This document shows, in pieces, positions 1 to 64,000 of a stretch of DNA of 64,000 nt. A program made the translations under genes and the position numbers. The notes below the pieces were generated by a model that did not search any database, was not told where the DNA came from, and saw nothing but the letters and a program-made list of their open reading frames with translations. Positions within the stretch are counted from its first letter, which is position 1. Every line of letters starts with the position of its first letter. This stretch comes from Kiritimatiellia bacterium (lineage in GTDB: Bacteria > Verrucomicrobiota > Kiritimatiellia > RFP12 > UBA1067). The stretch spans positions 33,865-97,864 of the forward strand of contig JAFSMR010000039.1 of the NCBI GenBank assembly GCA_017447805.1, written 5' to 3'.

Positions 1-165
1 TACTTGCGTCCGTGGACGAAGGTAGCGTCAAAAAATAAACGGTACTTGCGACCGTGGACGAAGGTAGCGTCAAAAAATAAACGGTACTTGCGACCGTGGA
101 CGAAAGTAGCGTCAAAAAATAAACGGTACTTGCGTCCGTGGACGAAGGTACCGTCAAAATTTTGA
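1..165. repeat. Tandem 42-bp direct repeat, 4 copies, array cut by the window edge
   Basis: Head-to-tail units at 1-42, 43-84, 85-126 and 127-~165 (TACTTGCG[T/A]CCGTGGACGAA[G/A]GTA[G/C]CGTCAAAAAATAAACGG). There are no spacers. Each unit carries short palindromes (CGTC..GACG, GACG..CGTC). Confidence 0.9.
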
Positions 166-186
166 ACCTACTTTCGCCCACCTCTC

Positions 187-207
187 AATTCCTAATTCCT
201 AATTCCC
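187..207. repeat. Heptamer microrepeat (AATTCCT)x2 + AATTCCC
   Basis: Read directly at 187-207. Confidence 0.8.
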
Positions 208-253
208 AGAAACGGGCGGGACAAGCGCAGCCTACCGAACCCGGCGGTGAGCC

Positions 254-1945
254 CTAGCTTTCTTCTGTAACGCGCATGATTTCTTTTACAGATGTAACGC
301 CGGCGAAGGCTTTTGCCCAGCCATCCTCGCGAAGAGTCTTCATGCCTTTTGAAAGCGAAAGATTGCGGATTTGAGTCGCGTTTTCGCGTCTTACAATCGC
401 CCCTTCTATATCTTCATCGACATCAAGGACTTCAAAAAGCGCGCGGCGTCCTTTGTAGCCCGAACGCGCGCACTGATCGCAGCCGACCGGCTCGAAGACA
501 GTATCTTTTGCCGGCGGATATGGAAGATTATAATATTTAAGATCGATCGGAACCTCGCGCTTGCACTTCGGGCAAAGGCGGCGGCAAAGACGCTGACCCA
601 TTACGCCCGCTACGGCAGATGCAATCAAAAACGGCTCTACGCCCATATCGATTAGACGCGGGAATGCGCCTGCGGCATCATTGGTGTGCAATGTCGAAAA
701 CACCATGTGACCAGTGAGAGAAGCGTTAATTGCGATTTCGGCCGTCTCGCGGTCGCGGATTTCACCGACCATTATGATATCGGGGTCTTGACGCAAAAAC
801 GCCCTAAGAGCGCGCGCAAAATTCATGCCGATATCAGCTTGCATCTGAACCTGATTGATGCCGGCCATGTGATATTCAATAGGGTCCTCGGCCGTCATAA
901 TCCTAACATCCATCGTATTCACTTCCGAAAGGAAGGAATATAGCGAGGTAGATTTACCGCTACCTGTAGGGCCGGTCACGAGGAAGATTCCATTGGGCCT
1001 ATGGATAATTTTATTGACGACTGCAAAATCGCGCTCGTTGAACCCGAGGTCTTGCATCTTTACGAAATTGCCGCTCTTGGCAAGAAGACGAAGCGAAATA
1101 GATTCGCCATACGCCGCCGGCATGGTAGAGACGCGAATATCGATATCTTGTCCGCCAATCTTGATTCCGATTCTGCCATCCATCGGCAAACGTTTTTCCG
1201 CTATATCGAGATTGGCCATTACCTTGATACGCGAAATAATTGCGGATTTAAGTCTATTGAGCTGCGGCGGAACATCCACCTTATGGAGCATGCCATCGAT
1301 TCTATAGCGGATTCTGAGCTCAGTTTCCTGCGGCTCGATGTGGATATCTGTTGCGCCCTGACGGTCGGCTTCGGCGATAATCTGGTTGACGAAACGGACG
1401 ATTGAGGCTTCCTCGCCCATTTCATTGACATCGATTTTCGTCATGGCGCCGAGATCTTCATCTACGGAATAACGCCCATCATCGATCATTTTCTCGATTG
1501 CATCTGCGCCTACGCCATAATATTTCTTAATGGCCTTTTCAATCGTCTCGTGAGGGGCAAGAAGAGTATTCACCCTAAGGCCGGTCATCAACCTGAGGCC
1601 ATCGGCGGCTTTCGTATCGAACGGGTCGCCTGTTACAATCGTGAGCGCAGCTTCATCTTTGAGAAACGGCAAAACATTGAACTGATAAACGGCGCTGGCG
1701 GGAATTGAAGTAAGCGCATCCGGGGTAGGCTCGCGATTTTCTAGATCTATTACTTTCAAATCGAGCGATTTTGCGACAGCCTCGAGGAATTCAGCTTCCT
1801 TCGCACCACCGAATTTCACTGCGGCCTCGGCAAGCCCCATTCCCGGGTTTTCCGCGCGGCGCGCAATGATATACTCGATTTTATCGTCGCCGTAGATTCC
1901 GGCGGCTTTAAGCATCAATTTCGAAAGCGAGCCTTTTTCGTCCAT
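254..1945 (-). CDS. GspE/PilB-family secretion ATPase (type II secretion / type IV pilus assembly)
   Basis: 563-aa ORF with Walker A GPTGSGKST, a C-terminal tetracysteine (CPKCK...CDQC) and an N-terminal T2SSE_N-like region. Confidence 0.9.
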   Translation of the reverse strand: MDEKGSLSKLMLKAAGIYGDDKIEYIIARRAENPGMGLAEAAVKFGGAKEAEFLEAVAKSLDLKVIDLENREPTPDALTSIPASAVYQFNVLPFLKDEAALTIVTGDPFDTKAADGLRLMTGLRVNTLLAPHETIEKAIKKYYGVGADAIEKMIDDGRYSVDEDLGAMTKIDVNEMGEEASIVRFVNQIIAEADRQGATDIHIEPQETELRIRYRIDGMLHKVDVPPQLNRLKSAIISRIKVMANLDIAEKRLPMDGRIGIKIGGQDIDIRVSTMPAAYGESISLRLLAKSGNFVKMQDLGFNERDFAVVNKIIHRPNGIFLVTGPTGSGKSTSLYSFLSEVNTMDVRIMTAEDPIEYHMAGINQVQMQADIGMNFARALRAFLRQDPDIIMVGEIRDRETAEIAINASLTGHMVFSTLHTNDAAGAFPRLIDMGVEPFLIASAVAGVMGQRLCRRLCPKCKREVPIDLKYYNLPYPPAKDTVFEPVGCDQCARSGYKGRRALFEVLDVDEDIEGAIVRRENATQIRNLSLSKGMKTLREDGWAKAFAGVTSVKEIMRVTEES

Positions 1946-1948
1946 ATT

Positions 1949-3781
1949 TTACATATTGCCGATTACGGCTTTAATGCGGCGCACACCGGCTGAAGAAGAT
2001 TGCTCTTTTTGTATCTTGAACGAGCCAAGTTCCTTCGTATTGGCTACATGGGGGCCGCAGCAGATTTCCTTCGATATGTCGCCGATTGTATAAAGAGTTA
2101 CCTCTTCACCGTACTTCGAGCCGAAGAGGGCCATCGCGCCTTCTTTCTTGGCTTCCTCGACGGTCGTAGTCTTTTTCGTTACGTCGATTCCGGCCTGAAT
2201 CCATTCATTTACGAGCCTTTCGGTTTCCTTAATCTGCTCGTCGCTCATCTTTTCGGGCCAAGTGAAATCGAATCTCAGGCGTTCAGGGGTAATATTCGAA
2301 CCTTTCTGATTCGCGGTAGGGCCAAGGACCTTGTGAAGCGCCGCGTGCAAAAGGTGAGTAGCGGTATGCATACGCGTAACGACTTCGCTATTATCCTGGA
2401 GGCCGGCCTTAAAGGAACCTGCGCTCGTCGTGCGGCTAAGCTCTTGATGCTTGCGGTTGGCTTCCTCAAAGCCTTCCTTATCGACCCCGAGGCCTGCTTT
2501 TGCGGCCATTTCGAGCGTCATCTCGAATGGGAAGCCGAAAGTATCGTAAAGCTTAAAGGCTGTCTTGCCGCTGATTTGATTTTGGCCATGAAGCTTAAGC
2601 TGCTCGGCGACTTTATTGAACATCGCCTCGCCTTTATCGAGAGTTTGATTAAAGCGATTTTCTTCTGCGGCCAAATCCGCCTTGCACTGCGCTAGATTTT
2701 CCGCGAGTTCCGGATAGACATGGGCGTATTTCTTCGATATCACATCGGCCAGCTGCGGGGTGAAGCCCGGCGCGATACCAAGCTGGCGCGCGTAACGCAC
2801 TGCGCGGCGAATGAGGCGACGCAATACGTAATTCGCGCCGACATTGCCCGGCTTTACGCCACCCTTCGGGTCGCAAAGAATAAAGGTAGCCGTCCTCATG
2901 TGGTCGGCGATAATCCTGCGCGCACGAAGAATTTCATCATCGCAGAGGCCCGATGCACCGCCTTCGGCCGGGCGAAGAGCATCTATCGCCGCCATAATCG
3001 GCGCAAAGATTTCCGTATCATATACCGTTGGCGCGCCGGAAAGCATGCATACCGTTCTTTCTACGCCCATTCCCGTATCGACATTATGGCGACCAAGCGG
3101 CTCATATTTACCCTCGGCATTCTTGTTGTATTGCATGAATACATCGTTCCAAATTTCGATATATTTCCCGCAATGGCATCCAGGACGGCAGTTTTCAGAG
3201 CATTTCGGCTTGCCGGTATCGATAAACATTTCGGTATCTGGTCCGCATGGGCCTGTAGTGCCGGCAGGTCCCCACCAGTTGTCTTCGCGCGGAAGGCGAT
3301 AGATTCTTTCGTCTGGGATACCGAGGCTGCGCCAAATCGCGGCGGCTTCTTCGTCAGCAGGAATATACCCTTCCTCGCCTTCCTTGCCCTCGCCTTTGAA
3401 GACGGTTACAGAAAGCTGATCGGGCGAAAACCCTAGCTTTGTAGTCAAAAACTCAAAGCTCCAGCTAATCGCCTCCTTCTTGAAATAGTCATTGAGCGAC
3501 CAGTTGCCGAGCATTTCAAAAAATGTCAAATGCGCCGAATCGCCTACTTCATCGATATCACCTGTTCGGACGCATTTCTGTACATCGGTAAGGCGCGTGC
3601 CGGCAGGATGGGGCATTTCGCCCATGAGATATGGCACAAGTGGATGCATGCCGGCCGTCGTAAAAAGAACTGTTGGGTCGTTTTCGGGTATTACGCTTGC
3701 GCCAGAGATAATCTTGTGGCCCTTAGATTCAAAAAATCCTAAATATGCCGAGCGCAGCTCATCCGCAGTCAAATTATTCAT
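1949..3781 (-). CDS. alaS: Alanine--tRNA ligase, compact form lacking the C-Ala domain
   Basis: 610-aa ORF with an AlaRS N-terminus (FTTAGM, FFEMLGNWS) and editing-domain motifs HxxxH (HTATHLLH) and CxxxH (CCGPHV). The ORF ends about 35 aa after CxxxH. Confidence 0.9.
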   Translation of the reverse strand: MNNLTADELRSAYLGFFESKGHKIISGASVIPENDPTVLFTTAGMHPLVPYLMGEMPHPAGTRLTDVQKCVRTGDIDEVGDSAHLTFFEMLGNWSLNDYFKKEAISWSFEFLTTKLGFSPDQLSVTVFKGEGKEGEEGYIPADEEAAAIWRSLGIPDERIYRLPREDNWWGPAGTTGPCGPDTEMFIDTGKPKCSENCRPGCHCGKYIEIWNDVFMQYNKNAEGKYEPLGRHNVDTGMGVERTVCMLSGAPTVYDTEIFAPIMAAIDALRPAEGGASGLCDDEILRARRIIADHMRTATFILCDPKGGVKPGNVGANYVLRRLIRRAVRYARQLGIAPGFTPQLADVISKKYAHVYPELAENLAQCKADLAAEENRFNQTLDKGEAMFNKVAEQLKLHGQNQISGKTAFKLYDTFGFPFEMTLEMAAKAGLGVDKEGFEEANRKHQELSRTTSAGSFKAGLQDNSEVVTRMHTATHLLHAALHKVLGPTANQKGSNITPERLRFDFTWPEKMSDEQIKETERLVNEWIQAGIDVTKKTTTVEEAKKEGAMALFGSKYGEEVTLYTIGDISKEICCGPHVANTKELGSFKIQKEQSSSAGVRRIKAVIGNM

Positions 3782-3821
3782 AATTGCCTATCATTTATCG
3801 ACTATTCATTCTGATAACAAC

Positions 3822-3898
3822 TGGTGGGGCTGCCGGGAATCGAACCCGGAACCTACGGTTTAGGAAACCGTCGCTCTGTCCAGTTGAGCTACAACCCC
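3822..3898 (-). tRNA. tRNA-Arg (anticodon CCU)
   Basis: 77-nt cloverleaf on the minus strand. Acceptor GGGGTTG/CAGCCCC, D arm GCTC..GAGC, anticodon stem ACGGT/ACCGT with loop TTCCTAA, T arm CCGGG-TTCGATT-CCCGG, and an encoded CCA. Confidence 0.9.
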
Positions 3899-3912
3899 AC
3901 AAATTGACGGGT

Positions 3913-3945
3913 ATTATACCATCTTTTTGCCCCTTCTGGCAAGGG
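3913..3945 (-). promoter_or_regulatory. Promoter for tRNA-Arg (probably also alaS and the ATPase downstream)
   Basis: On the minus strand: CCC-TTGCCA (-35), 18 nt spacer, TGGTATAAT (extended -10, 3913-3921), about 14 nt before the tRNA 5' end. Confidence 0.55.
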
Positions 3946-3950
3946 CAAAT

Positions 3951-4637
3951 TTACATTGCCCAGATGATTTCTGGCGGCGGCTGGGCACAAAAACTCACGA
4001 TTCGGCCATTGCGTGGATGAGGGAACTCCAGTTTCACCGCATGCAGCAAGGTATGGTCTTGGGGATGCTTAAGACGCAAATCGGCTTTTCTATCGCCATA
4101 CAGCTCATCGCCGACGATAGGATGGCCCAAATGGGCCGCAGCAAGGCGAATTTGATGTGTTCTGCCAGTCGTGATACGAAATTCGACCAATGCTAGCGAC
4201 CCGTTTTTCGACAAGATTTCCCAATAGGTGATTGCCTTCTTGCCGCCTTCTGGGACTATCGCCATACGCTTAGGGTCCCAGGGCTTTTTGCCGACGAGAA
4301 AATCTAGTCTACCGCTCTTTTTTCCCGGCGCGCCATGCAGGACCGCGAGATACGTCTTCGTGACTTTTGCGTGGCTTTCAAAGGCTTCGCGCAGTTTCAA
4401 GTAGCTTTTGCGATTTCGCGCAAAGACGATCGCGCCGCTCGTGCCGTAATCAAGCCGATGCACGACTCCAGGCCGCTCGGCGCTACCGACTTCGCGCATT
4501 TCTGGATATTTGGCAACGAGCAAATCGCTCAAGGTTCCAGATTCATGACCGGGGGATGGATGAGTGTAGATTTTCGCCGGCTTGTTTACGACGACAAAAT
4601 CTTCATCCTCGGCTAGAATTTCCAAGCCCCTAACCAA
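3951..4637 (-). CDS. RluA-family pseudouridine synthase
   Basis: 228-aa ORF with the HRLDYGTSG catalytic motif. No S4 domain. Confidence 0.85.
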   Translation of the reverse strand: MVRGLEILAEDEDFVVVNKPAKIYTHPSPGHESGTLSDLLVAKYPEMREVGSAERPGVVHRLDYGTSGAIVFARNRKSYLKLREAFESHAKVTKTYLAVLHGAPGKKSGRLDFLVGKKPWDPKRMAIVPEGGKKAITYWEILSKNGSLALVEFRITTGRTHQIRLAAAHLGHPIVGDELYGDRKADLRLKHPQDHTLLHAVKLEFPHPRNGRIVSFCAQPPPEIIWAM

Positions 4638-4641
4638 CTTG

Positions 4642-5652
4642 CTAGTCCGCTTTGGCCATTACCGAAAGAGCGCGTGCGAGCATTTGCATATCAGCCCTGC
4701 CCTCATCGAAATCGACTTTGACTCTTTCGTAGCGCCTTAGGCACTCTTCACGACTCGCCGCGCGAACTATTACATCGTTTACTATGCCGCTTGCAATCCT
4801 ATTCACACCCATATCCGTCGGGCTCTTGTAAGGGCACACCTCGCCCATCATACGCTCCCAGATTTCGCGCAAAATCGGGTATGCATCGATATCGCGATTG
4901 TAATTCACCCTCATCTCGCCGCCGTACGAAAGGAAGTGGTGGGGGTCGATTTGATTTTCATCGTGCAAATCCAGAGTCGCAGCTTCGTATGCTACATTCA
5001 GCGGGTGCATCAGAGGCAAATTCCATACCGGGAATGTTTCGAATTTCGCATAAGCGGCTTTATTGCCGCGCTTAGTCTCGTGATAGAGCATCGTTAGACA
5101 AGTAGCGAATTTGCCCGAGCCTGGCCCTGGTCCTGTTACGACGACAATCGGCTTTTCCGTAGGAATATAATCGTTTCTTCCGTAGCCTGAATCGCTCACG
5201 ATTGTCTCTAGATCGTTCGGATAGCCCTTGATCGGGTAATGGTAGAATACTGCGACACCCCCTTCTTCGAGAATCTTCGCAAATTCGCGCGCGGTGGGGT
5301 GCCCATCGAAGCGCGTAATTACGACTCCCCTAACGCTTATGCCATGCTCTTTCATGGCATTGATAAGTTTAAGAGTTTCCTCTTCGTAGGTAGTGCCGTA
5401 ATCTGCGCGTTTTTTCTTGGCTTCTATATCGCCGGCATAAATGCAAAGGACGAGCTCCGCCTGGTCGCCGAGGCTCTGGAGAAGCCGCAACTTTACATTA
5501 GGGTCGTAGCCCGGCAAGCATCGCGCGGCATGATTATCATTCATCAACTTGCCGCCGAATTCAAGATAGAGCTTGCCGTGCTGGCTCGCGCGTCTGCGGA
5601 TTTCTTCGCTCTGTTCCTTTAGATATTTTTCGTTGTCAAAACCGAGTTTCAT
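4642..5652 (-). CDS. DUF1846 (UPF0371) family protein
   Basis: N-terminus MKLGFDNEKYLKEQ... and the GPGPGSGK and KSPTDMGVN blocks as I remember this family. Start set at the second Met so it does not overlap the upstream stop. It appears shorter than the roughly 500 aa I recall for the family. Confidence 0.6.
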   Translation of the reverse strand: MKLGFDNEKYLKEQSEEIRRRASQHGKLYLEFGGKLMNDNHAARCLPGYDPNVKLRLLQSLGDQAELVLCIYAGDIEAKKKRADYGTTYEEETLKLINAMKEHGISVRGVVITRFDGHPTAREFAKILEEGGVAVFYHYPIKGYPNDLETIVSDSGYGRNDYIPTEKPIVVVTGPGPGSGKFATCLTMLYHETKRGNKAAYAKFETFPVWNLPLMHPLNVAYEAATLDLHDENQIDPHHFLSYGGEMRVNYNRDIDAYPILREIWERMMGEVCPYKSPTDMGVNRIASGIVNDVIVRAASREECLRRYERVKVDFDEGRADMQMLARALSVMAKAD

Positions 5653-5653
5653 T

Positions 5654-6223
5654 TCAGTGGCTCCCGTTGATTTCATCTAGGATCTTCTGTATCTTCGGTA
5701 TGCACTTGCCGCATCCGCCGCCGGCTTTCGTATAATTGGTAACTTCCTCGACGCTTGTAAGCTGGTTCTCGGTTATTACGCGGCGAACTTCGTTTTCCGA
5801 TACATTGTAACATGTGCAAAGAAGCTCGTCCTCGAGGTTCCTATCGGTATTCGCGCCAGTCTCGTAATTTTTTATCGCCGCTTCCATAGCCTCGCGCCCC
5901 ATTACTGAGCAGTGCATCTTTTGGGGCGGTAGCCCGCCGAGATAATCCGCAATCTGCTGATTTGTAATCGACTTTGCTTCTTCGAGAGTCTTGCCGATTA
6001 CCATTTCAGTAAGCGCGCTGGAAGAAGCTATCGCGCTTGCGCAACCGAAAGTTTGGAATTTCGCCTCGGTGATTTTGCCGTCTTCGCCTAGCTTGAACTG
6101 AAATTTCAACGCGTCGCCGCAAGCTAGCGAGCCAACCGTTGCCTCGCCGTCAGGATTCTCTATCTTCCCGACGTTACGAGGGTTGCGAAAATGATCCATC
6201 ATCGTCTCAGAGTAGTTCCACAT
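5654..6223 (-). CDS. nifU: NifU-like Fe-S scaffold (IscU-like N-domain plus BFD-like [2Fe-2S] domain)
   Basis: Scaffold cysteines (LACGD, FGCASA, HCSV) and a CxC...CGKC BFD-like motif. Start moved to MWNYSE (6223) because the -10 element (6251-6256) abuts the longer ORF start at 6250. Confidence 0.8.
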   Translation of the reverse strand: MWNYSETMMDHFRNPRNVGKIENPDGEATVGSLACGDALKFQFKLGEDGKITEAKFQTFGCASAIASSSALTEMVIGKTLEEAKSITNQQIADYLGGLPPQKMHCSVMGREAMEAAIKNYETGANTDRNLEDELLCTCYNVSENEVRRVITENQLTSVEEVTNYTKAGGGCGKCIPKIQKILDEINGSH

Positions 6224-6250
6224 GATTTTTACCCCTGTTTTGAAGCGCAT

Positions 6251-6284
6251 ATTGTATCATTTTTGGCTTCGCTAGTCTAGGGGG
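6251..6284 (-). promoter_or_regulatory. Promoter of the nifU-like gene
   Basis: On the minus strand: CCCCC-TAGACT, 17 nt spacer, TGATACAAT. Confidence 0.5.
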
Positions 6285-6316
6285 TAAGAAAATTTCCTCA
6301 AAAAGTTTATTTTTTA

Positions 6317-6349
6317 CCCTATGCAACGACCGCAAAAAAATGGTATAAT
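6317..6349 (+). promoter_or_regulatory. Promoter of the GT2 gene
   Basis: CCCT-ATGCAA, 17 nt spacer, TGGTATAAT (6341-6349), followed by a leader of about 57 nt with AGGAG before the ATG at 6407. Confidence 0.5.
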
Positions 6350-6406
6350 AGTTGTCACAATGGCTATGAGTAGATATAGCAAGAACAGGCGAAAGGAGCC
6401 CTACGA

Positions 6407-7690
6407 ATGACTAATCAGACATTCGCGAATATTTTTGACTTCATTTGTGTCTTTTTGAGTGTAGTATTCTTTTGGTCGACTACGATAGTGCTTATTGGCC
6501 TTATAAAGAAGGAAAAGAAGCACCCGAAGGCTGCCAAGAAGCTGAAATTCGCCGTCCTTATTTGTGCGCGAAACGAAGAAAGCGTAATCCGTTTGCCTGT
6601 AAAAAGCATTCTCCTCGGGACGTATCCTGCAGATAAGCGCGATGTAATAGTATTGGCCGACAACTGCACAGACAACACCGCGCAAAAGGCTCGCGAGGCT
6701 GGCGCGATCGTTTGGGAAAAGACAATCCCGAGCCATGGCAAGGGAGATGTTCTTACTTGGGGCATAAATAAAGTACTCGCAGACGGCAGCTATGACGCCA
6801 TAAGCGTGTTTGATGCCGATAATATCGCTTCAGATAGATTTTTCGATGAAATGAACGATGCGCTGAACGATGGCGAATATGTAGTAACAGGCCGCCGTCA
6901 TTCTTCCAACGCCAAAGCCAATGTAATCGCCGGATGGTATACCGTCTATTGGGATATGATGAATGAACTTTCCAATAGAGTCAGGACGAATCTCGGGCTT
7001 TCCGGCAAACTTACCGGCACAGGCTTTGCGTTCCTCATTTCCGCGCTGGGCAATGAGGGTTGGAAAACCCATACAATGGTCGAAGATGTCGAATTTACGG
7101 TACAAACGAACATACGCGGCAAACGCGTAGCATATGTCCCGAAGGCCGACTACGCCGATGAACAGCCCGTTACGGCAGTCTACATGTGGCGCCAGCTTCG
7201 CCGCTGGGCGACTGGCAGCTGGCAGGTCGCGCGCAGCTATTGCTGGCCGTGGCTTAAAGGAATGTTTACTCACCCATCTCTCAGATTGTTCGATAGTTAC
7301 TTCGCGATTCTAACCGGCATGTCGGTAGCTTTTATCTTGCTCTTTAATGTCGTAGCGCTTTCAGTGAAGCTTTGCTTCTCTCAATCCGATAACTCGATCG
7401 CGTGGCTGGTGTTTTTCCTGATTCTCGGCTTCGTTTTCGTAATGGGTTGGTTTACCTCGATATCGGCAGTAGCGCTATCAAAGAAGAAGCGCCGCCCGAA
7501 ATGGATTGCCGTAGCGCTCTTCCCGATATTTTCGCTAATCCTTTGCGGATCTGTCCTATATACGCTATTTTTCCCCACAAAGACGTGGAAGCCTATTCCC
7601 CATGGCACAAAGGTAGATGATGGCGTAGATCCAGAAGCGCGTCAAAAAGCCCGCAACACCAAGGCGAGCGCGGGCAACGGAGAGGAATAA
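6407..7690 (+). CDS. Membrane-embedded processive family-2 glycosyltransferase
   Basis: 427 aa. N-terminal TM segment, GT2 core (ICARNEE, DADN), QxxRW-type motif (WRQLRRW) and C-terminal TM segments. Confidence 0.8.
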   Translation: MTNQTFANIFDFICVFLSVVFFWSTTIVLIGLIKKEKKHPKAAKKLKFAVLICARNEESVIRLPVKSILLGTYPADKRDVIVLADNCTDNTAQKAREAGAIVWEKTIPSHGKGDVLTWGINKVLADGSYDAISVFDADNIASDRFFDEMNDALNDGEYVVTGRRHSSNAKANVIAGWYTVYWDMMNELSNRVRTNLGLSGKLTGTGFAFLISALGNEGWKTHTMVEDVEFTVQTNIRGKRVAYVPKADYADEQPVTAVYMWRQLRRWATGSWQVARSYCWPWLKGMFTHPSLRLFDSYFAILTGMSVAFILLFNVVALSVKLCFSQSDNSIAWLVFFLILGFVFVMGWFTSISAVALSKKKRRPKWIAVALFPIFSLILCGSVLYTLFFPTKTWKPIPHGTKVDDGVDPEARQKARNTKASAGNGEE

Positions 7691-7691
7691 C

Positions 7692-8444
7692 GTGCCAAAC
7701 TGGTATATATCGCTCCACAATCTAGTGGGCCGAGATCCATTCTTCTTCTTGCTGGAATGCGCCGGGACGTTCGCCGGCGCGATTTCAGGCGTGAGGCTAG
7801 CGAGCATAAAACGTTTCGATTGGTTTGGCGCTTACGTAATCGGCCTTGTAACTGCGCTCGGCGGAGGAACACTTCGTGATATCCTACTTAGAGTCGAACC
7901 TTTCTGGATGGCCGACCCGACTTATGTGGTAGTTTCTTTAGCCGCGGTGATTTGCATTTCGCTTTTTGGCAGACGCTTTATCGATGGCCAAATTACCTGG
8001 TATATCTGGGATACCCTTTCGATTTCATTCTTCATGGTAATCGGATTGCAAAAATCGCTAACCAACGGCTACCCATGGTGGTGCGCTATTTTCATGGGCG
8101 TTACTACAGCCGTCTTCGGCGGCATTTTGCGCGATATCTGTATAAATCAAATACCTCTCATTTTCCGCAAAGAACTCTACGCATTGGCGTGTGCCGCCGG
8201 CGGGGTAGTATATCTGATACTGAATATGGCAGGAGTCGGCAAAAGACCATGCGCTTGCATTTGCGTGCTTTCGATTTTCGCAATCCGCGCGCTCGCGATT
8301 CACTTTCATCTCGGCGTGCCAGTTTTGCGCGGCAGAAACCAATTCTCACATCACTCGCACAAAAAGAACAATCCGATTACTCGACGCGAAGCCCTTAGCA
8401 TTCAGCCGAAAATCGTAGATGCAAAATCAACAGTAAACGACTAG
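7692..8444 (+). CDS. UPF0126/TRIC-family membrane protein (YadS/YicG-like)
   Basis: Two GG(G)xLRDI motifs (GGGTLRDILL, GGILRDICI) in a 7-TM-like protein. GTG start 2 nt after the upstream stop. Confidence 0.75.
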   Translation: MPNWYISLHNLVGRDPFFFLLECAGTFAGAISGVRLASIKRFDWFGAYVIGLVTALGGGTLRDILLRVEPFWMADPTYVVVSLAAVICISLFGRRFIDGQITWYIWDTLSISFFMVIGLQKSLTNGYPWWCAIFMGVTTAVFGGILRDICINQIPLIFRKELYALACAAGGVVYLILNMAGVGKRPCACICVLSIFAIRALAIHFHLGVPVLRGRNQFSHHSHKKNNPITRREALSIQPKIVDAKSTVND

Positions 8445-8473
8445 TCACCGTAATTAAAGAACCAAATTTTGTT

Positions 8474-10210
8474 ATGAGCACATTCAAATTATCAGATCCA
8501 TTCGGAACGGCGCCAACCGAGCCGCCGTTCAGCCAAAGCGTCTCTACTGGCGTAGCTTGGCACAACCTGCCTGTCACGCGCGATTATACACTCGGGCAAC
8601 TACTTGATCAGACAATCGCACGCTGCGGCGAAAATGATGCCGTAGTCTATGCCGATAGGGATTTTCGCCTTACATGGTTCGAATTTGGCGAAGAGGTAGA
8701 TCTAGTCGCAAAAGGCCTGATGGCGCTCGGCGTAAAGCGCGGCGAAAAAGTGGCCCTCTGGGCGACAAATGTTCCGCACTGGGTCGTTTTGATGTTCGCG
8801 ACTGCGAAAATCGGCGCGATTCTTCTGCCGCTCAATATCAACTATAAATCCGCAGAAATCGATTTTGCCCTTAAACAATCCGAGGCCGAGAACATATTCC
8901 TGATCAACGGCTATCGCGATTGCAATTATGTAAAAGTTCTGAACGACCTCATACCTGAGCTTTCAACGACAATGCGCGGCGAGCTCAAGTGCGCGAAATA
9001 TCCACACCTCAAGAGAGTCTTCTTCTTAGGCGGCGAGAAACATCGCGGAATTTATTCTCTAAACGAAGTAAAGTCGCTCGCTTGCGAAGTTACCGACCAA
9101 GAATATTTCGCGCGTCAAAAAGAATGCGATGTTCACGATGTCGTGAACATGCAATATACCTCTGGCACAACCGGCTTCCCGAAAGGTGTTCAGCTTACTC
9201 ACTATAATATTGCGAACGACGGCTTCTGGATTGGCGCTTGCCAAAATCTCTCGAGTCGCGATAGGGTCTGCATACCTGTTCCGCTATTCCACTGCTTTGG
9301 TTGCGTGCTGGGCGTAATGAGCTGCGTAAATCATGGCGCGACAATGGTCTTTCTCGAAAAATTCGACCCCGTGCAGGTAATGAGTTCCATCGAAAAAGAA
9401 AAATGCACTGCTACTTACGGCGTGCCGACGATGTATATTTCGATGCTCGATCACCCGCTATTCGAAAGATTCGATTTCAGAAGCTTGAGGACGGGTATAA
9501 TGTCGGGCTCGGCTTGCCCCGTGCACCGCATGCAACAAGCGCAGCGCAAGATGTTCATGCGCGAAATCACAAACCCGTACGGGCTTACGGAATCTGGGCC
9601 CGTTATGACGATGACTCGCTATTTCGAACCTTCCATCGAAAGAAAGTGCAATACAATCGGGCAGGCTCTTCCTGGCGTAGAAGTCGCGATTATCGACCCC
9701 GAGACAAATGAAATCGCGCCAATCGGCAAAGATGGCGAAATCTGCTGCCGCGGCTATGGCAATATGAAGGGCTATTACAATATGCCCGAGCAGACTGCGA
9801 AATGCATCGACCCCAATGGCTGGCTGCATTCCGGCGATATTGGGCGCATGGACGAGCAAGGTTACTACTATATTACAGGGCGCCTGAAAGATTTGATTAT
9901 CCGCGGCGGAGAAAACATCTCGCCGAAAGAAGTCGAAGATTTCCTCGGAACAATGCCCGGCGTAAAAGATGTTGCAGTTGTTGGTTGCGCATCAAAGAAA
10001 TATGGCGAGCAGCCGGCCGCCTTCATCATTCCATCGGATGGCGTTACGCTTACCGAAGAGGCTGTTCAGGAATTTTGCAAGGATAAGATTTCCTGGTTCA
10101 AGATTCCCAAGTACATTCACTTCCTCGATATATTCCCGATGACCGCTTCGCAGAAGATCCAGAAATACAAACTTCGCGAAATGGCCAAGGAACTTTGGCC
10201 GAATGCATAG
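8474..10210 (+). CDS. AMP-dependent acyl-CoA synthetase/ligase
   Basis: 578 aa with the AMP-binding signature YTSGTTGFPKGV and the GDIG...GRxKD motifs. Confidence 0.9.
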   Translation: MSTFKLSDPFGTAPTEPPFSQSVSTGVAWHNLPVTRDYTLGQLLDQTIARCGENDAVVYADRDFRLTWFEFGEEVDLVAKGLMALGVKRGEKVALWATNVPHWVVLMFATAKIGAILLPLNINYKSAEIDFALKQSEAENIFLINGYRDCNYVKVLNDLIPELSTTMRGELKCAKYPHLKRVFFLGGEKHRGIYSLNEVKSLACEVTDQEYFARQKECDVHDVVNMQYTSGTTGFPKGVQLTHYNIANDGFWIGACQNLSSRDRVCIPVPLFHCFGCVLGVMSCVNHGATMVFLEKFDPVQVMSSIEKEKCTATYGVPTMYISMLDHPLFERFDFRSLRTGIMSGSACPVHRMQQAQRKMFMREITNPYGLTESGPVMTMTRYFEPSIERKCNTIGQALPGVEVAIIDPETNEIAPIGKDGEICCRGYGNMKGYYNMPEQTAKCIDPNGWLHSGDIGRMDEQGYYYITGRLKDLIIRGGENISPKEVEDFLGTMPGVKDVAVVGCASKKYGEQPAAFIIPSDGVTLTEEAVQEFCKDKISWFKIPKYIHFLDIFPMTASQKIQKYKLREMAKELWPNA

Positions 10211-10637
10211 TCCTTTGCCAACGAAACGCGTGATAATTTCCCTCGGCTCCAATATAGAGCCGAGGCGCGTTTTTCTCGCAAAGGCTTTAGACGCGCTTTC
10301 GAATTTGCCGCAGACGGAATTCCTCGCCGCTAGCTCCATAATCGAAACAGAAGGGATTGACGTGCCGGAAGAATTCGCCGCAATGAAATTTTTCAATCAA
10401 GTCGCGGTGTTTTCCAGTTCCTTGGATCCATTCGAATTTTCGCGCCTCATGCACAAAATCGAAGATGAACTCGGGCGTATAAGGCTAGTAAGAAACGGGC
10501 CTCGCACAATCGATATCGACATTATAAAATTCGGCGACGAGCATATAGATACTCCAGAATTGATTGTTCCACATCCTCGCGCAGCCGCGCGAACTTTCGT
10601 CACTATTCCATTGAAAGAACTTGGAATCGAACTCTAG
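10203..10637 (+). CDS. folK: 2-amino-4-hydroxy-6-hydroxymethyldihydropteridine diphosphokinase
   Basis: 144 aa with SLGSNIEPR, GPRTIDIDII and VPHPR motifs. Confidence 0.85.
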   Translation: MHSPLPTKRVIISLGSNIEPRRVFLAKALDALSNLPQTEFLAASSIIETEGIDVPEEFAAMKFFNQVAVFSSSLDPFEFSRLMHKIEDELGRIRLVRNGPRTIDIDIIKFGDEHIDTPELIVPHPRAAARTFVTIPLKELGIEL

Positions 10638-10682
10638 CCGCGCGCTTAGGCGCATATTGTTCGATAATAGCCAGTAACACTA

Positions 10683-13082
10683 TTACGAAGGACGCGTCCG
10701 GCGGGTTGGAGTTGCCGAGAGCGGATCTTCGGGCCAATAGTGCTTTGGGTATCTGCCTCGCATATCTTTTCGCACTAGCTGATAGCCTTCGCGCCAAAAG
10801 CCTGCCAAATCTTTCGTAATCTGAATAGGACGATGCGCCGGGGATAAGAGGGTCATTACAATCGGAATTTTCCCTCCTGCGATTTTCGGGGTCTCGAGAA
10901 GACCAAAACATTCCTGAAGCCTAACTTCTACGGTTGGCTCTTCGCCATCATAAGAAACAAGCATTTTACTGCCCGTCGGCACTTCCATTCTTTGAGGCGC
11001 AAGGCGATCTAGTTCTCGCCGCGAGAAACCTCGCGAAGAAATGATATATTCCAAAACCTTAACCATGTCGACTTTTTCTAGCTCCCGCCATTTACCGATA
11101 TCATCGATAAATCCTTCAAGGGCAGCCAGTATATCATCATCGGTAACTTGCGGCCAACCGGCATTGCGAGAGAGAAATCTGATGCGGCTTAATAAATGCA
11201 ATGATTCCTTAGTCCATGAAGGAAGATTTTCGACGCCTTTGAATTTTATAGCCTCAAGCATTACTCGCTTCAACTCTTCTTTCGGCACTTCGCGCAATGG
11301 CGATTCATCTAGAGGCATTTGGCCGAGCGTGCGGCGTTTTATCGCTTTCACTCTCTCCCCTTCGCGATCCCATTCGCAAGCGAATGAAGATTTTATATTA
11401 TCAGAAAATAATTCTTCTATTTCTTCTTTTAGGATGGGAGAAGCGAGAAAAACTTTCGCATTGCCTGGTCTATCATCAACTTCGCAGCAGACGATAAATT
11501 CTTTGCGCGCAAGCTCATCTTCTCTATCTAGATATACTCCGCGCCCCGAGACCATGCGAAAACTTCCATTCCCTCTATTATGAGCGATTCTATCCGGGAA
11601 CGCGAGGGCGAGAAGCGCGCCTTCTGAATTCACGAAGGGAATACTGGAAGAATTTTGGCTTTTATAGCGATTGACTCCAGAAGAAAAGCGCCGCGCCAAT
11701 TCTAGTATTCTTTTCGAGTATGGCCGGTTTGGGGTTTCTCTTATTTCATCGACGATTTTACCGATGTAAGTTTCGCGGCTTTTGGAACCTTCTTCGATTA
11801 TTGCTGCAAGCAATGAAGCAAGTTCTATATTCCCTGCTCCTGTCAGCATATTAGCCAAGCGCGGATGGACTGCTTTTTTGGCCATCTCCTCGCCCTTCGG
11901 GGTAATAGCCCCTTCATCATCAAGCGCGCCAAGCGATTTTAAAATCCGAACTGCCTGATCCCATGCGCTGGCGGCAGGCGGGGTAAGCCACGGCAAATCC
12001 AGCCGCCGCCTCGCGCCCCAGACTACACTAGAAAGAACAAGCGAACAGAGATCGGCTTCGAGAATTTCCGGCATCATTTTTTTCGAGCGCGAAGCATTGG
12101 CGGATTCTTGCCAAAGCCGATAGCAGATGCCGGGGCCGAGACGTCCTGCACGCCCGCGGCGCTGCTCTGCGCGATCTAGGGTAAGCGGCAATGTAACAAG
12201 GCCAGACATGCCGGTTGCAGGAGAAAAACGATTTACTCTCATTAAACCGGAATCTATAACGCAAGTTATGCCGGGAATAGTTAGAGATGTTTCGGCGATG
12301 GAAGTAGAGAGGATTACTTTTCTCTTGTTTGAAGGCGCGAATATCCTATCTTGTTCTTCTTTGGGAAGCGCACCGTAAAGAGGAAGAATTAGAGCATCAA
12401 AATTTCTTGCGCCCTCGCATGCTCGCCTGATTTCACCTTCGCCCGGAAGAAAACAAAGAATATCGCCTTGCGTCTTTTCGAGAGCGCGGCCGATAGCCGC
12501 GATTATAGATACATCGCCGAGATATTCCGTCTCTACATTGAACATACGCCCTTGAGCCGAAACGAGACGGGCTTCTTCGCCTATATGCTTTATGATTTCT
12601 TCCGAATCCAAAGTTGCGGACATTATCATCAAACGCAAATCAGGCCTGAGCGCCCTTCTTGCTTCCAAAGCAAGCGCAAATGCAAGATCGCAAGCGAGTG
12701 AGCGCTCGTGAAATTCATCAAATATAACCAACCCTACATTTTCAAGCATAGGGTCGTTAATTAGGCGCTGGGCGAGCAGCCCTTCTGTAAGAATTTCCAG
12801 CTTTGTCGAACTTGAAATTTTCTTCTCGAGGCGAACCTGATAGCCGACTCGTTCACCGACTCTTTCGCCAAGATTGGATGAGATAAAAGACGCGCAATTT
12901 CTCGCGGCGAGTCTGCGCGGCTCGAGCATTATTATTTTCTTGTCCCCTAGCCAATCTTCATCGAGAAGTCGCGGGGCGACGCAAGTAGTTTTTCCGCTTC
13001 CTGGCGGAGCAGTCAACACTACGCTTTTATTCGCGGCGAGAAGGCGCTTTATTTCGCCAATTTTTTCCTCGACCGGGAACAC
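10683..13082 (-). CDS. hrpB: ATP-dependent RNA helicase HrpB
   Basis: 799 aa. DEAH-box helicase (GSGKTT, DEFHERS) with a long HrpB-type C-terminal region. Confidence 0.9.
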   Translation of the reverse strand: MFPVEEKIGEIKRLLAANKSVVLTAPPGSGKTTCVAPRLLDEDWLGDKKIIMLEPRRLAARNCASFISSNLGERVGERVGYQVRLEKKISSSTKLEILTEGLLAQRLINDPMLENVGLVIFDEFHERSLACDLAFALALEARRALRPDLRLMIMSATLDSEEIIKHIGEEARLVSAQGRMFNVETEYLGDVSIIAAIGRALEKTQGDILCFLPGEGEIRRACEGARNFDALILPLYGALPKEEQDRIFAPSNKRKVILSTSIAETSLTIPGITCVIDSGLMRVNRFSPATGMSGLVTLPLTLDRAEQRRGRAGRLGPGICYRLWQESANASRSKKMMPEILEADLCSLVLSSVVWGARRRLDLPWLTPPAASAWDQAVRILKSLGALDDEGAITPKGEEMAKKAVHPRLANMLTGAGNIELASLLAAIIEEGSKSRETYIGKIVDEIRETPNRPYSKRILELARRFSSGVNRYKSQNSSSIPFVNSEGALLALAFPDRIAHNRGNGSFRMVSGRGVYLDREDELARKEFIVCCEVDDRPGNAKVFLASPILKEEIEELFSDNIKSSFACEWDREGERVKAIKRRTLGQMPLDESPLREVPKEELKRVMLEAIKFKGVENLPSWTKESLHLLSRIRFLSRNAGWPQVTDDDILAALEGFIDDIGKWRELEKVDMVKVLEYIISSRGFSRRELDRLAPQRMEVPTGSKMLVSYDGEEPTVEVRLQECFGLLETPKIAGGKIPIVMTLLSPAHRPIQITKDLAGFWREGYQLVRKDMRGRYPKHYWPEDPLSATPTRRTRPS

Positions 13083-13085
13083 TTT

Positions 13086-14639
13086 CTATTCCGCCTTTGG
13101 TTGATTTAGGGGCGTCAAGACAGGGTCGGAATAGGCCGCCTCGGGATCTACAACGGCAAACGACACGAAACTCGGCGCACCCCACGAAGAAGTAGCACTC
13201 TTTGCAAAGACCGCGAGATCTACCCTGTTCGATGGCGTCATTAGAGTTTTATCGAGCGTGATTTTCGCTACATCCTTCTTAGGCTGCTCGATGTGCGCCG
13301 CACCTAAATCATCATGAACGATTTTAAAAGCATAAGCTTCACCACCCGTAGCTTTCACGAGAAACGAGCGCTCTGGTTTTTCTGCGCGCAATACAAACGC
13401 CCAAGCATTATTGCTTGCGTATGTAAGCTCGGGGAATGTGCCTTTATAAGAAAGCTTTTCCGGCGCTACGACAGGAATATTCGCGACAGGCGGAATATCT
13501 TCAATCTTCATTTCGCTCGCGATAGTCTTAACGCGCCCAAAATCCATGTCTTTAGCGCTGAAACATGTCGGGTGGGCTTTGGAAGTAAGGTAATCTTCAT
13601 CTGTTTCTACGCCTTTTATCGAACGACGCAATATCATCTGCATCGTAGGCGCGAGCAGCCCTTTTGCAACAAGCTGCTGCTTGATAGAAGGAGAAAACGA
13701 ACGACTAGCTTCAAGCGCTGCTTCGAGAAACGGCAAATCGCTCCAGCTGCGCCCTTCCGTCTGAATCCAATATGGCGTTACGGAAGCAAAAACATCGCCT
13801 TTGCCTTTTTCCGAAAAATCGAAATCATCTACTGCCGGAAACACCCAAACCTGATTCGATTTCCAAAAGCGCTCCATCGTCTTTATTTTGTAGCTCTGCG
13901 ATGTCATTAGCGCGCGAGGAAGGCTTCTCCAATAGACACCTTTCGTATATGCCCTGCTGCAGTTGCCGAAGACGGGATAGGGGAATAGGATATTAGGTTC
14001 GTTTAAATCCATTTTCTTCTCGCGTCCCTCGGCATCTAGCCGAACAATAGTAAGGCCAGGCCATTTCTTGAAATCGGGCAAAGAATGGGCGCCATCGCGA
14101 TTCATATACAAGTCGCCCGTGTTACCTTCGCTGGAAGCTTTCGCTAATGTCAAATTCGCTTTAAACGCGCCAGATTCGAAATCCCATACCAAATTCTGCT
14201 CGCCAAGAGTGACAATCTTGCCGAATACGCTCGTCGCCGGGGTAAACACCAGCGGACCCGAGAGAATTTGTTTGCCAGACATTTTGCGCGCATATTCAAC
14301 CAGCTCCTTGAAACGTCTATCATTGCCGAGACTCTTGAAATCATTATCGGCGGCTATCGTATCGGCATTGCGAAACCCGAGGTCAATCGCTTTTTCGAGT
14401 TCCGTAAAGGCGCCGGCAGGGTCTTTGTAATATGCAAGCGAGCAAGCGAGATTGTAGCGCCAAGTAGGGTCGTCGGGGAATATTTGAACAGCTTTGCGGC
14501 ATGTCTCTGTTCGAGTAACAGTATCGCCTTCTCGCAAGGCCTCGATAAACTGTGCTTTAAGCTTTTCATGCGCCATTTGTCTAGGCGGGTAATCCCACAC
14601 AGATAAAACGGCAAGCATTACGGAAAAGAATGCGCTCAT
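13086..14639 (-). CDS. Hypothetical exported protein with an N-terminal TPR-like region
   Basis: 517-aa ORF with a hydrophobic N-terminus, tightly packed in the operon. No recognisable catalytic motif. Confidence 0.6.
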   Translation of the reverse strand: MSAFFSVMLAVLSVWDYPPRQMAHEKLKAQFIEALREGDTVTRTETCRKAVQIFPDDPTWRYNLACSLAYYKDPAGAFTELEKAIDLGFRNADTIAADNDFKSLGNDRRFKELVEYARKMSGKQILSGPLVFTPATSVFGKIVTLGEQNLVWDFESGAFKANLTLAKASSEGNTGDLYMNRDGAHSLPDFKKWPGLTIVRLDAEGREKKMDLNEPNILFPYPVFGNCSRAYTKGVYWRSLPRALMTSQSYKIKTMERFWKSNQVWVFPAVDDFDFSEKGKGDVFASVTPYWIQTEGRSWSDLPFLEAALEASRSFSPSIKQQLVAKGLLAPTMQMILRRSIKGVETDEDYLTSKAHPTCFSAKDMDFGRVKTIASEMKIEDIPPVANIPVVAPEKLSYKGTFPELTYASNNAWAFVLRAEKPERSFLVKATGGEAYAFKIVHDDLGAAHIEQPKKDVAKITLDKTLMTPSNRVDLAVFAKSATSSWGAPSFVSFAVVDPEAAYSDPVLTPLNQPKAE

Positions 14640-16114
14640 TTGCCAATCCTCATCCAGCTCGGCAATTTAACCATTCTCGCTTCACGACTCTGGTTTGTCG
14701 CAAGCGATTTACTGGAACCAATCGAAGGCGATTCGAGAGAAGCAATTCTCGCCATCATTACCTGATGACTTGTTGCATTTTGTCTCTCTAGCTCCTCATT
14801 GCGCTGACGCTCGCTCATGAGGTCTTGCTCTCTCTTTTGAAGCTGCTCGCGCAAATTCTGCATTTCGCGCTGGAGTTCGGTCATATCCTTCATCTTCTCC
14901 GCCGCTCGTAGACGTTCGGCATCGCGAAGGCGCAATGTATCGGTTAGTTCGGCGATTTTACGCTGATCTTCTTTTTGACGGCGCTCGAACATTTGCTGCG
15001 CTTCTTCGAAATCACGCCTTATTTGCGCCGTGCGAGGATCTTCAGGCCGATTAATCAGCGCCTTACGGGTCATTTCCTCGATATTTGCGCCGGCTCTCTT
15101 GAGCAATTCGTGCCGTCTTTCTAGAAGACGCGAAGAGCGCTCTTGATGACGGCGGCGAAGCTCTTCTGCTTCCTTCTTTTCGAGCTCCAACTCTGCAGAA
15201 AGTTCTTCCGCTTCTTTCGTCATAATCGTGTAGACGGCGGCCTGGATACTCGCGACTTCACTCGCAGTCTGAGGCAAGCGGCGGATTTCATCTTCGAGCG
15301 CCTTGATTTGTTCACGAAGTTTATCTTCACGGCGACCTGCTTCTTTGCTGGCGGCTTCAGCTTGCTGACGAAAACGCGCTTCGCGCTCTTCATATTCTTT
15401 TGTTGCCGCATCTAAACGCGATTGCAAATCGCAAACATGCCGCTTCTCTTCTTCACTAAGAGTATCTAGCCTATTGCGAAGTTCGCTTGTATATCGCCTC
15501 TCTGCCTCCAAAAGCCCTTCCAGTTCCTTGATTCGCCTATCGTCTACAACTACCTTTTCGACTTCCTTCTCGACAATCTTTTCTACAGGGACCTCTTTTA
15601 CGACAAGCTTTTCAACTACTCTTTCAATTGGGACTTCCACTAATTTTTCGACGACCTTTTCAACGGGGACTTCGACAATCTTTTCTACTTCTACAGGAAC
15701 TTCAACCTTGATAATTTTTTCGACAATCTTAACTTTTTCTTCTTCCCCAGCTTCTTGAGGCTCAGAAATGACTGGTTCGGGAACTACGATGTTTTCTTTT
15801 ATCTGTTCTTGCGAATCGAATGGCGATCTTACTTCAACTAGCGTGGCGGTTTTTGGAAGACGTCCAGAGGCAAGAAGAGCTTCGGCCGCAGCTTTATTAA
15901 AAGGACCGCGAGGATTGCCATCGCCCAAATCGATCGAAAAGCGCATATCGAGAAACGGCACTTCTTCTACTCGCCGCCAGATTTCATTATCATTGGAAAT
16001 TTCTTGGCCAGGCTGAATGCGGCCTAGCTTGGCCCATTCCACGAGCTTTTCTTCTGTCTCGGGACCAAATGTTTCATCTTGTGTTCTAAGATACCACTTG
16101 TTTTCTTCGCTCAT
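14636..16114 (-). CDS. GYF_2-like domain protein with a VEK/EVPVEK repeat block and a long coiled coil
   Basis: 492 aa. N-terminal WYLRTQDETFGP...W module, repeats at residues about 128-190, then an E/R/K-rich heptad-like region. Confidence 0.7.
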   Translation of the reverse strand: MSEENKWYLRTQDETFGPETEEKLVEWAKLGRIQPGQEISNDNEIWRRVEEVPFLDMRFSIDLGDGNPRGPFNKAAAEALLASGRLPKTATLVEVRSPFDSQEQIKENIVVPEPVISEPQEAGEEEKVKIVEKIIKVEVPVEVEKIVEVPVEKVVEKLVEVPIERVVEKLVVKEVPVEKIVEKEVEKVVVDDRRIKELEGLLEAERRYTSELRNRLDTLSEEEKRHVCDLQSRLDAATKEYEEREARFRQQAEAASKEAGRREDKLREQIKALEDEIRRLPQTASEVASIQAAVYTIMTKEAEELSAELELEKKEAEELRRRHQERSSRLLERRHELLKRAGANIEEMTRKALINRPEDPRTAQIRRDFEEAQQMFERRQKEDQRKIAELTDTLRLRDAERLRAAEKMKDMTELQREMQNLREQLQKREQDLMSERQRNEELERQNATSHQVMMARIASLESPSIGSSKSLATNQSREARMVKLPSWMRIGK

Positions 16115-16117
16115 TGG

Positions 16118-16933
16118 TTAACTCCTGCCAAAAAATAATGAATGTTTACCGTGTTTTTTTGCGGCGAAAAGTTCTCGCCTGGCGGCAGCTTCCAACTCTG
16201 CCATTTTTGAGTGGTCTGCACCGCCAAACAAACCCGAAAAAATTCCGCGCTTCTTTTCTTTTGCAACTACCTTGGGCGTTTCTTGAAATTTCTTGCTCTC
16301 TGGTTTAGGTTCCTCTATCGAGGCAACAACAAACACTTCCTTTTCAACGATCTTCTCTACTGGAACCTCAATGCGTTTTTCTACAACCTTTTCGACAATC
16401 TTAGGAACTATTTTAACCACCGGCACTTCTACCCGTTTCTCGACAACTTTCTCTACTATCTTCTCTACGGGAACTTCTACCCGCTTCTCGACTACCTTCT
16501 CGACAATCTTTTCTACAGGAACCTCGACACGCTTCTCGACGACTTTCTCGACTATCTTCTCAACGGGAACTTCGACTCGCTTTTCGACTACTTTAGTCTT
16601 GGCAGCGCGAGTTTTCTTTTCTTCCGGCGGAAAAGAATCGAGAAGCGAATAGATTTTTGCGGATTTAGGAAGCGTTCCTTCTTCTCTAATTTTACGCACT
16701 ACGTTTTCATGAAAAGGGCCGAAGATTTTCCCTCGCTCCGATTCGACAACATAACGCATACCGAGTTGTGCTAACGAGGGTGCGCTTCGCCAACGGCGGC
16801 GATCGCGAGAAACATACCCGTCTGGCGTAATGCGCCCTTCTTGCGCCCAGCAGATAAGGTCGTCAATGCCGGCGGGACCAAAAATGTTCCCGTCGGCACT
16901 GCGAAAATACCACTCGCTGGCAGCTTGAGTCAC
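16118..16933 (-). CDS. GYF_2-like domain protein with perfect 16-aa tandem repeats (paralog of the downstream gene)
   Basis: 271 aa. Two WY..G...GP modules, then 3 perfect plus about 2 degenerate copies of [16 protein letters not shown]. Confidence 0.7.
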
Positions 16934-16934
16934 C

Positions 16935-19403
16935 TTAGAACTTTACACTTTCCACATGCCAAATATTCTTGGCATATTCTAGAATCGCGCGATCGGATGA
17001 GAATCTTCCGGATCTTGCGATGTTTACGAGTGACATCTTATTCCACTTCTTCTGATCGCGATACGTCTTATCAACACGTTCCTGCGCCGCGATATAACTT
17101 TCGAGGTCCGCAAGAAGCATGTAATAATCGTTGTAATCGAGGAGCGAACGAAGAATTGGATCGAAGAGGCCTGGGTCGAGAAGCGAAAATACATTCGCTT
17201 TAATCATATCGAGCGCCTCGCGGATTTGAGGATTCTTTCTGTAGTAATCTCTCGAAACATAAGTCGGGCGGCGCTTTGCTACATCTTCAGTTCGCATACC
17301 GAAGAGGAACATATTTTCATCGCCGACTTCCTGATTGATTTCCACATTCGCTCCATCGTAAGTTCCGAGCGTAAGCGCACCATTCATCATGAACTTCATG
17401 TTGCCCGTGCCAGAAGCTTCCATGCCAGCAAGCGAAATCTGCTCGGATACGTTCGATGCAGGAATAATCTTTTCAGCGAGCGAAACGCGATAATCCGGCA
17501 GGAACGCGACGGAAAGCTTTCCACGGGTCTTCGGATTCGAGTTCACTACGCCTGCAATGCCGTGAATAAGGCGAATAATAAGCTTGGCCATATAATAACC
17601 GGGCGCTGCCTTCGCCGCGAAGATGAAGCTGCGCGGTACAGGATCGAACTTCGGATCGTTCACCAGCTTATTGTAGAAGATTATGATATATAGCGCAAGC
17701 AGAAGCTGACGCTTGTATTCGTGAAGACGCTTTACCTGAACATCGAAGATCGCCTCAGGATCGAGCTGCACGCCAAGGTTGCGATTTACCCAATTCGAGA
17801 GCTGCTTCTTATTCGAATTCTTAATCTTCGCGAGCGCCGCGAGGAATTGCTTATCGGAAGAAAACTTCTCGAGCTTCTTGAGTTCATCGAGGTGGGTAAC
17901 CCATTTTTCGCCAATCGATTCGGTTATTAGCTGCGCAAGCGCCGGGTTCGCCTTAAGTAACCAACGGCGGGGTGTAATGCCGTTCGTTACATTGATGAAT
18001 TTTTCAGGCCAAAGTTCATAGAAATCTTTGAAGAGCGAATCCTTCAAAATCTGCGTATGAAGCTCGGCGACGCCGTTAACGCTTGATGCCGCAACGAGGC
18101 ACATGTTCGCCATGCGAACATATCTTTCGCCGCTTTCATCGATAAGCGACATCCTCTGCAGGCGCTTGATATCGCCAGGATACATAGCGGAAATGTTCTG
18201 GAGGAATCTGCCGTTGATTTCGTAAATAATCTGCAAGTGACGCGGCAGGATTCTTTCCATCATCGAAACAGGCCACTTTTCCAACGCTTCGGGAAGAATC
18301 GTGTGATTCGTGTAGCCTACCGATTTTGTCGTAATTTCCCAGGCCTTATCCCACTCCATTCCCTCATTATCGATGAGAATACGCATAAGCTCAGGAATTA
18401 CGAGCGCAGGGTGTGTTTCGTTGAGATGAATAAAGACCTTATCAGGAAGCGCATCCCAGCCTTCATTCGTCTCGCGATAACGCCTGAGGATATCCTTCAG
18501 CGAACACGCGACGAAGAAATACTGCTGGCGAAGGCGAAGTTCCTTGCCGGCCATCGTATTATCGTTCGGATATAGGACCTTCGTCAAGTTTTCAGCCAAA
18601 ACCTTGGTTTCCACAGCATCGACATACGAACCCTTGTTGAAGTCCGCGAGGTCGAATTCATCAACCGCCTTGGCGCTCCAAAGACGAAGTGAATTTACGG
18701 CGTTAGAATAGCCTACAATCGGAAGATCGTAAGGGAAGCCCTGAACTTGCTCGCTCGGAACCCAGCGCCACTGCTGATGACCCTTGATCGAAGCATATTC
18801 TACATGCCCGCCAAAACCAACGGTCTGAGCGTGTTCGGGTCTTTCGATTTCCCATGGATAGCCGTTTTTCAACCATGCATCCGGCTCTTCTACCTGGTTG
18901 CCGTCTACAATCTTCTGACGGAAAATACCGTAGTCGTAGCGAAGGCCATAGCCTGTTCCGGCGATATCGAGCGTAGACATGGAATCGAGGTAGCAAGCCG
19001 CCAAACGTCCTAAACCGCCATTGCCAAGACCCGCATCTGTTTCGCAATCTCTCAATGTATTCCAGTCGATTCCATATTCCTTCAACGCATCGCGGCAAAG
19101 CTGATCGGCCTTGAGATTGATTACGTTATTTCCGAGAAGTCTTCCCATCAAGAATTCAAGGCTTAAATAATAGACCCTCTTTACGTTCTGACGGCGGTAT
19201 TCTTGCTGAGTATTGATCCACCTTTCTACAATCCTATCGCGAACGGCATGTGCAAACGCGGTATATTGGTCGCGCTCGGTCATGCGGTCGTCGCCCTTTG
19301 CGATTGTGTATCTAAGATGCCAGTCGAAGTCTTCCTTAAGGCCTTGGACCGACATTTCTACGCGGTGGTCTTTCTTCTTTGTCGATGTTATCTTCTTTTC
19401 CAT
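16935..19403 (-). CDS. glgP: Glycogen/alpha-glucan phosphorylase
   Basis: 822 aa with the PLP-site signature [15 protein letters not shown]. Confidence 0.95.
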
Positions 19404-19438
19404 AAAATTCCTATCTTTCCCAATTGCTGAACTTTAGC

Positions 19439-20719
19439 TTACTTATCGCTTTCTTTCTTGTCGCCGGAACCTGTTATGAAATTGAACGCAGAACCGATGC
19501 CCGAGCCGACAGCATCCACCCCTGCGCCAATCCCCGAGCCGATTGCATTTACACCGGTAGAAACGGCGCCGGTAGCGGCGTTAAGACCCGTGCCGACCGC
19601 GCCAGATGCAGATTCTAGAGTAGAAGAAATAGCGCCTGTCGTCGCTTCTACACCAGAGCCAATAGTGCCGGAGTTTTCATCTTTATCTGAGCTATCTGAG
19701 CTGAAAACGCCTGTTACAGCGTCCATCCCGGCGCCAAACGCATTGGAAGCCGCGTCCATTCCGGCGCCGAGCGCGTCGGTAGCCGCGTCCATCCCCGTTC
19801 CGAGAACATCCTTCGCGGCATCGATGCCTCCATTGATTACTTCGCCAACATTGTCGAGTCCTTCAATTGCGACTTTGAGCGCAGAACCAGCGCCGCCAGC
19901 TATCTTATCGGCAGCATCACAGATTGCATCGATTACCTGCTTGAAGACTGCTTCGCCATCCATATCTTCGCCCTTGCCGACATCCTTAAGCTCGATATCC
20001 GGCACAGGTATCGCAACATGACCCCACTGGATGCGAGTTCCGGTGATAAAGATTCTGTCGATTACGACCCTCTTTTGCTTCTTCGCTTCTGGCTGAGGTG
20101 CCTTAGGAGATGGCTCTTCTGCCTTGGGCTCTTCCGCCTTGGGCTCTTCGACCTTAGACTGATCTTTGCCGCCCTTCTTCGCGTTATCGGCAATCTCGCG
20201 TATATTCGAGAATGTCAAATCGCCGTAGAAATACAAATCTTTTACATAGACTTCTTCTATATGGATATTATCGGAAACAAACGAAAGAGTATCAAACCGA
20301 ACATCGATAGCCGTGAAGCTAACCGCGTTTGTTTCGCTCGAAGCCAATGTATCGCCAACCGTGGCAACTGCATCGCCCACCATCTGGCCGACATTTTTCG
20401 TATGCTCCCACGCTGCATCAAGTATTCCATCGCCCTTGACTTCAGAAAAGCTCTTCGCCTTGGCTTCGTAAGCCGTAAAGAAGCTTTCGGGATTCTGAAG
20501 CTGCATATCGCCAATGTGCAGGCGGCCCGTGTAAGGATTCAACTGGAACTCGCCGAGATGGAACGCCGTTCCGGTAATCGCAGGCACCTTCCAATTCGCT
20601 ACACGCGTTACTACAGGCCCAATCCAAAGCGGGATAGTCAGCACTGCGGCAACTATCGCGACCAGCAGCCATACTGCCAGCCAGAAGATGAACTTAAAGA
20701 ATTTCTTTATTGCTTTCAT
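19439..20719 (-). CDS. Hypothetical membrane-anchored protein with EEPKA linker repeats and a Gly/Ala-rich GxGMDA repeat tail
   Basis: Start set at MKAIKKFFKFIFWLAVWLL (TM helix), which overlaps the upstream stop as ATGA. The ORF track allows a longer start at 20827. Confidence 0.6.
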   Translation of the reverse strand: MKAIKKFFKFIFWLAVWLLVAIVAAVLTIPLWIGPVVTRVANWKVPAITGTAFHLGEFQLNPYTGRLHIGDMQLQNPESFFTAYEAKAKSFSEVKGDGILDAAWEHTKNVGQMVGDAVATVGDTLASSETNAVSFTAIDVRFDTLSFVSDNIHIEEVYVKDLYFYGDLTFSNIREIADNAKKGGKDQSKVEEPKAEEPKAEEPSPKAPQPEAKKQKRVVIDRIFITGTRIQWGHVAIPVPDIELKDVGKGEDMDGEAVFKQVIDAICDAADKIAGGAGSALKVAIEGLDNVGEVINGGIDAAKDVLGTGMDAATDALGAGMDAASNAFGAGMDAVTGVFSSDSSDKDENSGTIGSGVEATTGAISSTLESASGAVGTGLNAATGAVSTGVNAIGSGIGAGVDAVGSGIGSAFNFITGSGDKKESDK

Positions 20720-21363
20720 ATTAATGTCTCCACTGTTATTTTTGTTCGATGACCAGAACCAATCGTCTCTACTTCGAGAACATTTGGCGCCCAGCGATCG
20801 CCGAATTTTTTGATTCTGGTTCCCCAAAGCCTTCTTACCGGCTTGCTTTTGGAAAGTTCTTCCGCCTGCATCATTGCGCCAGTCTTTTTATCTACCCAAA
20901 CCCTGACTACACGATCATCTTTGCGCATAAGAATTATGCTGCAAACTTGACCATGCACGCTTTCAGATTCCCTTTCGCTGTCATAGCCGAAATCATCCCA
21001 CCATAGATAATCGAGCGTAAGGTCGCTCCATGTCACATCGGTAGAAAGAATTCTGCCGCGCTTTTCGAATGGAATATCCTTGCCGTTTTCATCGAAAATC
21101 TTTAGCTCCGTTTCACCTAGATCGCGCCTAAGGATATAATTATATTCCGCCTGAACGATTCCTCGCCTGTTTCTTAGGATGATTCTTCCTTCAATCTGCA
21201 CATGCTCCGGAACCATTGTCCTGCAAGCTTCCACTAGATTTTCCGGCGTCGCTTCTTTCACGAACACTTCATTTTTATCCAAAACTTCCGGCAATTCGAC
21301 AGTCTCCGCGCAATATGCCGCCGAGGAACAAAGAAGAGCGCCAATTATCAGGAATCTCTTCAT
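20716..21363 (-). CDS. Hypothetical exported protein (possibly LolA-like lipoprotein-sorting fold; weak)
   Basis: 215 aa with signal peptide MKRFLIIGALLCSSAAYC. Translationally coupled on both sides. Confidence 0.55.
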   Translation of the reverse strand: MKRFLIIGALLCSSAAYCAETVELPEVLDKNEVFVKEATPENLVEACRTMVPEHVQIEGRIILRNRRGIVQAEYNYILRRDLGETELKIFDENGKDIPFEKRGRILSTDVTWSDLTLDYLWWDDFGYDSERESESVHGQVCSIILMRKDDRVVRVWVDKKTGAMMQAEELSKSKPVRRLWGTRIKKFGDRWAPNVLEVETIGSGHRTKITVETLI

Positions 21364-22307
21364 TTCAAGCCCTCCTCGATATCTTCATCTGTCGGTCCGC
21401 CCATTTCGCGTCCCATTTTGTAATATTCCCCGGCTGTCTTTCTGCCCTTCTTGCCATTTACGGCGAGAATGATGCGCGCCATATTATAATAGGCATAATA
21501 GCTTTGGGGATTTGAAATGATGCACTGGTATAAAGTATCTTGCGCCTTGGCATTATCGCCGCTCAACATTTCCAGCCTCGCGCGCAAATTAAGAGCGGCT
21601 TCGTCATTAGGCTTTTCCTCGAGCAATTCGGCGATTATGGCGCTTGCCGCCGCAAAATCCCCTACTTCTATATCTTCTACCGCCAAAGCAAGCCTTGCCT
21701 TGCGCCCTTTTTTGGTGGTCTCGGATTCTTTATCATCCTCTTTTTTTTCTTTATCCTTGTCGGCAGAATCTTTATCATCATCTTTGGACTTCGACTTGGA
21801 GTCTTTGCCGCCATTTATCTTATCATCTACGAATTTTGCATCGCCTTTAGATTTCCTCGCGGCTTTCTTGCGCTTTACTTCCTCTTTCGCTCGGCGCTCC
21901 TCTTCCTTCATCTTTTCATATAGCTTCTCGAGCTCTGTAGTATCGGTTATGGCGATTTGCGCCGAATTTTTCATTACTTCCTCAAGCAAGAGGGTATCTA
22001 TGTGCGAATTGACATACGCGCGCTTGTTGCGCAGCGTCGCGAATTCTTGCGTTGCCGCGCGCTCGGGGTTTTCAAGCTCAATGCGATCTAGTTCCGCTAG
22101 CGCCTTGCGATACTCGGCAACAGCTTCCTCTATCTTGCCTTCATCGGCAAAATCCGTCGCTTTATCTATAAGAATACTCGCTGGTTCCATCAATTCGGAT
22201 ATACGAGGTTGTTTTGTATCATCCTCATCGCTACCGAACGGCCAATACCAACTTGCGCAACTAACCTGCGCCGCTAAAGCGAAAAAAACTAGACCTAGTC
22301 TTCTCAT
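21360..22307 (-). CDS. Hypothetical exported TPR protein with a charged K/E/D low-complexity linker
   Basis: 315 aa with a signal peptide and TPR-like helices at both ends. First gene behind a near-leaderless promoter. Confidence 0.6.
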   Translation of the reverse strand: MRRLGLVFFALAAQVSCASWYWPFGSDEDDTKQPRISELMEPASILIDKATDFADEGKIEEAVAEYRKALAELDRIELENPERAATQEFATLRNKRAYVNSHIDTLLLEEVMKNSAQIAITDTTELEKLYEKMKEEERRAKEEVKRKKAARKSKGDAKFVDDKINGGKDSKSKSKDDDKDSADKDKEKKEDDKESETTKKGRKARLALAVEDIEVGDFAAASAIIAELLEEKPNDEAALNLRARLEMLSGDNAKAQDTLYQCIISNPQSYYAYYNMARIILAVNGKKGRKTAGEYYKMGREMGGPTDEDIEEGLK

Positions 22308-22316
22308 AGGCCATAT

Positions 22317-22353
22317 ATTATACCATATTTTGGCCTCCGGGTCTAGTACCCCC
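22317..22353 (-). promoter_or_regulatory. Promoter of the 22307-to-10683 minus-strand gene string
   Basis: On the minus strand: GGGGGTAC-TAGACC, 17 nt spacer, TGGTATAAT. Only 9 nt lie between the -10 and the ATG at 22307. Confidence 0.55.
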
Positions 22354-22393
22354 TGGTATTAGGCGACGCGGACGCCTTCTCCGCCGCGCCATG

Positions 22394-22430
22394 AAAAAAC
22401 CGCCGCTCGTCAAAGAGTGGCGGTTTTTTA
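22394..22430 (-). terminator. Bidirectional rho-independent terminator after pnp
   Basis: AAAAAA-CCGCCGCTC-gtcaaa-GAGTGGCGG-TTTTTT. The stem has one G-U pair and is flanked by an A-run and a T-run. Confidence 0.8.
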
Positions 22431-22453
22431 GGTTTTTAGGCGCTTTTGCCTAA

Positions 22454-24565
22454 TTAACCATTATTGCTGGCATCCATTTCCTGCATTGCGGCCTTGCGCG
22501 AAAGCTTGATTCTGCCGCGCTCATCCACATCGAGGCACTTTACAAACATCTTATCGCCAACCTTGCAAACTGCTTCAACGCTCGGGACTCTCTTATCGGA
22601 AAGCTCGGAAATGTGGCAAAGACCGTCAATACCAGGCAGAATATTGACGAATGCGCCAAAATCCTTGATTCCTGTAACGACGCCTTCGTAAATCTTGCCG
22701 GGCTCCGCTTCAGCGACAGTTCCTTCGACCGCCTTCTTGGCCGCAGCCATAGATTCTGCGGTATTCGCGAAGATCGAAACGGTTCCATCTTCTTCGATAT
22801 CGATTTGCGCGCCGGTCGTTTCGCAGATTTCGCGAATATTCGCGCCGCCTGGGCCAATGAGCGCACCAATCTTATCGACTGGAATCTTGACAACTTCAAT
22901 GCGAGGAGCGTATTTATTAAGTTCGCCGCGAGGCGCGGGAATTACGCTTTCCATGAAGTCGATAATCTTCAATCTCGCGTCATGTGCGGCCTTTACCGCC
23001 CCTTCGACGAGATCCCACGTAAGACCGCGAAGCTTCAGGTCGACCTGGAAGCCGGTAATACCCTTGCGAGTTCCGCCGACTTTGAAATCCATATCGCCGC
23101 AGTGGTCTTCAGCGCCAAGAATATCTGTTACGAGAACCTTCTTCGATTGATCGGCATTTGTGAATAGACCTATCGAAATACCCGCGACGGTCGCCTTAAG
23201 AGGAACGCCGGCATCCATTAGCGCCAAACAGCCATTGCATATCGACGCCATTGAAGACGAGCCGTTGGACCCCATGATTTCGGATACCACACGAATTGAA
23301 TACGGGAAATCATCCGGCAAAACTTCCGCAATAGAACGTTCGGCGAGTGCGCCGTGACCGATTTCGCGTCTTCCTGTAGAGCCGAGTCTGCCGACTTCAC
23401 CCGTGCAATATGGCGGGAAGTTGTAGTGAAGCATAAAGCGCTTCGACTTATCTCCACCCGTGACCGAATCCAGCTCTTGCGAATCTTTCTTCGTGCCGAG
23501 AGTCACCGTCGCGAATGACTGCGTCTCGCCACGCGAGAAAATCGCCGAACCGTGGATACGAGGCAATACACCTACCTGCGCCGCGAGAGGACGAATCTCG
23601 TGCTGGGCGCGTCCATCGATACGAAGTCCTCTTTCGAGAACATTCTTGCGAACGGTCTCGATTTCGAGCGCATCAAAGAGATGCACGAAGCCGACAGCAT
23701 CGACTTCCGGCCATTTCTCGGAGACTTTCTTTAGCAAATCTTCCTTAATCGCCGTAACCTTGCCCTGACGCTCGAGCTTGCCCTTGATAAGCAATGCGGC
23801 GCTTAGCGCTTCGCCTGCTTCCTGGCGCATGAAATCCATCTTTTCCGGCGGCTGGGGAATATCTTCGATAACCTTATCGGCCTTGCCGAGCGCACGACGC
23901 ATCTCGATTTGGCAATCGATAATCTTTTCGACTTCCTCATGCGCACGCTTGAGGGCAGCGACAAAATCTTCATCGCTGATTTCGCTCGCAGATCCTTCCA
24001 TCATAAGGAATTTGCCGCGAAGACCCGCATAAAGAAGATCGATATCGCTCTTTGCCTTCTGCTCGTGCGTCGGGTTGATTACCCATTCGCCATCGATTCT
24101 GCCGATTCGAACGCATCCAATCGGCCCCATGAACGGAATTTCGCTGATGTGCAACGCCGCAGACGCCGCATTGACCGCGAGAAAATCTGCTTCACGAGTT
24201 CCATCAGACTGAATGAGCGTTCCGTTCACCTGAACGTCATTATAATAACCATCGGGGAAAAGTGGACGAATCGGACGATCGCACATTCTCGCAATGAGAA
24301 TTTCCTTGGAGGTCGGGCGCGCCTCGCGCTTGAAAAAGCCCCCAGGGAATCGGCCGGAAGCGTAGAACTTCTCGCGATACTCGCATTGCAGCGGGAAGAA
24401 ATCAATTCCTTCGCGCGGCGTATCGGTATTCGTTACGGCCGTGAATACGGAAGTATCGCCGTAAGACACCATAACGGCGCCTGCGGCTTGCTGCGCCAGC
24501 AGCCCGGTCTCGAACACGAGGTCGGTCCCCGCGATATTGACCTTAAATTGTTTTGCACCTTCCAT
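22454..24565 (-). CDS. pnp: Polyribonucleotide nucleotidyltransferase (PNPase)
   Basis: 703 aa with two RNase PH domains, KH and S1 (C-terminal GKIYEGVV...GAFV). Confidence 0.95.
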
Positions 24566-24598
24566 TGTTTATTTACCTATCGCTTAGCAGCCTTTCGT

Positions 24599-24859
24599 TT
24601 AGCGGCGTAGACCAAGCTTCTTGATGAGTTCCTTGTAGCTTTCTTCGTTCGTACGCTTCAGGTAGTCCAGAAGATTGCGGCGGTTTTGGACCTTGCGGAG
24701 AAGGCCGTAACGGGAAGAATTATCTTTCTTATTCGCCTTGAGGTGTGCGGTAAGCGCTTCAATCTGCTTCGTGAGAATCGCTATTTGAACTTCGCTAGAC
24801 CCCGTATCACGATCGTGACGCTGATACTCATTGCGAATTGCGGCTTTATCGAGTTGCAT
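24599..24859 (-). CDS. rpsO: 30S ribosomal protein S15
   Basis: 86 aa (DTGSSEVQIA, HLKANKKDNSSRYGLL). Classic rpsO-pnp gene order. Confidence 0.95.
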   Translation of the reverse strand: MQLDKAAIRNEYQRHDRDTGSSEVQIAILTKQIEALTAHLKANKKDNSSRYGLLRKVQNRRNLLDYLKRTNEESYKELIKKLGLRR

Positions 24860-25000
24860 TTTTCTTTTCCTTATTATTACTGCGAACGGGGAAGTCTACT
24901 CATCCCCCGCCCACAGCCTCGACATGAGGCGCAAAGCACGCTTTCAACCATTGAAAGCACCCGCGGCAGGGATAAACCTCCTTAGACAGTCGCAGATTGC
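24860..25000 (-). promoter_or_regulatory. Structured rpsO 5' leader of about 140 nt (candidate S15 autoregulatory element)
   Basis: Lies between the predicted promoter (25006-25039) and the ATG at 24859. Contains hairpins such as GCTTTCA-atggt-TGAAAGC and GGGGA-tgagtagact-TCCCC. Confidence 0.4.
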
Positions 25001-25005
25001 CGGGT

Positions 25006-25039
25006 ATTGTACCAAATTTTCCGTCCCAATGCAAGGGGG
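25006..25039 (-). promoter_or_regulatory. rpsO promoter
   Basis: On the minus strand: CCCCC-TTGCAT, 17 nt spacer, TGGTACAAT. Confidence 0.55.
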
Positions 25040-25095
25040 CTGCGCGCATTTTTTGCAAACCACGCTCATTTCTCGGACTGCAAATTCTCTAAACT

Positions 25096-25130
25096 CCCCC
25101 CTAGCGGAGGGTGGCTAGAAATGCTATAAT
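25096..25130 (+). promoter_or_regulatory. ddl promoter (leaderless)
   Basis: CCCCCC-TAGCGG, 17 nt spacer, TGCTATAAT (-10 at 25125-25130). The in-frame ATG at 25138 is 7 nt downstream. Confidence 0.55.
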
Positions 25131-25137
25131 ATGGGGG

Positions 25138-26091
25138 ATGTCAACAAATGGTATAAAGAAGGTGGCCGTCTTAATGGGCGGGGTATCGAATGAGCGCACA
25201 ATATCGCTCACGAGTGGAGAAAATGTGGCAAAAGCGCTAGAAAGTCTCGGCAAATATGAAGTTATACGAGTTATTCTAGATTCTGAAGATTTAGATGGCT
25301 TGCCAGAAGACATAGATGCGGCGTATATAGCGCTACACGGCGGCTGGGGGGAAAATGGAGGCGTGCAAGCGGCTTTAGACGCGCGCAAAATCCCTTACAC
25401 TGGGCCTGGCGCCTTCGCTTCGAAGCTAGCAATGGATAAAATCAAGACGAAGCTTATCCTCGAAATGAATGGCGTGCCGACCGCGAATTGGTCGCTCGCT
25501 TCACGCGGAACACTATCTTCGCCATTGCCGCTACCGGTAGTCGTAAAACCACCATGCGATGGTTCATCGGTAGGTATTTCCAAGGTATCGAAGCCAGAAG
25601 ATTGGTCTAAAGCGCTTGAAGAAGCGCTCGCGGCACAAGGAGGCGAAGGGAATATTCTAGTAGAGGAATACATCCCCGGGCGTGAAATGACAGTCGGGAT
25701 AATAGATGGGGTCGCCCTTCCAGTGATTGAAATCGTCGCCAAAGGGGGATGGTATGGTTGGCAGGAAAAATACGAATCAGACGAAACGCGCTATCCCTTC
25801 ATTTTAGACGAAAAGAACGATGAAAAAACAAAGGCGCTTTCTGATGAGCTTCAGCGTATAGCCCTAAAGGCGGCAAAAGCACTGAATTGCCGCGGGGTTG
25901 TTAGGGTAGATTTCAGGGTCAGCCCTCTCGGAAGACCGTACGTCCTTGAGCTCAATACCAGCCCTGGCTTCACAGCACACTCACTTGTGCCGAAAGCCGG
26001 CATGAAGACTGGCCTTACATTCGCCGAGGTTGTAGATAAAATATTATCATGCGCGAAATACGATTCGCAAGAAGACACATGCCAACGCTAA
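25138..26091 (+). CDS. ddl: D-alanine--D-alanine ligase
   Basis: ATP-grasp Ddl (VLMGGVSNERTISL, HGGWGENG, EYIPGREMTV). Start moved from 25111 because the -10 lies inside the longer ORF. Confidence 0.9.
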   Translation: MSTNGIKKVAVLMGGVSNERTISLTSGENVAKALESLGKYEVIRVILDSEDLDGLPEDIDAAYIALHGGWGENGGVQAALDARKIPYTGPGAFASKLAMDKIKTKLILEMNGVPTANWSLASRGTLSSPLPLPVVVKPPCDGSSVGISKVSKPEDWSKALEEALAAQGGEGNILVEEYIPGREMTVGIIDGVALPVIEIVAKGGWYGWQEKYESDETRYPFILDEKNDEKTKALSDELQRIALKAAKALNCRGVVRVDFRVSPLGRPYVLELNTSPGFTAHSLVPKAGMKTGLTFAEVVDKILSCAKYDSQEDTCQR

Positions 26092-26107
26092 AGGGTAATA
26101 TTGACCA

Positions 26108-26974
26108 ATGAGGAAGAATAGAAAATCAAAAAGCATTTTTCACGCTTCTATAAAGACGAATCGTTCGGATGACGGCACTACATCCAAAATAATAATTTGC
26201 ACAATTGGCGCGCTGGCGGGGCTTGCAGCTTTAATAGGCCTCTTCATGGCGTTCAAAGCTATGAAGGCGACTTGGCTCAAGCAGAGCATAATAACGGATG
26301 CTTCAGCGCAGGTAACGATACATTCGGCTCCACACATTCCGAAAGAAGCGATACAACTCGCGTTCGGGCTCAAAGAAGGCGAAAATCTAGCGGAAAAAGA
26401 TTTCGACCATTTGCGAAGCGAAACTATGGCAAAATATCCTGTAATAAGGAATATCATCGTCGAGCGACATTTGCCGGATAAAGTCGAAATATTCGTAGAA
26501 GAACGAGAGCCTGTAGCGAGACTGGAAATCAAAGGCGAGAGAGTTTCTACTGGGCTCGTCGTAGATTCGGAAGGCGTAGTGTTCGATAGGCGTAAAGGCG
26601 TCGAGCTTTTGCCGAGCATACTCGAAAAGAAAGGCTCTACAACCACCAAAGGGCAAAAGCTGAATGGCACTGCGCGCGCGGCGCTCGAGCTCGTCCTTTT
26701 CGGCAGGGAAGATGATTTCGAGAATATCAGAATAAATACGATCGATGCCACGAAAAACGATTATCTCGTAGGCGCGATGAGCAATAGCCAACTCGTGAAA
26801 ATCGCTTGGGAAGGCATGCTAGAGAAACCCACGAATGAATCGAGAAAGATTTTAAAGACCCAGCTCCTGCAGCTGCGAAGCGCAGTCGAATCTAAAGTTG
26901 TCACGAGGCAAGGCCTCACATGGAATGTGCTTGAGCAGGGTATAGTAACAATCGATACCAAGGAACCGCAGTAA
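26108..26974 (+). CDS. ftsQ: Cell division protein FtsQ
   Basis: 288 aa, a single N-terminal TM helix followed by a POTRA-like region. Positioned between ddl and ftsA. Confidence 0.75.
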   Translation: MRKNRKSKSIFHASIKTNRSDDGTTSKIIICTIGALAGLAALIGLFMAFKAMKATWLKQSIITDASAQVTIHSAPHIPKEAIQLAFGLKEGENLAEKDFDHLRSETMAKYPVIRNIIVERHLPDKVEIFVEEREPVARLEIKGERVSTGLVVDSEGVVFDRRKGVELLPSILEKKGSTTTKGQKLNGTARAALELVLFGREDDFENIRINTIDATKNDYLVGAMSNSQLVKIAWEGMLEKPTNESRKILKTQLLQLRSAVESKVVTRQGLTWNVLEQGIVTIDTKEPQ

Positions 26975-26976
26975 TT

Positions 26977-28179
26977 ATGATTAATATCTATGCAGCGCTC
27001 GAAATCGGAACCTCTAAGACGGTTCTTGCGATAGGCGAAGCGCCGACCGGTCAAAAATTAAAACTTTCGTGCTGGGCAGAAATACCTTCTTCCGGCGTGA
27101 GGAAAAGTCAAATTCTCGATATCTCGCAAGCCGCGCAATCGGTTAGAAGCGTAATTAGGGAAATCGAGAAAAAGCAGCTGGCCAAAGGCGATTCTATTAC
27201 GATTGGCAACGCTTTTTTGGTTGTAAACGGTCAACACATCAAAGCCGATCCATTTCAAGGCTCGGTGCCAATCGCCAGAAGAACAGTTTCCAGCGAAGAT
27301 ATCGAAGAAGTTCAGCAAAGTGCGACAACAATGCCCCTTCCGCGTGACCGCGAGAGACTGGATATAGTAGAGAGGGCGTACTCAATCGATGATTTCGGCG
27401 GGGTAGCCGACCCCAAGGGCATGGCTGGGCGAATACTCAAACTCGATACATTCCATATTCATGCCGAGGCGAACAGAATAAACGACGCACGCACAGCCGC
27501 AGGAGAAGCGCACCTCGAACTGCGCGATCCACTATTCGCCGTGACATGCGCGGCAGATGCGGTACTCGATGAAACAGAGAAGCGCGATGGCTGCATGGTA
27601 ATAGATTGCGGAGGCGGTTCCACCGGCTGGGCTATATATTCCGATAATGGACTAGTAGCAACCGGCGTAATAGGCGTTGGCGGCGACCATATTACAAATG
27701 ATATCGCAACAGCTTTTCAAACTACCCAAGCGCAAGCAGAAGATCTTAAAACGCGCGAAGCTTCTGCAATCGTAGGCGCAACTGGCGAGGATGCTTCTCC
27801 AAGGGTTCACCTAGCGGGCTTTTCCACAATGATGGACCAGAGAACGATTTCACGTCATGCCCTAAACACTGTCGTAAATTCAAGATGCCGCGAAATTGTA
27901 GATATCTTGCGCGAAGCGCTGGAAGAAGCCGATATGCAGCATCGCCTTCATTCGGGAATTATTCTAACGGGCGGCGGCGCGGCGATGAGAGGCCTCAACG
28001 AGCTTCTGAAGCGCGAACTTGGCGCAAATGTGCGTTTTGGCGTGCCTAATATCGGAGGGCTGGAAGACGAAAACCACACCGAAAGATTCGCGGCTATTTC
28101 TGGCGCCCTCCTATACGCACACAGGAATTACGAACAAAAGAGTTTCTTGCAGACTCTATTTGGAGGATTCAGGAAATGA
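26977..28179 (+). CDS. ftsA: Cell division protein FtsA
   Basis: 400 aa, actin-like ATPase (LEIGTSK, DCGGGSTG, GGGAAMRGL) with a C-terminal amphipathic tail. Confidence 0.9.
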   Translation: MINIYAALEIGTSKTVLAIGEAPTGQKLKLSCWAEIPSSGVRKSQILDISQAAQSVRSVIREIEKKQLAKGDSITIGNAFLVVNGQHIKADPFQGSVPIARRTVSSEDIEEVQQSATTMPLPRDRERLDIVERAYSIDDFGGVADPKGMAGRILKLDTFHIHAEANRINDARTAAGEAHLELRDPLFAVTCAADAVLDETEKRDGCMVIDCGGGSTGWAIYSDNGLVATGVIGVGGDHITNDIATAFQTTQAQAEDLKTREASAIVGATGEDASPRVHLAGFSTMMDQRTISRHALNTVVNSRCREIVDILREALEEADMQHRLHSGIILTGGGAAMRGLNELLKRELGANVRFGVPNIGGLEDENHTERFAAISGALLYAHRNYEQKSFLQTLFGGFRK

Positions 28180-29285
28180 GCGAAAAATCTTCTACCATGC
28201 TTCTTATGGGCGTAGGCGGCGCAGGGTGCAGAATAGCGCGCCGAATAGTGGAACTTTTCAACGGACCAATTAAAACTCTTCTCGTCGATACAGACGACAA
28301 GAGCTTCGACAATTCCGATTCACCTTGCCTTCTTCTTGGCGGAGAAAGACTATCTGGACGCGGGGCGGGCGGAGAAATCGTAAGTGCGCGAATGGCCGCA
28401 GAAGATTCTATGGGCGCACTAGACAAAAATCTTGCCGGCATACGCCTCGCATGCATCGTGACGGGTCTCGGCGGCGGAACAGGTTCTGGCGCCACATACG
28501 AAATCGCCAAGCACCTTAAACAAAAATTGGGCATCGCTTGCATCGTATTCGCGACCCGCCCGTTTTCATTCGAAGGTGAAGCGCGCCACAGAAATTCGCG
28601 CGGCATGATACCCATGATCGCAGAAGTCGCCAGCGCGAGTTTCTTTCAACAGCTTGACAAGCTCGCACAAAATATCGATAATATGGAGCAGGCAATGGCT
28701 AAAGCTATCGAGACTCTAGCCGCCTCGGTTACGCTTTTCTGGCGCCTTATCGAAAAACCGGGCTACATACGACTCGATTCCGAGAAGATGCGCAAGCTCG
28801 TTCAAGGAGCGGGACGCGGACGCTTCGCCTCGGTTACTTTTGCCGATAGCGATAGAGCTAGGAAATGCGTCGACGCGCTGAGCGATTCGAGACTTCTCAG
28901 CGATGGAACAAACAACGTAAAATCGATGCTTTGCGGAGTATTGGCAGGGGACGATTTACGACTTAGCGAAATCGCGCAAATAGCCCAAGGCGTACAAATC
29001 GCATACGGAACAAATTCCGATTTCGAATTAGCGACGGTAAACGATGAAGAATCGTTCTCCGGCACTCTATCGGTTGTACTGATGCTCTTCGAAAATTCTC
29101 CCAAAGAAACTCTAGTTGCGGAAAAGCCAGCGCGAGGTTCGAGGAAAACCCGCTCCGGCAAGAACGCACTCGCCGCCAGCCCCCAGGGACGTGGAAGGTT
29201 CAACAATTCCGCTCCAACTATTTGGCGTGGCGAAGACCTCGATATCCCGACTTACCTTAGACAAAATATAATTCTAGACTTCTAA
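28176..29285 (+). CDS. ftsZ: Cell division protein FtsZ (divergent)
   Basis: 369 aa with the tubulin signature GLGGGTGSG and the C-terminal FtsA-binding peptide DLDIPTYLRQ. ATGA overlap with ftsA. Confidence 0.85.
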   Translation: MSEKSSTMLLMGVGGAGCRIARRIVELFNGPIKTLLVDTDDKSFDNSDSPCLLLGGERLSGRGAGGEIVSARMAAEDSMGALDKNLAGIRLACIVTGLGGGTGSGATYEIAKHLKQKLGIACIVFATRPFSFEGEARHRNSRGMIPMIAEVASASFFQQLDKLAQNIDNMEQAMAKAIETLAASVTLFWRLIEKPGYIRLDSEKMRKLVQGAGRGRFASVTFADSDRARKCVDALSDSRLLSDGTNNVKSMLCGVLAGDDLRLSEIAQIAQGVQIAYGTNSDFELATVNDEESFSGTLSVVLMLFENSPKETLVAEKPARGSRKTRSGKNALAASPQGRGRFNNSAPTIWRGEDLDIPTYLRQNIILDF

Positions 29286-29297
29286 AATCAAACGGCC

Positions 29298-31175
29298 ATG
29301 AAAGAGCGAGATGGGCACATCCATGTATTACCGCTTCACGTCGCGAACAAAATCGCGGCGGGGGAAGTAGTGGAACGTCCAGCTTCGGTCGTAAAAGAAC
29401 TCGTAGAAAACGCAATAGATGCCGGAGCGAAATCGATTAAGATTTCAATCTCCCAAGGCGGCAGAAAACTCATCAGCGTTCAAGATGATGGCTGCGGAAT
29501 GACGCGTGATGACGCGATACTTTCGCTAGAGCGTCAAGCGACATCGAAAATATTGGATGTCTGCGATATCGAAGAAATCGACACTCTCGGTTTTAGAGGC
29601 GAAGCGATCCCTTCCATCGCTTCCGTCTCGAGATTTTCGATTTCCACCCGCCGGCGCGATTCGGAAGAAGGAACGCGCCTCGAGGTAAATGCAGGAATAC
29701 TGGCATCGGTTGGCGCAACAGGATGTCCGCCTGGCACTATCGTCGAAGTAAGAGATTTATTCTGCAATGTGCCGGCGCGAAAAAAGTTCTTGCGCGCCTA
29801 CACTACGGAAGAAGCACATGTAAAAAATATCTTCACAATCAATGCGCTCGCGCATCCTGGAATCGCCTTTTCTCTTTATGTAGACGGCAGAGAATCTTTC
29901 CGTCTTAGAGAAGCGCGCTCACCGATGGAGCGCATCCGCGAATTGTTTGGAGATGATTTTAGCGAATCTCTGCTAAGCGTAGAAGAAAGTGGCGAAAAAG
30001 CTTCAGTGAGCGGCTTTATAGAACGGCCTAACAAAATTATTCCGACGCGGCGCGACCAATATATATTCGTAAATTCGCGACCCGCAACATCTAGCGCGAT
30101 ACACGCGGCGATAAAAGAAGCCTATCCTCGTCAGCATGGAGATGGTCGCCCGGCAGCAATACTATTCATTTCCGTTCCGCCGAAAGATCTCGATGTAAAT
30201 GTTCATCCGCAAAAACGGGAGGTCAGATTCCGCGAAGGGACGGCCGTAAAGAACGCGATAATAAACGCAATAAAGCGAGCTATCGGGATTGGCGATACAA
30301 AGAATGAATATAGACAAGCCGAAACTGCCGGCGATAGCGAAGGAGCGAATGAAGTCTCCAATAATGCCATCGCTATTGCCACACCTATTCATAAGGAAGT
30401 AACGCGAGCGGGGGCGATCGATTCGAAGATTGAAAGTATAGCATCGGAAAAGGCTGTTTCGAAAGTCGAATCGACTTCCAATAGCGTTCTCGCGAATACC
30501 AATATTATCGATATTCCCCAGCGCTCTTTCCCGAAAGCCGTGCCGACCGAACAAAGCCTTCCACTATCTTCGCCTGGCGGCAAAAAAGCGAAGCCTTGGG
30601 TTTGGTTCAAATTCCTCGCAATTACAGATTCAGGCTTCATATTGATCGAAACAGATGCTGGCATTGTAACGGTGAATCCACGTGCCGCAAGAGAACGCAT
30701 CGCATTTGAAAGCATGATGTCGCGCCTTGGAGAAGAAGCTTCTTCCCAAGAACTACTTTTCCCGGAAGTCATCCAATTGCCACCTGCCGATGCGCATAGA
30801 ATAGCTACATCTCTGGAACAAATAAACGCTATCGGGTTTAGGTTAGAGCCTTTCGGAAATTCCACATTCAAAATCGAAGCTGTCCCGCAAATTCTAGGCG
30901 AAATTCCTTGTAAAGAAACAATTGCGACAATCGCATCAGACCTGGCAAGCGCCTCGGCAAGTCCCAAGACAAGCGCGAGGTGGCGCGAAGATGTAATTGC
31001 AAAATCCATCGCGAAATCATACGCCGGCAGTTCGACTAGTTTAGAAAACGAATCTGCGAAAAGGCTCGTAGAAGAGCTTGTCGAATGCAAAATGCCATAC
31101 ATTTGCCCGCGCGGCAAAGCGACGATGATTTTCACGTCCAATAGAGAACTCGATAGAAAATTCGGAAGATATTAA
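29298..31175 (+). CDS. mutL: DNA mismatch repair protein MutL
   Basis: 625 aa with a GHKL ATPase N-terminus (IAAGEVVERPASVVKELVENAIDAG, DDGCGM). Confidence 0.95.
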   Translation: MKERDGHIHVLPLHVANKIAAGEVVERPASVVKELVENAIDAGAKSIKISISQGGRKLISVQDDGCGMTRDDAILSLERQATSKILDVCDIEEIDTLGFRGEAIPSIASVSRFSISTRRRDSEEGTRLEVNAGILASVGATGCPPGTIVEVRDLFCNVPARKKFLRAYTTEEAHVKNIFTINALAHPGIAFSLYVDGRESFRLREARSPMERIRELFGDDFSESLLSVEESGEKASVSGFIERPNKIIPTRRDQYIFVNSRPATSSAIHAAIKEAYPRQHGDGRPAAILFISVPPKDLDVNVHPQKREVRFREGTAVKNAIINAIKRAIGIGDTKNEYRQAETAGDSEGANEVSNNAIAIATPIHKEVTRAGAIDSKIESIASEKAVSKVESTSNSVLANTNIIDIPQRSFPKAVPTEQSLPLSSPGGKKAKPWVWFKFLAITDSGFILIETDAGIVTVNPRAARERIAFESMMSRLGEEASSQELLFPEVIQLPPADAHRIATSLEQINAIGFRLEPFGNSTFKIEAVPQILGEIPCKETIATIASDLASASASPKTSARWREDVIAKSIAKSYAGSSTSLENESAKRLVEELVECKMPYICPRGKATMIFTSNRELDRKFGRY

Positions 31176-31201
31176 AAACTAATATAGGAAGGTTACAAAA
31201 C

Positions 31202-32626
31202 ATGACAAACGATATTAGCGAAAGAAAGATACCCGTAGTACCCAAGGGAATGTATGGCGTTTTCGCAATGCTCGTCTCTTGCTTTGCGCTTTGGGGACTT
31301 CTGAACAACATGACCGACCATCTGGTGCCGGCGTTCAAGACGATTTTTAATCTTCCTGATTCTACCGCCGTATATGTTCAGGTATCTTTCTACGGCTCGT
31401 ATTCTGCAATAGCCGTTTTCGCCTCAATATTAATTCAGAAAGCCGGCTATCGAGCAGGGCTACTTTGGGGACTAGGGGTATACATAATCGGCGCGCTAAT
31501 GTATATTCCGGCGTGTATTACGCAAAGCTTTTGGCTGTATATCGCAGGCATTTTCGTCGTCGCTGGCGGCTGCGCGGTGTTGGAAACAACTTGCAATCCG
31601 TATGTTCTTGCAATCGGAGACGAAGCTACAGCGGTAAGAAGGCTCAACTTTGCCCAGATGTTCAACCCAGTCGGCTCGATTGCCGGCATCATTCTCGCGC
31701 AGCAACTGATTTTGGCGAATCTCAATCCTGCAACGATTGAAGAAAGAGCAATGATGAGCCCAGAAGTCTTGAAGAGTATTGTCAATAAAGAACTATTCTG
31801 GGTCTGCGTGCCTTATGTAGGGCTTTGTGCGATTGCCGCATTGATTTGGATATTCTTCTTCCGTTCGAAATCGACTGCCGCACAAGAAGAAAACGAAAGC
31901 GCTGCTTTCGGGACGATTTTTGGTATTCTAGTCAAATCCCCGAAATGGTATCTCGGCGTAGTAGCACAGGTATTTTATGTAGGCGTTCAGATTGCCGCAT
32001 GGACATACATCAATCTCTATGGCCAATATGAATTCGGAATTACAAAAGCGAAAGCGGCTAACTATTATGTAATATCGATTTCCGTATTTATCGTATGCCG
32101 CTGGATTGCGACATTCCTCATGAAATATGTAGACCCCGCAAAACTCATGGCGTGGTTTGCAGCTGCGGCAATCGGCTTTACTGCGGGCGTCATGTATATT
32201 CCGGGGAATGTGCTCTTCACGATTGGCGGCTTGCCCTTCTCGTGGAATATTATTTGCCTCATTTTGATGAGCGGCTGCATGAGCTTGATGTTCCCTACGA
32301 TTTACGGCATAGCGCTTGGAGGAATAGATAAACGGGCTCATAAGATAGGCGCGGCCGGCTTGATTATGGCAATTGTAGGAGGCGCCATTCTTACAAAATG
32401 GATGGCCAATGTCATAAGTTCGCAACTTGTTATTGATGGCGGCAATATCGTTAAAGGTATTGTCAAGGATGGATCGTGGTTCCTAAAACTCGTTCCCGCC
32501 TCCAGCGAGGTCAATTGGGAATTAAATACATCCGCGGCTGCGCTAAGAGGATCTTTCGCAATTCCGGCGATTTGCTTCGCGGTCGTTCTTGTATATTCGA
32601 TTCTCTTCAGGACAAAGAAAAAATAA
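31202..32626 (+). CDS. MFS sugar transporter (FucP / glucose-galactose family)
   Basis: 474 aa, 12-TM profile with a FucP-like N-terminal block (LNNMTDHLVPAFK...VQVSFYGSY). Confidence 0.75.
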   Translation: MTNDISERKIPVVPKGMYGVFAMLVSCFALWGLLNNMTDHLVPAFKTIFNLPDSTAVYVQVSFYGSYSAIAVFASILIQKAGYRAGLLWGLGVYIIGALMYIPACITQSFWLYIAGIFVVAGGCAVLETTCNPYVLAIGDEATAVRRLNFAQMFNPVGSIAGIILAQQLILANLNPATIEERAMMSPEVLKSIVNKELFWVCVPYVGLCAIAALIWIFFFRSKSTAAQEENESAAFGTIFGILVKSPKWYLGVVAQVFYVGVQIAAWTYINLYGQYEFGITKAKAANYYVISISVFIVCRWIATFLMKYVDPAKLMAWFAAAAIGFTAGVMYIPGNVLFTIGGLPFSWNIICLILMSGCMSLMFPTIYGIALGGIDKRAHKIGAAGLIMAIVGGAILTKWMANVISSQLVIDGGNIVKGIVKDGSWFLKLVPASSEVNWELNTSAAALRGSFAIPAICFAVVLVYSILFRTKKK

Positions 32627-32635
32627 TTCTTCGAC

Positions 32636-35600
32636 ATGGCCGATTTCGTACATCTACATCTTCACACTACCTATTCGCTACTGGACGGACAGTGCCAGAT
32701 AGAGCCGCTCGTATTACGCGCACGAAAAGCCGGCATGAAGGCCTTGGCGGTCACCGACCACGGCAACCTATTCGCGCTGAAGGCTTTCTATGATACATGC
32801 CGCCAAAAGAAAAAGAAATTCGAGGGGTTGCCGACGATCAAGCCAATTCTCGGATGTGAAGCTTATGTAACTTCTACCGGCAACTACCTTACGCGCGACA
32901 AAAACGAAAAACGCCATCACCTCTGCCTGCACGCCAAAAACAAGCAAGGCTACCATAATTTAGTGAAGCTTATCTCTGAAGCCCACATAAACGGCTTCTA
33001 TTCGCGCGCAAGAATCGACTTCAATCTTCTTGAAAAATATCACGAGGGTATTCACTGCAGCGCGGCGTGCATCGCAGGCGAAGTACCTAGCCTAATCGCC
33101 GCAGGCAGAATGGATGAAGCCGAAAGAATCGCAATAAAATACAAGGACCTCTTTGGCGATGATTACTCGCTAGAGGTCATGCTCCATAAATCCACAAAGA
33201 CTGGTGAGAACATTCCGCGCGAAGCGAGGGATGACTTCATCGATCTTTACGAAAGGCAACTACGCGTCGTAAAAGGTTCTCTCGAGCTCGGCAAAAAGCT
33301 TGGCATTCGCGTAATCGCAACAAACGATGTGCATTTTCTTGATAAAGACGATGATGATAGCCATGATGTGTTGCTAGCTCTTTCTACGGGAACGAAACTT
33401 TCAGATACAAAGCGCATGATTTATACAGGCGAGGAATATTTCAAAACGCCCGATGAAATGGCCACGCTTTTTGCAGAGTGCCCGGAAGTAATTTCAAATA
33501 CGCTCGAAGTCGCGGATAGGATCGAGGAATACAACCTGGATTCCGACCCAATAATGCCAAAATTCGAAATTCCCGCCTCCTTCGGATCTGAAGAGAAGAC
33601 GAGGGAAAAATACGACAAAGCGACCCTCGAGAGCATGTACCCGCCGGGGCGCATGGAAAAGCTAGGCGGCTACGATAAGACCGTAAGAATACAATTCGAA
33701 GCGGAGTATCTGGAACACCTCGTATGGGAGGGCGCGAAAAAACGCTGGGGGGATTTCGAAAAGAATAGCGACATTCTCGAGCGCCTGAAATTCGAATTGG
33801 AAACTGTAAGGACAATGGGATTTCCTGGTTACTTCCTGATTGTTCAAGATTATATTTCAGCAGCTCGCAAAATGGGAGTATGGGTCGGACCGGGCAGAGG
33901 CTCTGCTGCCGGCAGCGCAGTCGCCTATGCTCTTGGCATTACAAATGTAGATCCTCTGAAATTCGATTTGCTGTTCGAAAGGTTTCTCAACCCAGACCGA
34001 ATATCAATGCCCGATATAGACGTTGATTTCGACGACGCGGGAAGAGAAAGAGTAATCGAATATGTTACGAAAAAATATGGCGCAGATCATGTAGCCCATA
34101 TCGTGACCTTCGGCCAGATGGCGGCAAAATCCGCAATCAAAGATGTCGGGCGAGTAATGGATTATCCCCTTTCGGACACCAATAAACTCGCGGACCTCGT
34201 GCCGAACACGCCAAAGATTACGCTAAAGAAGGCGCGTGCCGAATCGCCAGAACTAGATGAAGCTTTCGACTCGGGCCCGGAAGTCGTGCAAACCCTACTT
34301 GAACGCGCAGCAAGGCTGGAAGGCTCAATCCGTCAACCTGGCGTTCACGCTTGCGGTATAATCATATCGCGCGACCCACTGATTGAAACGTTGCCTGTTA
34401 TGCCAACGCCGGAAAAAGGCAATGCGAAAACCTCCCAAGACTCGAGCGAGCAAGATAAACTTCTAACAACCCAATACGATGGTCACTATGTAGAACCGGT
34501 GGGTCTGTTGAAAATGGACTTTCTCGGCCTAAAAACGCTGACAGTCGAAAAAGAATGTGCTGCACTTTTGAAAGAGCGAGGAATCGATCTCGACCCGGAT
34601 AAAATTCCTGATGACGACAAGCTGACATATGAACTATTCGGACGCGGCGAAACTACCGGCCTGTTTCAGTTTGAATCTGACGGAATGAAGAAATGGCTGA
34701 TGGCGCTTCAACCTGAGCGCTTGACCGATCTCGTAGCCATGAACGCCCTGTATAGACCAGGGCCAATGGAATATATACCGACATTTGTCCGCAGAAAACA
34801 AGGCGTTGAACCCGTAACCTACGACCATCCGCTAATGGAAAAGTATCTCAAAGATACTTACGGAGTAACGGTTTATCAAGAACAGGTGATGCTTCTATCA
34901 AGGCTTCTCGCGGGTTTCACGCGAGGCGAATCGGATAAACTGCGTAAAGCCATGGGCAAAAAACTCATGGATATAATGAACGAACTCAAGGCAAAATTCG
35001 TAAAGGGTTGCCTTTCGAATCCCGAGTTCCGCGTAGATAAATGGCAAGATGAAAAAGAAGCCGAAAAGCTAATCGAGAAAATCTGGACCGACTGGGAGGC
35101 ATTCGCCTCATACGCCTTCAATAAATCCCACGCCGTCTGCTATGCGTGGGTCGCCTATCAAACAGGCTACATGAAAGCCCACTACCCCGCAGAATTCATG
35201 TGCGCACAGATTTCTTCGGAAATCGGCAACTTCGATAAACTGCCTGGCTTTGTGGCCGAGGCACAGGAAATAGGTCTAGAACTAAGGCTGCCTGACGTAA
35301 ACGAATCTGGCTCGAGATTCGTGCCGACGCCCGATGCTAAAGGGATCCGATATGGCCTGGCAGGCATTAAAGGCGTAGGCGAACTTGCCGCGCAAGCGAT
35401 AATCGACGAGCGTAAGGCAAATGGTCCATACAAAGGATTTCTTGATTTTTGCATGCGCCTTGCGGGGTCTAACGCAATCAATAAACGCGTACTCGAAAAC
35501 TTGACCAGAACAGGCGCTTTTTCGAGTTTAGACGCAAACCGCGCAAAACTCTTCAACAATATCGAGTTTGCGCTCAAGAAAGCGCAACAGCGCGCCAAAG

Positions 35601-36538
35601 AAAAAGCAAGTGTCCAAACGAGCTTTTTCGATATCATGGCCGGAGGCGAAGAAAAATTCGATGATTCGGAGCTCGCGGATTCCCCGCCTTTCACGGTCGT
35701 GGAAGATTTGAACAACGAGCGCGAAATGCTCGGCGTCTTCGTATCTGGCCATCCTCTTCAACATTGCCGGCGCCTAATCGCAGAAGTCTCCACGATGAAG
35801 GCAAGTGATTACCAAAACAAAGAGCAAATCGACGAGCAACTTCGCGCTATCCCGAAAAAGAATTACGATAGCTGGAAGCTTCGTAGAGACCCTAATCTTA
35901 AAGATGTGCTTCTTCTAACCCATATCGACGTAAGATTGGTTGGCGTTCTATCTTCTTGCTCCGTAAAAATGGGCAAGCCTCGTCCGAACGGGAAGCCGCC
36001 GGGCAAATGGGCGATTCTCTCGCTAGACGATGGAACTGGAACGATAGAAGGAATGTGCTTCCAGAAAGCATGGGAAAGCTATTCCCAGATCGAATCCGAG
36101 GTCGATAATCTTGTTATGCTTTGCGGTGAAATTTCGCATCGCATAAACTATGATAAATCCGATGTCGAGCGGCTGCATCCCAGCGTAGGAGAACTAAGTT
36201 TCACGATAAAAGAGGCATATCCGATTCAAGAAGCTCTTCCCTTAATATCTAATGCGCTAAGGCTCAAGATTTCGCGCAACGATAAAGATGCGATCGATAA
36301 GGTAGAACGCATAAAAGCTCTTGCTTCGCGATTTCCAGGCAACCTGCCGCTCCATATCGACATTGCTTTCGATGATGGCAGTCTTGCCTCTGTCGACCTC
36401 GGGCCAACCTGCAAAGTAGCCATTAATCTAGGATTCCTATCGGAGCTGGCGAAAATTCTGCCGCAAAGCGATACAACATTTACGCCGAATGACAAGATAT
36501 ATCTAGCTCCGCCCCCACCGCGTCCTTGGGAAGGCTGA
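32636..36538 (+). CDS. dnaE: DNA polymerase III alpha subunit
   Basis: 1300 aa with a PHP domain (FVHLHLHTTYSLLDG), the polymerase core (PDIDVDF, GLLKMDFLGL) and an OB-fold tail. Confidence 0.95.
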   Translation: MADFVHLHLHTTYSLLDGQCQIEPLVLRARKAGMKALAVTDHGNLFALKAFYDTCRQKKKKFEGLPTIKPILGCEAYVTSTGNYLTRDKNEKRHHLCLHAKNKQGYHNLVKLISEAHINGFYSRARIDFNLLEKYHEGIHCSAACIAGEVPSLIAAGRMDEAERIAIKYKDLFGDDYSLEVMLHKSTKTGENIPREARDDFIDLYERQLRVVKGSLELGKKLGIRVIATNDVHFLDKDDDDSHDVLLALSTGTKLSDTKRMIYTGEEYFKTPDEMATLFAECPEVISNTLEVADRIEEYNLDSDPIMPKFEIPASFGSEEKTREKYDKATLESMYPPGRMEKLGGYDKTVRIQFEAEYLEHLVWEGAKKRWGDFEKNSDILERLKFELETVRTMGFPGYFLIVQDYISAARKMGVWVGPGRGSAAGSAVAYALGITNVDPLKFDLLFERFLNPDRISMPDIDVDFDDAGRERVIEYVTKKYGADHVAHIVTFGQMAAKSAIKDVGRVMDYPLSDTNKLADLVPNTPKITLKKARAESPELDEAFDSGPEVVQTLLERAARLEGSIRQPGVHACGIIISRDPLIETLPVMPTPEKGNAKTSQDSSEQDKLLTTQYDGHYVEPVGLLKMDFLGLKTLTVEKECAALLKERGIDLDPDKIPDDDKLTYELFGRGETTGLFQFESDGMKKWLMALQPERLTDLVAMNALYRPGPMEYIPTFVRRKQGVEPVTYDHPLMEKYLKDTYGVTVYQEQVMLLSRLLAGFTRGESDKLRKAMGKKLMDIMNELKAKFVKGCLSNPEFRVDKWQDEKEAEKLIEKIWTDWEAFASYAFNKSHAVCYAWVAYQTGYMKAHYPAEFMCAQISSEIGNFDKLPGFVAEAQEIGLELRLPDVNESGSRFVPTPDAKGIRYGLAGIKGVGELAAQAIIDERKANGPYKGFLDFCMRLAGSNAINKRVLENLTRTGAFSSLDANRAKLFNNIEFALKKAQQRAKEKASVQTSFFDIMAGGEEKFDDSELADSPPFTVVEDLNNEREMLGVFVSGHPLQHCRRLIAEVSTMKASDYQNKEQIDEQLRAIPKKNYDSWKLRRDPNLKDVLLLTHIDVRLVGVLSSCSVKMGKPRPNGKPPGKWAILSLDDGTGTIEGMCFQKAWESYSQIESEVDNLVMLCGEISHRINYDKSDVERLHPSVGELSFTIKEAYPIQEALPLISNALRLKISRNDKDAIDKVERIKALASRFPGNLPLHIDIAFDDGSLASVDLGPTCKVAINLGFLSELAKILPQSDTTFTPNDKIYLAPPPPRPWEG

Positions 36539-36568
36539 AGAGAGCCAAATTGCCATAGCTTTCACCTA

Positions 36569-36602
36569 CCCCATTGCGGCGAAGAGCAGTATTTGGTATA
36601 AT
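36569..36602 (+). promoter_or_regulatory. Promoter of the orphan ABC ATPase (near-leaderless)
   Basis: CCCCA-TTGCGG, 17 nt spacer, TGGTATAAT (-10 at 36597-36602). The ATG at 36612 is 9 nt downstream. Confidence 0.5.
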
Positions 36603-36611
36603 ATCGGCGCT

Positions 36612-37409
36612 ATGTTACTTAAGATAGAAGATCTTTCGGTTTCGTTCAGGAATGACGACGGCGATGTCAACGCCGCGGCGATTGATGTTAATCTTGAACT
36701 GGAACGTGGTGAAGTATTGGGTTTGGTTGGCGAGTCAGGAAGCGGCAAGAGCACTGTTTCCATGAGCGTCGCTAGGCTTCTGCCGAGCCCCCCCGCGTTC
36801 TATCCAAAAGGGCGAATTCTCTTCGATGGCGAAGATATGCTCTCGATGAAACTCGAGGACTTGCGCAAAAAGCGCGGTAAAAAAATCGGCGTTGTCTTCC
36901 AAGACCCGATGGGGTCGCTCTCTCCCCTCCATAGAATAAGCGACCAATTGGTCGAGACTATCCTCCTCCACGAGGATATGTCGAAGAAAGCCGCCAACGA
37001 CATGGCGCTAGAGTGGCTTGGAAAAGTCGGAATCCGCAATGTCCCTGTTATCGCCAAAGCCTATCCTCATGAGCTATCCGGCGGCATGCAGCAGCGCGTA
37101 ATGATTGCAATGGGCCTCATGCTCGGCCCAGACCTGGTAATTGCAGACGAGCCGACTACTGCGCTCGATGTTACTGTTCAGGCGCAAGTTCTGAAACTGA
37201 TGAAAGATTTGCACCAAGCCAATTCCGGAGTGTTGCTTATTACCCATGATTTGGGCGTCGTTTCCCAAATGGCGACGAAACTAGCCGTCATGAAAAACGG
37301 AAGGGTAATCGAAAAATCCGATAATCCGGCAGAATTCTTCGCTTCACCCAAGCATCCTTATTCCCAATCGCTGATTCGCGAAGCGAGGAAAATGGAGCTG
37401 GAATATTAA
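36612..37409 (+). CDS. ABC transporter ATP-binding protein (DppD/OppD-like)
   Basis: 265 aa with Walker [10 protein letters not shown], signature LSGGMQQR and Walker B VIADEPT. Confidence 0.85.
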
Positions 37410-37421
37410 CAAGAGGCCGCA

Positions 37422-38084
37422 ATGAAGAGAATTGGCATCATAGGCGCCGGAAGGTTTGGGCTTGCACTCGCCGAATCTTTGGCAAATGCGGGACTAGAAG
37501 TAATTTTGATTGACCGGAATCGCCCCGCGATGCAGACGGCAAGCGAGTATGTAGACGCTATCCAAGGCGACGCAACCCAGCCGCATATTCTGGAGGAAGC
37601 CGGGTTTGGTGAATGCGATTTGGTCGTTGTCGCAATCGGCAGCAATATTGAAGCTTCTACCATGGCTACCGCAAACTGCAAAGAACTCGGAATCCCGAAT
37701 GTCGTAGCCAAGGCTGCAAGCGAACTCCACGGCAAGATTCTGCGCCGCCTAGGCGCCGATACTGTAGTTTACCCCGATCGCGATAGCGCGCATCGTCTTG
37801 CCCGCGCAATTGCAAAAGGCGATGTCATTGATTTTCTCGAAGTTTCCGAAGGTTATTCGATCGCGGAAATAGACGTGCCGAATGGCATGAGGGGCAAGAC
37901 TCTAGCAGAATCGAATTTCCGCAACGCTACCGGTCTTACCGTGCTTTGCATAAGACGTGCGGATATTGCCGACCCGATGAAGCCGAGAAAAGTCGTAATT
38001 CCCCAGGCGCAAGATCTGCTGATGAACGAAGATAAGCTAATCGTATTCGGCGAAACGAAAAAACTCGATTCGTTAAATAGCTAG
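37422..38084 (+). CDS. TrkA/KtrA-type potassium uptake regulatory subunit
   Basis: 220 aa with an RCK N-domain (IGIIGAGRFG) and a TrkA-C domain. Confidence 0.8.
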   Translation: MKRIGIIGAGRFGLALAESLANAGLEVILIDRNRPAMQTASEYVDAIQGDATQPHILEEAGFGECDLVVVAIGSNIEASTMATANCKELGIPNVVAKAASELHGKILRRLGADTVVYPDRDSAHRLARAIAKGDVIDFLEVSEGYSIAEIDVPNGMRGKTLAESNFRNATGLTVLCIRRADIADPMKPRKVVIPQAQDLLMNEDKLIVFGETKKLDSLNS

Positions 38085-38094
38085 AGTTGAAGCA

Positions 38095-39396
38095 ATGAGT
38101 TCCTTGACCATACAAGGTTCGAGAATAATAAGCGGGATGCACAGGGTATCCGGTAATAAAAATGCAGCCCTGCCGATGATTGCAGCTTCACTTCTTACGG
38201 AAGAAGAAGTGATTTTGGGAAATGTTCCGCAAATTGCCGATGTCGCCGTGATGCTCGAAGCACTCGAATTGTTTGGCGCAAAAATCAAGCGCGACGAAAA
38301 GGAAAATATTCTTCATATATCCACGCCGAAATTGAAAAGCGCTAGGCTCAATGCCGCGACAGCAGCGAAATTAAGGACGAGTTTTCTTTTCGCCGGGCCC
38401 CTCCTTGCCCGCGCAGGAAGAGTTTCGCTACCACCTCCCGGAGGCGATGCGATAGGCCACCGGCGCCTCGACACCCACTTTTCAGGCTTTAAAGCGCTCG
38501 GTGCGAAGGCAAAAGCCGGCAGAAAGTCGCTTAGTTTCCAAGGGGAATTGAAAGGCGCGAGAATACTGCTGGACGAAGCTAGCGTAACTGCCACCGAGAA
38601 TATTCTAATGGCCTGCGTTACGGCTAAAGGCAAGACATCCATCTACAATGCAGCCTGCGAACCTCACATTGTAGACTTGGCGAACATGCTAAATTCGATG
38701 GGCGCAAAGATTTCCGGCGCCGGCACGAATCTGATTCAAGTCGAAGGGGTGGAAAAGCTATCTGGTTGCAAAGCTAGAGTAAGTTGCGACTATATCGAGG
38801 CCGGCTCTTACATCGCGGCAGCAGCTCTTACTGGCGGGGAATTAACGCTTACAGAAGTAGACCCTGCGCCATTTGAAATCCTAGAAGGCGTTTTCAAACG
38901 TTTTGGAATAACCTGGTCTATCGATGCGCGCGAAAAAACTCTCAAATACATCCCGAAGAAAAAACGTCTTAAGATGCACTATGATTTGGGAGACGCGATT
39001 CCAAGCGTCTCGGATGGACCATGGCCGGCATTCCCTTCAGATTTGATGTCGATTCTCATCATAGTCGCTACGCAAACTCGCGGGACTTGCCTTTTCTTCG
39101 AAAAGATGTTCGAATCTCGCCTGTATTTCGTGGATAATCTTCGTCAGATGGGCGCCAAGATCGTTCAGTGCGATCCTCATAGAGTTGTAGTTACCGGCCC
39201 TTCGCAGCTATATGGCGGAGATTTTTCTTCGCCTGATATCCGTGCAGGCATTGCGCTAGTGATCGCCGCGCTTGCCGCCAAAGGCGAATCGAAAATCCGC
39301 AACGCCGAAATCATCGACCGCGGATATGTATCAATCGAAAAAGAACTTTCATCTTTAGGCGCCGCGATTTCACGCACGCCTAAAGATGATATCTAG
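38095..39396 (+). CDS. murA: UDP-N-acetylglucosamine 1-carboxyvinyltransferase (Asp at the Cys115-equivalent position)
   Basis: 433 aa with MurA blocks (SGNKNAALP, LPPPGGDAIGHRRLD). Codon GAT at 38446-38448. Confidence 0.9.
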   Translation: MSSLTIQGSRIISGMHRVSGNKNAALPMIAASLLTEEEVILGNVPQIADVAVMLEALELFGAKIKRDEKENILHISTPKLKSARLNAATAAKLRTSFLFAGPLLARAGRVSLPPPGGDAIGHRRLDTHFSGFKALGAKAKAGRKSLSFQGELKGARILLDEASVTATENILMACVTAKGKTSIYNAACEPHIVDLANMLNSMGAKISGAGTNLIQVEGVEKLSGCKARVSCDYIEAGSYIAAAALTGGELTLTEVDPAPFEILEGVFKRFGITWSIDAREKTLKYIPKKKRLKMHYDLGDAIPSVSDGPWPAFPSDLMSILIIVATQTRGTCLFFEKMFESRLYFVDNLRQMGAKIVQCDPHRVVVTGPSQLYGGDFSSPDIRAGIALVIAALAAKGESKIRNAEIIDRGYVSIEKELSSLGAAISRTPKDDI

Positions 39397-39398
39397 CA

Positions 39399-41771
39399 TT
39401 ACCTGGAATAGAATTTCCAGTCTCTTATCCTGCCTACCGCATTGACTTGACGTGGCGTATAGCGAAAGCCGCATATTTCGACTTTTTCCTGAGAATAAAA
39501 CTCTATCCAATGCGGCAACTCTCTCGATGATGTAATCCAAAACGCCTCGATTTGCCCGTCAATCGCGTTTTCGGCTACGCCATCCTCTCGAATCTCCTCC
39601 TCTGAATCTACGCCCGAAACGAGAAGATCAAGCGAAGTAATCGGGTTGCCCTCCTTATCAAGAAAATCGAATTCCGCAATGGAAGCGAGGTTCTTTCTAT
39701 CGTAAGTGGAGCAAGCTTCTAGCGTAAAGAAGTTGCCACGAACAGGTTTATCGAACATAACGACCGCAGCTTCATCGCCTGGCGAGAATGTTCCAGAAGC
39801 TACTAGCGCGCCACCTTTCATCTTATCGCTCCAACGTTGCTTCTGGTTGAAGTCGGTCTCGAGATTCAGCACATCGAGAATAGGATGGTCGAGAAACGCA
39901 ACCTCGCGCTTCTGGCGCGGACCAAAGAAATCCAAGACCAATATATCATTTCTTCCTTTATGCAGCCAGCACCCGGGAACATACAATGTCTGCTGCGGGC
40001 CGATTGACCAGAAACGCCCTATATTACGACCATTGATCCAAAGGACGCCTTTCGTCCAGCCGCTCATATCAATCCAAGTATCTGCCGGATTTTCATCTGA
40101 AATACTCAGTACGCCAGCATAGAAAGAAGGGTAATCCTCATCGCTCCTCGGATGGGAATCCTCAAGTTTCATCCAGTCGCCTAAATCGAATAAATTATAG
40201 TCTGGGTCGAAAGGCATCATCTTTGCAGTCCAACCATCGGAAATATTCGTGCGGTCGAGTCTTACTCTGCCGCTCATGCCCTTTCTATCTTCCATGCCGG
40301 TGGAAGAATTGATTCTACCCATTGCTTCTACTATAATCTGCAACTTGCGCGTCTTGCCCTCTTTCGAGCGATATATCCTCGGCTTGATTCCCCTATGACG
40401 CCTGTCGAGAGTTCCAATTCTCGCGCCGTCAATAAAGACATAGCCGAAATCGTGCAAATCATCGACATTCAAAACGCCGCCTTCATTGGGTTTAAGCTCT
40501 CTTTCGTAACTCACAAGGCCAAAACCCTGATCGAGTTTTTCCATAAATTCCGGCCCGTTCTCAAGTTTGATTTCTCTCGCTACGAGCGCGTCGACAGGTG
40601 CAATTCTCTCTAATCTCACGCGTCCATAATCTTTAACCGGGATTGGCTCTGGTATCTCGATTACTTCTTCACCTTCATTCAATTTCTTCTTCGCCCTATC
40701 GCGATATTTTGCGAAGGAAGGGTTCGCCCTCCCCTGCTCGGATATGGGAGCTTCGAAATCATAGCTTGTTACATTCGGAACGAATGGATTTCGGCATCCA
40801 GTCCAGCCGCCAAAGCTCGTTCCGCCATGTGCCATATACAGAGAAAAAGATACGTTATTGGCAAACATCCAATCTATAGGCCCGAAAAATTCGCGGTCGC
40901 TCTTCGCATAATGGTGCGCCTGCCCCCACGTATCGAACCAGGCGGGATAATACTCTGCACACATCAGCGGACCATTCGGCTGCCATTCTCGTATAATTTG
41001 GAATCTCTGCTCTGGTTCCGCGCCGAAATTCGCAGCCTGGAAAAGCTCAGGCACAAATCCGTTTTGTATAACTCTGGGTGGATTGCAAACATAAAGAGGA
41101 ACATCGAATCCCGCGGCGATTGTCGCCTCGCGAAGCGCCTTGATATATTCTACGTCATTTCCGTGAAGACCATATTCATTTTCGACCTGGACCATAAGAA
41201 TCGGCCCGCCTTTGGTAATCTGCAATCCGCCGAGCTCTTTGCCGACTTCCGTAATCCATTCCTTCGCAGGTTCCAACCATTTAGGGTCGCTTGAGCGCAT
41301 CGAAATCTTATCATCCTTCAAAAGCCACCACGGGGCGCCGCCGCCCTCCCATTCCGCGCACGAATACGGCCCAGGACGCAATATGACCCAGAGACCTTCC
41401 TCTTGCGCTATACGGCAAAACTCCGCGGCATCCGCATTCCCCTTCCAATTGTAGACGCCAGGTGCTCTTTCATGATAATTCCAAAACATATAGCAACCAA
41501 CCGCATTGCACCCCATGGCACGAAGCATCTTGAGCCTATGGCGCCAATATTCACTCGGAATTCGCGCATAGTGTATTTCACCGCACCTTATGAGGAAAGG
41601 CTTGCCATCCAAAAGGAAAGCGTCTTTTTCATACGAAAGCTCGAATGTATGCGCCGCTTTGGGCACATTTTCAACTGCGCTTTCTGGCTCTTGGGGCTTT
41701 GGTTCTTTGGCAATTGCCACTTGAGCTACTATTGCGAATATCGCGGCGTATATAAAAGAACTGATTTTCAT
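39399..41771 (-). CDS. GH35 beta-galactosidase with a C-terminal discoidin-like domain
   Basis: The VQVENEYG catalytic block. Start set at MKISSFIYAAIFAIVAQVAIA (signal peptide), 6 nt after the -10. The ORF track extends to 41798. Confidence 0.85.
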   Translation of the reverse strand: MKISSFIYAAIFAIVAQVAIAKEPKPQEPESAVENVPKAAHTFELSYEKDAFLLDGKPFLIRCGEIHYARIPSEYWRHRLKMLRAMGCNAVGCYMFWNYHERAPGVYNWKGNADAAEFCRIAQEEGLWVILRPGPYSCAEWEGGGAPWWLLKDDKISMRSSDPKWLEPAKEWITEVGKELGGLQITKGGPILMVQVENEYGLHGNDVEYIKALREATIAAGFDVPLYVCNPPRVIQNGFVPELFQAANFGAEPEQRFQIIREWQPNGPLMCAEYYPAWFDTWGQAHHYAKSDREFFGPIDWMFANNVSFSLYMAHGGTSFGGWTGCRNPFVPNVTSYDFEAPISEQGRANPSFAKYRDRAKKKLNEGEEVIEIPEPIPVKDYGRVRLERIAPVDALVAREIKLENGPEFMEKLDQGFGLVSYERELKPNEGGVLNVDDLHDFGYVFIDGARIGTLDRRHRGIKPRIYRSKEGKTRKLQIIVEAMGRINSSTGMEDRKGMSGRVRLDRTNISDGWTAKMMPFDPDYNLFDLGDWMKLEDSHPRSDEDYPSFYAGVLSISDENPADTWIDMSGWTKGVLWINGRNIGRFWSIGPQQTLYVPGCWLHKGRNDILVLDFFGPRQKREVAFLDHPILDVLNLETDFNQKQRWSDKMKGGALVASGTFSPGDEAAVVMFDKPVRGNFFTLEACSTYDRKNLASIAEFDFLDKEGNPITSLDLLVSGVDSEEEIREDGVAENAIDGQIEAFWITSSRELPHWIEFYSQEKVEICGFRYTPRQVNAVGRIRDWKFYSR

Positions 41772-41777
41772 GCGGGA

Positions 41778-41814
41778 ATTATAGCATATTTTTCTCATTT
41801 GGTCTAGTACCCCC
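41778..41814 (-). promoter_or_regulatory. GH35 promoter (leaderless)
   Basis: On the minus strand: GGGGGTAC-TAGACC, 17 nt spacer, TGCTATAAT, then 6 nt to the ATG at 41771. Confidence 0.55.
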
Positions 41815-41843
41815 TAGACTAGTATAAGCAAATATGCTATAAT
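41810..41843 (+). promoter_or_regulatory. rsfS promoter (leaderless), back-to-back with the GH35 promoter
   Basis: CCCCC-TAGACT, 17 nt spacer, TGCTATAAT (41835-41843), then 6 nt to the ATG at 41850. It shares the C5/G5 tract with the divergent promoter. Confidence 0.55.
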
Positions 41844-41849
41844 ACCCTC

Positions 41850-42167
41850 ATGACTTCACAAGAACAGGCACAGGCCCTAGCTAAAGCATTGGAAGAGCGC
41901 AAGGGCGTAGATATCAAAATTTACGATGTGAGGGGCAAAAGCCCTCTCACGGATTTCTTCGTAGTCGCGACAGGGTCGGCCGCGCCGCATCTCAAGGCGC
42001 TTGTCGCAGAATCGCAAGCTGCGATGAAAGAACTCGGCATCATGAGCCATAGAACAAGCGGCGATCCGGAAAGCGGTTGGATAGTTGTTGACTATATCGA
42101 TGTAGTCGTTCATGTGTTTTCACCGGAAGCGCGCGCCTATTACGCCCTCGAACGTCTTTGGGCCTAA
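41850..42167 (+). CDS. rsfS: Ribosomal silencing factor RsfS
   Basis: 105 aa, iojap-like (DFFVVATG, WIVVDYIDVVVHVF). Confidence 0.9.
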   Translation: MTSQEQAQALAKALEERKGVDIKIYDVRGKSPLTDFFVVATGSAAPHLKALVAESQAAMKELGIMSHRTSGDPESGWIVVDYIDVVVHVFSPEARAYYALERLWA

Positions 42168-44606
42168 GTGAAAAATTTCCTCTCGCCTCTTCTGAGCCTA
42201 GCGCTCGCTTTTTTTCTATCGCCTTATTCCAAAGGCGAATCTGTCGAGTCGTCCCAACCACCCAGCAATGCGGATATCCAACAATCCGACGATCAGGCCA
42301 CCCGACCACCAGTCCCCGTAAGCTTTCTCTTTTGCTACAATCCCGACCGCCCAGAAGAGCCTGCAACAAAACGCATTCTCGCGCTTGCGAAAGATACTCC
42401 CGAGCTGCTGCCTTCGAAATGGGGCGGGCTCGTGCTGCCTGGCGCCGGAGGTCGCGCTACATTTATGCTGGCGCTTGCAGGCGGCAGTGCGCCAGATATC
42501 TACAAGGCGTGGTTTCATATCCTCCGCCACGATATTTCACAAGGGTTTGTCTATCCCCTGGATGAATGGGTCGCTCCTCTCCCAGAAGAAACCGCATCTC
42601 GCGACCTATGGGACCATGTGCGCTCATTCAATGGCCATGTCTGGGCGCTCCCGACCCCCGGATGCTCGTATTATGGTATTATTTATCGCAAAGATTTTGT
42701 GCGCGAAGCAGGGCTAGACCCGGAATCGCCTCCTGCTACTTGGAGCGAATTCAGCGACTGGTGCGAACACCTCACGGTAAAAGGACGTCTCGCCTTCGCG
42801 ATAGAAAACCGTCCATGGGGATTTCTGCCGTGGGTGCAATCTGCTGGCGGCGACGTAATTACACAAGATGAAAATGGGAAATGGAAAGCTTCTTTCGATT
42901 CTGAAGAAGCCGTTGCCGCGGCTGAATATCTGCAATCGCTTGTCCAAAAGGGCGTGGTAAGAGGCTTGCCGACGCTTTCTATCGCCGATGAAGTAGGCCA
43001 GCTTTTCGCATCAGGTGAAATAGCGGCAGTATTCGGCGGTGAAGATTTGGTTTTGCGTCTAACAGAAACGCTAAACTTCCCGCCGGAGCTAATCGGAATA
43101 ATGCCATTCCCGGCGCGCGACGCTAAAGGCATGCAAGTTCTTCAGGCTCACCGTCACTTCTACGCAATGAGCGAATCAGTGGCGCACCGTCCCAAACACG
43201 AGCGCGATATGGTTTGGCGCTGTCTTCAGGCTCTCGCCTCGAATGAACTTGCCGATGAAGATATTCACCGCAATGTGGCCGAGGGACGCGCCATGTGGTG
43301 CAAACCTACCGACTTGAAACGCCTTGGCTATGAAGAAGAGCTTGCCCTCGTCCCGCAAGGAATTCGCGAAATGTATTCGAAGCTGGAACGCGGCGAAATC
43401 AAAGCGGTAACCGAGCCTTGGGTAGGCTTTTGGCAGGCTGCGAGCGACTTGGTGCAGCGTAGATTTTTAGGAATACTTCTTTCCGATTCCGGCGCAACGA
43501 TGAATTGCCGCGAAGCGCTTGAAACGATAAATGCCGATGCGAATAGAGGCCTGATGTTCGATTCGGATATCTCGCGAATCGAAAAGGCGCGTCCCCTCGC
43601 CCGCACGATTTTCGGTATTGTAATCGCTTGTATTCTAGCCTCTTGGCTGATTATCCTTAAATCCGGCTCGCGAGAATGCGATAATCGCAAAAAAGAAGAT
43701 TCCGGCAATATCGGGCGCGGCAAATCGTTCCTCCGCGCCATTGCGCCTTGGCTGTTTCTCGCGCCGGCTATTCTTTCCATCCTCCTATGGAGCTACTACC
43801 CGCTTTTCAAAGGCGCAATTATGGCTTTTCAAGATTATCGCATCGTGGGCCAAAGCTCCTGGGCGGGACTCGATAATTTTATTCGCGTCTCGACCGACCC
43901 TGGTTTTTGGGCGGCGTGGGGGAGGACATTCGAATATGTCGCAATTACATTGGCGCTAGGCTTCATTACCCCGATTATCCTTGCGGTAATGCTTTGTGAA
44001 ATTCCCCGCGGCAAAGTATTTTTCCGCTTTCTATACTTCCTCCCACATCTCACAAGCGCGCTTGTAGTTACTCTTCTTTGGAAGCTGATGTTCGACCCGA
44101 CGGAAAACGGAATCCTCAACAAAATTCTCGCGACGATCGGAATTGCGCGCCATTCATGGCTCCTCGATCCCGATTGGGCGATGGTCTGTTGCATTCTTCC
44201 CGGCGTATGGGCAGGCGCCGGCATAAGCTCGCTCATATATATCGCGGCGCTCTCGAGTCTGCCGCAAGACTACTACGAAGCCGCAGCAATAGATGGAGCT
44301 GGCTTCCTCGCGCGCCTTCGCCATGTTACCCTTCCACAGCTCGCGCCTCTCATGGTCATCAACTTCGTCGGCGCCTTTATCGCCGCCTTCCAAGGAATGG
44401 GCAGCATATTCCTTCTTACTTTCGGTGGCCCCGGCGACGCGACCCAAGTGCTATCTCTGCAAATATGGAAAGAAGCCTATAATAACCTGCGCTTTTCAAC
44501 AGCTACCACTATGGCGTGGTATCTAGGTATAGCGCTAATCGCCTTCACCTACCTGCAAATCCGCTTCTTGAGGCGTGTAGAATTCCGCCGCGCAGAAGCG
44601 AAATGA
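42168..44606 (+). CDS. Fused ABC sugar transporter: periplasmic solute-binding domain plus MalF/UgpA-type permease
   Basis: 812 aa. Signal peptide and family-1 SBP-like region (about 1-450), then a 6-TM permease with the EAA motif (YEAAAIDGAGFLARLRHVTLPQL). GTG start directly after the rsfS stop. Confidence 0.75.
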   Translation: MKNFLSPLLSLALAFFLSPYSKGESVESSQPPSNADIQQSDDQATRPPVPVSFLFCYNPDRPEEPATKRILALAKDTPELLPSKWGGLVLPGAGGRATFMLALAGGSAPDIYKAWFHILRHDISQGFVYPLDEWVAPLPEETASRDLWDHVRSFNGHVWALPTPGCSYYGIIYRKDFVREAGLDPESPPATWSEFSDWCEHLTVKGRLAFAIENRPWGFLPWVQSAGGDVITQDENGKWKASFDSEEAVAAAEYLQSLVQKGVVRGLPTLSIADEVGQLFASGEIAAVFGGEDLVLRLTETLNFPPELIGIMPFPARDAKGMQVLQAHRHFYAMSESVAHRPKHERDMVWRCLQALASNELADEDIHRNVAEGRAMWCKPTDLKRLGYEEELALVPQGIREMYSKLERGEIKAVTEPWVGFWQAASDLVQRRFLGILLSDSGATMNCREALETINADANRGLMFDSDISRIEKARPLARTIFGIVIACILASWLIILKSGSRECDNRKKEDSGNIGRGKSFLRAIAPWLFLAPAILSILLWSYYPLFKGAIMAFQDYRIVGQSSWAGLDNFIRVSTDPGFWAAWGRTFEYVAITLALGFITPIILAVMLCEIPRGKVFFRFLYFLPHLTSALVVTLLWKLMFDPTENGILNKILATIGIARHSWLLDPDWAMVCCILPGVWAGAGISSLIYIAALSSLPQDYYEAAAIDGAGFLARLRHVTLPQLAPLMVINFVGAFIAAFQGMGSIFLLTFGGPGDATQVLSLQIWKEAYNNLRFSTATTMAWYLGIALIAFTYLQIRFLRRVEFRRAEAK

Positions 44607-44645
44607 TGAAACTCGCCGTTTCATCCAAAGCAGAAATATTAAATT

Positions 44646-44680
44646 CCCCCATTGACCGCGCCCAGCCAATATGATAAAAT
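44646..44680 (+). promoter_or_regulatory. eno promoter
   Basis: CCCCC-A-TTGACC, 17 nt spacer, TGATAAAAT, followed by a leader of about 60 nt with AAGGAA before the ATG at 44745. Confidence 0.55.
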
Positions 44681-44711
44681 TCACACTAATCAAATCCCGG
44701 CGGAGGCGTAA

Positions 44712-46025
<1,314 letters not shown>

Positions 46026-46068
46026 AAGGAATTTTTCCATGAACCTGGCATGACCTAGCATGCCGAGA

Positions 46069-46106
46069 TAAAAAATCCGGGTGGCTTCCCCACCCCGGAT
46101 TTTTTA
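46069..46106. terminator. Bidirectional rho-independent terminator between convergent eno and the radical SAM gene
   Basis: AAAAAA-TCCGGGTGG-cttcc-CCACCCCGGA-TTTTTT. Confidence 0.8.
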
Positions 46107-46152
46107 ATGACGAATTCGAATGACGAATGGCGGCCGCCCCGCCGCAGGCGCC

Positions 46153-47025
46153 CTAGCCAACTACCCCATGCTCAGGGCGCATATTTTCGCCTAAGAGCGC
46201 AAGTTTCGGGTCTGAAGAAGAATAATCTTGTATCCAACCATTTTCAAAGCCAAAATCCGCCGCGGCTTCACATACGCTTTCATATTCTTCATGCGTAATA
46301 GCTCTATCTAACGGCGGCAGATTTTTAGCCATGTAAGCTGGCGTATATTGACTCATTATCGAAACTGGAATTTCATTCGATAAATCCGTAGCGATCCACG
46401 CTAGATTTTCTATCGCTTCATCCGCAAGGCCCGGCAACACGAGTATTCTGACGATTAGCTTCGTGTTCTCGTAAGCCCATTTGACGGCGCTTCTCGCATT
46501 TTCCACATAATCCGGAGCGAAAGAATATTTTTTTGCACTATCTCGAGAAGAATATCTCAAATCGAAAAGTGCCCAATCGCAAAATTCGCGATATTCTTCT
46601 AGCGTTTCCACTCTTTCATATCCCGAAGAATTCCATACGAAAGGCAATCGTATATTTTCTTCCTTAAGCTTTTCTGCGGCCTCGCGGATAAAGCCGAGAT
46701 ATGGCGTAGGCGATACGAGATTCCAATTTTCTACCATATCCTTAAGCGCCAAATCGCGCATAATGGCGACTAATTCTTCAATGCTCTTATCTGTCCCTTC
46801 GCCCTTCCAGCTCCACGGCGAATTTTGACAATATACGCATTTCATCGTGCAGCGCGAAAAGAAGATGCACCCAGACCCCTTCTCGCCTGCAATCGGAGGT
46901 TCCTCGCCAAAATGCGGTCCCCAGCGAAATAACCTTACTTTATCTCCTGCGCCGCAAAAGCCCGCGCTATGGAGTCTATCGACTTTACATCTTCTCGGAC
47001 ACAGCTCGCAGCGCTCAAGATTCAT
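46153..47025 (-). CDS. Radical SAM protein, PflX-like (putative glycyl-radical-enzyme activase family)
   Basis: 290 aa with an N-terminal CxxCxxxC...C cluster (CELCPRRC) and the canonical CTMKCVYC. Confidence 0.75.
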   Translation of the reverse strand: MNLERCELCPRRCKVDRLHSAGFCGAGDKVRLFRWGPHFGEEPPIAGEKGSGCIFFSRCTMKCVYCQNSPWSWKGEGTDKSIEELVAIMRDLALKDMVENWNLVSPTPYLGFIREAAEKLKEENIRLPFVWNSSGYERVETLEEYREFCDWALFDLRYSSRDSAKKYSFAPDYVENARSAVKWAYENTKLIVRILVLPGLADEAIENLAWIATDLSNEIPVSIMSQYTPAYMAKNLPPLDRAITHEEYESVCEAAADFGFENGWIQDYSSSDPKLALLGENMRPEHGVVG

Positions 47026-48044
47026 TTTTCGGATTTCTTCGCCTTGAGTTTAATTTCAATCGGGATAAACTTATCGGGATTCTCAGCTCTTTCGATAATT
47101 TTATCGGCATATTCCTCTGAATACCAACGATCTGTTTCGGTCCTATCGCGCCGCGCATTGTAACGCTGAAGCGCGCGTGGCCAACCATCGAAAAATCCGG
47201 CGGGTCTTTCCTTCGCGGGTCTCGCAGAAGCGCCGAAGCCCTTGCGCGATAAATACATAATCGCGGCTTTCACATTGTTTGTTACATTCCCTTCATTGCG
47301 CTTCAGCGGCTTCGTTAGCCCCACTAGCTCCTTCTCCCGCCCCCAATCGCCGGGAACGTTTACCTGCAAGGGGTCGGCGAGCCATGCGGCTTTCGATCGC
47401 GGACCATTCCCGCCAGATTCTTCGATCATGTGCGACTTCACGAGTTCCGGCTTTATATCGGCGATTTTCGCGGCTTGCTCGGGAAGTCCCCCGCACCAAG
47501 TCGCTTTATTCGCATTGAAATCATTTGTCATCTTGATGATCAATTCATCGTGCACCTGATAGCGAGCATCCTCGAATCCGCGGAACACCGCGAGCTTTCC
47601 ATTTGCGCCATTTGTGCTGCGAGGCGAAGGAGGTAATTCATTTATCCCTTGAGCGGCAAGAAATGGTTCGATTACATGCTTAAGGAAGAATGCTTCCATT
47701 ACTTTAATACGCTCAAGCTCCTGATCTGTGACGAATCGGCGATCGATATATAATTCACCCCATTCATCGAACAAAAAATTGCCGGCTCCCCCGGTATTGA
47801 TTGTGTATTTCAGCGCGGCGGTCGAAGGCGGGACTTCCGCTATGCCCTTCTTCGCCAACTCCGCTGCATGCGCGGCTTCGCGCTGGCGGGCTTTTGCGGA
47901 AATATCGATTGCCTCGAGAGCAAGCGGAATTCCTTCCATCAAAGCCGCGGCGTCAAGACTAAGCCCCGTTAAATTCACACCCGCCGATTGGGCGGGGTGT
48001 GAAATCAGTAACGCGAGCGCGAGAATAATTAATAATTTCTTCAT
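47022..48044 (-). CDS. Hypothetical exported protein (weak SLT-like E-S...PLQV block)
   Basis: 340 aa with signal peptide MKKLLIILALALLISHPAQSA. Overlaps the downstream start by 4 nt. Confidence 0.55.
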   Translation of the reverse strand: MKKLLIILALALLISHPAQSAGVNLTGLSLDAAALMEGIPLALEAIDISAKARQREAAHAAELAKKGIAEVPPSTAALKYTINTGGAGNFLFDEWGELYIDRRFVTDQELERIKVMEAFFLKHVIEPFLAAQGINELPPSPRSTNGANGKLAVFRGFEDARYQVHDELIIKMTNDFNANKATWCGGLPEQAAKIADIKPELVKSHMIEESGGNGPRSKAAWLADPLQVNVPGDWGREKELVGLTKPLKRNEGNVTNNVKAAIMYLSRKGFGASARPAKERPAGFFDGWPRALQRYNARRDRTETDRWYSEEYADKIIERAENPDKFIPIEIKLKAKKSEK

Positions 48045-48050
48045 TATTAA

Positions 48051-50636
48051 TTATTCCTGCGGCGTCTCTTCGCTAGCTTGCTTCGGAGCGTTTTCTTCAG
48101 GCGCAGAAGCGGTTTCGGGTGCGTTTTCGGTTGCACCCCCCGCCCCGCCTTGCTCATCGACCTCTTCGCTTGCGCATACCGAAACAGATACGAGCTTTGC
48201 GCCTTCTGCGAGCCTGACGAGCTTCACGCCCTTTGCATAGCGGCTGTAGACCGTAAATTGCGAAACGGGACTGCGCACCATCTGCTGATCGCTGGTAATC
48301 GAAATTACGCTTTCATCGTCAGATACCGCATGCGCCGCGACTACTTCGCCATTCTTTTCGGCAATCTTGATTGCGATCGTGCCTACTCCGCCGCGCGCGT
48401 GCCTCGTGAATTCCTTGAATTCGCAACGCTTGCCATAACCGTTTTCAGTAGCGAGAAAGAGGGTCTTTTCATCATCGACCGCGTCCAACGAAACTACTAC
48501 ATCATCATCGCGTAGCCTAATGCCGCGAACGCCCGTAGCCGTTCTGCCCATACGCCTTACGTCGCTTGATGCAAAGCGCATCGCGCGCCCAAGGCGCGTG
48601 AACATGATAATATCATCATCCGGCATTACGATTCTTACATCAACTAGCTCATCGCCTTCATCGATATTGAGAGCCCTCTTGCCGCTCTTGTTGACGGTCG
48701 ATAGTTCCGTAAGCTGCGTCTTCTTTACCGTACCCCTCTTAGTCGCGAAGAATACATCCATATCTTCCGTTATTTCACGAATCGGCAATAGTTCGAGAAC
48801 CTGCTCGCCTTCCTGAAGTTCGAGGAAATTGATCAACGGTCTTCCAAAGCCCGTCCTTGCGCCTTCGGGAATCTGATAAGCTTCTTTCTTGAAGAGGCGG
48901 CCCGTATTCGTGAAGAACAAAAGCGAATCGTGAGTCTGCGCAACGAATACTTGACGGATGAAATCTTCTTCCTTGACCTGCGCGCCCTTTACGCCAACGC
49001 CGCCACGATTCTGCTGACGATATTCGGTAAGCGCGACGCGCTTGATATATCCACGGTTCGAAAGAGTAATTACGCAAGGTTCGTCTGGAATCAAATCCTT
49101 TATCGAAACTTCGTTTTCGTCTGCGACGATCTCGGTGCGGCGCGCGGCATCCGCCTTGACGCAATAGCGCGCCTTGATATCGGCGAGGTCTTGACGGATA
49201 ATCGCGTATACCTCGTTCGCATCGGCCAAAATCGCCTCGAGTCGCGCGATTTCCGCAATGAGCTTGGCCATTTCGTCCGTGAGTTTATCTCTCTCTAGCC
49301 CCGTCAGCTGATAGAGGCGCATTTCAAGAATCGCATTTACCTGCAAATCGCTGAATCCAAAGCGCGCTACTAGCCTTGCCTTCGCTTCATCGCGGTTTTG
49401 CGAAGAGCGTATAATCGAAACTACTTCATCGAGATTGTCGATAGCGAGCAGCAACCCGTCGAGAATATGCTTTCTCGCCTGCGCTTTTTTGAGCTCGAAA
49501 CGCGTGCGGCGGGTAATTACTTCGAACCGATGGTCGGTATACGCGCGGAAGAAATCTTTCAAGTTTAGAATCTTCGGCCGTCCGCCATCGATCGCGAGCA
49601 TTATGGCGCCAAATGTCGATTGTAGAGGCGTGTGCTTGTAGAGATGGTTTAGTACTACCTCCGCCATTGCATCACGCTTTACCTCGACTACTATTCTGAT
49701 ATCCGCCTTCGATTCATCGCGTATATCGCTTATGCCGGGGATAATCTTTTCCTTGACCAAATCAGCGGCCCGCTTGATCATTTCGGCCTTGTTTACGCCA
49801 TAAGGAATTTCCGTTATGATAATGCGCTCGCGACCGTTCTGCAAATGCTCGATTGTCGCCTTGCCGCGCACGGTAAGCTGTCCTCGCCCGAATTTGTACA
49901 TGGAAGCAATCCCGTTATATCCGCAAATCTGCGCGCCGGTCGGGAAATCAGGACCCTTTACATAGCGCATCAAATCTTCTACCGTGCAGCTTTCGCGATT
50001 CTGGATATAATAATCTATACCGTCGCAAAGTTCCCCGAGATTGTGCGGCGGAATATTCGTCGCCATGCCTACTGCGATACCTTGCGTTCCGTTCAAAAGG
50101 AGATTCGGCAATTTCGCCGGCAAAACGGTCGGCTCCTCGGTAGTCTCGTCGTAGTTTGGAGCCATATCGACAGTATCTTTTTCGAGATCTCCCAAAAGCT
50201 CCTCGGTGACCCTCTGCATCCTTACTTCGGTATAACGCATCGCCGCCGCGCCATCGCCATCTATCGAGCCAAAGTTGCCGTGGCCATCCACAAGCGGAAC
50301 TCTCAGCGAAAACGGCTGCGCCATTCGCACAATCGTATCATACACCGCCGTATCGCCATGCGGGTGATACTTACCGATTACATCGCCTACGATACGCGCA
50401 GATTTCAAGTGCTTCGTATTCCACGTATTGCCCAATTTGTGCATCGCATATAGACAGCGCCTATGCACAGGTTTTAGGCCGTCGCGCACATCCGGTAGCG
50501 CGCGCCCGATGATTACGCTCATCGAATAATCGATGTAATCCCTAGAAAGCTCTTCCTCTATGCTTACATTCTCTAATGTACCGGCAATGGACTCATCCAA
50601 TGCTTCATTCTTGTCGACATTATCTTCTTCGCTCAT
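48051..50636 (-). CDS. gyrA: DNA gyrase subunit A
   Basis: 861 aa (AMRYTE active-site Tyr, [21 protein letters not shown]) with an acidic C-terminal tail. Confidence 0.97.
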
Positions 50637-50644
50637 ACCCTTAT

Positions 50645-50678
50645 ATTATACCATATTTTCCCCTTCCGGTCTACCCCC
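50645..50678 (-). promoter_or_regulatory. gyrA promoter (near-leaderless)
   Basis: On the minus strand: GGGGG-TAGACC, 17 nt spacer, TGGTATAAT, then 8 nt to the ATG at 50636. Confidence 0.55.
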
Positions 50679-50917
50679 TAAGGGATAACTATCGCACCGC
50701 GTTCAGGGTAGGGCGCGTCGCCCCGCCGCCGCCGCTAGCCTTCGCATCGTGAGCGGCGTTAGCCGCGAATAATCCCAGGTGTTAAACAAAAACCTTCAAC
50801 GGCTCGCCGGGATTATGCCCTACCCCCAATCCATACAGGAAGCACTCGCCTACCGTCCTACACCCGTTCGCCGCCCGAATGGACGGCGACTCGCGTAATC
50901 GTTGATATGTTATAAAC

Positions 50918-51904
50918 TTACTCGATTAGCATGACAATCCCAACATCTTTCAATGCGTTGAAGTTTAATTGCGCTACTTTGTCACCGAGGAAGTATCTCA
51001 TGATGGAATCTGATATCAATTGTGTTGGTGCGAATGGAACAAGTACAGATGTCTTATCCGAAATCCCGTTCATTTCATGTCGCGTCGTAAACACATAGTA
51101 AACCTCGTCTCTCCCGCCTTTGTGGGGAATAGTGAAGTAGCCGAAAGTGAAATCGTCGTTAAGAATCCATTTCGCACTTGATGTGTCATCGGGTCTATTA
51201 CCGTGTTTCTGTTCGAAGTTTCGCATCATTTCCCTTACAATATCAATTTGTGCTGCATTCATCTTTGCGGAAGTACTGGCAAAGGAAAGTCCGTTCGTGC
51301 CATCCTCGCTCCAGCGTATCTCACCGTCTAGGAACTGTGCCAGTTTGCCCTTGATCGAGGTCTCAAATCGTTTGGCAAAGTCAAGATTAAGTCCTGTAGC
51401 GTTCGTGACGGACAACAAGGTGGGAAACGGACTCCAACTTGGATCCGTGAATCCAAGCCACTTGTCTATGTACGCTCTTCTCCCGCACTCCACGCGGAAA
51501 GCAAGCGGCTCGTTCGAAACTGGCAATGGCCGACCACCATTCGTTGTTATGGCATCAGCTGCATTTTCGATCAGGACTCTTTCATTGCCGTGATACGCCA
51601 GCCGAAGGATTGCCTTCATCATTTCCGAACCACGATGCCCGGCCCTGCACCACCATTTCATGGCTTCGGCCTTGTCCGCAACCGTGGCGCCCTTGTCGTA
51701 GTAGGCCCAGCCCATCATCTCTTGTGCCTCGACATTTCCCGCTTCGGCTGCCTTACGGTAGCGTTCTGCATCCTTTTTGGCAACCCCACGTTCTTTACCT
51801 GTACCTTTGGCATTATTTTCTTGCAGATTTTCGCTCTTGGCATAAGCACAAAAAGCAATCGCACTAGTAACTATTATAAAAACTGTGGTTTTATAGCGAT
51901 TCAT
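50918..51904 (-). CDS. Exported Sel1-repeat protein with an uncharacterised C-terminal domain (last gene of the RiPP-like operon)
   Basis: 328 aa with a signal peptide and a Sel1 repeat (AERYRKAAEAGNVEAQEMMGWAYYDKG...AMKWW). Strong SD (AAGGAGG) 18 nt after the ABC gene stop. Confidence 0.65.
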   Translation of the reverse strand: MNRYKTTVFIIVTSAIAFCAYAKSENLQENNAKGTGKERGVAKKDAERYRKAAEAGNVEAQEMMGWAYYDKGATVADKAEAMKWWCRAGHRGSEMMKAILRLAYHGNERVLIENAADAITTNGGRPLPVSNEPLAFRVECGRRAYIDKWLGFTDPSWSPFPTLLSVTNATGLNLDFAKRFETSIKGKLAQFLDGEIRWSEDGTNGLSFASTSAKMNAAQIDIVREMMRNFEQKHGNRPDDTSSAKWILNDDFTFGYFTIPHKGGRDEVYYVFTTRHEMNGISDKTSVLVPFAPTQLISDSIMRYFLGDKVAQLNFNALKDVGIVMLIE

Positions 51905-51922
51905 TGTAACCTCCTTTGTGGG

Positions 51923-53692
51923 TTAAGTAACTCCTGATTGTTCACGCGAAACGAGCGAAGCAAATAACCCCGGTTTTGTCGCAAGGTCGTTGTATGCTCC
52001 TTCTTGGGCAATATGCCCTGATTCCATGACAATGATACGATGCATATTGCGAACAGCAGACAAACGATGACTTATAAAGATTATGGTCTTATCCCGACAT
52101 TCTTCATCAAACATGCGCATTACCCTGTCTTGTGAAAGCTCATCCAAAGGCGCAGTTACTTCATCGAGCAGAACAACGTCTGGGTTCCCGACCAAAGCAC
52201 GAGCTAGTGCAATCTTTGATGCCTGCCCACCTGAAATCCCCTGACCATCCGCTCCGATTCCATAATCTAATGCCTTTAGGACATCCTCATCCTTCTGCAG
52301 CAAATCGTCAGTAAGCGCAACGGAATCCAGTATTCTTTTTAACTGCTTATCACCAAGACAAAGATTGCGTCCGACAAAAATGTTGTCACGAATTGTCCCT
52401 TGAAAAATGAACGGCTTTTGCGAGACATAGGCAACATGTCTGGTGTAATACTCAAAGTTTATTTCTTCAATGTTTTCCCCGCCTAAACAAATCGCACCGA
52501 ATGTTGGCGTAAGATGGCGTATGATCAATCGTAACAGAGTTGATTTACCGCACCCAGACGGGCCTACGATTGCGATATGCTCTCCCGGTTCCACGGAAAT
52601 GCTTATATGCTTAAGAATTGTTACTTTATCCGAAAGGGCGAATTGGACATCTTGTAAGGCCAATCTTGGTTTGATATTATTAGGCAATCGTCCTACGGTA
52701 TGACCATATGAATCGGGCAGTGCTTCAAGTTCCTTTAGCCGTAGAATCGCCTTCCTTGACTTTTGCCAACCAAGGACAATTTCTACGACCTGAACCATTG
52801 ACATATTAAATGCGCCGCATAAGGCGGAAAAGCCCATATAATCTGAAAAAGCGAATCCATTTCCTTCGTGAAATATGAGACACGCCGCTACTGAAAGAAC
52901 TGTGAACTGAGAAATCCCCCACACTAACCCACCAAGATTCCCGAAAAGAATGTGCAAGGTAAAGAGACGGATACGCATATCGCGGGATGGTGTGATTGTT
53001 TCAATTAGGCGTTTGATTGCAAATGGAAATGAATAAGAGGCCCTAATATCGGCCACACCACGCAATGTTTCTGTAGCGACAAGAAACTCTTTTTCCGATG
53101 CGTCTGCCTGTCGTTGGTCAATTGACATCACCTTTCTGTTTCCCAACAAAAATAGCAAATGAAGCGGTGTCATGCCGATAATGACGGAAGCCAGCAATGC
53201 ATTTCCTTGTTGATGGGCGAAATTGAAATTACTTTCTAAGAAATATGGAGAACCAAAATACATTAAGTAGACACTGATTATTAAGCCTAGTACTGCAAGT
53301 GGCGCATCCACCCAAAGAGAAAGATTGTATGTTGTCGCAGTTTCTGTATCACGAGATATGCGTCGAACGACTTTTTCTGGCTCATTCTGAAGTAGGAAGT
53401 CATTTCGAGTGAAAAGAATTTTTTTCATTAGCCTGATTGTCCAGTCGGATATTTGAATTACAGACAATTTCCCTCGAATGACAGAAGAAAACGTCCGCGC
53501 CACTACATTTCCAATGACAGCACACAAGAACAACAGCATAAGTTTAACAATATGAGATGCGCTATCTAGCTTACAATGCGCCAACACATCAGTTACGCTT
53601 TTAAGCGCCATTGGTTCAATGAATGACTGGCAGATCGGCAGAAACATTCCGATCAACCAGCAAATGACAAGCAGATTCAAGTATTTTCTCAT
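51923..53692 (-). CDS. ABC exporter (fused TMD-NBD) without a C39 peptidase domain
   Basis: 589 aa. Six-TM N-half, Walker A GPSGCGKST, signature ISGGQASK, Walker B VVLLDEVT. ATGA overlap with the upstream gene. Confidence 0.85.
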   Translation of the reverse strand: MRKYLNLLVICWLIGMFLPICQSFIEPMALKSVTDVLAHCKLDSASHIVKLMLLFLCAVIGNVVARTFSSVIRGKLSVIQISDWTIRLMKKILFTRNDFLLQNEPEKVVRRISRDTETATTYNLSLWVDAPLAVLGLIISVYLMYFGSPYFLESNFNFAHQQGNALLASVIIGMTPLHLLFLLGNRKVMSIDQRQADASEKEFLVATETLRGVADIRASYSFPFAIKRLIETITPSRDMRIRLFTLHILFGNLGGLVWGISQFTVLSVAACLIFHEGNGFAFSDYMGFSALCGAFNMSMVQVVEIVLGWQKSRKAILRLKELEALPDSYGHTVGRLPNNIKPRLALQDVQFALSDKVTILKHISISVEPGEHIAIVGPSGCGKSTLLRLIIRHLTPTFGAICLGGENIEEINFEYYTRHVAYVSQKPFIFQGTIRDNIFVGRNLCLGDKQLKRILDSVALTDDLLQKDEDVLKALDYGIGADGQGISGGQASKIALARALVGNPDVVLLDEVTAPLDELSQDRVMRMFDEECRDKTIIFISHRLSAVRNMHRIIVMESGHIAQEGAYNDLATKPGLFASLVSREQSGVT

Positions 53693-54279
53693 TTCGGCAA
53701 TGACTTTATTGATGGCCTATTCTCTGTTCTAACTTCAACCGTCAATAATTCTGAATGTCGTGGAAGAGAAAGCTCACTAACTTTGGTTGACAACCCTCGT
53801 CTTAACGCTTCCTTGGATGAGAAAACATGCCCTTTCTCTGTCATATAGTTTTGCCAACTATGTTTGGAAATTCCGGTTTTCCGTGCTAAGTATGAAATGA
53901 CATTCTTGTATTCCTGGCGTAACTTTCTATATTCAAGACCAAGTGCATCAAGAGAGTAATTCCCTGAGAGTTCGATGTTTACGGTGTGAGCAAGAAATTC
54001 TCCTTCGGGGATACATATTCTTTCAATACCTGCTGCGTATATTACAAGCGCGGCAGAGTCGCACCTCGCTGTATTGTATGTAATTAGCTTACAAGACAAA
54101 CCCTCTAGGATTTTAGCTATCCCCATTGCAACAGGAACAGAGCCACCCGGAGAATTAATGAGCAAATGCAATTCCTTTGTCGCATCAGGGACCTTGTCTA
54201 CTAGTGTATCAATCAGCGCTTGCGCCGTTATTGCCGTGACGGGCAAAGGGAAGTTGATGTATTTGCAAGCGTCACACAT
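53689..54279 (-). CDS. ClpP-fold (S14-like) serine protease, candidate leader peptidase
   Basis: 196 aa. LLINSPGGSV matches the ClpP INSPGG block. Ser (CDSAA) and His (LAHTV) align with the ClpP catalytic Ser/His by hand alignment. The Asp position is not conserved. Confidence 0.65.
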   Translation of the reverse strand: MCDACKYINFPLPVTAITAQALIDTLVDKVPDATKELHLLINSPGGSVPVAMGIAKILEGLSCKLITYNTARCDSAALVIYAAGIERICIPEGEFLAHTVNIELSGNYSLDALGLEYRKLRQEYKNVISYLARKTGISKHSWQNYMTEKGHVFSSKEALRRGLSTKVSELSLPRHSELLTVEVRTENRPSIKSLPK

Positions 54280-54297
54280 GGAATGGAACCTCGATCT

Positions 54298-55440
54298 TTA
54301 TAAATACTTTGCCTCTGGTATTGTTTTTAGAAGACGGATGGCATTTTTCGCATTTTGCACCATGTCTTCGTCTAGATGAAAATTCCTCGCCACCAACTTC
54401 TGCACATGCCTTAAGAATAATGTAGCGCACGCTCTCGCCTGAACTTTCTTCATCTTGCAGAATGTTGTGGCACTTGCCGAGATGCCAATATCATCATGTA
54501 TCTTCAGATTCATGGCCGGACATTGCTTACAAACAGCATATATTGGGCAGTTCTTACATCGTGGATCAACAGGAATTTGCTTTATTAATTTTCCATTGCG
54601 TCTAATCCAGTCGGACTTTTCCTTCCCTATTACACACGAAGAAAACAAATGGCAGTTGTATTGTGTGCCATCTGCATCATAAGATACGAGATTGTTATTA
54701 AATGTGCAAAATGGATAGTAATCAGGAGTCTCTTTGAAAAACAACCCGACATCAAATGGAAAAATCCCAGACAGTTTGCCTTCATGTAAATCATCAATGT
54801 ACATTTCCATCAATTCTTCCAATTGTTCTTCGAAGACTATAATATCACTATCTTCCCATTTGAATCCAATGCCTACATCGACAGAAATTGAAATCCTTTC
54901 TGCGACCATTTCCTTAATCGTTTTGGCAAAAAATGGCAATGTATTCCTGAAAAGTACGATTTTGACACGTTCTTTGGGCCAATTATTCGTGAAGAATCTA
55001 TAATCTATGGACTTGTCCGTTCTTGTCAGTTTCTGCGTCTCATTCAATCCGTCAAGGCTTAGTGCGACATGGATCCGTTGACGATTCGCAAGTAGCCATT
55101 CCTTTATTTCATCGGTGAGCAATGTCCCGTTTGTTCTAACGTCCAAACTATATGGCACCGGCATTTCTTCGCTCCAGAGCCACTCCGAAACCGACTTAAT
55201 CAACCTGAAATTCAAAAAAGGTTCGCCGCCGAGAAAAGATATGGCAAGGGCAGATGTCCTATTATCATTTGCAGTACTTTGAAATTCCATCTTCAGAATT
55301 TCGCGACAACATTCAATAGACATGAATGATGTCGTTTTAAAACTTTCATAGCAATATCTACAGTTTAGATTGCAGGCTTGTGTAACAAGCAAAACAACCT
55401 GTTTTGTCTTTGTGTTTCCCAAATCTGTTTTGTAATACAT
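54298..55440 (-). CDS. Radical SAM/SPASM peptide maturase (paralog 2)
   Basis: CNLNCRYCYE (Cx3Cx2C) near the N-terminus. SPASM cysteines Cx12Gx4C (CTFNNNLVSYDADGTQYNC) and CKNCPIYAVCKQC, plus a later FCK. ATG at 55440 preferred; the ORF track has a GTG at 55470 abutting a hairpin. Confidence 0.85.
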   Translation of the reverse strand: MYYKTDLGNTKTKQVVLLVTQACNLNCRYCYESFKTTSFMSIECCREILKMEFQSTANDNRTSALAISFLGGEPFLNFRLIKSVSEWLWSEEMPVPYSLDVRTNGTLLTDEIKEWLLANRQRIHVALSLDGLNETQKLTRTDKSIDYRFFTNNWPKERVKIVLFRNTLPFFAKTIKEMVAERISISVDVGIGFKWEDSDIIVFEEQLEELMEMYIDDLHEGKLSGIFPFDVGLFFKETPDYYPFCTFNNNLVSYDADGTQYNCHLFSSCVIGKEKSDWIRRNGKLIKQIPVDPRCKNCPIYAVCKQCPAMNLKIHDDIGISASATTFCKMKKVQARACATLFLRHVQKLVARNFHLDEDMVQNAKNAIRLLKTIPEAKYL

Positions 55441-55471
55441 ACTTTCAATCTCGCAATCCGACTTGTTCACA

Positions 55472-55516
55472 CAGTGCTATGACAGTGCGATCTTTGTTCG
55501 TCCTGCCATAGCACTG
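55472..55516 (-). promoter_or_regulatory. Intercistronic stem-loop between the precursor genes and maturase 2
   Basis: In minus-strand RNA: CAGUGCUAUGGCAG - 17 nt loop - CUGUCAUAGCACUG (14 bp with one G-U). No U-tract follows. Confidence 0.6.
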
Positions 55517-55562
55517 ACTTTTCATTGTTGCAAGTTCTGTTGCATTATGAACAAGTTTTTTC

Positions 55563-55748
55563 TTACCTTGCCCATGCGCTGCAGCTGCCTTGGCAACCAC
55601 CACTGCAACCATTCTTACAAGACATATAGCAACCACCATCGCAACCGAAGTTGGTCGCATCATGCTTTACGGCGATATCACCATGATGCTCAGAATAAGC
55701 ACCAAGCATGGCTTCAACGGCCTGTAGTTCATTTGCATTGATCTTCAT
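55563..55748 (-). CDS. CxxxC-repeat precursor peptide A (61 aa)
   Basis: MKINANELQAVEAMLGAYSEHHGDIAVKHDATNFG-CDGGCYMSCKNGCSGGCQGSC-SAWAR. SD AGGAGGTG lies 6 nt upstream of this ATG. Confidence 0.8.
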   Translation of the reverse strand: MKINANELQAVEAMLGAYSEHHGDIAVKHDATNFGCDGGCYMSCKNGCSGGCQGSCSAWAR

Positions 55749-55898
55749 ATTTGTCACCTCCTTTCCGACCTTGTTGGTCTAATTGTTTTTAGAATGGATA
55801 TGGATAATCGACAATTTCCATTTCTAGATTTTCGTAGCGACAAGCTCGACAAGCATTACTACAACTCATATTACAACTATCATTTCTTTTATTTGTAT

Positions 55899-56135
55899 TC
55901 AGGATTGGATTCTAGCTACCTTATTATCTCGCCAGATGTTATTACAGCTACCAGCGCAACCTCCACCGCAACGGCTCATGCAGAACATATAACAACTGCC
56001 AGCGCAAGCGCTGTAGCAACCACCATCGCAATTCAAGTTGGTAACATCATGCTTTATAGCGATATCACCCTGATACTCGCAATAAGAACCTAACATTTTT
56101 TCAACTACCAGCAGTTCGTTGATATGGATCTTCAT
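55899..56135 (-). CDS. CxxxC-repeat precursor peptide B (78 aa)
   Basis: MKIHINELLVVEKMLGSYCEYQGDIAIKHDVTNLN-CDGGCYSACAGSCYMFCMSRCGGGCAGSC-NNIWRDNKVARIQS. SD GAGGGA upstream. Confidence 0.8.
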   Translation of the reverse strand: MKIHINELLVVEKMLGSYCEYQGDIAIKHDVTNLNCDGGCYSACAGSCYMFCMSRCGGGCAGSCNNIWRDNKVARIQS

Positions 56136-56156
56136 CTTTGAATCCCTCATTTTAAC

Positions 56157-56363
56157 CTAACGGAACGCTCTAACACATGTTCCAGAACAGCTTCCCATAC
56201 AATGATTCTCAAAACAGCAAAATCGGCATGTATGAACACAACTCATATAGCATGCACCACCGCAGTTAGTCGCATCTTGTTCAATTCTTACATTCCCACT
56301 CTGTCTTTGGAAAGAGTTCAACAGGATTTCTAAGTACCTTAATTCTTGCTCATCTATTTTCAT
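56157..56363 (-). CDS. CxxxC-repeat precursor peptide C (68 aa)
   Basis: MKIDEQELRYLEILLNSFQRQSGNVRIEQDATN-CGGACYMSCVHTCRFCCFENHCMGSCSGTC-VRAFR. SD GGAGGA upstream. Confidence 0.8.
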   Translation of the reverse strand: MKIDEQELRYLEILLNSFQRQSGNVRIEQDATNCGGACYMSCVHTCRFCCFENHCMGSCSGTCVRAFR

Positions 56364-56388
56364 TTCTACTATCCTCCTCTTCTTGAAG

Positions 56389-57591
56389 TCAAACGAAAAA
56401 AGGCGATGTTACCTTAAACGGATCAAGTTTATTTAAGACCTTGTATGCTTCAATTGCTCCTTTAGCATGTATCGCATCTGTTTCATCTAATACTTCTCGT
56501 CTCTGTGCAAGCATCTTGATTTGAAATTCGCAAGCAACAAATTTTTCTGCAAAAACCATCTTGCACCAGTTATGGTCGCGCCTCGCAACATTGCCACGAT
56601 AGCGATAGTTAAAACCGGCACATGTAGGACATACTCTTTTCAATATACACTCTCTACAATATGGATCCTCTGTTGCCTCTGCGCAACTCCATTCAAATTT
56701 TTCGAGTTCCTTTGCTTGGTCTCCTAAGACAATGGGCGCAAAAAGGTGGCAACCATACGCTTTCCCATCAACATCATATGTGACCATGTGTGTTCCTGTT
56801 CCACACCATTTTTCTTGTTTCAAATCTCGTATATTATTTGATGCTTTAATATTGAGCGCCCGTGATAGCAAGTTTATCGGTCTCAATTCAGGCTCATTCA
56901 AATAGGTCTCGCTCAGAGCATGCAGCTGATTAAGATAGGCTTCTGAATCATCGTTATCCCAATCAACACCTTGTGCAAGTGCCGCTTCCAAGGGATACCC
57001 TTTGCGTTGCAACTCCAAAATTCCTTCGGCGAGATGAGGCAATGTTTCCTGGGATATGGTCATGTGGAAACCTTGGTTCGGCCATGTATCATGAAAGAAG
57101 TCCATATCAATAGAACCTTTGTCGGTATCCCTGTTCTTTTTCTGCATTTCGGGCGTGCCATCATATGAAGCACCTACTGAAATGAGATGTTTGTGTTTAC
57201 GAAACCAATTCTTTCTTTCCTCGTCGAAAAGAGTCCCGTTGGTTGTAATGAAAAATATCCATGGCACAGGGAGCGGCTTCCCCTCGGTCCATTCAACAAG
57301 ACGCTTAATGAGATCGAAATTCATCATGGGTTCTCCTCCCATGAGATCAATCTCAAGTTCGTGGAACAGAGGGCTTGTCTGAACGACATGACATTCTTTT
57401 AAAATCAATTCTTTGGCAAGGTCAAATGACATAGTCTTGTTAGACTTATGTTTTTCGTAACAGTAAGTACAATTCAAGTTACATGCATGGGTAATCATAA
57501 GCATGCAAGTTCTTCGTCCAGTATATGGCGGGCGTTCCCAAATTTGAGTTGACATCTTAGGATTTCCCTCTTGACAATCATCTTTATTCAT
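56389..57591 (-). CDS. Radical SAM/SPASM peptide maturase (paralog 1)
   Basis: CNLNCTYCYE. SPASM cysteines Cx12Gx4C (CGTGTHMVTYDVDGKAYGC) and CRECILKRVCPTC, plus WCK. ATG at 57591 with AGGAAAG upstream preferred; the ORF track has a TTG at 57630. Confidence 0.85.
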   Translation of the reverse strand: MNKDDCQEGNPKMSTQIWERPPYTGRRTCMLMITHACNLNCTYCYEKHKSNKTMSFDLAKELILKECHVVQTSPLFHELEIDLMGGEPMMNFDLIKRLVEWTEGKPLPVPWIFFITTNGTLFDEERKNWFRKHKHLISVGASYDGTPEMQKKNRDTDKGSIDMDFFHDTWPNQGFHMTISQETLPHLAEGILELQRKGYPLEAALAQGVDWDNDDSEAYLNQLHALSETYLNEPELRPINLLSRALNIKASNNIRDLKQEKWCGTGTHMVTYDVDGKAYGCHLFAPIVLGDQAKELEKFEWSCAEATEDPYCRECILKRVCPTCAGFNYRYRGNVARRDHNWCKMVFAEKFVACEFQIKMLAQRREVLDETDAIHAKGAIEAYKVLNKLDPFKVTSPFFV

Positions 57592-57607
57592 AGTTATCTT
57601 TCCTAGC

Positions 57608-57796
57608 TTATTCGTATGGATTTTTACCAATCAATTCACTTTCGTTTTGTTGTGAAAAAATTCCGGCGCGGCAGGCTTTATGCACCGCGTTAATGACATA
57701 TATTATGCAGAAAACTGCTACGCCAAGCACTATCGCAAGAGTAGCGAACCATTTTAAACATGACAGAACTTTACGAAGCGGTTTCACGTTTTTCAA
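57608..57796 (-). CDS. Small single-pass membrane protein (hypothetical)
   Basis: 62-aa ORF with one TM helix (WFATLAIVLGVAVFCIIYVI). Non-ATG (TTG) start overlapping the upstream stop. Confidence 0.35.
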   Translation of the reverse strand: MKNVKPLRKVLSCLKWFATLAIVLGVAVFCIIYVINAVHKACRAGIFSQQNESELIGKNPYE

Positions 57797-58419
57797 TTTA
57801 AATCACCAAATTCTGAGTATTCTTGTTCTGCATCATCCGCAATCTTCGCTACTGTTCGTATAGCTTCTGCCAAATCTTTGCTTCTTTCTGCGTCGGCTGC
57901 GGAGAAAACAAACACAAGGGCGTTACGCTCAACTTTCTCTCTCTTCACCTCAACAGTTACTTCCTTTTGCAACCACTCTCCCTCGACCATGCAATTTCTG
58001 TTCAATGTCTTTATCCAACCATTAGGGATTGTATAGTTCTCCTCTGGAACAATGTAGGCTATTGATTCAAGCCTCCTATTGGGCCAAACATACACAAATT
58101 GCCGGCGATTTCCAACTGACACCTTCACTTTATATGATCCGTCTTTTTGCGGTTCATACTTAAGTCGTTCTGCAGCAAGAGCGGTGCGAACACCCAATTT
58201 TGACGATGCTTTTTGCGCAGTGGTTCCAACCATGCGAGTTTGATCACAATCTGCTCGTGAAGATCGTCCAGGCGAAAAATTGGTTTGGGTTGCCTGTTGC
58301 GACCTTTGCGGCCTTCTAGCATCTATACTGGTTTTATATCCTGAATTGCCTTGGGCTATATTTGCTTTAGCATAAGCCGATCCAAGCGCACAAACAAAAC
58401 ATGTAAGCAATAGTTTCAT
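57793..58419 (-). CDS. Hypothetical exported protein
   Basis: 208 aa with signal peptide MKLLLTCFVCALGSAYA, a disordered S/T/Q/R-rich region, then a compact C-terminal domain with an acidic tail. SD GAGG upstream. Confidence 0.6.
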   Translation of the reverse strand: MKLLLTCFVCALGSAYAKANIAQGNSGYKTSIDARRPQRSQQATQTNFSPGRSSRADCDQTRMVGTTAQKASSKLGVRTALAAERLKYEPQKDGSYKVKVSVGNRRQFVYVWPNRRLESIAYIVPEENYTIPNGWIKTLNRNCMVEGEWLQKEVTVEVKREKVERNALVFVFSAADAERSKDLAEAIRTVAKIADDAEQEYSEFGDLN

Positions 58420-58432
58420 GGTGCTACCTCGA

Positions 58433-58738
58433 TTATTTATTCACCCAGCAACCACCAGCGGCATTGCATTGTGGACATGCAGGTGCCATTACACAGTTCG
58501 TACACATCCGTTTACCACCATAACATGCAGTACACGCCCATCCCATAAATGTCCCCGTACCATTACAGACGGTGCATCTCATTTGCCCTGTTCCGTTGCA
58601 ATACGAACATAGGAACTTTCGCCCGTTGCATCGGGGACATGTTACCCAAACTAATTCTGCAATGGCAGAAAGTGCGATCATCGCAATTATAACAAGACCA
58701 ATTACTTTTAAGCGATTGAATCCGAGCTTCTTCTTCAT
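58433..58738 (-). CDS. Membrane-anchored DnaJ-type zinc-finger (CxxCxGxG repeat) protein
   Basis: 101 aa. N-terminal TM helix, then CPRCNGRK, CSYCNGTG, CTVCNGTG, CTACYGGK, CTNC and CPQCNAAG. Confidence 0.7.
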   Translation of the reverse strand: MKKKLGFNRLKVIGLVIIAMIALSAIAELVWVTCPRCNGRKFLCSYCNGTGQMRCTVCNGTGTFMGWACTACYGGKRMCTNCVMAPACPQCNAAGGCWVNK

Positions 58739-59076
58739 TTTACTTTTTCCTTGCGCCCTGTTTTCGTTTCACTTCGCAAGGATAGGGCCTGTCCTCGTTC
58801 CGTGTTGCCACTTACCGTCGGACACGAATCGAGAATATAAAAAACCTCTCTCCGTGTCTCCCTGAGGTTGTGAGAATTACCTTACCTGAAACACTAAGAG
58901 AGGAAGCGCGTTTGCGCTTTCCTGCTCTGTGCCGTCAGGTTTGAAACTTCTCACATTTCAGGGACGACTACAAGCAGCATTGCAAATTGCTGTCGGCGGA
59001 TTTCTCCCCGCCTTATCGTTTTAACTGTCTATGGGCTTTCTCCTTTCATTTCCAGTTTTACGATTTGAGATTGGTT

Positions 59077-59463
59077 TTAGAGCGCGGCGATTTCGTCGGC
59101 GGAAAGGCCGGTCAGTTCTGTGATGCTATCCGCTGGAAGTTTCTTGGACAACATCCGACGTGCGCAGATGACAGCACCTTGCCGCTCCCCTGCATCAAAG
59201 ACTCGTCTGAATTCCTTGTCAATTGAACTGGAAATTGGTTCTCGAAGCACCTTGCTTAGAAAATGACATTCCAGCATAATTGTATCACGAAAGTGGTCAA
59301 TCGTATTGTCACAACGTTCCCAATCCTTCTTGACCATAGGCTTGTTTTCCAGCATTTCAACATACTTCTTGATGTTTATAATGCTGTCAGCCAAGTCGGT
59401 GATTCGACTGGCGATGTGAGCGTCCACCTCTTCTGGTGTCATCTTTACTTCGTGCAGCCCCAT
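59077..59463 (-). CDS. Hypothetical protein with an Rpn-C-terminus-like HTH tail
   Basis: 128 aa. The tail ...LPADSITELTGLSADEIAAL resembles the C-terminus of the upstream PD-(D/E)XK protein (VEQVSKVTGLTPTEVETL). Overlaps that gene by 19 nt. Confidence 0.45.
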   Translation of the reverse strand: MGLHEVKMTPEEVDAHIASRITDLADSIINIKKYVEMLENKPMVKKDWERCDNTIDHFRDTIMLECHFLSKVLREPISSSIDKEFRRVFDAGERQGAVICARRMLSKKLPADSITELTGLSADEIAAL

Positions 59464-60329
59464 AAAGTCTCTACCTCAGTAGGCGTTAAACCCGTAACCT
59501 TTGAAACCTGTTCAACTGACATTCCGACTTCTTTAAGATTACAAATGGTCTGCCTTAATCTTTCCTTCACCGCATCGCGCTCGGCATGTGCCGCGTCAAT
59601 TTGCATCTGCGCCTCTCTCTTGACATCGGCGATAATCGTCCTTCTGCTGCTCACGATGTCCCAGAACCTGTCGTATGCATCCATCTCCGCAGGGCTGTAG
59701 GCAGACTCCCGCACAATCTCCAGCGCTTGCCCCGTATGTGGATTTTCGAGAAGATCCTGCGACACTTCGTCTGCGCCATCATGGCCAATTTCGGTGAGGA
59801 AACGGAGCCATAGAACCTGCATCTTCTTCTCGGTGAGGTTCTTCGCCTTGAACTTGGGGAGTTCGACAAAGACAAGATGCAAACCTTCCAGCACCTTGTC
59901 GGAGTGCAGGTAGTGGACAAGGCGGTAGTAGTGGTAGTAATCGTCCAAATCCGGCTCAAAGGTTGCGTTTACGAGGTTGAGCGAATAAACCGGCTGCAGC
60001 AATTCGTACTCGTCGCCTTTCTCAAGCTGTTTAACGTATGCCTTTGAAGCGTTGAGCAGAACGCGCTGCTTGAACGATGTCGTCCACTCCATCTGCATCT
60101 CGACGATGAACTTGCGCCCGCCAGTCTCCTCGCACCGCACATCAACGGAAGTGTTCTTGTTGATCGGAGTGCGCGGAACCATTTCCGCCGGCAGATATTC
60201 TATCGACTCGACCTGTTTGCCCTCGTCAAGAGGCAACAATGCGTTTAGCAAGCTCGTGACGAGATTTTTATGCTCGCCAAAAACCTTCTTGAATGTCACA
60301 TCCGCCTTAGGATCGAGGTATTTTGCCAT
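59445..60329 (-). mobile_element. PD-(D/E)XK nuclease family putative transposase (Rpn / PDDEXK_2 type)
   Basis: 294 aa. N-terminal YLDPKADVTFKKVFGEHKNL..., DV..E..G..FIVEMQ nuclease core and FVELPKF block. Confidence 0.8.
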
Positions 60330-60359
60330 ATCTTTTTTACTCCTACCGGAAACGCCGAT

Positions 60360-60388
60360 ATTATAGCATATTTTGCCTCGTATTTCAA
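60360..60388 (-). promoter_or_regulatory. Promoter of the Rpn-like gene
   Basis: On the minus strand: TTGAAA, 17 nt spacer, TGCTATAAT, then a leader of about 30 nt with GGAG. No C5/G5 tract. Confidence 0.5.
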
Positions 60389-60599
60389 TATGGCCAAGCT
60401 ATTTTCAGCATTTTCGCGTCTGTTCAAAAGTTCAGGTATTCAGGGTCGGTCAGCTCGCCCTACCATTCAACCTCTCTTCGTTATTCCCAAGTGAGAATTT
60501 GGGTCCTATATTCTCATTTGAAAACTTATCAAAAACCTCAAATATCCCCCTATAAATGGTTGTTTGCCTCGAAATATTCCTAATGGAGGGAAAATCTTT

Positions 60600-60720
60600 G
60601 GTAGATAGGTCCACCGCATTGCAATGGAGCTATCTACCATGGTCGACGGGGCCATCGCATTGCAATGGAGCTATCTACCATGGTCGACAGGGCCACCGCA
60701 TTGCGGTGGCGCTATCGACC
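60600..60720. repeat. Three tandem hairpin-forming units of about 41 bp (REP-like)
   Basis: Units at 60600-60640, 60641-60681 and 60682-60720 (GGT[A/C]GA[T/C]NGG[T/G]CCA[C/T]CGCATTGC[AA/GG]TGG[A/C]GCTATC[T/G]ACC). Confidence 0.85.
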
Positions 60721-60873
60721 AAAAACGAAACCTCCGCCACTTTTCTGGCGGCACCTTCGCGGTGGCCTGAGGGGTGACCGAACAACCTCAGCGCCTTGAG
60801 CGTTAGACAAAAACTCCAACGACAACTCGAAACTCGAACTACGGCGGCGCGCGGCGCCGCCATTCGTCATTTT

Positions 60874-61938
60874 TTACTTAAACTGGATAGATTCTATCAA
60901 GCTATCGAGATATGAGGCGGATTCGTTATTATCATAGAATGATAGATAAGCCGTCTTGCGCGAGTCACGGTCGTAAATAGCGATAAATCGCCAAATAATA
61001 GATTGATTATGCTGTATCAAATAGCATTCTTTAATGCGAACAAGCCTTCCGCTAGATGTATTAGTGCGACTCGAAATTACTTCCTCCAGCGCATCGGCAT
61101 ACAACTCATCGCGATTCGAGAGGCGTATTTCTTCAAATTCGCTCTCATCTTCCCCTCCATACGGCGAAGAAAACACACATCCAAAATATTCAGCCTCTTT
61201 GGTGACAACCGCGACATCGTGCGAACCAGGATCTGGCGTATATGCAAGGATAGCACCGGAAGGAATAGCAAACTTCACATGGCCATCAGTCGCAAAGTTC
61301 GGCGGCATATCAACTTGGGAATACTCTGCCTTACCCCAATTTTCCGCACGCTCCTTTATTCCTAAATATCCTATGCCGTAACTGATTAATGGCAATGCAA
61401 AAAGAAGTATCGCGATAAATTTTGTTTGGCTTGAAGTTTTACGGTATATCTTAGGGAATATATCGGCAACTTGCGCCGACTTGGCAAGATATGCAAGCCA
61501 CAAAATCGGGTAGAAAAAACCTCTTTTGACTTCTATAGCGGAATTTTGCGAAAGCCCCGCCGTTTCGCCACTACCCATATAGAACGAAACAATAGTAGTA
61601 GCGGCATTATAAACGAGCAAATACAAAAGGACAAATCTCAGCCAAAATATTGCATCGGTATCTCTGCGCACGGTACGGATTACGGCGTAAAAACCCATGA
61701 CAAGAATAGTTCCGGCAATAATAAAATCAAGGCTACCCAAAAATGGAGAAATCGCCATTGCGCTTTCGTCAAACTCTTTTGCTGCCGTAGCAATGGAAAG
61801 AAATCCACTGAGTATAACGGTGAAGAGAAAGAATGCAAACCAGCCTTTAATGCGTCTTGATTTCAATTCTTCTCTCGTAGGAGCGCCGACAACCGGGTCT
61901 AGCCCGGTTGTCTCGTTATTAATATAATCTTGGTTCAT
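60874..61938 (-). CDS. Hypothetical polytopic membrane protein with a C-terminal soluble domain
   Basis: 354 aa with about 6 TM helices in the N-terminal 190 aa. Confidence 0.6.
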   Translation of the reverse strand: MNQDYINNETTGLDPVVGAPTREELKSRRIKGWFAFFLFTVILSGFLSIATAAKEFDESAMAISPFLGSLDFIIAGTILVMGFYAVIRTVRRDTDAIFWLRFVLLYLLVYNAATTIVSFYMGSGETAGLSQNSAIEVKRGFFYPILWLAYLAKSAQVADIFPKIYRKTSSQTKFIAILLFALPLISYGIGYLGIKERAENWGKAEYSQVDMPPNFATDGHVKFAIPSGAILAYTPDPGSHDVAVVTKEAEYFGCVFSSPYGGEDESEFEEIRLSNRDELYADALEEVISSRTNTSSGRLVRIKECYLIQHNQSIIWRFIAIYDRDSRKTAYLSFYDNNESASYLDSLIESIQFK

Positions 61939-61954
61939 ATCAACAACCTATCGT

Positions 61955-63475
61955 TTATTCGATTGGTGCGCAGTTGATGTGGCGTTCGCGGATTAGGCGG
62001 CTGCGCATTACTGCTGCGCGGCGCTTGAAATCCGGCCAATCTTTGTTTTCAAGATTTGTCCAGAGGCATTCCGCGAGTGCACACATGCGAGGCCAAAGCT
62101 TCCATTCGTATTCGCTAGGGTTCCAGGAATATTCGGTCCAGTTGTTTCCCTGTCCGCCGAGAATATGCGCTTGCTCTTCTTCTGGAATTCCGGCAGTCGG
62201 ATTAAAGCCGTAGCATCTCTCGAGAGTAATCACGAGGCCATAGTTGATATATTCATAGGGATCATCGGCAATACCCTGAACCTGGTCGAGATAGCAAGGG
62301 TCGATCGGGGTCATTACCGCATCATTTCCGCGCTTTGCGGCATTGATGCCTCCACCCGGGCCTCTCCAGCTCATGACAATCGTATCTTTGCCGGGATTTC
62401 CATCGAGGATTTCATCCCAACCTACGGCTCTCTTGCCCTTCGAAGCGAGATACTTCGTGAAGTGATCGGTCATCCAACCCTGCAAGCCCTCTTCGCCTTC
62501 AAGGCCAAGTTCCTTGATGCGCGCTTGACACTTTGGACAGCTCTTCCAAGCTTTCTTCGGCGCTTCATCGCCGCCGATGTGGACGATGGGGCCTGGGAAA
62601 AGTTCACAAACTTCATCGAGAACATCCTCGAGGAATTTGATTGTATCATCATTGCCGCCGCAGAAAATATGCTCGCTTACACCCCAATGCCACCATGGGT
62701 CGAATTGCTCGCCTGTGCAGCCAAGCTGAGGATATGCGGAAATTGCCGCAAGCGCATGACCAGGCAGCTCAATTTCCGGGATAATCGTAATATGCCGCGC
62801 GGTTGCATAGGCGATGACTTCTTTTATATCTTCCTGCGTATAATAGAACGGCCCATACGGAATATTGTTATTCTGCCAATATGTTTGACAAGAAGGATCT
62901 TTCAAAACGACAGGCAAGGGGCTGCCTGGGCGTATAGAGCCGACTTCGGTAAGGCGCGGATATTTCTTGATTTCGATTCTCCAGCCCTGATCTTCGGTAA
63001 GGTGCCAATGAAGGACATTCAATTTATTCAGCGCCATTGCATCGAGAGTCTTCAAAAGCGCTTCTTTACCCATGAAATGGCGGCAGTCATCCCAGTGAAC
63101 GCCTCGCCACTTAAAACGCGGGGCATCTACGATTTCGACGCAGGGGACGCCTTCTTGAGAACGAAGCTGAGCGAGAGTCTGCATCGCATAAAATTTACCG
63201 GCCTCGGTTGAATATGCTACCTTAAGGGAATTTGTCTCGACGACGAGCCTATAGCCTTCTTCCGGGATAGCCCCATCCATCTCATAAGAAATAGCTTCGG
63301 CGATATTGCCCGTAAAGACGCCTTCCTTTTCTACAATACTATTGGGCGCGGGGATTACATTTAGCGCGGCACCCTGTATCGCGCCGCAGACAACTACCGC
63401 GATGGCTGCTGTAGTGATCTTTGCCGGAGTCTTCATGTTGGGTTGTTTCCTTTCTCTCTTTTTTGTGTCGTTCAT
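61955..63475 (-). CDS. GH20 beta-N-acetylhexosaminidase
   Basis: 506 aa with the HIGGDE catalytic block and a signal peptide. An alternative start at 63436 (MKTPAKITTAA...) has a better SD. Confidence 0.85.
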   Translation of the reverse strand: MNDTKKRERKQPNMKTPAKITTAAIAVVVCGAIQGAALNVIPAPNSIVEKEGVFTGNIAEAISYEMDGAIPEEGYRLVVETNSLKVAYSTEAGKFYAMQTLAQLRSQEGVPCVEIVDAPRFKWRGVHWDDCRHFMGKEALLKTLDAMALNKLNVLHWHLTEDQGWRIEIKKYPRLTEVGSIRPGSPLPVVLKDPSCQTYWQNNNIPYGPFYYTQEDIKEVIAYATARHITIIPEIELPGHALAAISAYPQLGCTGEQFDPWWHWGVSEHIFCGGNDDTIKFLEDVLDEVCELFPGPIVHIGGDEAPKKAWKSCPKCQARIKELGLEGEEGLQGWMTDHFTKYLASKGKRAVGWDEILDGNPGKDTIVMSWRGPGGGINAAKRGNDAVMTPIDPCYLDQVQGIADDPYEYINYGLVITLERCYGFNPTAGIPEEEQAHILGGQGNNWTEYSWNPSEYEWKLWPRMCALAECLWTNLENKDWPDFKRRAAVMRSRLIRERHINCAPIE

Positions 63476-63492
63476 TTAGGGTTGTTCCAGGG

Positions 63493-64000
63493 CTAGCGAG
63501 ATAACACGAGCGTTATCAAACCGACCGAAATACAATAAATTCCGAATAGCCAGAAATTCTTGCCGCGGAGCATTTTAACGAGAATGACAAGCGAATAATA
63601 GCCCACGACCGCAGAAATCGCCGAGCCAAAGATTACAAGCGGCCACGAAGTTTCGTCCGCAATCGGATTCTTAAGCGATTTCACGAGTTCCAGTATTGCC
63701 GCGCCCATGATAAGCGGCGCAGACATAAGGAACGAAAATTCGGCAGCCTTATCGCCATCCACCCTGCCGCCACGGGCGCTAGCGAGGGTCATGCCGCTTC
63801 GCGATATTCCGGGCAGTAGCGCGACTGCTTGCGCCGCGCCCATGATCAGCGCCCTCAAAAGGCTTACATCTTTCGTGCCGCGCGGCAAATATCGCGTGCC
63901 AAGCACTACTGCGCCTGTGAACATCAAAAGCGCGCCTACCATTTTCGAATTCTCGAATAAATCTTCGATTTGTTCGCGAAAAGAAAAATAGACTATTATC
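63493..64000 (-). CDS. uppP: Undecaprenyl-diphosphatase (N-terminus beyond the window edge)
   Basis: BacA/UppP blocks (AQAVALLPGISRSGMT, FSFLMSAP). The frame stays open from 63942 up to base 64000. Confidence 0.85.
   Translation of the reverse strand, partial: IIVYFSFREQIEDLFENSKMVGALLMFTGAVVLGTRYLPRGTKDVSLLRALIMGAAQAVALLPGISRSGMTLASARGGRVDGDKAAEFSFLMSAPLIMGAAILELVKSLKNPIADETSWPLVIFGSAISAVVGYYSLVILVKMLRGKNFWLFGIYCISVGLITLVLSR

Follow-up and report, generated by a model that had tools for sequence, protein, structure and literature searches.

In the TIGR04115/TIGR04114 system, a SPASM enzyme adjoins peptides with strict Cys-x-x-x periodicity, an arrangement shared by the locus reported here; the system has been defined bioinformatically, and we know of no characterised product. 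PapB, the best NCBIfam match of our maturases, acts on PapA (freyrasin), a ranthipeptide with Cys-X3-Asp thioethers. In the PapB substrate, in-line Cys motifs recur at 3-residue spacing, and multiple small thioether rings are formed on them (PMC9413430, PMC10739248); the enzyme carries an N-terminal RRE at residues 1-85 (PMC12715619). CteB, the maturase of SCIFF (thermocellin, with a Cys-Thr gamma-thioether), is the closest solved structure (PDB 5WGG/5WHY); it has an RRE of ~100 aa and a 7-Cys SPASM domain like that of our enzymes, implying an open site on the auxiliary cluster. SCIFF differs from our peptides in its Cys pattern and in occurring as a single copy in Clostridia, with an apparent housekeeping role, and the SCIFF locus that we examined (L014) has no adjoining protease or exporter gene. 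ChlB (PDB 9GM3; its function is cited in PMC12912966), a multiple cyclophane synthase and triceptide maturase of 375 aa, likewise has no separate RRE-sized domain and, according to the titles of its PDB entries, was crystallised with the precursor leader region, a precedent for direct leader recognition. ChlB forms C-C cyclophanes on aromatic-x-basic motifs, however, not on Cys repeats, and is 18-19% identical to our maturases. The peptidase of our locus shares a fold family, with conserved catalytic Ser and His, with ClpP and the ClpP-related phage prohead proteases (MEROPS clan SK).

Within the window, the whole 64,000-nucleotide stretch analysed here, we recovered all eleven minus-strand open reading frames (50918-58738) at the coordinates of the initial annotation. 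In transcription order, these and the stem-loop between them are:

58433..58738, minus strand: ZnF101, 101 aa, with an N-terminal membrane anchor and six CxxC motifs
57793..58419, minus strand: exp208, 208 aa, with a Sec-type signal peptide (MKLLLTCFVCALGSAYA)
57608..57796, minus strand: tm62, 62 aa, with a single membrane-spanning segment and a 4-nt overlap with exp208
56389..57591, minus strand: rSAM1, radical SAM/SPASM maturase of 400 aa counted from the ATG at 57591 (the ORF reaches 57630)
56157..56363, minus strand: pepA, 68-aa precursor peptide with 9 core Cys
55899..56135, minus strand: pepB, 78-aa precursor peptide with 8 core Cys, all at Cx3 spacing
55563..55748, minus strand: pepC, 61-aa precursor peptide with 6 core Cys, all at Cx3 spacing
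55472..55516, minus strand: stem-loop with a 14-bp stem, between pepC and rSAM2
54298..55470, minus strand: rSAM2, second radical SAM/SPASM maturase, 390 aa
53689..54279, minus strand: ClpP-fold serine peptidase, 196 aa, predicted cytoplasmic
51923..53692, minus strand: ABC exporter, 589 aa, with fused membrane and ATPase domains
50918..51904, minus strand: p328, 328-aa exported protein with one weak Sel1-like repeat

The intergenic spacings, in cluster order, are 13, -4, 16, 25, 21, 150, 92, 18, -4, and 18 nt, so that the tight packing described initially (overlaps or gaps under ~25 nt) holds apart from the two spacers flanking the third precursor gene. The reported AT-richness was equally clear: GC content is 0.416 in 51923-57796 and 0.496 elsewhere in the window, and GC3 is 0.34-0.46 from ZnF101 through the ABC gene compared with 0.54-0.65 in the flanking genes. 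The cluster was horizontally acquired by a gut/rumen Kiritimatiellia bacterium. We consider it likely that the locus is a mobile RiPP biosynthetic cassette; its mobility is supported by the low-GC island and, in related cassettes, by adjoining integrases (L003, L182, L183, and L166) or a relaxase/ERF element (L004).

Each of the three tandem Cys-rich precursor genes has a GGAGG-type ribosome binding site (AGGAGG 9 nt upstream of pepA, GAGGG upstream of the pepB ATG at 56135, and AGGAGG for pepC), and their leaders are paralogous, as expected for the precursors proposed in the initial annotation. The most likely starts are 56135 for pepB and 55748 for pepC. The two genes share 77% identity across 136 nt of DNA (repeat D1), and pepC is the sole precursor traced to an NCBI protein accession (MBR0197775.1). 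A copy of pepC in L001/L002 is 97% identical, with both of its 2 substitutions in 61 aa falling in the leader. We assembled the peptide family as 78 clusters at 90% identity and as 154 representatives at 50% identity among 1.84 billion proteins. Family members have a leader of ~34 aa (consensus MKMNxEALKALELKLAEYSKxNGxIAEHxSxNxN) that is conserved far above the core and for which no NCBIfam or Pfam model passes threshold; the leaders in the window diverge from this consensus (e.g., MKINANELQAVEAMLGAYSEHHGDIAVKHDATN). The cores consist of C-x-G-(S/G/T) units. In the two sets, 79% and 78% of the inter-Cys gaps are exactly 3 residues; Gly occupies position +2 in 64% of units, and 74% have Ser, Gly, or Thr at position +3. 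They are composed of 22% Cys and 20% Gly, with 2.7% Asp and 0.6% Glu, and have no strictly conserved acceptor residue, just preferences for Gly and Ser/Thr. PapA differs here, as its acceptor Asp/Glu lies at +4, where the next Cys stands in the present cores.

The stem-loop 3' of the precursors, also noted initially, folds with a dG of -35.6 kcal/mol (z = -7.13), and 0/200 shuffles fold equally well. Strong hairpins occupy the same position in 7/8 related loci, with non-homologous sequences. The element is probably a partial terminator or an mRNA stabiliser that sets the precursor-to-enzyme ratio.

Both proposed maturases match Radical_SAM and Fer4_12 above the Pfam thresholds and are 31% identical to each other. 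For rSAM1, 57591 is a more plausible start than that of the longest ORF and most likely the true one. Its CX3CX2C motif (C37/C41/C44) and Cys 263, 281, 312, 315, 321, 324, and 343 are invariant across 82 sequences, and the SPASM domain of rSAM2 shows the identical 7-Cys pattern. Seven SPASM Cys are also found in QhpD, CteB, and Tte1186 (PMC10352776). As the initial annotation stated, both maturases lack an RRE, with CX3CX2C starting at residue ~37; in this they differ from PapB. The best NCBIfam match of both was the PapB model (132.6 bits for rSAM1 and 112.5 bits for rSAM2; cut-off 340), with the profile alignment spanning nearly all 330 positions, followed by TIGR04115 (106.4 and 84.3 bits; cut-off 350). 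The SCIFF/ScfB model TIGR03974 gave 93.5 and 68.7 bits (cut-off 425), and the anSME model TIGR03942 gave 49 and 40 bits (cut-off 349); the QhpD and nif11 maturase models were also among the top matches. The relatives named in the initial annotation (CXXX-repeat target and SCIFF/ScfB) thus do rank among the top HMM matches, but with scores below the cut-offs the enzymes are not members of those families. Because the scores of the nearest relatives lie far below every curated cut-off, rSAM1 and rSAM2 are placed, by sequence comparison, as a sister clade to PapB, TIGR04115, and CteB and not within these families.

The AlphaFold2 model of rSAM1 (pLDDT 90.6) has CteB as its best PDB match (5WHY/5WGG, E = 3e-17, TM 0.62-0.64). 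CteB is also the closest solved structure by sequence (E = 4e-16), at 20-21% identity. Foldseek also matched ChlB, in PDB entries titled as a complex with the precursor leader region, and anSME was among the best structural matches of the maturases. The top HMM matches include the thioether-forming SPASM maturases PapB, SCIFF/CteB, and QhpD. The chemistry of structurally similar SPASM enzymes can also differ: cyclophanes are the product of ChlB, and Cys or Ser residues are oxidised by anSME. TigE is a cyclopropylglycine synthase. Orthologues of rSAM1 share 45-72% identity across phyla, and those of rSAM2 diverge fast (28-52% identity); rSAM1 is the conserved anchor enzyme of the cassette.

The predicted ClpP fold of the protease was borne out by CLP_protease (PF00574; 58.8 bits, cut-off 20.2). 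In the alignment with ClpP, the catalytic Ser and His correspond to Ser75 and His98, both of them invariant, whereas another residue stands in place of the triad Asp, and the protein lacks the ~35 residues at the N terminus of genuine ClpP that we take to be the axial gating loops. The protein scores 33 bits against the ClpP equivalog model (cut-off 308.6), and its AlphaFold2 model is poor (pLDDT 52). ClpP further differs in context, as the window peptidase is embedded in a RiPP-type cassette. This would be an unusual role for a ClpP-like protease, and no ClpP-fold leader peptidase is listed in a 2023 review of RiPP leader proteases; from co-occurrence, we infer that the protein is a candidate leader peptidase. 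The 589-aa transporter comprises ABC_tran and ABC_membrane, in agreement with the fused exporter predicted, and has no Pfam match to Peptidase_C39, also as predicted. Its best NCBIfam matches are bacteriocin and type I exporters, all under their cut-offs, and its alignment to TIGR03796 begins at profile position 155.

The remaining four proteins, ZnF101, exp208, tm62, and p328, are lineage-specific accessories. Four of the six CxxC motifs of ZnF101 are CxxCxGxG/K-like, which fits its first description as a DnaJ-type zinc finger, but the domain itself (PF00684) remains below threshold (E = 0.067), as does GRXCR1-2_C (E = 0.015). ZnF101 has an island-like GC3 of 0.40, and homologues of it and of tm62, a possible immunity or export helper, occur in L001/L002 (a 95%-identical relative) only. 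The predicted export of exp208 (GC3 = 0.34) is supported by its signal peptide; the protein matches no Pfam, NCBIfam, or PADLOC family, is the sole member of its own 90% cluster, and is absent from all other compared cassettes. The Sel1-repeat assignment of p328 survives in its NCBI name ("sel1 repeat family protein") and in a single repeat that is sub-threshold (E = 0.13). Its membership of the system is doubtful, since it does not recur in the other compared cassettes and its GC3 (0.50) is nearer to the host than to the island. Most cassettes hold exported or lipoprotein-like accessory genes with mutually unrelated sequences.

We compared thirteen loci, one of them the near-identical relative, from Kiritimatiellia, Akkermansia, Chlorobiaceae, Prevotella, Lentisphaeraceae, Selenomonadaceae, a Firmicutes MAG, and unassigned MAGs. 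All 13 loci have a peptide of 55-90 aa together with a radical SAM/SPASM enzyme and a ClpP-fold peptidase, and 12/13 additionally have the rSAM2 paralogue and an ABC exporter that lacks a C39 domain; the minimal Selenomonadaceae cassette has neither of these two. Gene order varies, and beyond these five families no gene is common to the loci. The small ORFs are thus conserved beside homologous rSAM genes, as homologous Cys-repeat peptides adjoin them in every locus and in several phyla. Comparative genomics therefore supports the RiPP cluster logic of the initial annotation and narrows the conserved system to rSAM1, peptide, rSAM2, ClpP-like peptidase, and ABC exporter only. The cluster very probably makes exported, enzyme-crosslinked cysteine-rich peptides. 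For the cassette family, we found neither a curated model nor a paper.

It is improbable that the cassette is a plain member of the "radical SAM peptide maturase, CXXX-repeat target family" (TIGR04115/TIGR04114) and nothing new. The Cx3 periodicity is that of TIGR04114 targets, TIGR04115 ranks second for both enzymes, the peptides match TIGR04117 and TIGR04114 weakly (pepA scores 20.6 bits against TIGR04117, under the cut-off of 50), and the L087 peptide, which belongs to the family, scores 30 bits on the TIGR04114 repeat model, above its cut-off of 20. Yet the TIGR04115 scores of the window enzymes are far under the cut-off, and a genuine member (L095; 488.7 bits) belongs to a separate clade at just 22-26% identity to them. 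The target of L095 is a repeat protein of 126 aa that looks leaderless and lies in a phage-like context, without an adjoining ClpP-like or ABC gene, whereas the present family combines a conserved leader that no curated model covers with a ClpP-fold peptidase, an ABC exporter, and usually a pair of radical SAM paralogues. Far less credible is that the enzymes are anaerobic sulfatase-maturating enzymes or SCIFF/ScfB housekeeping maturases beside incidental small ORFs: their size is near that of anSME, and the best structural matches include anSME and CteB, but the ~25%-identical Clostridia matches look like ordinary SCIFF maturases of a separate family, judged by the size (458 aa) and N-terminus of L014, and the peptides are kept too consistently for incidental ORFs. 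The initial annotation had named sulfatase partners as a sign of anSME, and no protein of the cluster has a Pfam match to a sulfatase domain. HMM scores and gene neighbourhoods effectively rule out such a housekeeping identity.

The peptides might instead be intracellular binders of metal, redox, or Fe-S partners, or part of a mobile-element defence/addiction module, with the radical SAM and ClpP-like proteins controlling activity or turnover. The ClpP fold is usually degradative, the core composition resembles metallothionein, L181 is surrounded by TIR and caspase-like genes, and the exporter-less Selenomonadaceae cassette, carried on a relaxase/ERF element, has HTH regulators on one side and a type I restriction-modification system on the other. 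This, too, we regard as unlikely, given the dedicated exporter in all but one cassette, the pairing of conserved leader and variable core that marks RiPPs, the exported or membrane proteins encoded by accessory genes, and PADLOC defence models that matched nothing past generic radical SAM or ATPase similarity. Prophage morphogenesis DNA with a prohead protease is a very remote prospect. The best NCBIfam and PHROG matches of the peptidase are "head maturation protease, ClpP-related" (48 and 60 bits), one homologue sits on an IMG/VR contig, and L001 has phage capsid genes ~2.9 kb downstream of the cassette; however, the NCBIfam score is under its cut-off of 120, no capsid, portal, or terminase genes adjoin the cassette in the window or most loci, integrases and not structural genes adjoin the radical SAM gene on the IMG/VR contig, and the ClpP-like gene always accompanies a radical SAM enzyme and a peptide.

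For the RiPP cassette, the most likely chemistry would be that multiple Cys thioether crosslinks form, after which the ClpP-like Ser-His peptidase removes the leader and the product is exported. The thioether assignment draws on distant homology (20-26% identity to CteB and the TIGR04115 member). The hairpin would keep precursor mRNA in excess of enzyme mRNA, and rSAM1 may bind the leader directly, for which the RRE-less ChlB is a precedent. Substrate Cys thiolates could dock at an auxiliary cluster; with seven Cys in the SPASM domain, as in CteB and QhpD, this cluster would have just three Cys ligands from the protein. The 5'-deoxyadenosyl radical would take a hydrogen atom from a nearby carbon to give a Cys-S-C thioether, and repetition along the core would build a ladder of small rings. 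The second maturase, rSAM2, may introduce further crosslinks, either another set or another type, matched to the core subtype. The truncated ClpP-like peptidase, probably working without an AAA+ partner because it has no N-terminal gating loops, would then cut off the leader in the cytoplasm, and the ABC transporter would export the product. ZnF101, tm62, and exp208 are candidates for a role in immunity or in periplasmic handling. We saw no outer-membrane component for export; the host is presumably diderm (PVC group).

The cassette family is widespread, and its module of five families recurs as a unit in distant anaerobe phyla, often beside integrases. Our best guess is that it most likely serves inter-bacterial antagonism or signalling.

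An ORF scan found eleven co-directional minus-strand ORFs from 50918 to 58738, and together with their spacing (13, -4, 16, 25, 21, 150, 92, 18, -4, and 18 nt from ZnF101 to p328) and low GC content, this agrees with the tightly packed eleven-gene operon described in the initial annotation.

Genes of the cassette in transcription order, 50918-58738
1st: ZnF101, 101 aa, minus strand, Cys-rich, membrane-anchored protein
2nd: exp208, 208 aa, minus strand, protein with a signal peptide
3rd: tm62, 62 aa, minus strand, single membrane-spanning segment
4th: rSAM1, 400 aa, minus strand, radical SAM/SPASM enzyme
5th-7th: pepA, pepB, and pepC, 68, 78, and 61 aa, minus strand, small Cys-rich peptides
8th: rSAM2, 390 aa, minus strand, second radical SAM/SPASM enzyme
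9th: ClpP-like, 196 aa, minus strand, protein of ClpP fold
10th: ABC, 589 aa, minus strand, ABC exporter
11th: p328, 328 aa, minus strand, exported protein

GC content is 0.416 from the ABC gene to tm62 versus 0.496 elsewhere in the window, and GC3 is 0.34-0.46 from ZnF101 to ABC versus 0.54-0.65 in gyrA and other neighbours; p328, with a GC3 of 0.50, is nearer to the host value. The cassette is flanked by gyrA (product MBR0197770.1 by exact-sequence look-up) and a PD-(D/E)XK (Rpn-type) transposase-like gene, and exact-sequence matches assign the window to a metagenome-assembled genome of Kiritimatiellia (Kiritimatiellae). In the NCBI annotation, pepC is a hypothetical protein, the peptidase carries the name ClpP, and p328 is a 'sel1 repeat family protein'; from the run of accession numbers, pepA and pepB appear to have no annotation. 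When the rSAM2 sequence beginning at the GTG was looked up for identical entries, none matched; the public record probably begins at another start codon. Scans for consensus promoters and terminators did no better on the sequence than on shuffles, a search of the island flanks for direct repeats (att sites) found none, and an Rfam scan of 50500-61000 returned no RNA family. Upstream of the PD-(D/E)XK gene, an intergenic stretch (60582-60721) holds a 41-nt unit in three tandem copies, each with a dyad symmetry inside it (registers of 58 nt share 74-78% identity, and the arms are 76-85% complementary); its appearance is that of a REP- or MITE-type element.

Searching with rSAM1 recovered more than 300 homologues (50-95% identity). 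We read 13 neighbourhoods, one of which is the 95% relative of the window (L001), from Kiritimatiellia, Akkermansia, Chlorobiaceae, Prevotella, Lentisphaeraceae, Selenomonadaceae, a Firmicutes MAG, and unassigned MAGs. Compared all against all, the loci have exactly four protein families in common: radical SAM enzymes, ClpP-like peptidases, Cys-repeat peptides, and ABC exporters. The first three occur in 13 of 13 loci, while rSAM2 and the ABC exporter occur in 12 each. The ClpP-like and ABC genes come in varying order. The co-occurrence check that the initial annotation had proposed is thereby answered, as a Cys-repeat peptide adjoins a homologous radical SAM gene in every locus. The Selenomonadaceae version is minimal (rSAM1, peptide, and ClpP-like only) and lies on a relaxase/ERF element beside a type I restriction-modification system. 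At four loci, tyrosine integrases border the cassette. Other features of the surroundings include a PD-(D/E)XK Rpn-type transposase-like gene upstream in both the window (59445-60329) and L001, phage capsid, cement, and head-tail-joining genes approximately 2.9 kb downstream of the cassette in L001 (L001:12040-13652), and three integrase genes upstream in an IMG/VR contig (L166:2794-9719). In the Chlorobiaceae cassette (L007:9644-11038), about 1.8 kb separate the precursor gene from rSAM2, and ORF fragments that by eye resemble a disrupted transposase suggest an insertion sequence.

All three precursor genes have a GGAGG-type ribosome-binding site, and pepB and pepC form a tandem duplication that has diverged (77% DNA identity over 136 nt). 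A profile search placed the peptide family in 78 clusters at 90% identity, and HMMER, run exhaustively over 1.84 billion representatives, yielded 154 matches. The leader (consensus MKMNxEALKALELKLAEYSKxNGxIAEHxSxNxN) is strongly conserved across phyla and the cores are variable; the Asn directly ahead of the first Cys is conserved in more than 90% of the family, and Cys is the sole invariant core residue. Cores contain 4-13 Cys (median 6), and the gaps between them are exactly three residues in 342 of 435 cases (79%), or 619 of 795 (78%) in a larger set. Gly occupies position +2 of the Cx3 units in 64%, and Ser, Gly, or Thr position +3 in 74%; overall, the cores are 22% Cys, 20% Gly, 14% Ser, and 8% Thr, with Asp and Glu rare (~3% together). 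Neither the peptides nor ZnF101, exp208, tm62, and p328 matched any NCBIfam, Pfam, or PADLOC model over threshold, with a Pfam set that does not include PF27846. A match to that accession (PF27846.1) is precomputed on some family peptides (P0154, P0160, P0166, P0197, P0199, and P0230), and a very recent Pfam repeat model may therefore overlap the core. In a close relative (P0154, ENA contig), Gln is read in place of the pepA stop, which fuses pepA and pepB into a single ORF of 154 aa with two leader-core units. A 26-aa ORF (MSCSNACRACRYENLEMEIVDYPYPF; 55789-55869, minus strand) with a C-x3-C-x2-C pattern and no obvious ribosome-binding site lies in the 150-nt pepB-pepC spacer; it may be what is left of a decayed precursor or have arisen by chance.

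A 14-bp hairpin (55472-55516; dG -35.6 kcal/mol, z -7.1) lies between pepC and rSAM2, and strong non-homologous hairpins are located 3' of the precursor gene in seven of eight related loci. In bacteriocin and lantibiotic operons, a hairpin after the structural gene shifts the transcript ratio in favour of that gene over the enzyme genes. RNA structure in the pepB-pepC spacer is not significant (z = -1.1).

Both maturases score above threshold for PF04055 and PF13353, and they share 31% identity. In an alignment of 82 sequences that includes both, the Cys residues of the CX3CX2C SAM-cluster motif (C37, C41, and C44) are invariant, as are seven SPASM Cys (263, 281, 312, 315, 321, 324, and 343). 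The latter follow the pattern C-x12-G-x4-C ... C-x2-C-x5-C-x2-C ... C, whose final spacing is x2 where x3 would be canonical; QhpD, CteB, and Tte1186 likewise have seven SPASM Cys (PMC10352776). Orthologues of rSAM1 are 45-72% identical to each other and those of rSAM2 only 28-52%. Every best NCBIfam match of the two enzymes is far under its curated cut-off.

NCBIfam scores of the two maturases, in bits
PapB (NF047865): rSAM1 132.6, rSAM2 112.5, cut-off 340
TIGR04115 CXXX-repeat family: rSAM1 106.4, rSAM2 84.3, cut-off 350
nif11 maturase: rSAM1 102.3, rSAM2 76.5, cut-off 518.7
SCIFF/ScfB maturase (TIGR03974): rSAM1 93.5, rSAM2 68.7, cut-off 425
anSME (TIGR03942): rSAM1 49, rSAM2 40, cut-off 349

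The AlphaFold2 model of rSAM1 (pLDDT 90.6) has a partial TIM barrel and a SPASM fold, and with it Foldseek retrieved CteB, ChlB, and anSME at TM scores of 0.55-0.64. The closest solved structure by both sequence and fold is the thioether synthase CteB (Foldseek E = 3e-17), followed by ChlB, anSME, and TigE. Only ~35 residues precede the radical SAM motif (start at ~37), too few for a leader-recognition domain (RRE) of ~85 aa, and the SPASM enzymes are indeed RRE-less, as the initial annotation had them. Some rSAM1 homologues of 620-655 aa, from Akkermansia and some other contigs (P0016; P0020, L003:1004-2971), carry an N-terminal extension of ~260 aa with weak likeness to sigma-70 region 4 (PF08281, sub-threshold at E = 2.5e-4). 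For a RiPP maturase, fusion to a sigma-like domain would be unusual.

Several known systems were weighed as the identity of the cassette. TIGR04115 and SCIFF, named in the initial annotation as possible relatives, are among the top HMM matches, but the scores are far below those expected of members. Plain membership in the TIGR04115 system would account for the adjoining Cys-x-x-x peptides, of which the window has three, and for the 78-79% of family gaps that equal three residues. It is nevertheless improbable, given scores of less than a third of the cut-off when the enzyme of a genuine TIGR04115 locus (L095), used as a positive control, reaches 488.7 bits, and given a different neighbourhood; rSAM1 and rSAM2 are 22-26% identical to the control. 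In that locus (L095:6836-8935) the maturase gene is beside one for a 126-aa CXXX-repeat protein without a recognisable leader, and its surroundings look phage-like on inspection (lysin-like and tail-like proteins). PapB-family membership was rejected on score and on the missing RRE and Asp/Glu acceptor: PapB has its RRE at residues 1-85 (PMC12715619), unlike the window maturases, and its substrate is Cys-X3-Asp/Glu, whereas the +4 position in the present cores is the next Cys. Identification of the enzymes as SCIFF maturases or as anSME is effectively refuted in each case, by the scores and, for anSME with a sulfatase partner, by a Pfam search of the cluster proteins that revealed no sulfatase domain. 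Putative ScfB genes in Clostridia (L013-L085) are only ~25% identical to the window enzymes and look like ordinary SCIFF maturases, a judgement from one example that is not HMM-confirmed.

The ClpP-like protein matches Pfam CLP_protease (PF00574) with 58.8 bits (cut-off 20.2) and falls short of the ClpP equivalog model TIGR00493 (33 bits versus 308.6). Ser75 and His98, both invariant, correspond in the alignment to the nucleophile and His of ClpP. Another residue stands in for the triad Asp, and the protein lacks ~35 N-terminal residues found in true ClpP; the AlphaFold2 model is poor (pLDDT 51.7). A role as prophage protease is likewise effectively refuted, and a prophage morphogenesis reading was rejected. 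A 2023 review on RiPP leader proteases makes no mention of Clp, S14, or S49. The ABC protein resembles bacteriocin and type I exporters; a Pfam search shows no Peptidase_C39 and the TIGR03796 alignment begins at profile position 155, which rules out a PCAT with an N-terminal C39 peptidase domain and agrees with the TMD-NBD exporter of the initial annotation.

Two accessory labels score below threshold. ZnF101, called DnaJ-type, has six CxxC motifs by eye, four followed by xG(x)G/K, and scores 13.9 bits on DnaJ_CXXCXGXG (PF00684; cut-off 32.7, E = 0.067), and the Sel1 label of p328 corresponds to a single stretch at residues 59-92 (PF08238; 13.3 bits versus a gathering score of 30.7, E = 0.13). 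Among the 13 loci compared, ZnF101 and tm62 occur elsewhere only in the 95% relative, and exp208 and p328 do not recur. The remaining cassettes bear unrelated small exported, lipoprotein-like, or membrane proteins in place of these accessories.

Taken as a whole, the locus is probably a RiPP biosynthetic cassette. Gene content, five-family co-inheritance, leader/core architecture, cofactor motifs, Ser/His conservation, and hairpin position were observed directly, and at the sequence level the signature of a RiPP is present, with a conserved leader, a variable core, and an adjoining maturase. The RiPP-cluster logic recognised in the initial annotation gains support from this architecture and the 13-locus co-occurrence, and the product chemistry is inferred. 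rSAM1 would bind the leader directly, for which there is a precedent in ChlB (cited in PMC12912966), whose crystals include the leader region of its own precursor. It would then form Cys-derived thioethers over and over along the core, and rSAM2 would add a second set of crosslinks dependent on core subtype. Thioethers specifically are about an even bet: PapB, CteB/SCIFF, and QhpD, among the highest-scoring characterised relatives, make them, Cys alone is invariant in the core, and the SPASM Cys count equals that of CteB, QhpD, and Tte1186. The ClpP-like peptidase would cleave off the leader, the ABC transporter would export the product, and the accessory envelope proteins may serve in immunity or handling. 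An intracellular metal, redox, or defence role for the peptides is argued for mainly by the minimal system, which has no exporter and occurs in mobile, 'defence-island-like' surroundings; with an exporter gene in 12 of the 13 loci, we consider such a role unlikely.

More tentatively, and with somewhat less than even confidence, the RiPP cassette may represent a new class that joins a ladder of very small rings, a ClpP-fold leader peptidase, and spread on integrative elements. RRE-less SPASM enzymes would stitch the (C-x-G-S/T)n core into these rings by a crosslink of undescribed type or regiochemistry, e.g., Cys-S to a Gly or Ser/Thr carbon within the four-residue unit. Leader removal would be the dedicated task of a truncated, partner-less Ser-His peptidase, the first leader peptidase of ClpP fold, and integrative elements would spread the cassette through five or more phyla of gut and rumen anaerobes.

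A full-text literature search found neither a description of the present maturase/peptide family nor data on its product, and a cluster from RiPP mining in Bacteroidales (PMC10352776) is a different system (YcaO+rSAM). A radical SAM/SPASM RiPP on Cys-x3 repeats is already known in kind; new here are the distinct maturase clade, the dedicated conserved leader, the dual maturases, and the ClpP-fold peptidase. The cassette is a solid and testable candidate for a new RiPP class, yet one of canonical RiPP logic and putative chemistry. To our knowledge, Cys-x3-repeat radical SAM targets have for over a decade been only database models, with no product structure. The short leader-bearing substrates and compact enzymes of this family should suit anaerobic co-expression, and the natural core variants (4-13 Cys) would be a resource for engineering densely crosslinked peptides. 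If the proposal is true, a ClpP-fold enzyme would join the RiPP leader peptidases, and there would be a further case of RRE-less leader recognition. As the cassette is mobile and found in Akkermansia, Prevotella, Selenomonadaceae, Kiritimatiellia, and other gut and rumen anaerobes, its product could matter for community competition or signalling.

Follow-up and report, generated by a model that had tools for sequence, protein, structure and literature searches.

The two radical SAM enzymes encoded by this DNA (the window, a stretch of 64,000 nucleotides) are diverged paralogs, neither of which carries an RRE, and both are predicted to be intact three-cluster radical SAM/SPASM maturases of ~380-400 residues. 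The region that they delimit forms the enzymatic centre of a conserved CXXX-repeat RiPP cluster that is still uncharacterised. The reading that we favour, at somewhat better than even confidence and with the chemistry deduced from homology, is that they would form thioether cross-links independently of any RRE, with labour divided between them by core motif and not by precursor. The genes follow one another on the reverse strand in the order rSAM-2, precursors C, B and A, rSAM-1, ClpP-like protease and ABC exporter, the ORF coordinates placing the three small Cys-rich precursors between the two enzymes:

56389..57630, reverse strand: rSAM-2, putative core radical SAM/SPASM maturase (PF04055 and PF13353 above gathering cut-offs)
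57460..57483, reverse strand: CX3CX2C cluster motif of rSAM-2, CNLNCTYC (translation; invariant in the family)
56563..56805, reverse strand: SPASM region of rSAM-2, Cx12Gx4C ... Cx2Cx5Cx2C ... C, seven Cys (translation, conservation)
56157..56363, reverse strand: precursor C, 68 residues (ORF with a GAGGAGG Shine-Dalgarno)
55899..56150, reverse strand: precursor B, likely start ATG 56135, 78 residues (ORF, precursor HMM)
55563..55757, reverse strand: precursor A, likely start ATG 55748, 61 residues (ORF with an AGGAGG Shine-Dalgarno)
54298..55470, reverse strand: rSAM-1, putative accessory radical SAM/SPASM maturase (PF04055 and PF13353 above gathering cut-offs)
55351..55374, reverse strand: CX3CX2C cluster motif of rSAM-1, CNLNCRYC (translation; invariant in the family)
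54457..54708, reverse strand: SPASM region of rSAM-1, Cx12Gx4C ... Cx2Cx5Cx2C ... C, seven Cys (translation, conservation)
53689..54279, reverse strand: ClpP-fold serine protease, 196 residues (PF00574, E 8e-16)
51923..53692, reverse strand: ABC exporter, 589 residues, transmembrane domain and ATPase, without C39 peptidase domain (NCBIfam)

Maturases of the RRE-dependent class (AlbA, CteB or PapB type) need a PqqD-like winged-helix RRE of ~80-100 residues, either fused or encoded nearby, and neither rSAM-1 nor rSAM-2 belongs to this class. The preliminary description had claimed that the two enzymes leave no space for such a domain at their N-terminus, and the reading frames bear this out. The rSAM-1 protein comprises 390 residues from a GTG, or 380 from ATG 55440, and the longest rSAM-2 ORF comprises 413 residues from a TTG, its likely start being ATG 57591 (400 residues) or ATG 57555 (388 residues; GAGGG Shine-Dalgarno). 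An in-frame stop precedes the longest possible start by three codons in rSAM-1 and by one codon in rSAM-2, so that at most 32 and 49 residues, respectively, can precede the first cluster Cys; from the likely starts this segment covers about 22-36 residues. The structure prediction that had been proposed leads to the same result: AlphaFold2 models of the apo enzymes, one per paralog (pLDDT 92 for rSAM-1 and 90 for rSAM-2), contain neither an N-terminal nor any other extra domain, and the N-termini are disordered (residues 1-16 and 1-14), the barrel beginning with a strand at residue 22 or 26. Pfam reports no PqqD/RRE match (PF05402) in either enzyme even at E<=1, and no further conserved gene able to supply an RRE in trans is found across the related loci compared. 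No cryptic RRE was found in this Pfam search, in the secondary structure of the models or among the neighbouring ORFs. Some rSAM-2 orthologs possess a 250-residue N-terminal extension, absent from rSAM-2 of the window, which was considered as an RRE candidate but proved to be a divergent ECF sigma-70-like domain. Since neither enzyme has an RRE, the short helical leader would have to dock directly on the catalytic body. DarE, whose leader binding is RRE-independent (PMC10705402), and ChlB, of which a complex with the leader (PDB 9gm3) is returned by Foldseek, may serve as precedents for recognition of this type.

Alignment of the two enzymes by BLASTP extends over their full length, with 31% identity in ~400 columns (E 6e-60), far beyond chance, in agreement with their earlier designation as diverged paralogs. 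Both are members of the radical SAM superfamily, PF04055 scoring 38.4 bits with rSAM-1 and 36.4 bits with rSAM-2 for a Pfam cut-off of 29.5. The motifs listed in the preliminary description are mostly found as given: CNLNC[RT]YC reads CNLNCRYC in rSAM-1 and CNLNCTYC in rSAM-2, the auxiliary-cluster pattern (Cx12Gx4C, Cx2Cx5Cx2C and a final FCK or WCK) is identical in both, and the shared block FF..[TN]WP is correct. Only the block written as TLP....I.E was one residue short, its spacing being five in both enzymes (TLPFFAKTIKE and TLPHLAEGILE). The loss of cluster ligands in one paralog, which had been envisaged, does not occur: every one of the 3 + 7 cluster Cys is conserved at 100% throughout the clades, and both alignments retain GGEP and TNGT, the SAM-binding motifs. 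A SPASM domain is defined by the pattern CX9-15GX4C ... CX2CX5CX3C ... C, which binds two auxiliary [4Fe-4S] clusters. With seven conserved Cys, and with the SPASM enzymes CteB, anSME and ChlB as top fold matches, both enzymes fall in this subfamily; their final spacing is Cx2C instead of the canonical Cx3C, and the Pfam SPASM model PF13186 matches neither. In a profile alignment, all seven SPASM Cys of rSAM-2 pair one to one with the seven of CteB. SPASM domains with seven Cys have been reported in CteB, QhpD and Tte1186 (PMC10352776), and the Cys count suggests an open iron site on auxiliary cluster I. The core clade exhibits additional near-invariant Cys, C29 and C354, which could provide an eighth cluster ligand.

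Precursor C is composed of a helical leader (MKIDEQEL...DATN) followed by a CXXX-repeat core with nine Cys that ends in CVRAFR. Precursor B has a leader of the same type and a core with eight CXXX-spaced Cys ending in CNNIWRDNKVARIQS, and in precursor A the leader is followed by the core GCDGGCYMSCKNGCSGGCQGSCSAWAR, with six Cys. The CXXX periodicity of the Cys is plain in all three, behind a conserved leader. An HMM built from these precursors together with those of other loci returns 87 bits for C, 92 bits for B and 80 bits for A; the NCBIfam target models TIGR04117 and TIGR04114 match them weakly (17.7-21.3 bits; cut-offs of 50 and 20 bits). Between the Cys the cores vary strongly, conservation being limited to the Cys themselves, and no position stands out as a conserved acceptor comparable to the Asp of freyrasin.

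The succession of rSAM-2, precursor(s), rSAM-1 and ClpP-like protease, sometimes followed by the ABC exporter, is found again in 11 distinct loci with an rSAM-1-type enzyme and in 11 further loci with a sister clade of rSAM-1; their sources include Akkermansia, Prevotella, Chlorobiaceae and Firmicutes MAGs. The rSAM-2 protein belongs to a large core clade of more than 700 relatives, which is also found alone with a precursor and the ClpP-like protease, in clusters devoid of a second rSAM. The rSAM-1 clade is small (~16 close orthologs; best match in the genome scan 42% identical, from a Chlorobiaceae MAG) and always occurs downstream of precursors that accompany a core-clade enzyme. In a neighbour-joining tree, accessory clades A and B come out as monophyletic, with a matching pattern among the core enzymes; the accessory clade has co-diversified with the core enzyme. 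A Trp or Phe lies within five residues after the last Cys in 10 of the 11 dual-A loci, those of the clade of rSAM-1 itself, and in none of 22 other loci, and CxxCY, the motif of the sister clade, occurs in all 11 dual-B peptides and in none of 29 others, but these associations were defined after seeing the data and the loci are phylogenetically non-independent, so that a Fisher test overstates their support. This distribution points to rSAM-2 as the universal core maturase of the family and to rSAM-1 as an add-on that tracks an extra core motif.

The division of labour suggested in the preliminary description is thus backed by comparative genomics as far as the accessory enzyme tracks a core motif, but its version based on different precursors is not supported. 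That each paralog serves its own subset of A, B and C, or that the paralogs are redundant, might be expected from the presence of three diverged precursors and two enzymes in the window, and of four precursors in locus L005. However, both enzymes are kept in single-precursor loci (L003, L007, L010/L011, L012, L022, L099, L100 and L131), among which L010 and L011, 95% identical to the window, contain a near-identical copy of peptide A as their sole precursor next to two intact enzymes. An identity of ~30%, together with co-diversification, argues against redundancy, and we regard a split by precursor, or redundancy, as quite improbable. The lack of an RRE anywhere in the cluster would also fit a non-catalytic, chaperone-like rSAM-1 that binds the leader and presents the peptide to rSAM-2 within a heterodimer, thereby replacing the RRE; in some Bacteroidales RiPP clusters, an rSAM enzyme is accompanied by a "pseudo-rSAM" (PMC10352776). 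Yet the whole rSAM-1 clade keeps CX3CX2C, GGEP, TNGT and the seven SPASM Cys at 100%, the signature expected of an active enzyme, and the core enzyme occurs partnerless in single-rSAM clusters with the same leader type, which makes such a role very unlikely.

The HMM classification that had been called for puts the PapB family and the CXXX-repeat maturases at the top, both below cut-off; for every enzyme and precursor tested, all curated NCBIfam models stay short of their cut-offs. The PapB family (NF047865), which installs the Cys-Asp beta-thioethers of freyrasin in CX3D repeats, is the top match for both enzymes and all relatives tested: it scores 112.5 bits with rSAM-1, 132.6 bits with rSAM-2 and 92-167 bits over the whole set for a cut-off of 340, and all 330 profile positions are matched. 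As in the PapB substrate, the window cores consist of in-line repeats with a Cys every fourth or fifth residue, but they contain no conserved Asp or Glu equivalent to the acceptor Asp, and PapB is described as docking its leader through an RRE (PMC9413430, PMC12373016). The CXXX-repeat system, defined bioinformatically by NCBIfam/TIGRFAMs, comprises the maturase TIGR04115, a second maturase TIGR04119 and the targets TIGR04114 and TIGR04117. The TIGR04115 profile (359 positions, without RRE) is matched end to end by the window enzymes, with 84.3 bits for rSAM-1, 106.4 bits for rSAM-2 and 77-156 bits for relatives, below the cut-off of 350. Both systems have two maturases, and rSAM-2 matches TIGR04119 weakly (36 bits), but the second maturase of the window is, unlike in the TIGR04115/TIGR04119 system, a full radical SAM/SPASM paralog. 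Literature searches found no experimental work on either of the two systems.

Among solved structures, CteB (the thermocellin/SCIFF ranthipeptide maturase, PDB 5WGG and 5WHY) is the closest in sequence to both enzymes and to the rSAM-2 profile; it is also the top Foldseek match for both, followed by anSME and ChlB for rSAM-1 and by ChlB and anSME for rSAM-2. The window enzymes share with CteB the partial TIM barrel and SPASM domain, a C-H-x-F motif after the second SPASM Cys, and a Cys-rich peptide substrate. CteB differs by its N-terminal RRE of ~90 residues, the alignments starting only at its residue 94-99, and by its final Cx3C spacing; identity is ~21%, and its family TIGR03974 scores 69-94 bits on the window enzymes for a cut-off of 425. 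The triceptide cyclophane synthase ChlB (PDB 9GM3; fold match E about 1e-11 to 1e-12) and the darobactin enzyme DarE belong, like rSAM-1 and rSAM-2, to a class of 370-400 residues with RRE-free leader binding. However, sequence similarity to both is limited to the radical SAM core, they produce C-C or ether cross-links on aromatic residues instead of Cys chemistry, and the N-terminal lobe of ~60 residues of DarE would find no space in the window enzymes.

The preliminary description had also placed the two enzymes closer to anaerobic sulfatase-maturating enzymes, which is valid for length and layout but not for sequence. An anSME-like oxidation of core Cys at C-alpha/C-beta by one or both enzymes, yielding formylglycine or thioaldehyde-derived products, is consistent with a size and single-body SPASM fold, without N-terminal domain, like those of anSMEcpe (PDB 4K36), with a strong fold match to that enzyme (E 1e-11 to 1e-13), and with the Cys-only conservation of the cores, which fits chemistry on Cys itself. 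Nevertheless, CteB precedes anSME by 20 orders of magnitude in the profile search (E 4e-29 versus ~1e-8), and the anaerobic sulfatase maturase model TIGR03942 scores 40.1 and 49 bits, on the N-terminal half only, for a cut-off of 349. The anSME structures (4K36-4K39) exhibit eight Cys in the SPASM region and fully ligated auxiliary clusters, as opposed to seven Cys here, and a His follows the second SPASM Cys in the window enzymes as it does in CteB. Lastly, the substrate of anSME is a sulfatase, and no sulfatase gene is located nearby; the surroundings are instead those of a cluster of leader-bearing peptides, protease and exporter. Oxidation of this type is therefore unlikely. The CteB-like profile, the ranking of the PapB and CXXX-repeat families, the seven-Cys SPASM and the RiPP context together favour thioether formation with non-RRE recognition, a homology that rests on 20-21% structural identity and on HMM scores about one third of the curated cut-offs.

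With the short helical leader docked directly on the catalytic body, rSAM-2 would most likely install thioether cross-links along the CXXX repeats. A substrate Cys thiolate would bind the open iron site of auxiliary cluster I, the 5'-deoxyadenosyl radical would take a hydrogen from an acceptor residue, and the S-C bond would then form; in PapB, thioether formation has been resolved at auxiliary cluster 1 (PMC12373016). The products are classified on the mature peptide, as sactipeptides if the Cys sulfur is bonded to the acceptor C-alpha and as ranthipeptides if it is bonded to C-beta or C-gamma. As the rSAM-1 clade is found only where the core has an extra motif, rSAM-1 would most likely add one further, motif-specific cross-link near the Cys-aromatic pair. 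A bolder and rather doubtful extension is that the accessory clades join a Cys to a nearby aromatic residue (C-W, C-x-x-W/F or C-Y), a link undescribed for radical SAM enzymes, which would cap a thioether ladder, both enzymes reading the same short helical leader on their catalytic body.

The ClpP-like protein belongs to the ClpP/S14 family (PF00574, 58.8 bits; Pfam cut-off 20.2). Its SxGG motif, Ser75 and His98 are invariant across 12 orthologs, among which no Asp is invariant, indicating a Ser-His dyad and not a triad. The gene is present in every cluster type among the related loci compared, and the protease is probably the leader peptidase. The ABC exporter, matched by the NHLP-type and bacteriocin-type exporter families of NCBIfam (185-210 bits), is encoded by a gene whose first 4 nt overlap the ClpP-like gene, and is found in many, but not all, related loci. 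Judging from family membership and conserved linkage, the protease would cut off the leader and the transporter would export the product. A scan for promoters and terminators returned nothing exceeding the shuffled expectation.

The superfamily is small (~200 clusters at 50% identity) and recurs in gut and rumen bacteria, including Prevotella, Selenomonadaceae, Akkermansia, Alistipes and Lachnospiraceae. An RRE was the entry requirement in large surveys of radical SAM RiPP enzymes (PMC10288494), which leaves families such as those of rSAM-1 and rSAM-2 outside them. If a Cys-aromatic link and leader reading on the catalytic body both hold true, these enzymes would represent a way for thioether-forming SPASM enzymes to recognise leaders without an RRE, one systematically missed by RRE-based genome mining. 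The clusters form a natural series, with the core enzyme alone, with accessory A or with accessory B, each accessory being tied to its own peptide motif, which makes the division of labour directly testable. The short leader and the compact enzymes could also serve peptide engineering, as PapB has.

The maturation genes form a compact, operon-like block on the minus strand (window 51.9-57.6 kb), in which three precursor genes (55563-56363) lie between two radical SAM/SPASM enzymes, the core maturase rSAM-2 and its accessory paralog rSAM-1.

Genes of the block and its upstream neighbor (window coordinates)
59445-60329: PDDEXK_2/Rpn-family gene, ~2 kb upstream of the cluster
56389-57630, minus strand: rSAM-2
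56157-56363, minus strand: precursor C, small Cys-rich ORF
55899-56150, minus strand: precursor B, small Cys-rich ORF
55563-55757, minus strand: precursor A, small Cys-rich ORF
54298-55470, minus strand: rSAM-1
53689-54279, minus strand: ClpP-fold protease
51923-53692, minus strand: ABC exporter, its start overlapping the protease gene

The G+C content of the cluster (0.41-0.42, window 52000-58000, versus ~0.50 in the flanks) and the nearby PDDEXK_2/Rpn-type gene give the block a horizontally acquired look and suggest that it is a mobile island. A PDDEXK_2-family gene likewise flanks the cluster of L010, a related locus from the comparative collection. Also upstream, a 101-aa ORF (window 58433-58738, minus strand) has a hydrophobic N-terminal segment and six CxxC pairs, several in the CxxCxGxG form of DnaJ zinc fingers; it returned no family match and is not kept with the cluster in other loci. 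A 41-bp tandem repeat (60599-60721; 3 copies, 86% matching) occupies an intergenic site dense with short overlapping ORFs.

The three precursors share a leader comprising M-K-I-x3-E-L, an amphipathic helix, G-x-[IV], and D-[AV]-T-N, followed by a core with Cys at every fourth residue. The core of A reads C-DGG-C-YMS-C-KNG-C-SGG-C-QGS-C-SAWAR, while those of B and C contain eight and nine Cys, respectively. A precursor HMM trained on the window and related loci scores all three at 80-92 bits, and the CXXX-repeat target models TIGR04117 and TIGR04114 match them weakly. The number of precursor genes differs even between near-identical clusters: the window has three, while L010 and L011, whose enzymes are 94-95% identical to those of the window, have a single A-type gene (L010:3698-3928; L011:2010-2240). 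A further locus, L005, has four. Very long CXXX-repeat precursors lie beside distant single-enzyme relatives (L029:9103-9639, an Opitutales MAG, and L030:9096-9362), the L029 product having ~30 successive CxxxC units in 178 aa; repeat number is thus highly elastic in the wider superfamily.

The two enzymes share 31% identity over their full length (E 6e-60), in agreement with the preliminary description, which took them for diverged paralogs. Its motifs CNLNC[RT]YC, Cx12Gx4C, Cx2Cx5Cx2C, [FW]CK, and FF..[TN]WP are all present in both, and TLP....I.E needs a spacer of five residues. It also held that neither enzyme has room for an RRE, the PqqD-like N-terminal leader-binding domain, and three lines of evidence bear this out. 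In-frame stops lie 3 codons (rSAM-1) and 1 codon (rSAM-2) upstream of the longest possible starts, leaving room for at most 32 and 49 residues, respectively, ahead of the first cluster Cys; Shine-Dalgarno context and the lengths of orthologs point to a true stretch of ~22-36. AlphaFold2 models built from family alignments (pLDDT 92.2 and 90.3, pTM 0.88 and 0.87 for rSAM-1 and rSAM-2) are disordered at the N-terminus (residues 1-16 and 1-14), begin their barrel with a strand at residue 22 or 26, and include a SPASM region and two long C-terminal helices; neither model contains a winged-helix domain or a cryptic RRE. Pfam analysis reports Radical_SAM and Fer4_12 only, with no PqqD/RRE match even at E<=1. 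The cluster ligands are intact in both paralogs, the 3+7 Cys being 100% conserved across all clades.

The preliminary description likened the enzymes to anaerobic sulfatase-maturating enzymes (anSMEs) and raised Cys oxidation as an alternative to thioether crosslinking. The likeness stands for size and layout and stops there, since CteB, the PapB family, and the CXXX-repeat maturase family TIGR04115 outscore anSME and the Cys pattern is also of the thioether-maturase kind. CteB is the best match among solved structures, with alignments beginning at its residue 94-99, past its RRE; a family-profile search returns it at E 4e-29 versus ~1e-8 for anSME, and its seven SPASM Cys and C-H-x-F motif align one to one with the profile. 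CteB also heads the Foldseek ranking of both models; anSMEcpe and ChlB follow, their order varying, and TigE and SuiB come after them. In NCBIfam, the PapB ranthipeptide family (112 and 133 bits for rSAM-1 and rSAM-2; cut-off 340) precedes the CXXX-repeat maturase TIGR04115 (84 and 106 bits; cut-off 350), both matched along their entire length, though far under the cut-offs, while the anSME family reaches only 40-49 bits over the N-terminal half. Ten further relatives give the same pattern, none reaching the cut-off of any curated model. The seven-Cys SPASM enzymes are QhpD, CteB, and Tte1186 (PMC10352776), and auxiliary cluster 1 of PapB, in direct contact with the substrate, is the site where the cross-link is resolved (PMC12373016 and its reference 27). 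Oxidation of the anSME type is disfavored by family scores, Cys count, and gene context.

Among 5.8 billion proteins, rSAM-1 has ~54 full-length matches, ~16 of them orthologs above 39% identity. Searching 1.84 billion representatives exhaustively with HMMER gave 196 proteins at E<=1e-30; judged by their lengths (360-390 aa in nearly every case) and identities, these appear to be the whole superfamily. The relatives of rSAM-2 number >700. The 174 loci assembled from context look-ups and two collection scans, sorted by clade-specific HMMs, show three arrangements around rSAM-2-type enzymes.

Arrangements around core-clade enzymes
Single: core, precursor, ClpP-like protease, with or without ABC; e.g. 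Selenomonadaceae
Dual-A: core, precursor(s), rSAM-1-type enzyme, ClpP-like protease, with or without ABC; window, Akkermansia, Chlorobiaceae, Firmicutes MAGs, others
Dual-B: dual-A layout but with a sister-clade second enzyme; Prevotella, human gut and rumen samples

In neighbor-joining trees, the A and B accessory enzymes form one clade apart from all others and the core topology mirrors the accessory one, which indicates an old pair in co-evolution and suggests that loss of the accessory enzyme probably gave rise to the single clusters. The ClpP-like protein conserves an SxGG motif, Ser75, and His98. No further gene is conserved with the set across related loci, leaving none to supply an RRE in trans. 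The Selenomonadaceae single-enzyme cluster L013:1-17001 lies amid an ERF recombinase, DUF932, DUF3846, and a type I restriction-modification system, and is probably carried by a prophage or integrative element. Some dual-A loci (L001:5142-5348, L001:5918-7543, L005:1107-3303) have a second precursor downstream of rSAM-1, together with a GAF-domain protein and a subtilisin-like S8 peptidase, absent from the window, that may be added regulation or processing components. In some lineages, the core maturase has a 250-aa N-terminal extension (L012:1004-2971, protein P0086 of an Akkermansia MAG; P0082; ~10 other orthologs of 560-655 aa) that is a divergent ECF sigma-70-like domain (TIGR02937, E 1e-7, below cut-off; Sigma70_r4_2, E 3e-4), an unusual fusion for a radical SAM enzyme. 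L001 encodes a similar sigma-like protein separately, and the next ORF there carries an anti-sigma-like HxxxCxxC motif (L001:533-1147, L001:1119-1811); the window has neither form.

Regarding the roles of the two enzymes, two observations contradict the idea of rSAM-1 as a non-catalytic RRE surrogate: its catalytic motifs are fully conserved, and clusters with a single enzyme exist. A division of labor, as proposed beforehand, fails in its version by precursor: single-precursor loci still keep both enzymes (L003, L007, L010/L011 with peptide A alone, L012, L022, L099, L100, L131), which contradicts the assignment of each enzyme to particular precursors. It gains support as a division by core motif, the accessory type following a core-peptide feature rather than precursor identity. 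A Trp or Phe occurs <=5 residues after the last Cys in 13 of 17 dual-A peptides (10 of 11 loci) and in none of the 23 of other classes, commonly as [YF]CDG[NS]SGxCW and in the window as C-S-A-W-A-R, C-N-N-I-W-R, and C-V-R-A-F-R; CxxCY is found in 11/11 dual-B peptides versus 0/29 elsewhere. Fisher p values (~1e-7 to 1e-10) are indicative only because the motifs were defined post hoc and the loci share ancestry; despite these caveats, the pattern is clean. It suggests that the core enzyme would process the CXXX ladder while the accessory enzyme would add one motif-specific modification beside the Cys-aromatic pair.

The two RRE-less paralogous SPASM enzymes of the preliminary description are thus real, and its reasoning was largely sound. 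The system is best described as an uncharacterized branch, RRE-independent and with two maturases, of the CXXX-repeat and PapB-like radical SAM RiPP systems, for which we infer thioether chemistry, its target carbon, and the accessory reaction; the balance leans modestly towards this model as a whole. Without an RRE, the leader would dock on the catalytic body or the C-terminal helices. RRE-independent RiPPs are called 'well known', DarE binding DarA with no RRE, albeit by means of a 60-residue N-terminal lobe (PMC10705402), and ChlB, a 375-aa SPASM enzyme, has been crystallized with the leader of its own substrate (PDB 9GM3). As published accounts make the characterized thioether-forming enzymes CteB and PapB dependent on an RRE (PMC9413430, PMC12373016), a family of RRE-free thioether maturases, if true, would be a new variant of an already precedented principle.

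Follow-up and report, generated by a model that had tools for sequence, protein, structure and literature searches.

Tandem Cys-Xaa-Xaa-Xaa repeats encoded beside a radical SAM (rSAM) enzyme with a SPASM domain, the Haft CXXX-repeat system, have been known since about 2011 from comparative genomics, as rSAM targets captured by curated NCBIfam/TIGRFAM models. To our knowledge the system is chemically uncharacterised. Our literature search found no report of a product of these targets, and a search on Akkermansia rSAM RiPPs and on CX3C RiPPs returned nothing relevant. Small thioether rings set in line along the peptide are made by PapB, the maturase of freyrasin; the repeat of its substrate PapA is C-x3-D/E, in which the Cys sulfur is joined to the C-beta of Asp, and a conserved Asn in the PapA leader has been proposed to serve in enzyme recognition (PMC9413430). 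Streptosactin carries four-residue sactionine rings that are unnested, and in type 2 sactipeptides donors and acceptors alternate (PMC9389541), while enzymes that form in-line rings cluster with those of the PapB type (PMC10288494). Thuricin CD (TrnC/D) and ruminococcin C (RumMC1/2) are sactipeptide clusters with two maturases and several precursors (PMC8188230, PMC9389541).

We analysed a stretch of 64,000 nucleotides from an uncultured Kiritimatiellia bacterium of the gut (the window), in which three Cys-rich peptides are encoded between two rSAM/SPASM enzymes. As in the PapB/freyrasin system, a SPASM rSAM accompanies a leader-bearing peptide with a periodic i/i+4 Cys motif of about six repeats; the differences are that the i+4 residue is an Asp acceptor in PapA and another Cys in the family of the window, that the leader is a different one, and that the window cluster adds a ClpP-like protease. 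Tandem Cys-Xaa-Xaa-Xaa repeats beside a SPASM rSAM are shared with the CXXX-repeat system, which however has a separate TIGR04119 partner that the window cluster lacks; moreover, the leader found here is covered by no model, and ClpP-like and ABC genes are added. The core statistics resemble the unnested four-residue rings of type 2 sactipeptides (streptosactin/GggB, QmpA/QmpB), and the Ser, Thr or Gly found at +3 of the repeat would fit a link from Cys(i) to C-alpha(i+3), but type 2 sactipeptides have 2 rings, against 5-15 possible in the window family, and come from streptococcal hosts whose clusters have no ClpP-like gene. SCIFF and its maturase CteB (thermocellin) also combine a Cys-rich substrate with a thioether in the product; CteB, however, begins with an RRE of about 98 residues where the window rSAM has none, and SCIFF is a highly conserved, single-copy peptide whose six Cys lack x3 periodicity. 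Finally, several precursor paralogs with two SPASM rSAMs in one gut-bacterial cluster recall thuricin CD and ruminococcin C, although in those peptides one half is a Cys-free acceptor stretch and the product is a nested hairpin, whereas the window cores have no such acceptor region. The type 1 (hairpin) layout of a Cys donor half and a Cys-free acceptor half of similar length is therefore not the one found here.

The island and its three precursors

The locus is an operon-like island of seven co-directional, tightly spaced genes of low GC, which in order encode rSAM/SPASM maturase 1, the precursors PepC, PepB and PepA, rSAM/SPASM maturase 2, a ClpP-fold Ser-His peptidase and an ABC exporter. 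They are listed here with one neighbour on either side:

58433 to 58738, minus strand: membrane-anchored Cys-rich (multi-CxxC) protein of 101 aa, a possible accessory and lineage-specific neighbour
56389 to 57630, minus strand: rSAM/SPASM maturase 1 (rSAM1), maximal ORF 413 aa; likely start Met at 57555, giving 388 aa
56157 to 56363, minus strand: pepC, 68-aa precursor with 9 core Cys, of the 'CCFENxC' core subtype
55899 to 56135, minus strand: pepB, precursor of 78 aa; its 8 core Cys all keep x3 spacing and are followed by a 14-aa tail
55563 to 55748, minus strand: pepA, precursor of 61 aa; its 6 core Cys all keep x3 spacing
54298 to 55470, minus strand: rSAM/SPASM maturase 2 (rSAM2), 390 aa, PF04055 match
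53689 to 54279, minus strand: ClpP-fold serine peptidase, the candidate leader peptidase, 196 aa, PF00574 match
51923 to 53692, minus strand: ABC exporter (permease-ATPase) without a C39 peptidase domain, 589 aa, PF00005 and PF00664 matches
50918 to 51904, minus strand: protein of 328 aa with an N-terminal hydrophobic segment, 3' of the exporter, a lineage-specific neighbour

Our check of the ORFs in the window found pepA, pepB and pepC on the minus strand at the limits first given for them, and the translations, core strings and Cys counts are identical to those of the initial annotation. Its claim that each gene has its own Shine-Dalgarno (SD) sequence can be read directly from the DNA. The pepA start, an ATG at 55748, is preceded 6 nt upstream by AGGAGGTG (55755-55762); that of pepB, at 56135, by GAGGGA 7 nt upstream (56143-56148); and that of pepC, at 56363, by GGAGGA 8 nt upstream (56372-56377). 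For pepA, a longer GTG ORF reaching 55757 is not needed. Scanning for promoters and terminators gave no enrichment over shuffled sequences, and an Rfam search of the 51.5-59 kb region returned no RNA element. As for the two neighbours, the multi-CxxC protein adjoins rSAM1 in four related loci (L001, L016, L018 and L019, 71-91% identity), is not seen in the loci of other phyla and has no family match in profile searches. The 328-aa protein, equally without a family match in profile searches, has a 74.5% identical counterpart immediately after the ABC gene of L016 and is a possible member of the cluster.

The three peptides have in common a leader of about 33 aa, followed by a core of C-x3-C repeats. 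Their alignment is invariant at M1, K2, I3, E7, L8, E12, L15, G23, D30, T32 and N33, after which the Cys ladder begins. PepB has one additional Cys in its leader (C19), which the initial annotation overlooked, and the PepC core is irregular at one CC and one x4 interval, a subtype also represented by the recorded peptides P0126 and P0133. The leader DNA of pepA and pepB is 79% identical, which indicates duplication. The pepB frame is also that of pepC, with a TAG stop between them, and elsewhere a read-through fusion is found (P0123). The exact PepA protein is on record as a hypothetical protein of a Kiritimatiellae MAG (P0001), and its L001 ortholog shares 97% identity and exactly the same core, the codon differences being 4 synonymous and 2 conservative. 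More generally, cores compared between orthologs are either unchanged or carry mostly synonymous changes.

The same two-part organisation is conserved in 45 family peptides. Leader length is fixed, the first core Cys falling at position 34-36 in 40 of them, and the leader ends in [S/T]-x-N, which is directly followed by Cys. The initial annotation had taken D-[AV]-T-N as the conserved junction; this does not hold for the family, because the Asp and the Ala/Val are lineage-specific. Cleavage of the leader at the [S/T]-x-N/Cys junction is plausible. In the cores, 250 of 301 Cys-Cys intervals (83%) are exactly x3 and the units follow the consensus C-x-G-[S/T]: Gly fills 51% of the +2 positions, and Ser, Thr or Gly fill 69% of the +3 positions; the tail after the last Cys measures 3-8 aa in 42 of the 45 peptides, and in the window only PepB has one of 14 aa. 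An exhaustive profile search places the peptides in about 36 clusters at the 50% identity level.

Core composition bears on what could be made from these peptides. The 45 cores contain 23% Cys and 17% Gly, and Asp and Glu together make up only 2.2%, so that they cannot follow the PapB acceptor logic of Asp or Glu at i+4; a C-x3-[DE] unit is missing from all three window cores. Strict conservation is confined to Cys and its small neighbours, aromatic residues show no conservation, and since the +3 position is not strictly conserved either, no acceptor can be named. The earlier suggestion that the spacing places all thiols on one face of a helix is not supported by cores so rich in Gly, in particular at +2, and in PapB, the best-matching characterised enzyme family, helical spacing is not needed (PMC9413430). 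As to the CXXX-repeat models, 17 of 37 family peptides touch TIGR04117 and 7 of 37 touch TIGR04114 at E<=0.01, and PF27846 is precomputed on P0148, P0124 and P0147. The window peptides stay below the cutoffs (PepA, PepB and PepC at 20-21 bits against 50 for TIGR04117, PepC at 17.7 bits against 20 for TIGR04114), and therefore what is shared with the CXXX-repeat system is the type of repeat, not membership.

Maturases, peptidase and exporter

Both rSAM1 and rSAM2 match PF04055 and PF13353. The CxxxCxxC motif of rSAM1 (C25/C29/C32) and its SPASM cysteines (C251, C269, C300, C303, C309, C312 and C331) do not vary among 44 homologs, and rSAM2, at 31% identity, also has CxxxCxxC and aligns with rSAM1 over the full SPASM Cys set. 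This is the seven-Cys SPASM motif for two auxiliary clusters (C-x(n)-G-x4-C ... C-x2-C-x5-C-x(2-3)-C ... C), with a last spacing of x2 against the canonical x3. PapB (model NF047865) is the top-scoring curated family for the two window enzymes and for all 44 homologs, the best of which reaches E 3.7e-40; the window scores, 132.8 bits for rSAM1 and 112.5 bits for rSAM2, lie far under the cutoff of 340. TIGR04115 gives 106.8 and 84.3 bits (cutoff 350), the SCIFF maturase model TIGR03974 gives 93 bits (cutoff 425) and the GggB model about 37-44 bits (cutoff 650), and TIGR04119 matches at the domain level inside rSAM1 only (36 bits, cutoff 150). We count all of the best-matching curated families, namely PapB, the CXXX-repeat family, the nif11-type maturase and SCIFF, as thioether-forming.

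The AF2 model of rSAM1 (pLDDT 88.6) has CteB as its top PDB neighbour (E 7.5e-17), which is also the best solved structure by sequence (E 3e-16). An N-terminal RRE is absent: the first CteB residue to be aligned is 99, and only 13 residues precede the first core strand in the model. Other fold neighbours are SuiB, the cyclophane synthase ChlB, the Cys-oxidising anSME and the epimerase EpeE. A second rSAM is found in some related loci (L001, L005, L007, L016 and L027) and is missing from many family members.

From the relatedness of these enzymes we infer that thioethers are formed, Cys being the probable modified residue. The presence of anSME (E ~3e-12), ChlB and EpeE among the fold neighbours would also suit RiPP precursors whose rSAMs perform another chemistry, be it formylglycine-type Cys oxidation, epimerisation or C-C cross-linking, with the cysteines finally forming disulfides or an array that binds Cu, Zn or Fe-S. 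No curated thioether family reaches its cutoff (133 bits at best, against cutoffs of at least 340), and cores with such a Cys and Gly content look like those of metal-binding peptides. However, the best matches by sequence and by fold are the thioether maturases PapB, SCIFF and CteB, it is only Cys and the small residues nearby that are strictly conserved in the cores, and the exporter indicates a secreted product instead of an intracellular metal store, so that we regard a non-thioether chemistry as unlikely. A cyclophane product was rejected, since it requires aromatic residues and those of the cores are not conserved.

The ClpP-like protein matches PF00574, the ClpP family (MEROPS S14), with E 8e-16 (58.8 bits, gathering score 20.2), and its AF2 model (pLDDT 87) superposes on ClpP1 9uxt with a TM of 0.84 and an rmsd of 1.7 A. 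Identity to housekeeping ClpP is only 28%. Ser75, in a D-S-A-A motif, and His98 are invariant across phyla, the position of the ClpP Asp is occupied by Gly in a column that is not conserved across phyla, and the protein is likely to be a Ser-His dyad enzyme. ClpP normally forms a barrel that works with an unfoldase, and our literature search found no precedent for a member of its family in precise RiPP leader cleavage. Of 11 related genome loci 10 have the gene, as do L016, L018, L019, L021 and L027. The start of the exporter gene overlaps its stop by 4 nt. The exporter matches the NHLP-type bacteriocin exporters TIGR03797 and TIGR03796; its alignment to TIGR03796 starts at profile position 155, therefore the peptidase domain is missing, which leaves the ClpP-like protein as the sole protease in the module.

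The module across phyla

A module of rSAM, C-x3-C peptide and ClpP-like gene, usually with the ABC exporter, recurs across gut MAGs of Kiritimatiellia, Akkermansia, Melainabacteria, Bacillota and Alphaproteobacteria. According to the initial annotation, homologous peptides should always be found beside rSAM genes, and this is what we observe from each of three starting points. Starting from the maturase, which forms at least 324 clusters when grouped at 90% identity, a C-x3-C peptide adjoins the rSAM in 11 of 11 loci whose rSAM is at least 40% identical, in at least 5 phyla. Starting from the peptide, an rSAM is adjacent on every contig long enough to show neighbours, and two short contigs (L020 and L024) have rSAM fragments beside the peptide. 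The ClpP-like start recovers the same cassette. In each locus the leader HMM matches exactly one ORF, with E 1e-14 to 1e-17; for PepC the value is E 4e-15. A leader HMM built from nine leaders of other phyla ranks the three precursors 1st to 3rd of the 1,415 ORFs of 25 aa or more in the window (E-values of 9e-8, 3e-4 and 0.08), so that the pattern of three precursors is more than chance.

In two distant members, L009 and L023, with about 40% identity, the leader is of another kind and a ClpP-like gene could not be detected, which sets the boundary of the family near 45% maturase identity. Loci L012 to L015, at about 26% identity, lie outside it. One of these, the Paenibacillus locus L013, had been considered as a PapA/PapB reference and turned out to be a different multi-rSAM cluster.

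Conserved leaders with diversified cores next to SPASM rSAMs are generic features of RiPP precursor paralogs, as which the initial annotation had identified the three genes, and the comparison bears this out. The idea that they are chance ORFs, or encode unmodified Cys-rich bacteriocin-like peptides next to unrelated rSAMs, can point to our local Pfam search, in which none of 37 family peptides was matched, but it is essentially refuted by the comparative data and we give it very little credence: the peptide lies next to an rSAM in every related locus, each precursor gene has its own SD, substitutions between orthologs are mostly synonymous, and the leader is conserved at a fixed length. Thiazole/oxazole (heterocycloanthracin-like) or lanthipeptide-type cores are more improbable still, given that the required YcaO, dehydrogenase, LanB, LanC or LanM genes are absent from the module in the approximately 20 loci examined and that the match to TIGR03601 (heterocycloanthracin) is compositional, being weak (best E 2e-4) and found in 2 of 37 family peptides; the cores of the family do abound in Cys, Ser and Thr.

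Proposed pathway and its implications

We think it probable that pepA, pepB and pepC are paralogous RiPP precursors of a seven-gene island in which the rSAM enzymes install thioether rings, the ClpP-fold protein removes the leader and the ABC transporter exports the product. The cluster is best read as belonging to an unnamed sister family, one that would yield multiply thioether-bridged peptides. According to this model, the amphipathic leader segment M-x-[IV]-x3-EL-x2-[LV]-x3-L-x2-[YF], which is followed by G-x-[IV] and ends in [S/T]-x-N, would dock the precursor onto one or both of the RRE-less rSAM/SPASM enzymes. Each enzyme would then cleave SAM, take an H atom from the core and join a Cys sulfur to a nearby carbon. 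The C-x-G-[S/T] repeat is predicted to end up carrying a row of small thioether rings, in-line and unnested, with 2 Da lost per ring, in a ring-building process that we liken to that of PapB in freyrasin and of GggB in streptosactin. The dedicated ClpP-fold Ser-His peptidase would remove or degrade the leader in the cytoplasm, and the ABC transporter, which has no C39 domain, would export the product, probably an antimicrobial or signalling peptide.

A bolder proposal can be made only tentatively. The family may represent a new RiPP class, in which a single RRE-less SPASM enzyme zips 5 to 15 successive C-x-G-[S/T] units into an unbroken thioether ladder of small rings, with the i+3 residue or the i+4 Cys as the acceptor and each Cys able to act as donor and acceptor. 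It would also include the first ClpP-family RiPP leader peptidase, and its cassette would have moved by horizontal transfer between gut Akkermansia, Kiritimatiellia, Melainabacteria, Bacillota and Alphaproteobacteria. We hold this to be possible, yet doubtful as a whole.

The window offers a compact, well-delimited example of the family, with three natural substrate variants (6, 8 and 9 Cys), two candidate enzymes and relatives in Akkermansia and other gut bacteria, so that its chemistry can be tested directly through heterologous expression. Should the predicted rings form, the locus would supply a leader-guided enzyme for making many closely spaced thioethers, of interest for peptide stapling as PapB already is. 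If the role assigned here to the ClpP-like protein is true, the ClpP fold would gain a new function in the maturation of natural products. The distribution of the module across phyla in animal guts suggests that these bacteria secrete an ecologically relevant peptide.

The precursor genes and their surroundings

The three open reading frames that the initial annotation had picked out are present on the minus strand, each with an ATG and a Shine-Dalgarno (SD) site, which we read directly from the window sequence. Its leader pattern and core strings match our alignment exactly, save for a cysteine in the pepB leader (C19) that it left out.

Features of the cluster and its surroundings, in window positions
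46153-47025, minus strand: 290-aa radical SAM protein (PF04055, E 5e-15), 7 kb from the cluster, beside gyrA and enolase
50918-51904, minus strand: 328-aa protein with an N-terminal hydrophobic segment, following the ABC exporter
51923-53692, minus strand: ABC permease-ATPase, 589 aa; start overlaps the ClpP-like stop
53689-54279, minus strand: ClpP-like protein, 196 aa (Pfam CLP_protease)
54298-55470, minus strand: rSAM2, radical SAM/SPASM maturase, 31% identical to rSAM1
55563-55748, minus strand: pepA, 61 aa from the SD-supported ATG; SD AGGAGGTG 6 nt upstream of the start
55899-56135, minus strand: pepB, 78 aa from the SD-supported ATG; SD GAGGGA 7 nt upstream of the start
56157-56363, minus strand: pepC, 68 aa from the SD-supported ATG; SD GGAGGA 8 nt upstream of the start
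56389-57630, minus strand: rSAM1, radical SAM/SPASM maturase; probable start 57555
57793-58419, minus strand: 208-aa, secreted-looking ORF between the Cys-rich membrane protein and rSAM1
58433-58738, minus strand: 101-aa protein, membrane-anchored at its N-terminus, with many CxxC pairs (CPRCNG, CSYCNGTG, CTVCNGTG, others)
59445-60329, minus strand: PD-(D/E)XK nuclease-family transposase gene (PF12784, E 2e-40), 1.8 kb upstream of the cluster

A leader HMM built without the window sequences placed pepA, pepB and pepC at ranks 1-3 of 1,415 window ORFs, and a database search returned an identical pepA protein from a Kiritimatiellae MAG. The orthologs compared show synonymous substitutions and an unchanged core. 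The neighbouring genes are all co-directional and tightly packed, in the order rSAM1, pepC, pepB, pepA, rSAM2, ClpP-like, ABC. GC content over 52-58 kb (52000-58000) is 41-42%, against about 50% in the flanks; together with the transposase gene and the cross-phylum distribution described below, the composition of the sequence suggests that the cassette was acquired horizontally.

A 590-bp segment with pepC and pepB (55790-56378) is missing from the 95% relative, locus L001. The leader DNA of pepA and pepB is 79% identical, which points to a duplication. pepC represents a separate 'CCFENxC' subtype that adjoins an A-type peptide in the related locus L016. Two-precursor arrays occur in L016, L020 and L021, and the three copies of the window form the largest array seen. 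pepC and pepB lie in one frame, with only a TAG stop and six codons between them (56136-56159, minus strand). P0123, a 154-aa protein encoded in another assembly, is the pepC-pepB read-through fusion, differing by a TAG-to-Gln change and one further substitution, and thereby provides a natural two-core precursor.

Four further genes of the region were considered. The 101-aa protein, whose CxxC pairs recall a DnaJ-type zinc finger, matched no family; homologs with 71-91% identity lie immediately upstream of rSAM1 in L001, L016, L018 and L019, and it may serve in an accessory or immunity role specific to this lineage. The 208-aa ORF, also with no family match, is missing from L001 (differing segment, 57787-58441), and its region is therefore an indel. 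The 328-aa protein, again with no family match, occupies the same place in L016 at 74.5% identity and diverges after 25 aa in L001. The 290-aa radical SAM protein shows no conservation with the cassette; probably it is an activase-type enzyme with a housekeeping role.

Conservation of the gene association and of the cores

A genome scan with rSAM1 recovered 11 loci at ≥40% identity, from Verrucomicrobia/Kiritimatiellia, four Akkermansia MAGs, Melainabacteria, Bacillota, Eubacteriales, Alphaproteobacteria and an unclassified rumen MAG. A C-x3-C peptide directly adjoins the rSAM gene in all 11, and a leader HMM matched exactly a single ORF at each locus, with three in the window (E 1e-14 to 1e-17). 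The ClpP-like gene is found in 10 of the 11 and the ABC gene in most; a second rSAM is present only in L001, L005 and L007. In the reverse direction, an exhaustive profile search with the peptide against 1.84 billion representatives gave 39 matches, about 36 of them peptides of 58-92 aa that combine this same leader with a core of Cys repeats. Neighbouring rSAM genes, which the initial annotation had proposed as a check, adjoin the peptide on every contig long enough to show neighbours, and contigs with more sequence also carry ClpP-like and ABC genes. The gene set, the bipartite conservation of the peptides and the three-way synteny tests thus establish a RiPP cluster.

Across 45 family peptides, cores contain 5-15 Cys (mean 7.7), and 250 of 301 inter-Cys gaps (83%) are exactly x3. 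Gly dominates position +2 (51%), position +3 holds Ser (33%), Thr (20%) or Gly (16%), and Asp plus Glu amount to 2.2% of core residues. The first core Cys falls at residue 34-36 in 40 of the 45, and 42 of the 45 end in an aromatic and basic tail of 3-8 aa after the last Cys. One core subtype, represented by seven peptides (P0124, P0125, P0129, P0130, P0141, P0153, P0159), has a conserved C-terminal Y-C-D-G-S-S-G-x-C-W-x-x-R tail that breaks the x3 periodicity; this tail could form a separate terminal ring or act as a recognition element. The first core Cys is typically preceded by [S/T]-x-N, whose Asn may mark the leader cleavage site or may instead be needed for recognition by the enzyme, the role proposed for an Asn of PapA (PMC9413430).

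The maturases and the chemistry of the product

Both rSAM1 and rSAM2 match Radical_SAM and Fer4_12. In 44 rSAM1 homologs the SAM-cluster cysteines (C25, C29, C32) and seven with SPASM spacing (C251, C269, C300, C303, C309, C312, C331) are invariant, and the alignment of rSAM2 to rSAM1 preserves all of them. The top NCBIfam matches for rSAM1, rSAM2 and 44/44 homologs are the PapB ranthipeptide maturase family (132.8 and 112.5 bits for rSAM1 and rSAM2; cutoff 340) and the CXXX-repeat target maturase TIGR04115 (106.8 and 84.3 bits; cutoff 350), followed by the nif11, SCIFF, HxsB and QhpD families; every score lies far under its cutoff. Database names for these proteins are generic only ('radical SAM protein', 'hypothetical', 'AslB'). 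The thioether synthase CteB is the nearest solved structure, both by sequence (E 3e-16) and by fold (E 7.5e-17, TM 0.66; AF2 model, pLDDT 88.6); next by fold come the cyclophane synthase ChlB, anSME, TigE, SkfB and SuiB. Since the alignment begins at CteB residue 99 and the AF2 model has only 13 residues ahead of the first core strand, there is no N-terminal RRE domain. About a tenth of the rSAM1 homologs listed are 550-655 aa long (P0018, P0022 from Akkermansia sp., P0040, L021:1597-3279), with an N-terminal extension of ~250 aa that resembles an ECF sigma factor (a weak Sigma70_r4_2 match and region-2-like sequence) and could either be a regulator fused to the enzyme or serve as a surrogate leader-binding winged helix.

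We consider it likely that pepA, pepB and pepC encode rSAM-modified RiPP precursors. As the nearest relatives of rSAM1 and rSAM2 are thioether formers, we infer this chemistry for them, and put the chances of thioethers in an in-line topology at about even. The best precedent for such an arrangement is the in-line small rings of PapB and of the type 2 sactipeptides streptosactin and QmpA (PMC9389541), whose enzymes cluster with those of the PapB type (PMC10288494). Candidate acceptors are the residue at +3, where it is Ser, Thr or Gly, or the next Cys at +4. A nested hairpin, as in type 1 sactipeptides, is unlikely because the cores lack a Cys-free acceptor half, and the Cys-to-Asp link that defines PapB (PMC9413430) is ruled out by the scarcity of acidic residues.

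Protease, exporter and relation to known families

The 196-aa ClpP-like protein scores above the Pfam CLP_protease threshold, and its model superimposes on ClpP1 with TM 0.84 and rmsd 1.7 Å. Ser (in D-S-A-A) and His at the ClpP catalytic positions do not vary among ten full-length orthologs, which come from different phyla; where ClpP has its triad Asp, the alignment shows Gly, in a column that is not conserved. The homolog search also yielded the housekeeping ClpP (P0181), which lies in tig-clpP synteny and shares only 28% identity with the ClpP-like protein. A homolog with 62% identity lies again inside an rSAM-peptide-rSAM-ClpP-like cassette. The match of the ABC protein to the NHLP exporter model TIGR03796 begins at profile position 155. 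Its C39 peptidase domain is therefore missing, which leaves the ClpP-like protein as the sole protease candidate of the module. In another family member (L027:5341-7543 and L028:2103-4305) genes for a GAF-domain protein and a subtilisin-like S8 peptidase come after the ClpP-like gene, in place of an ABC exporter; this pair is an alternative accessory set.

The window peptides share their core repeat type with the 'CXXX-repeat' rSAM target models of Haft (TIGR04114, TIGR04117, PF27846), which some family relatives reach. The window peptides and both maturases fall under every curated cutoff, no model covers the leader, and the TIGR04119 partner of the Haft system is absent from that of the window. 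We found no paper that deals with this family or with a RiPP cluster containing a ClpP-type protease, which is only weak evidence given that most subscription journals lay outside the search. Well supported as a gene cluster, the system represents a known kind of RiPP, the rSAM/SPASM-matured Cys-repeat type, in a new form.
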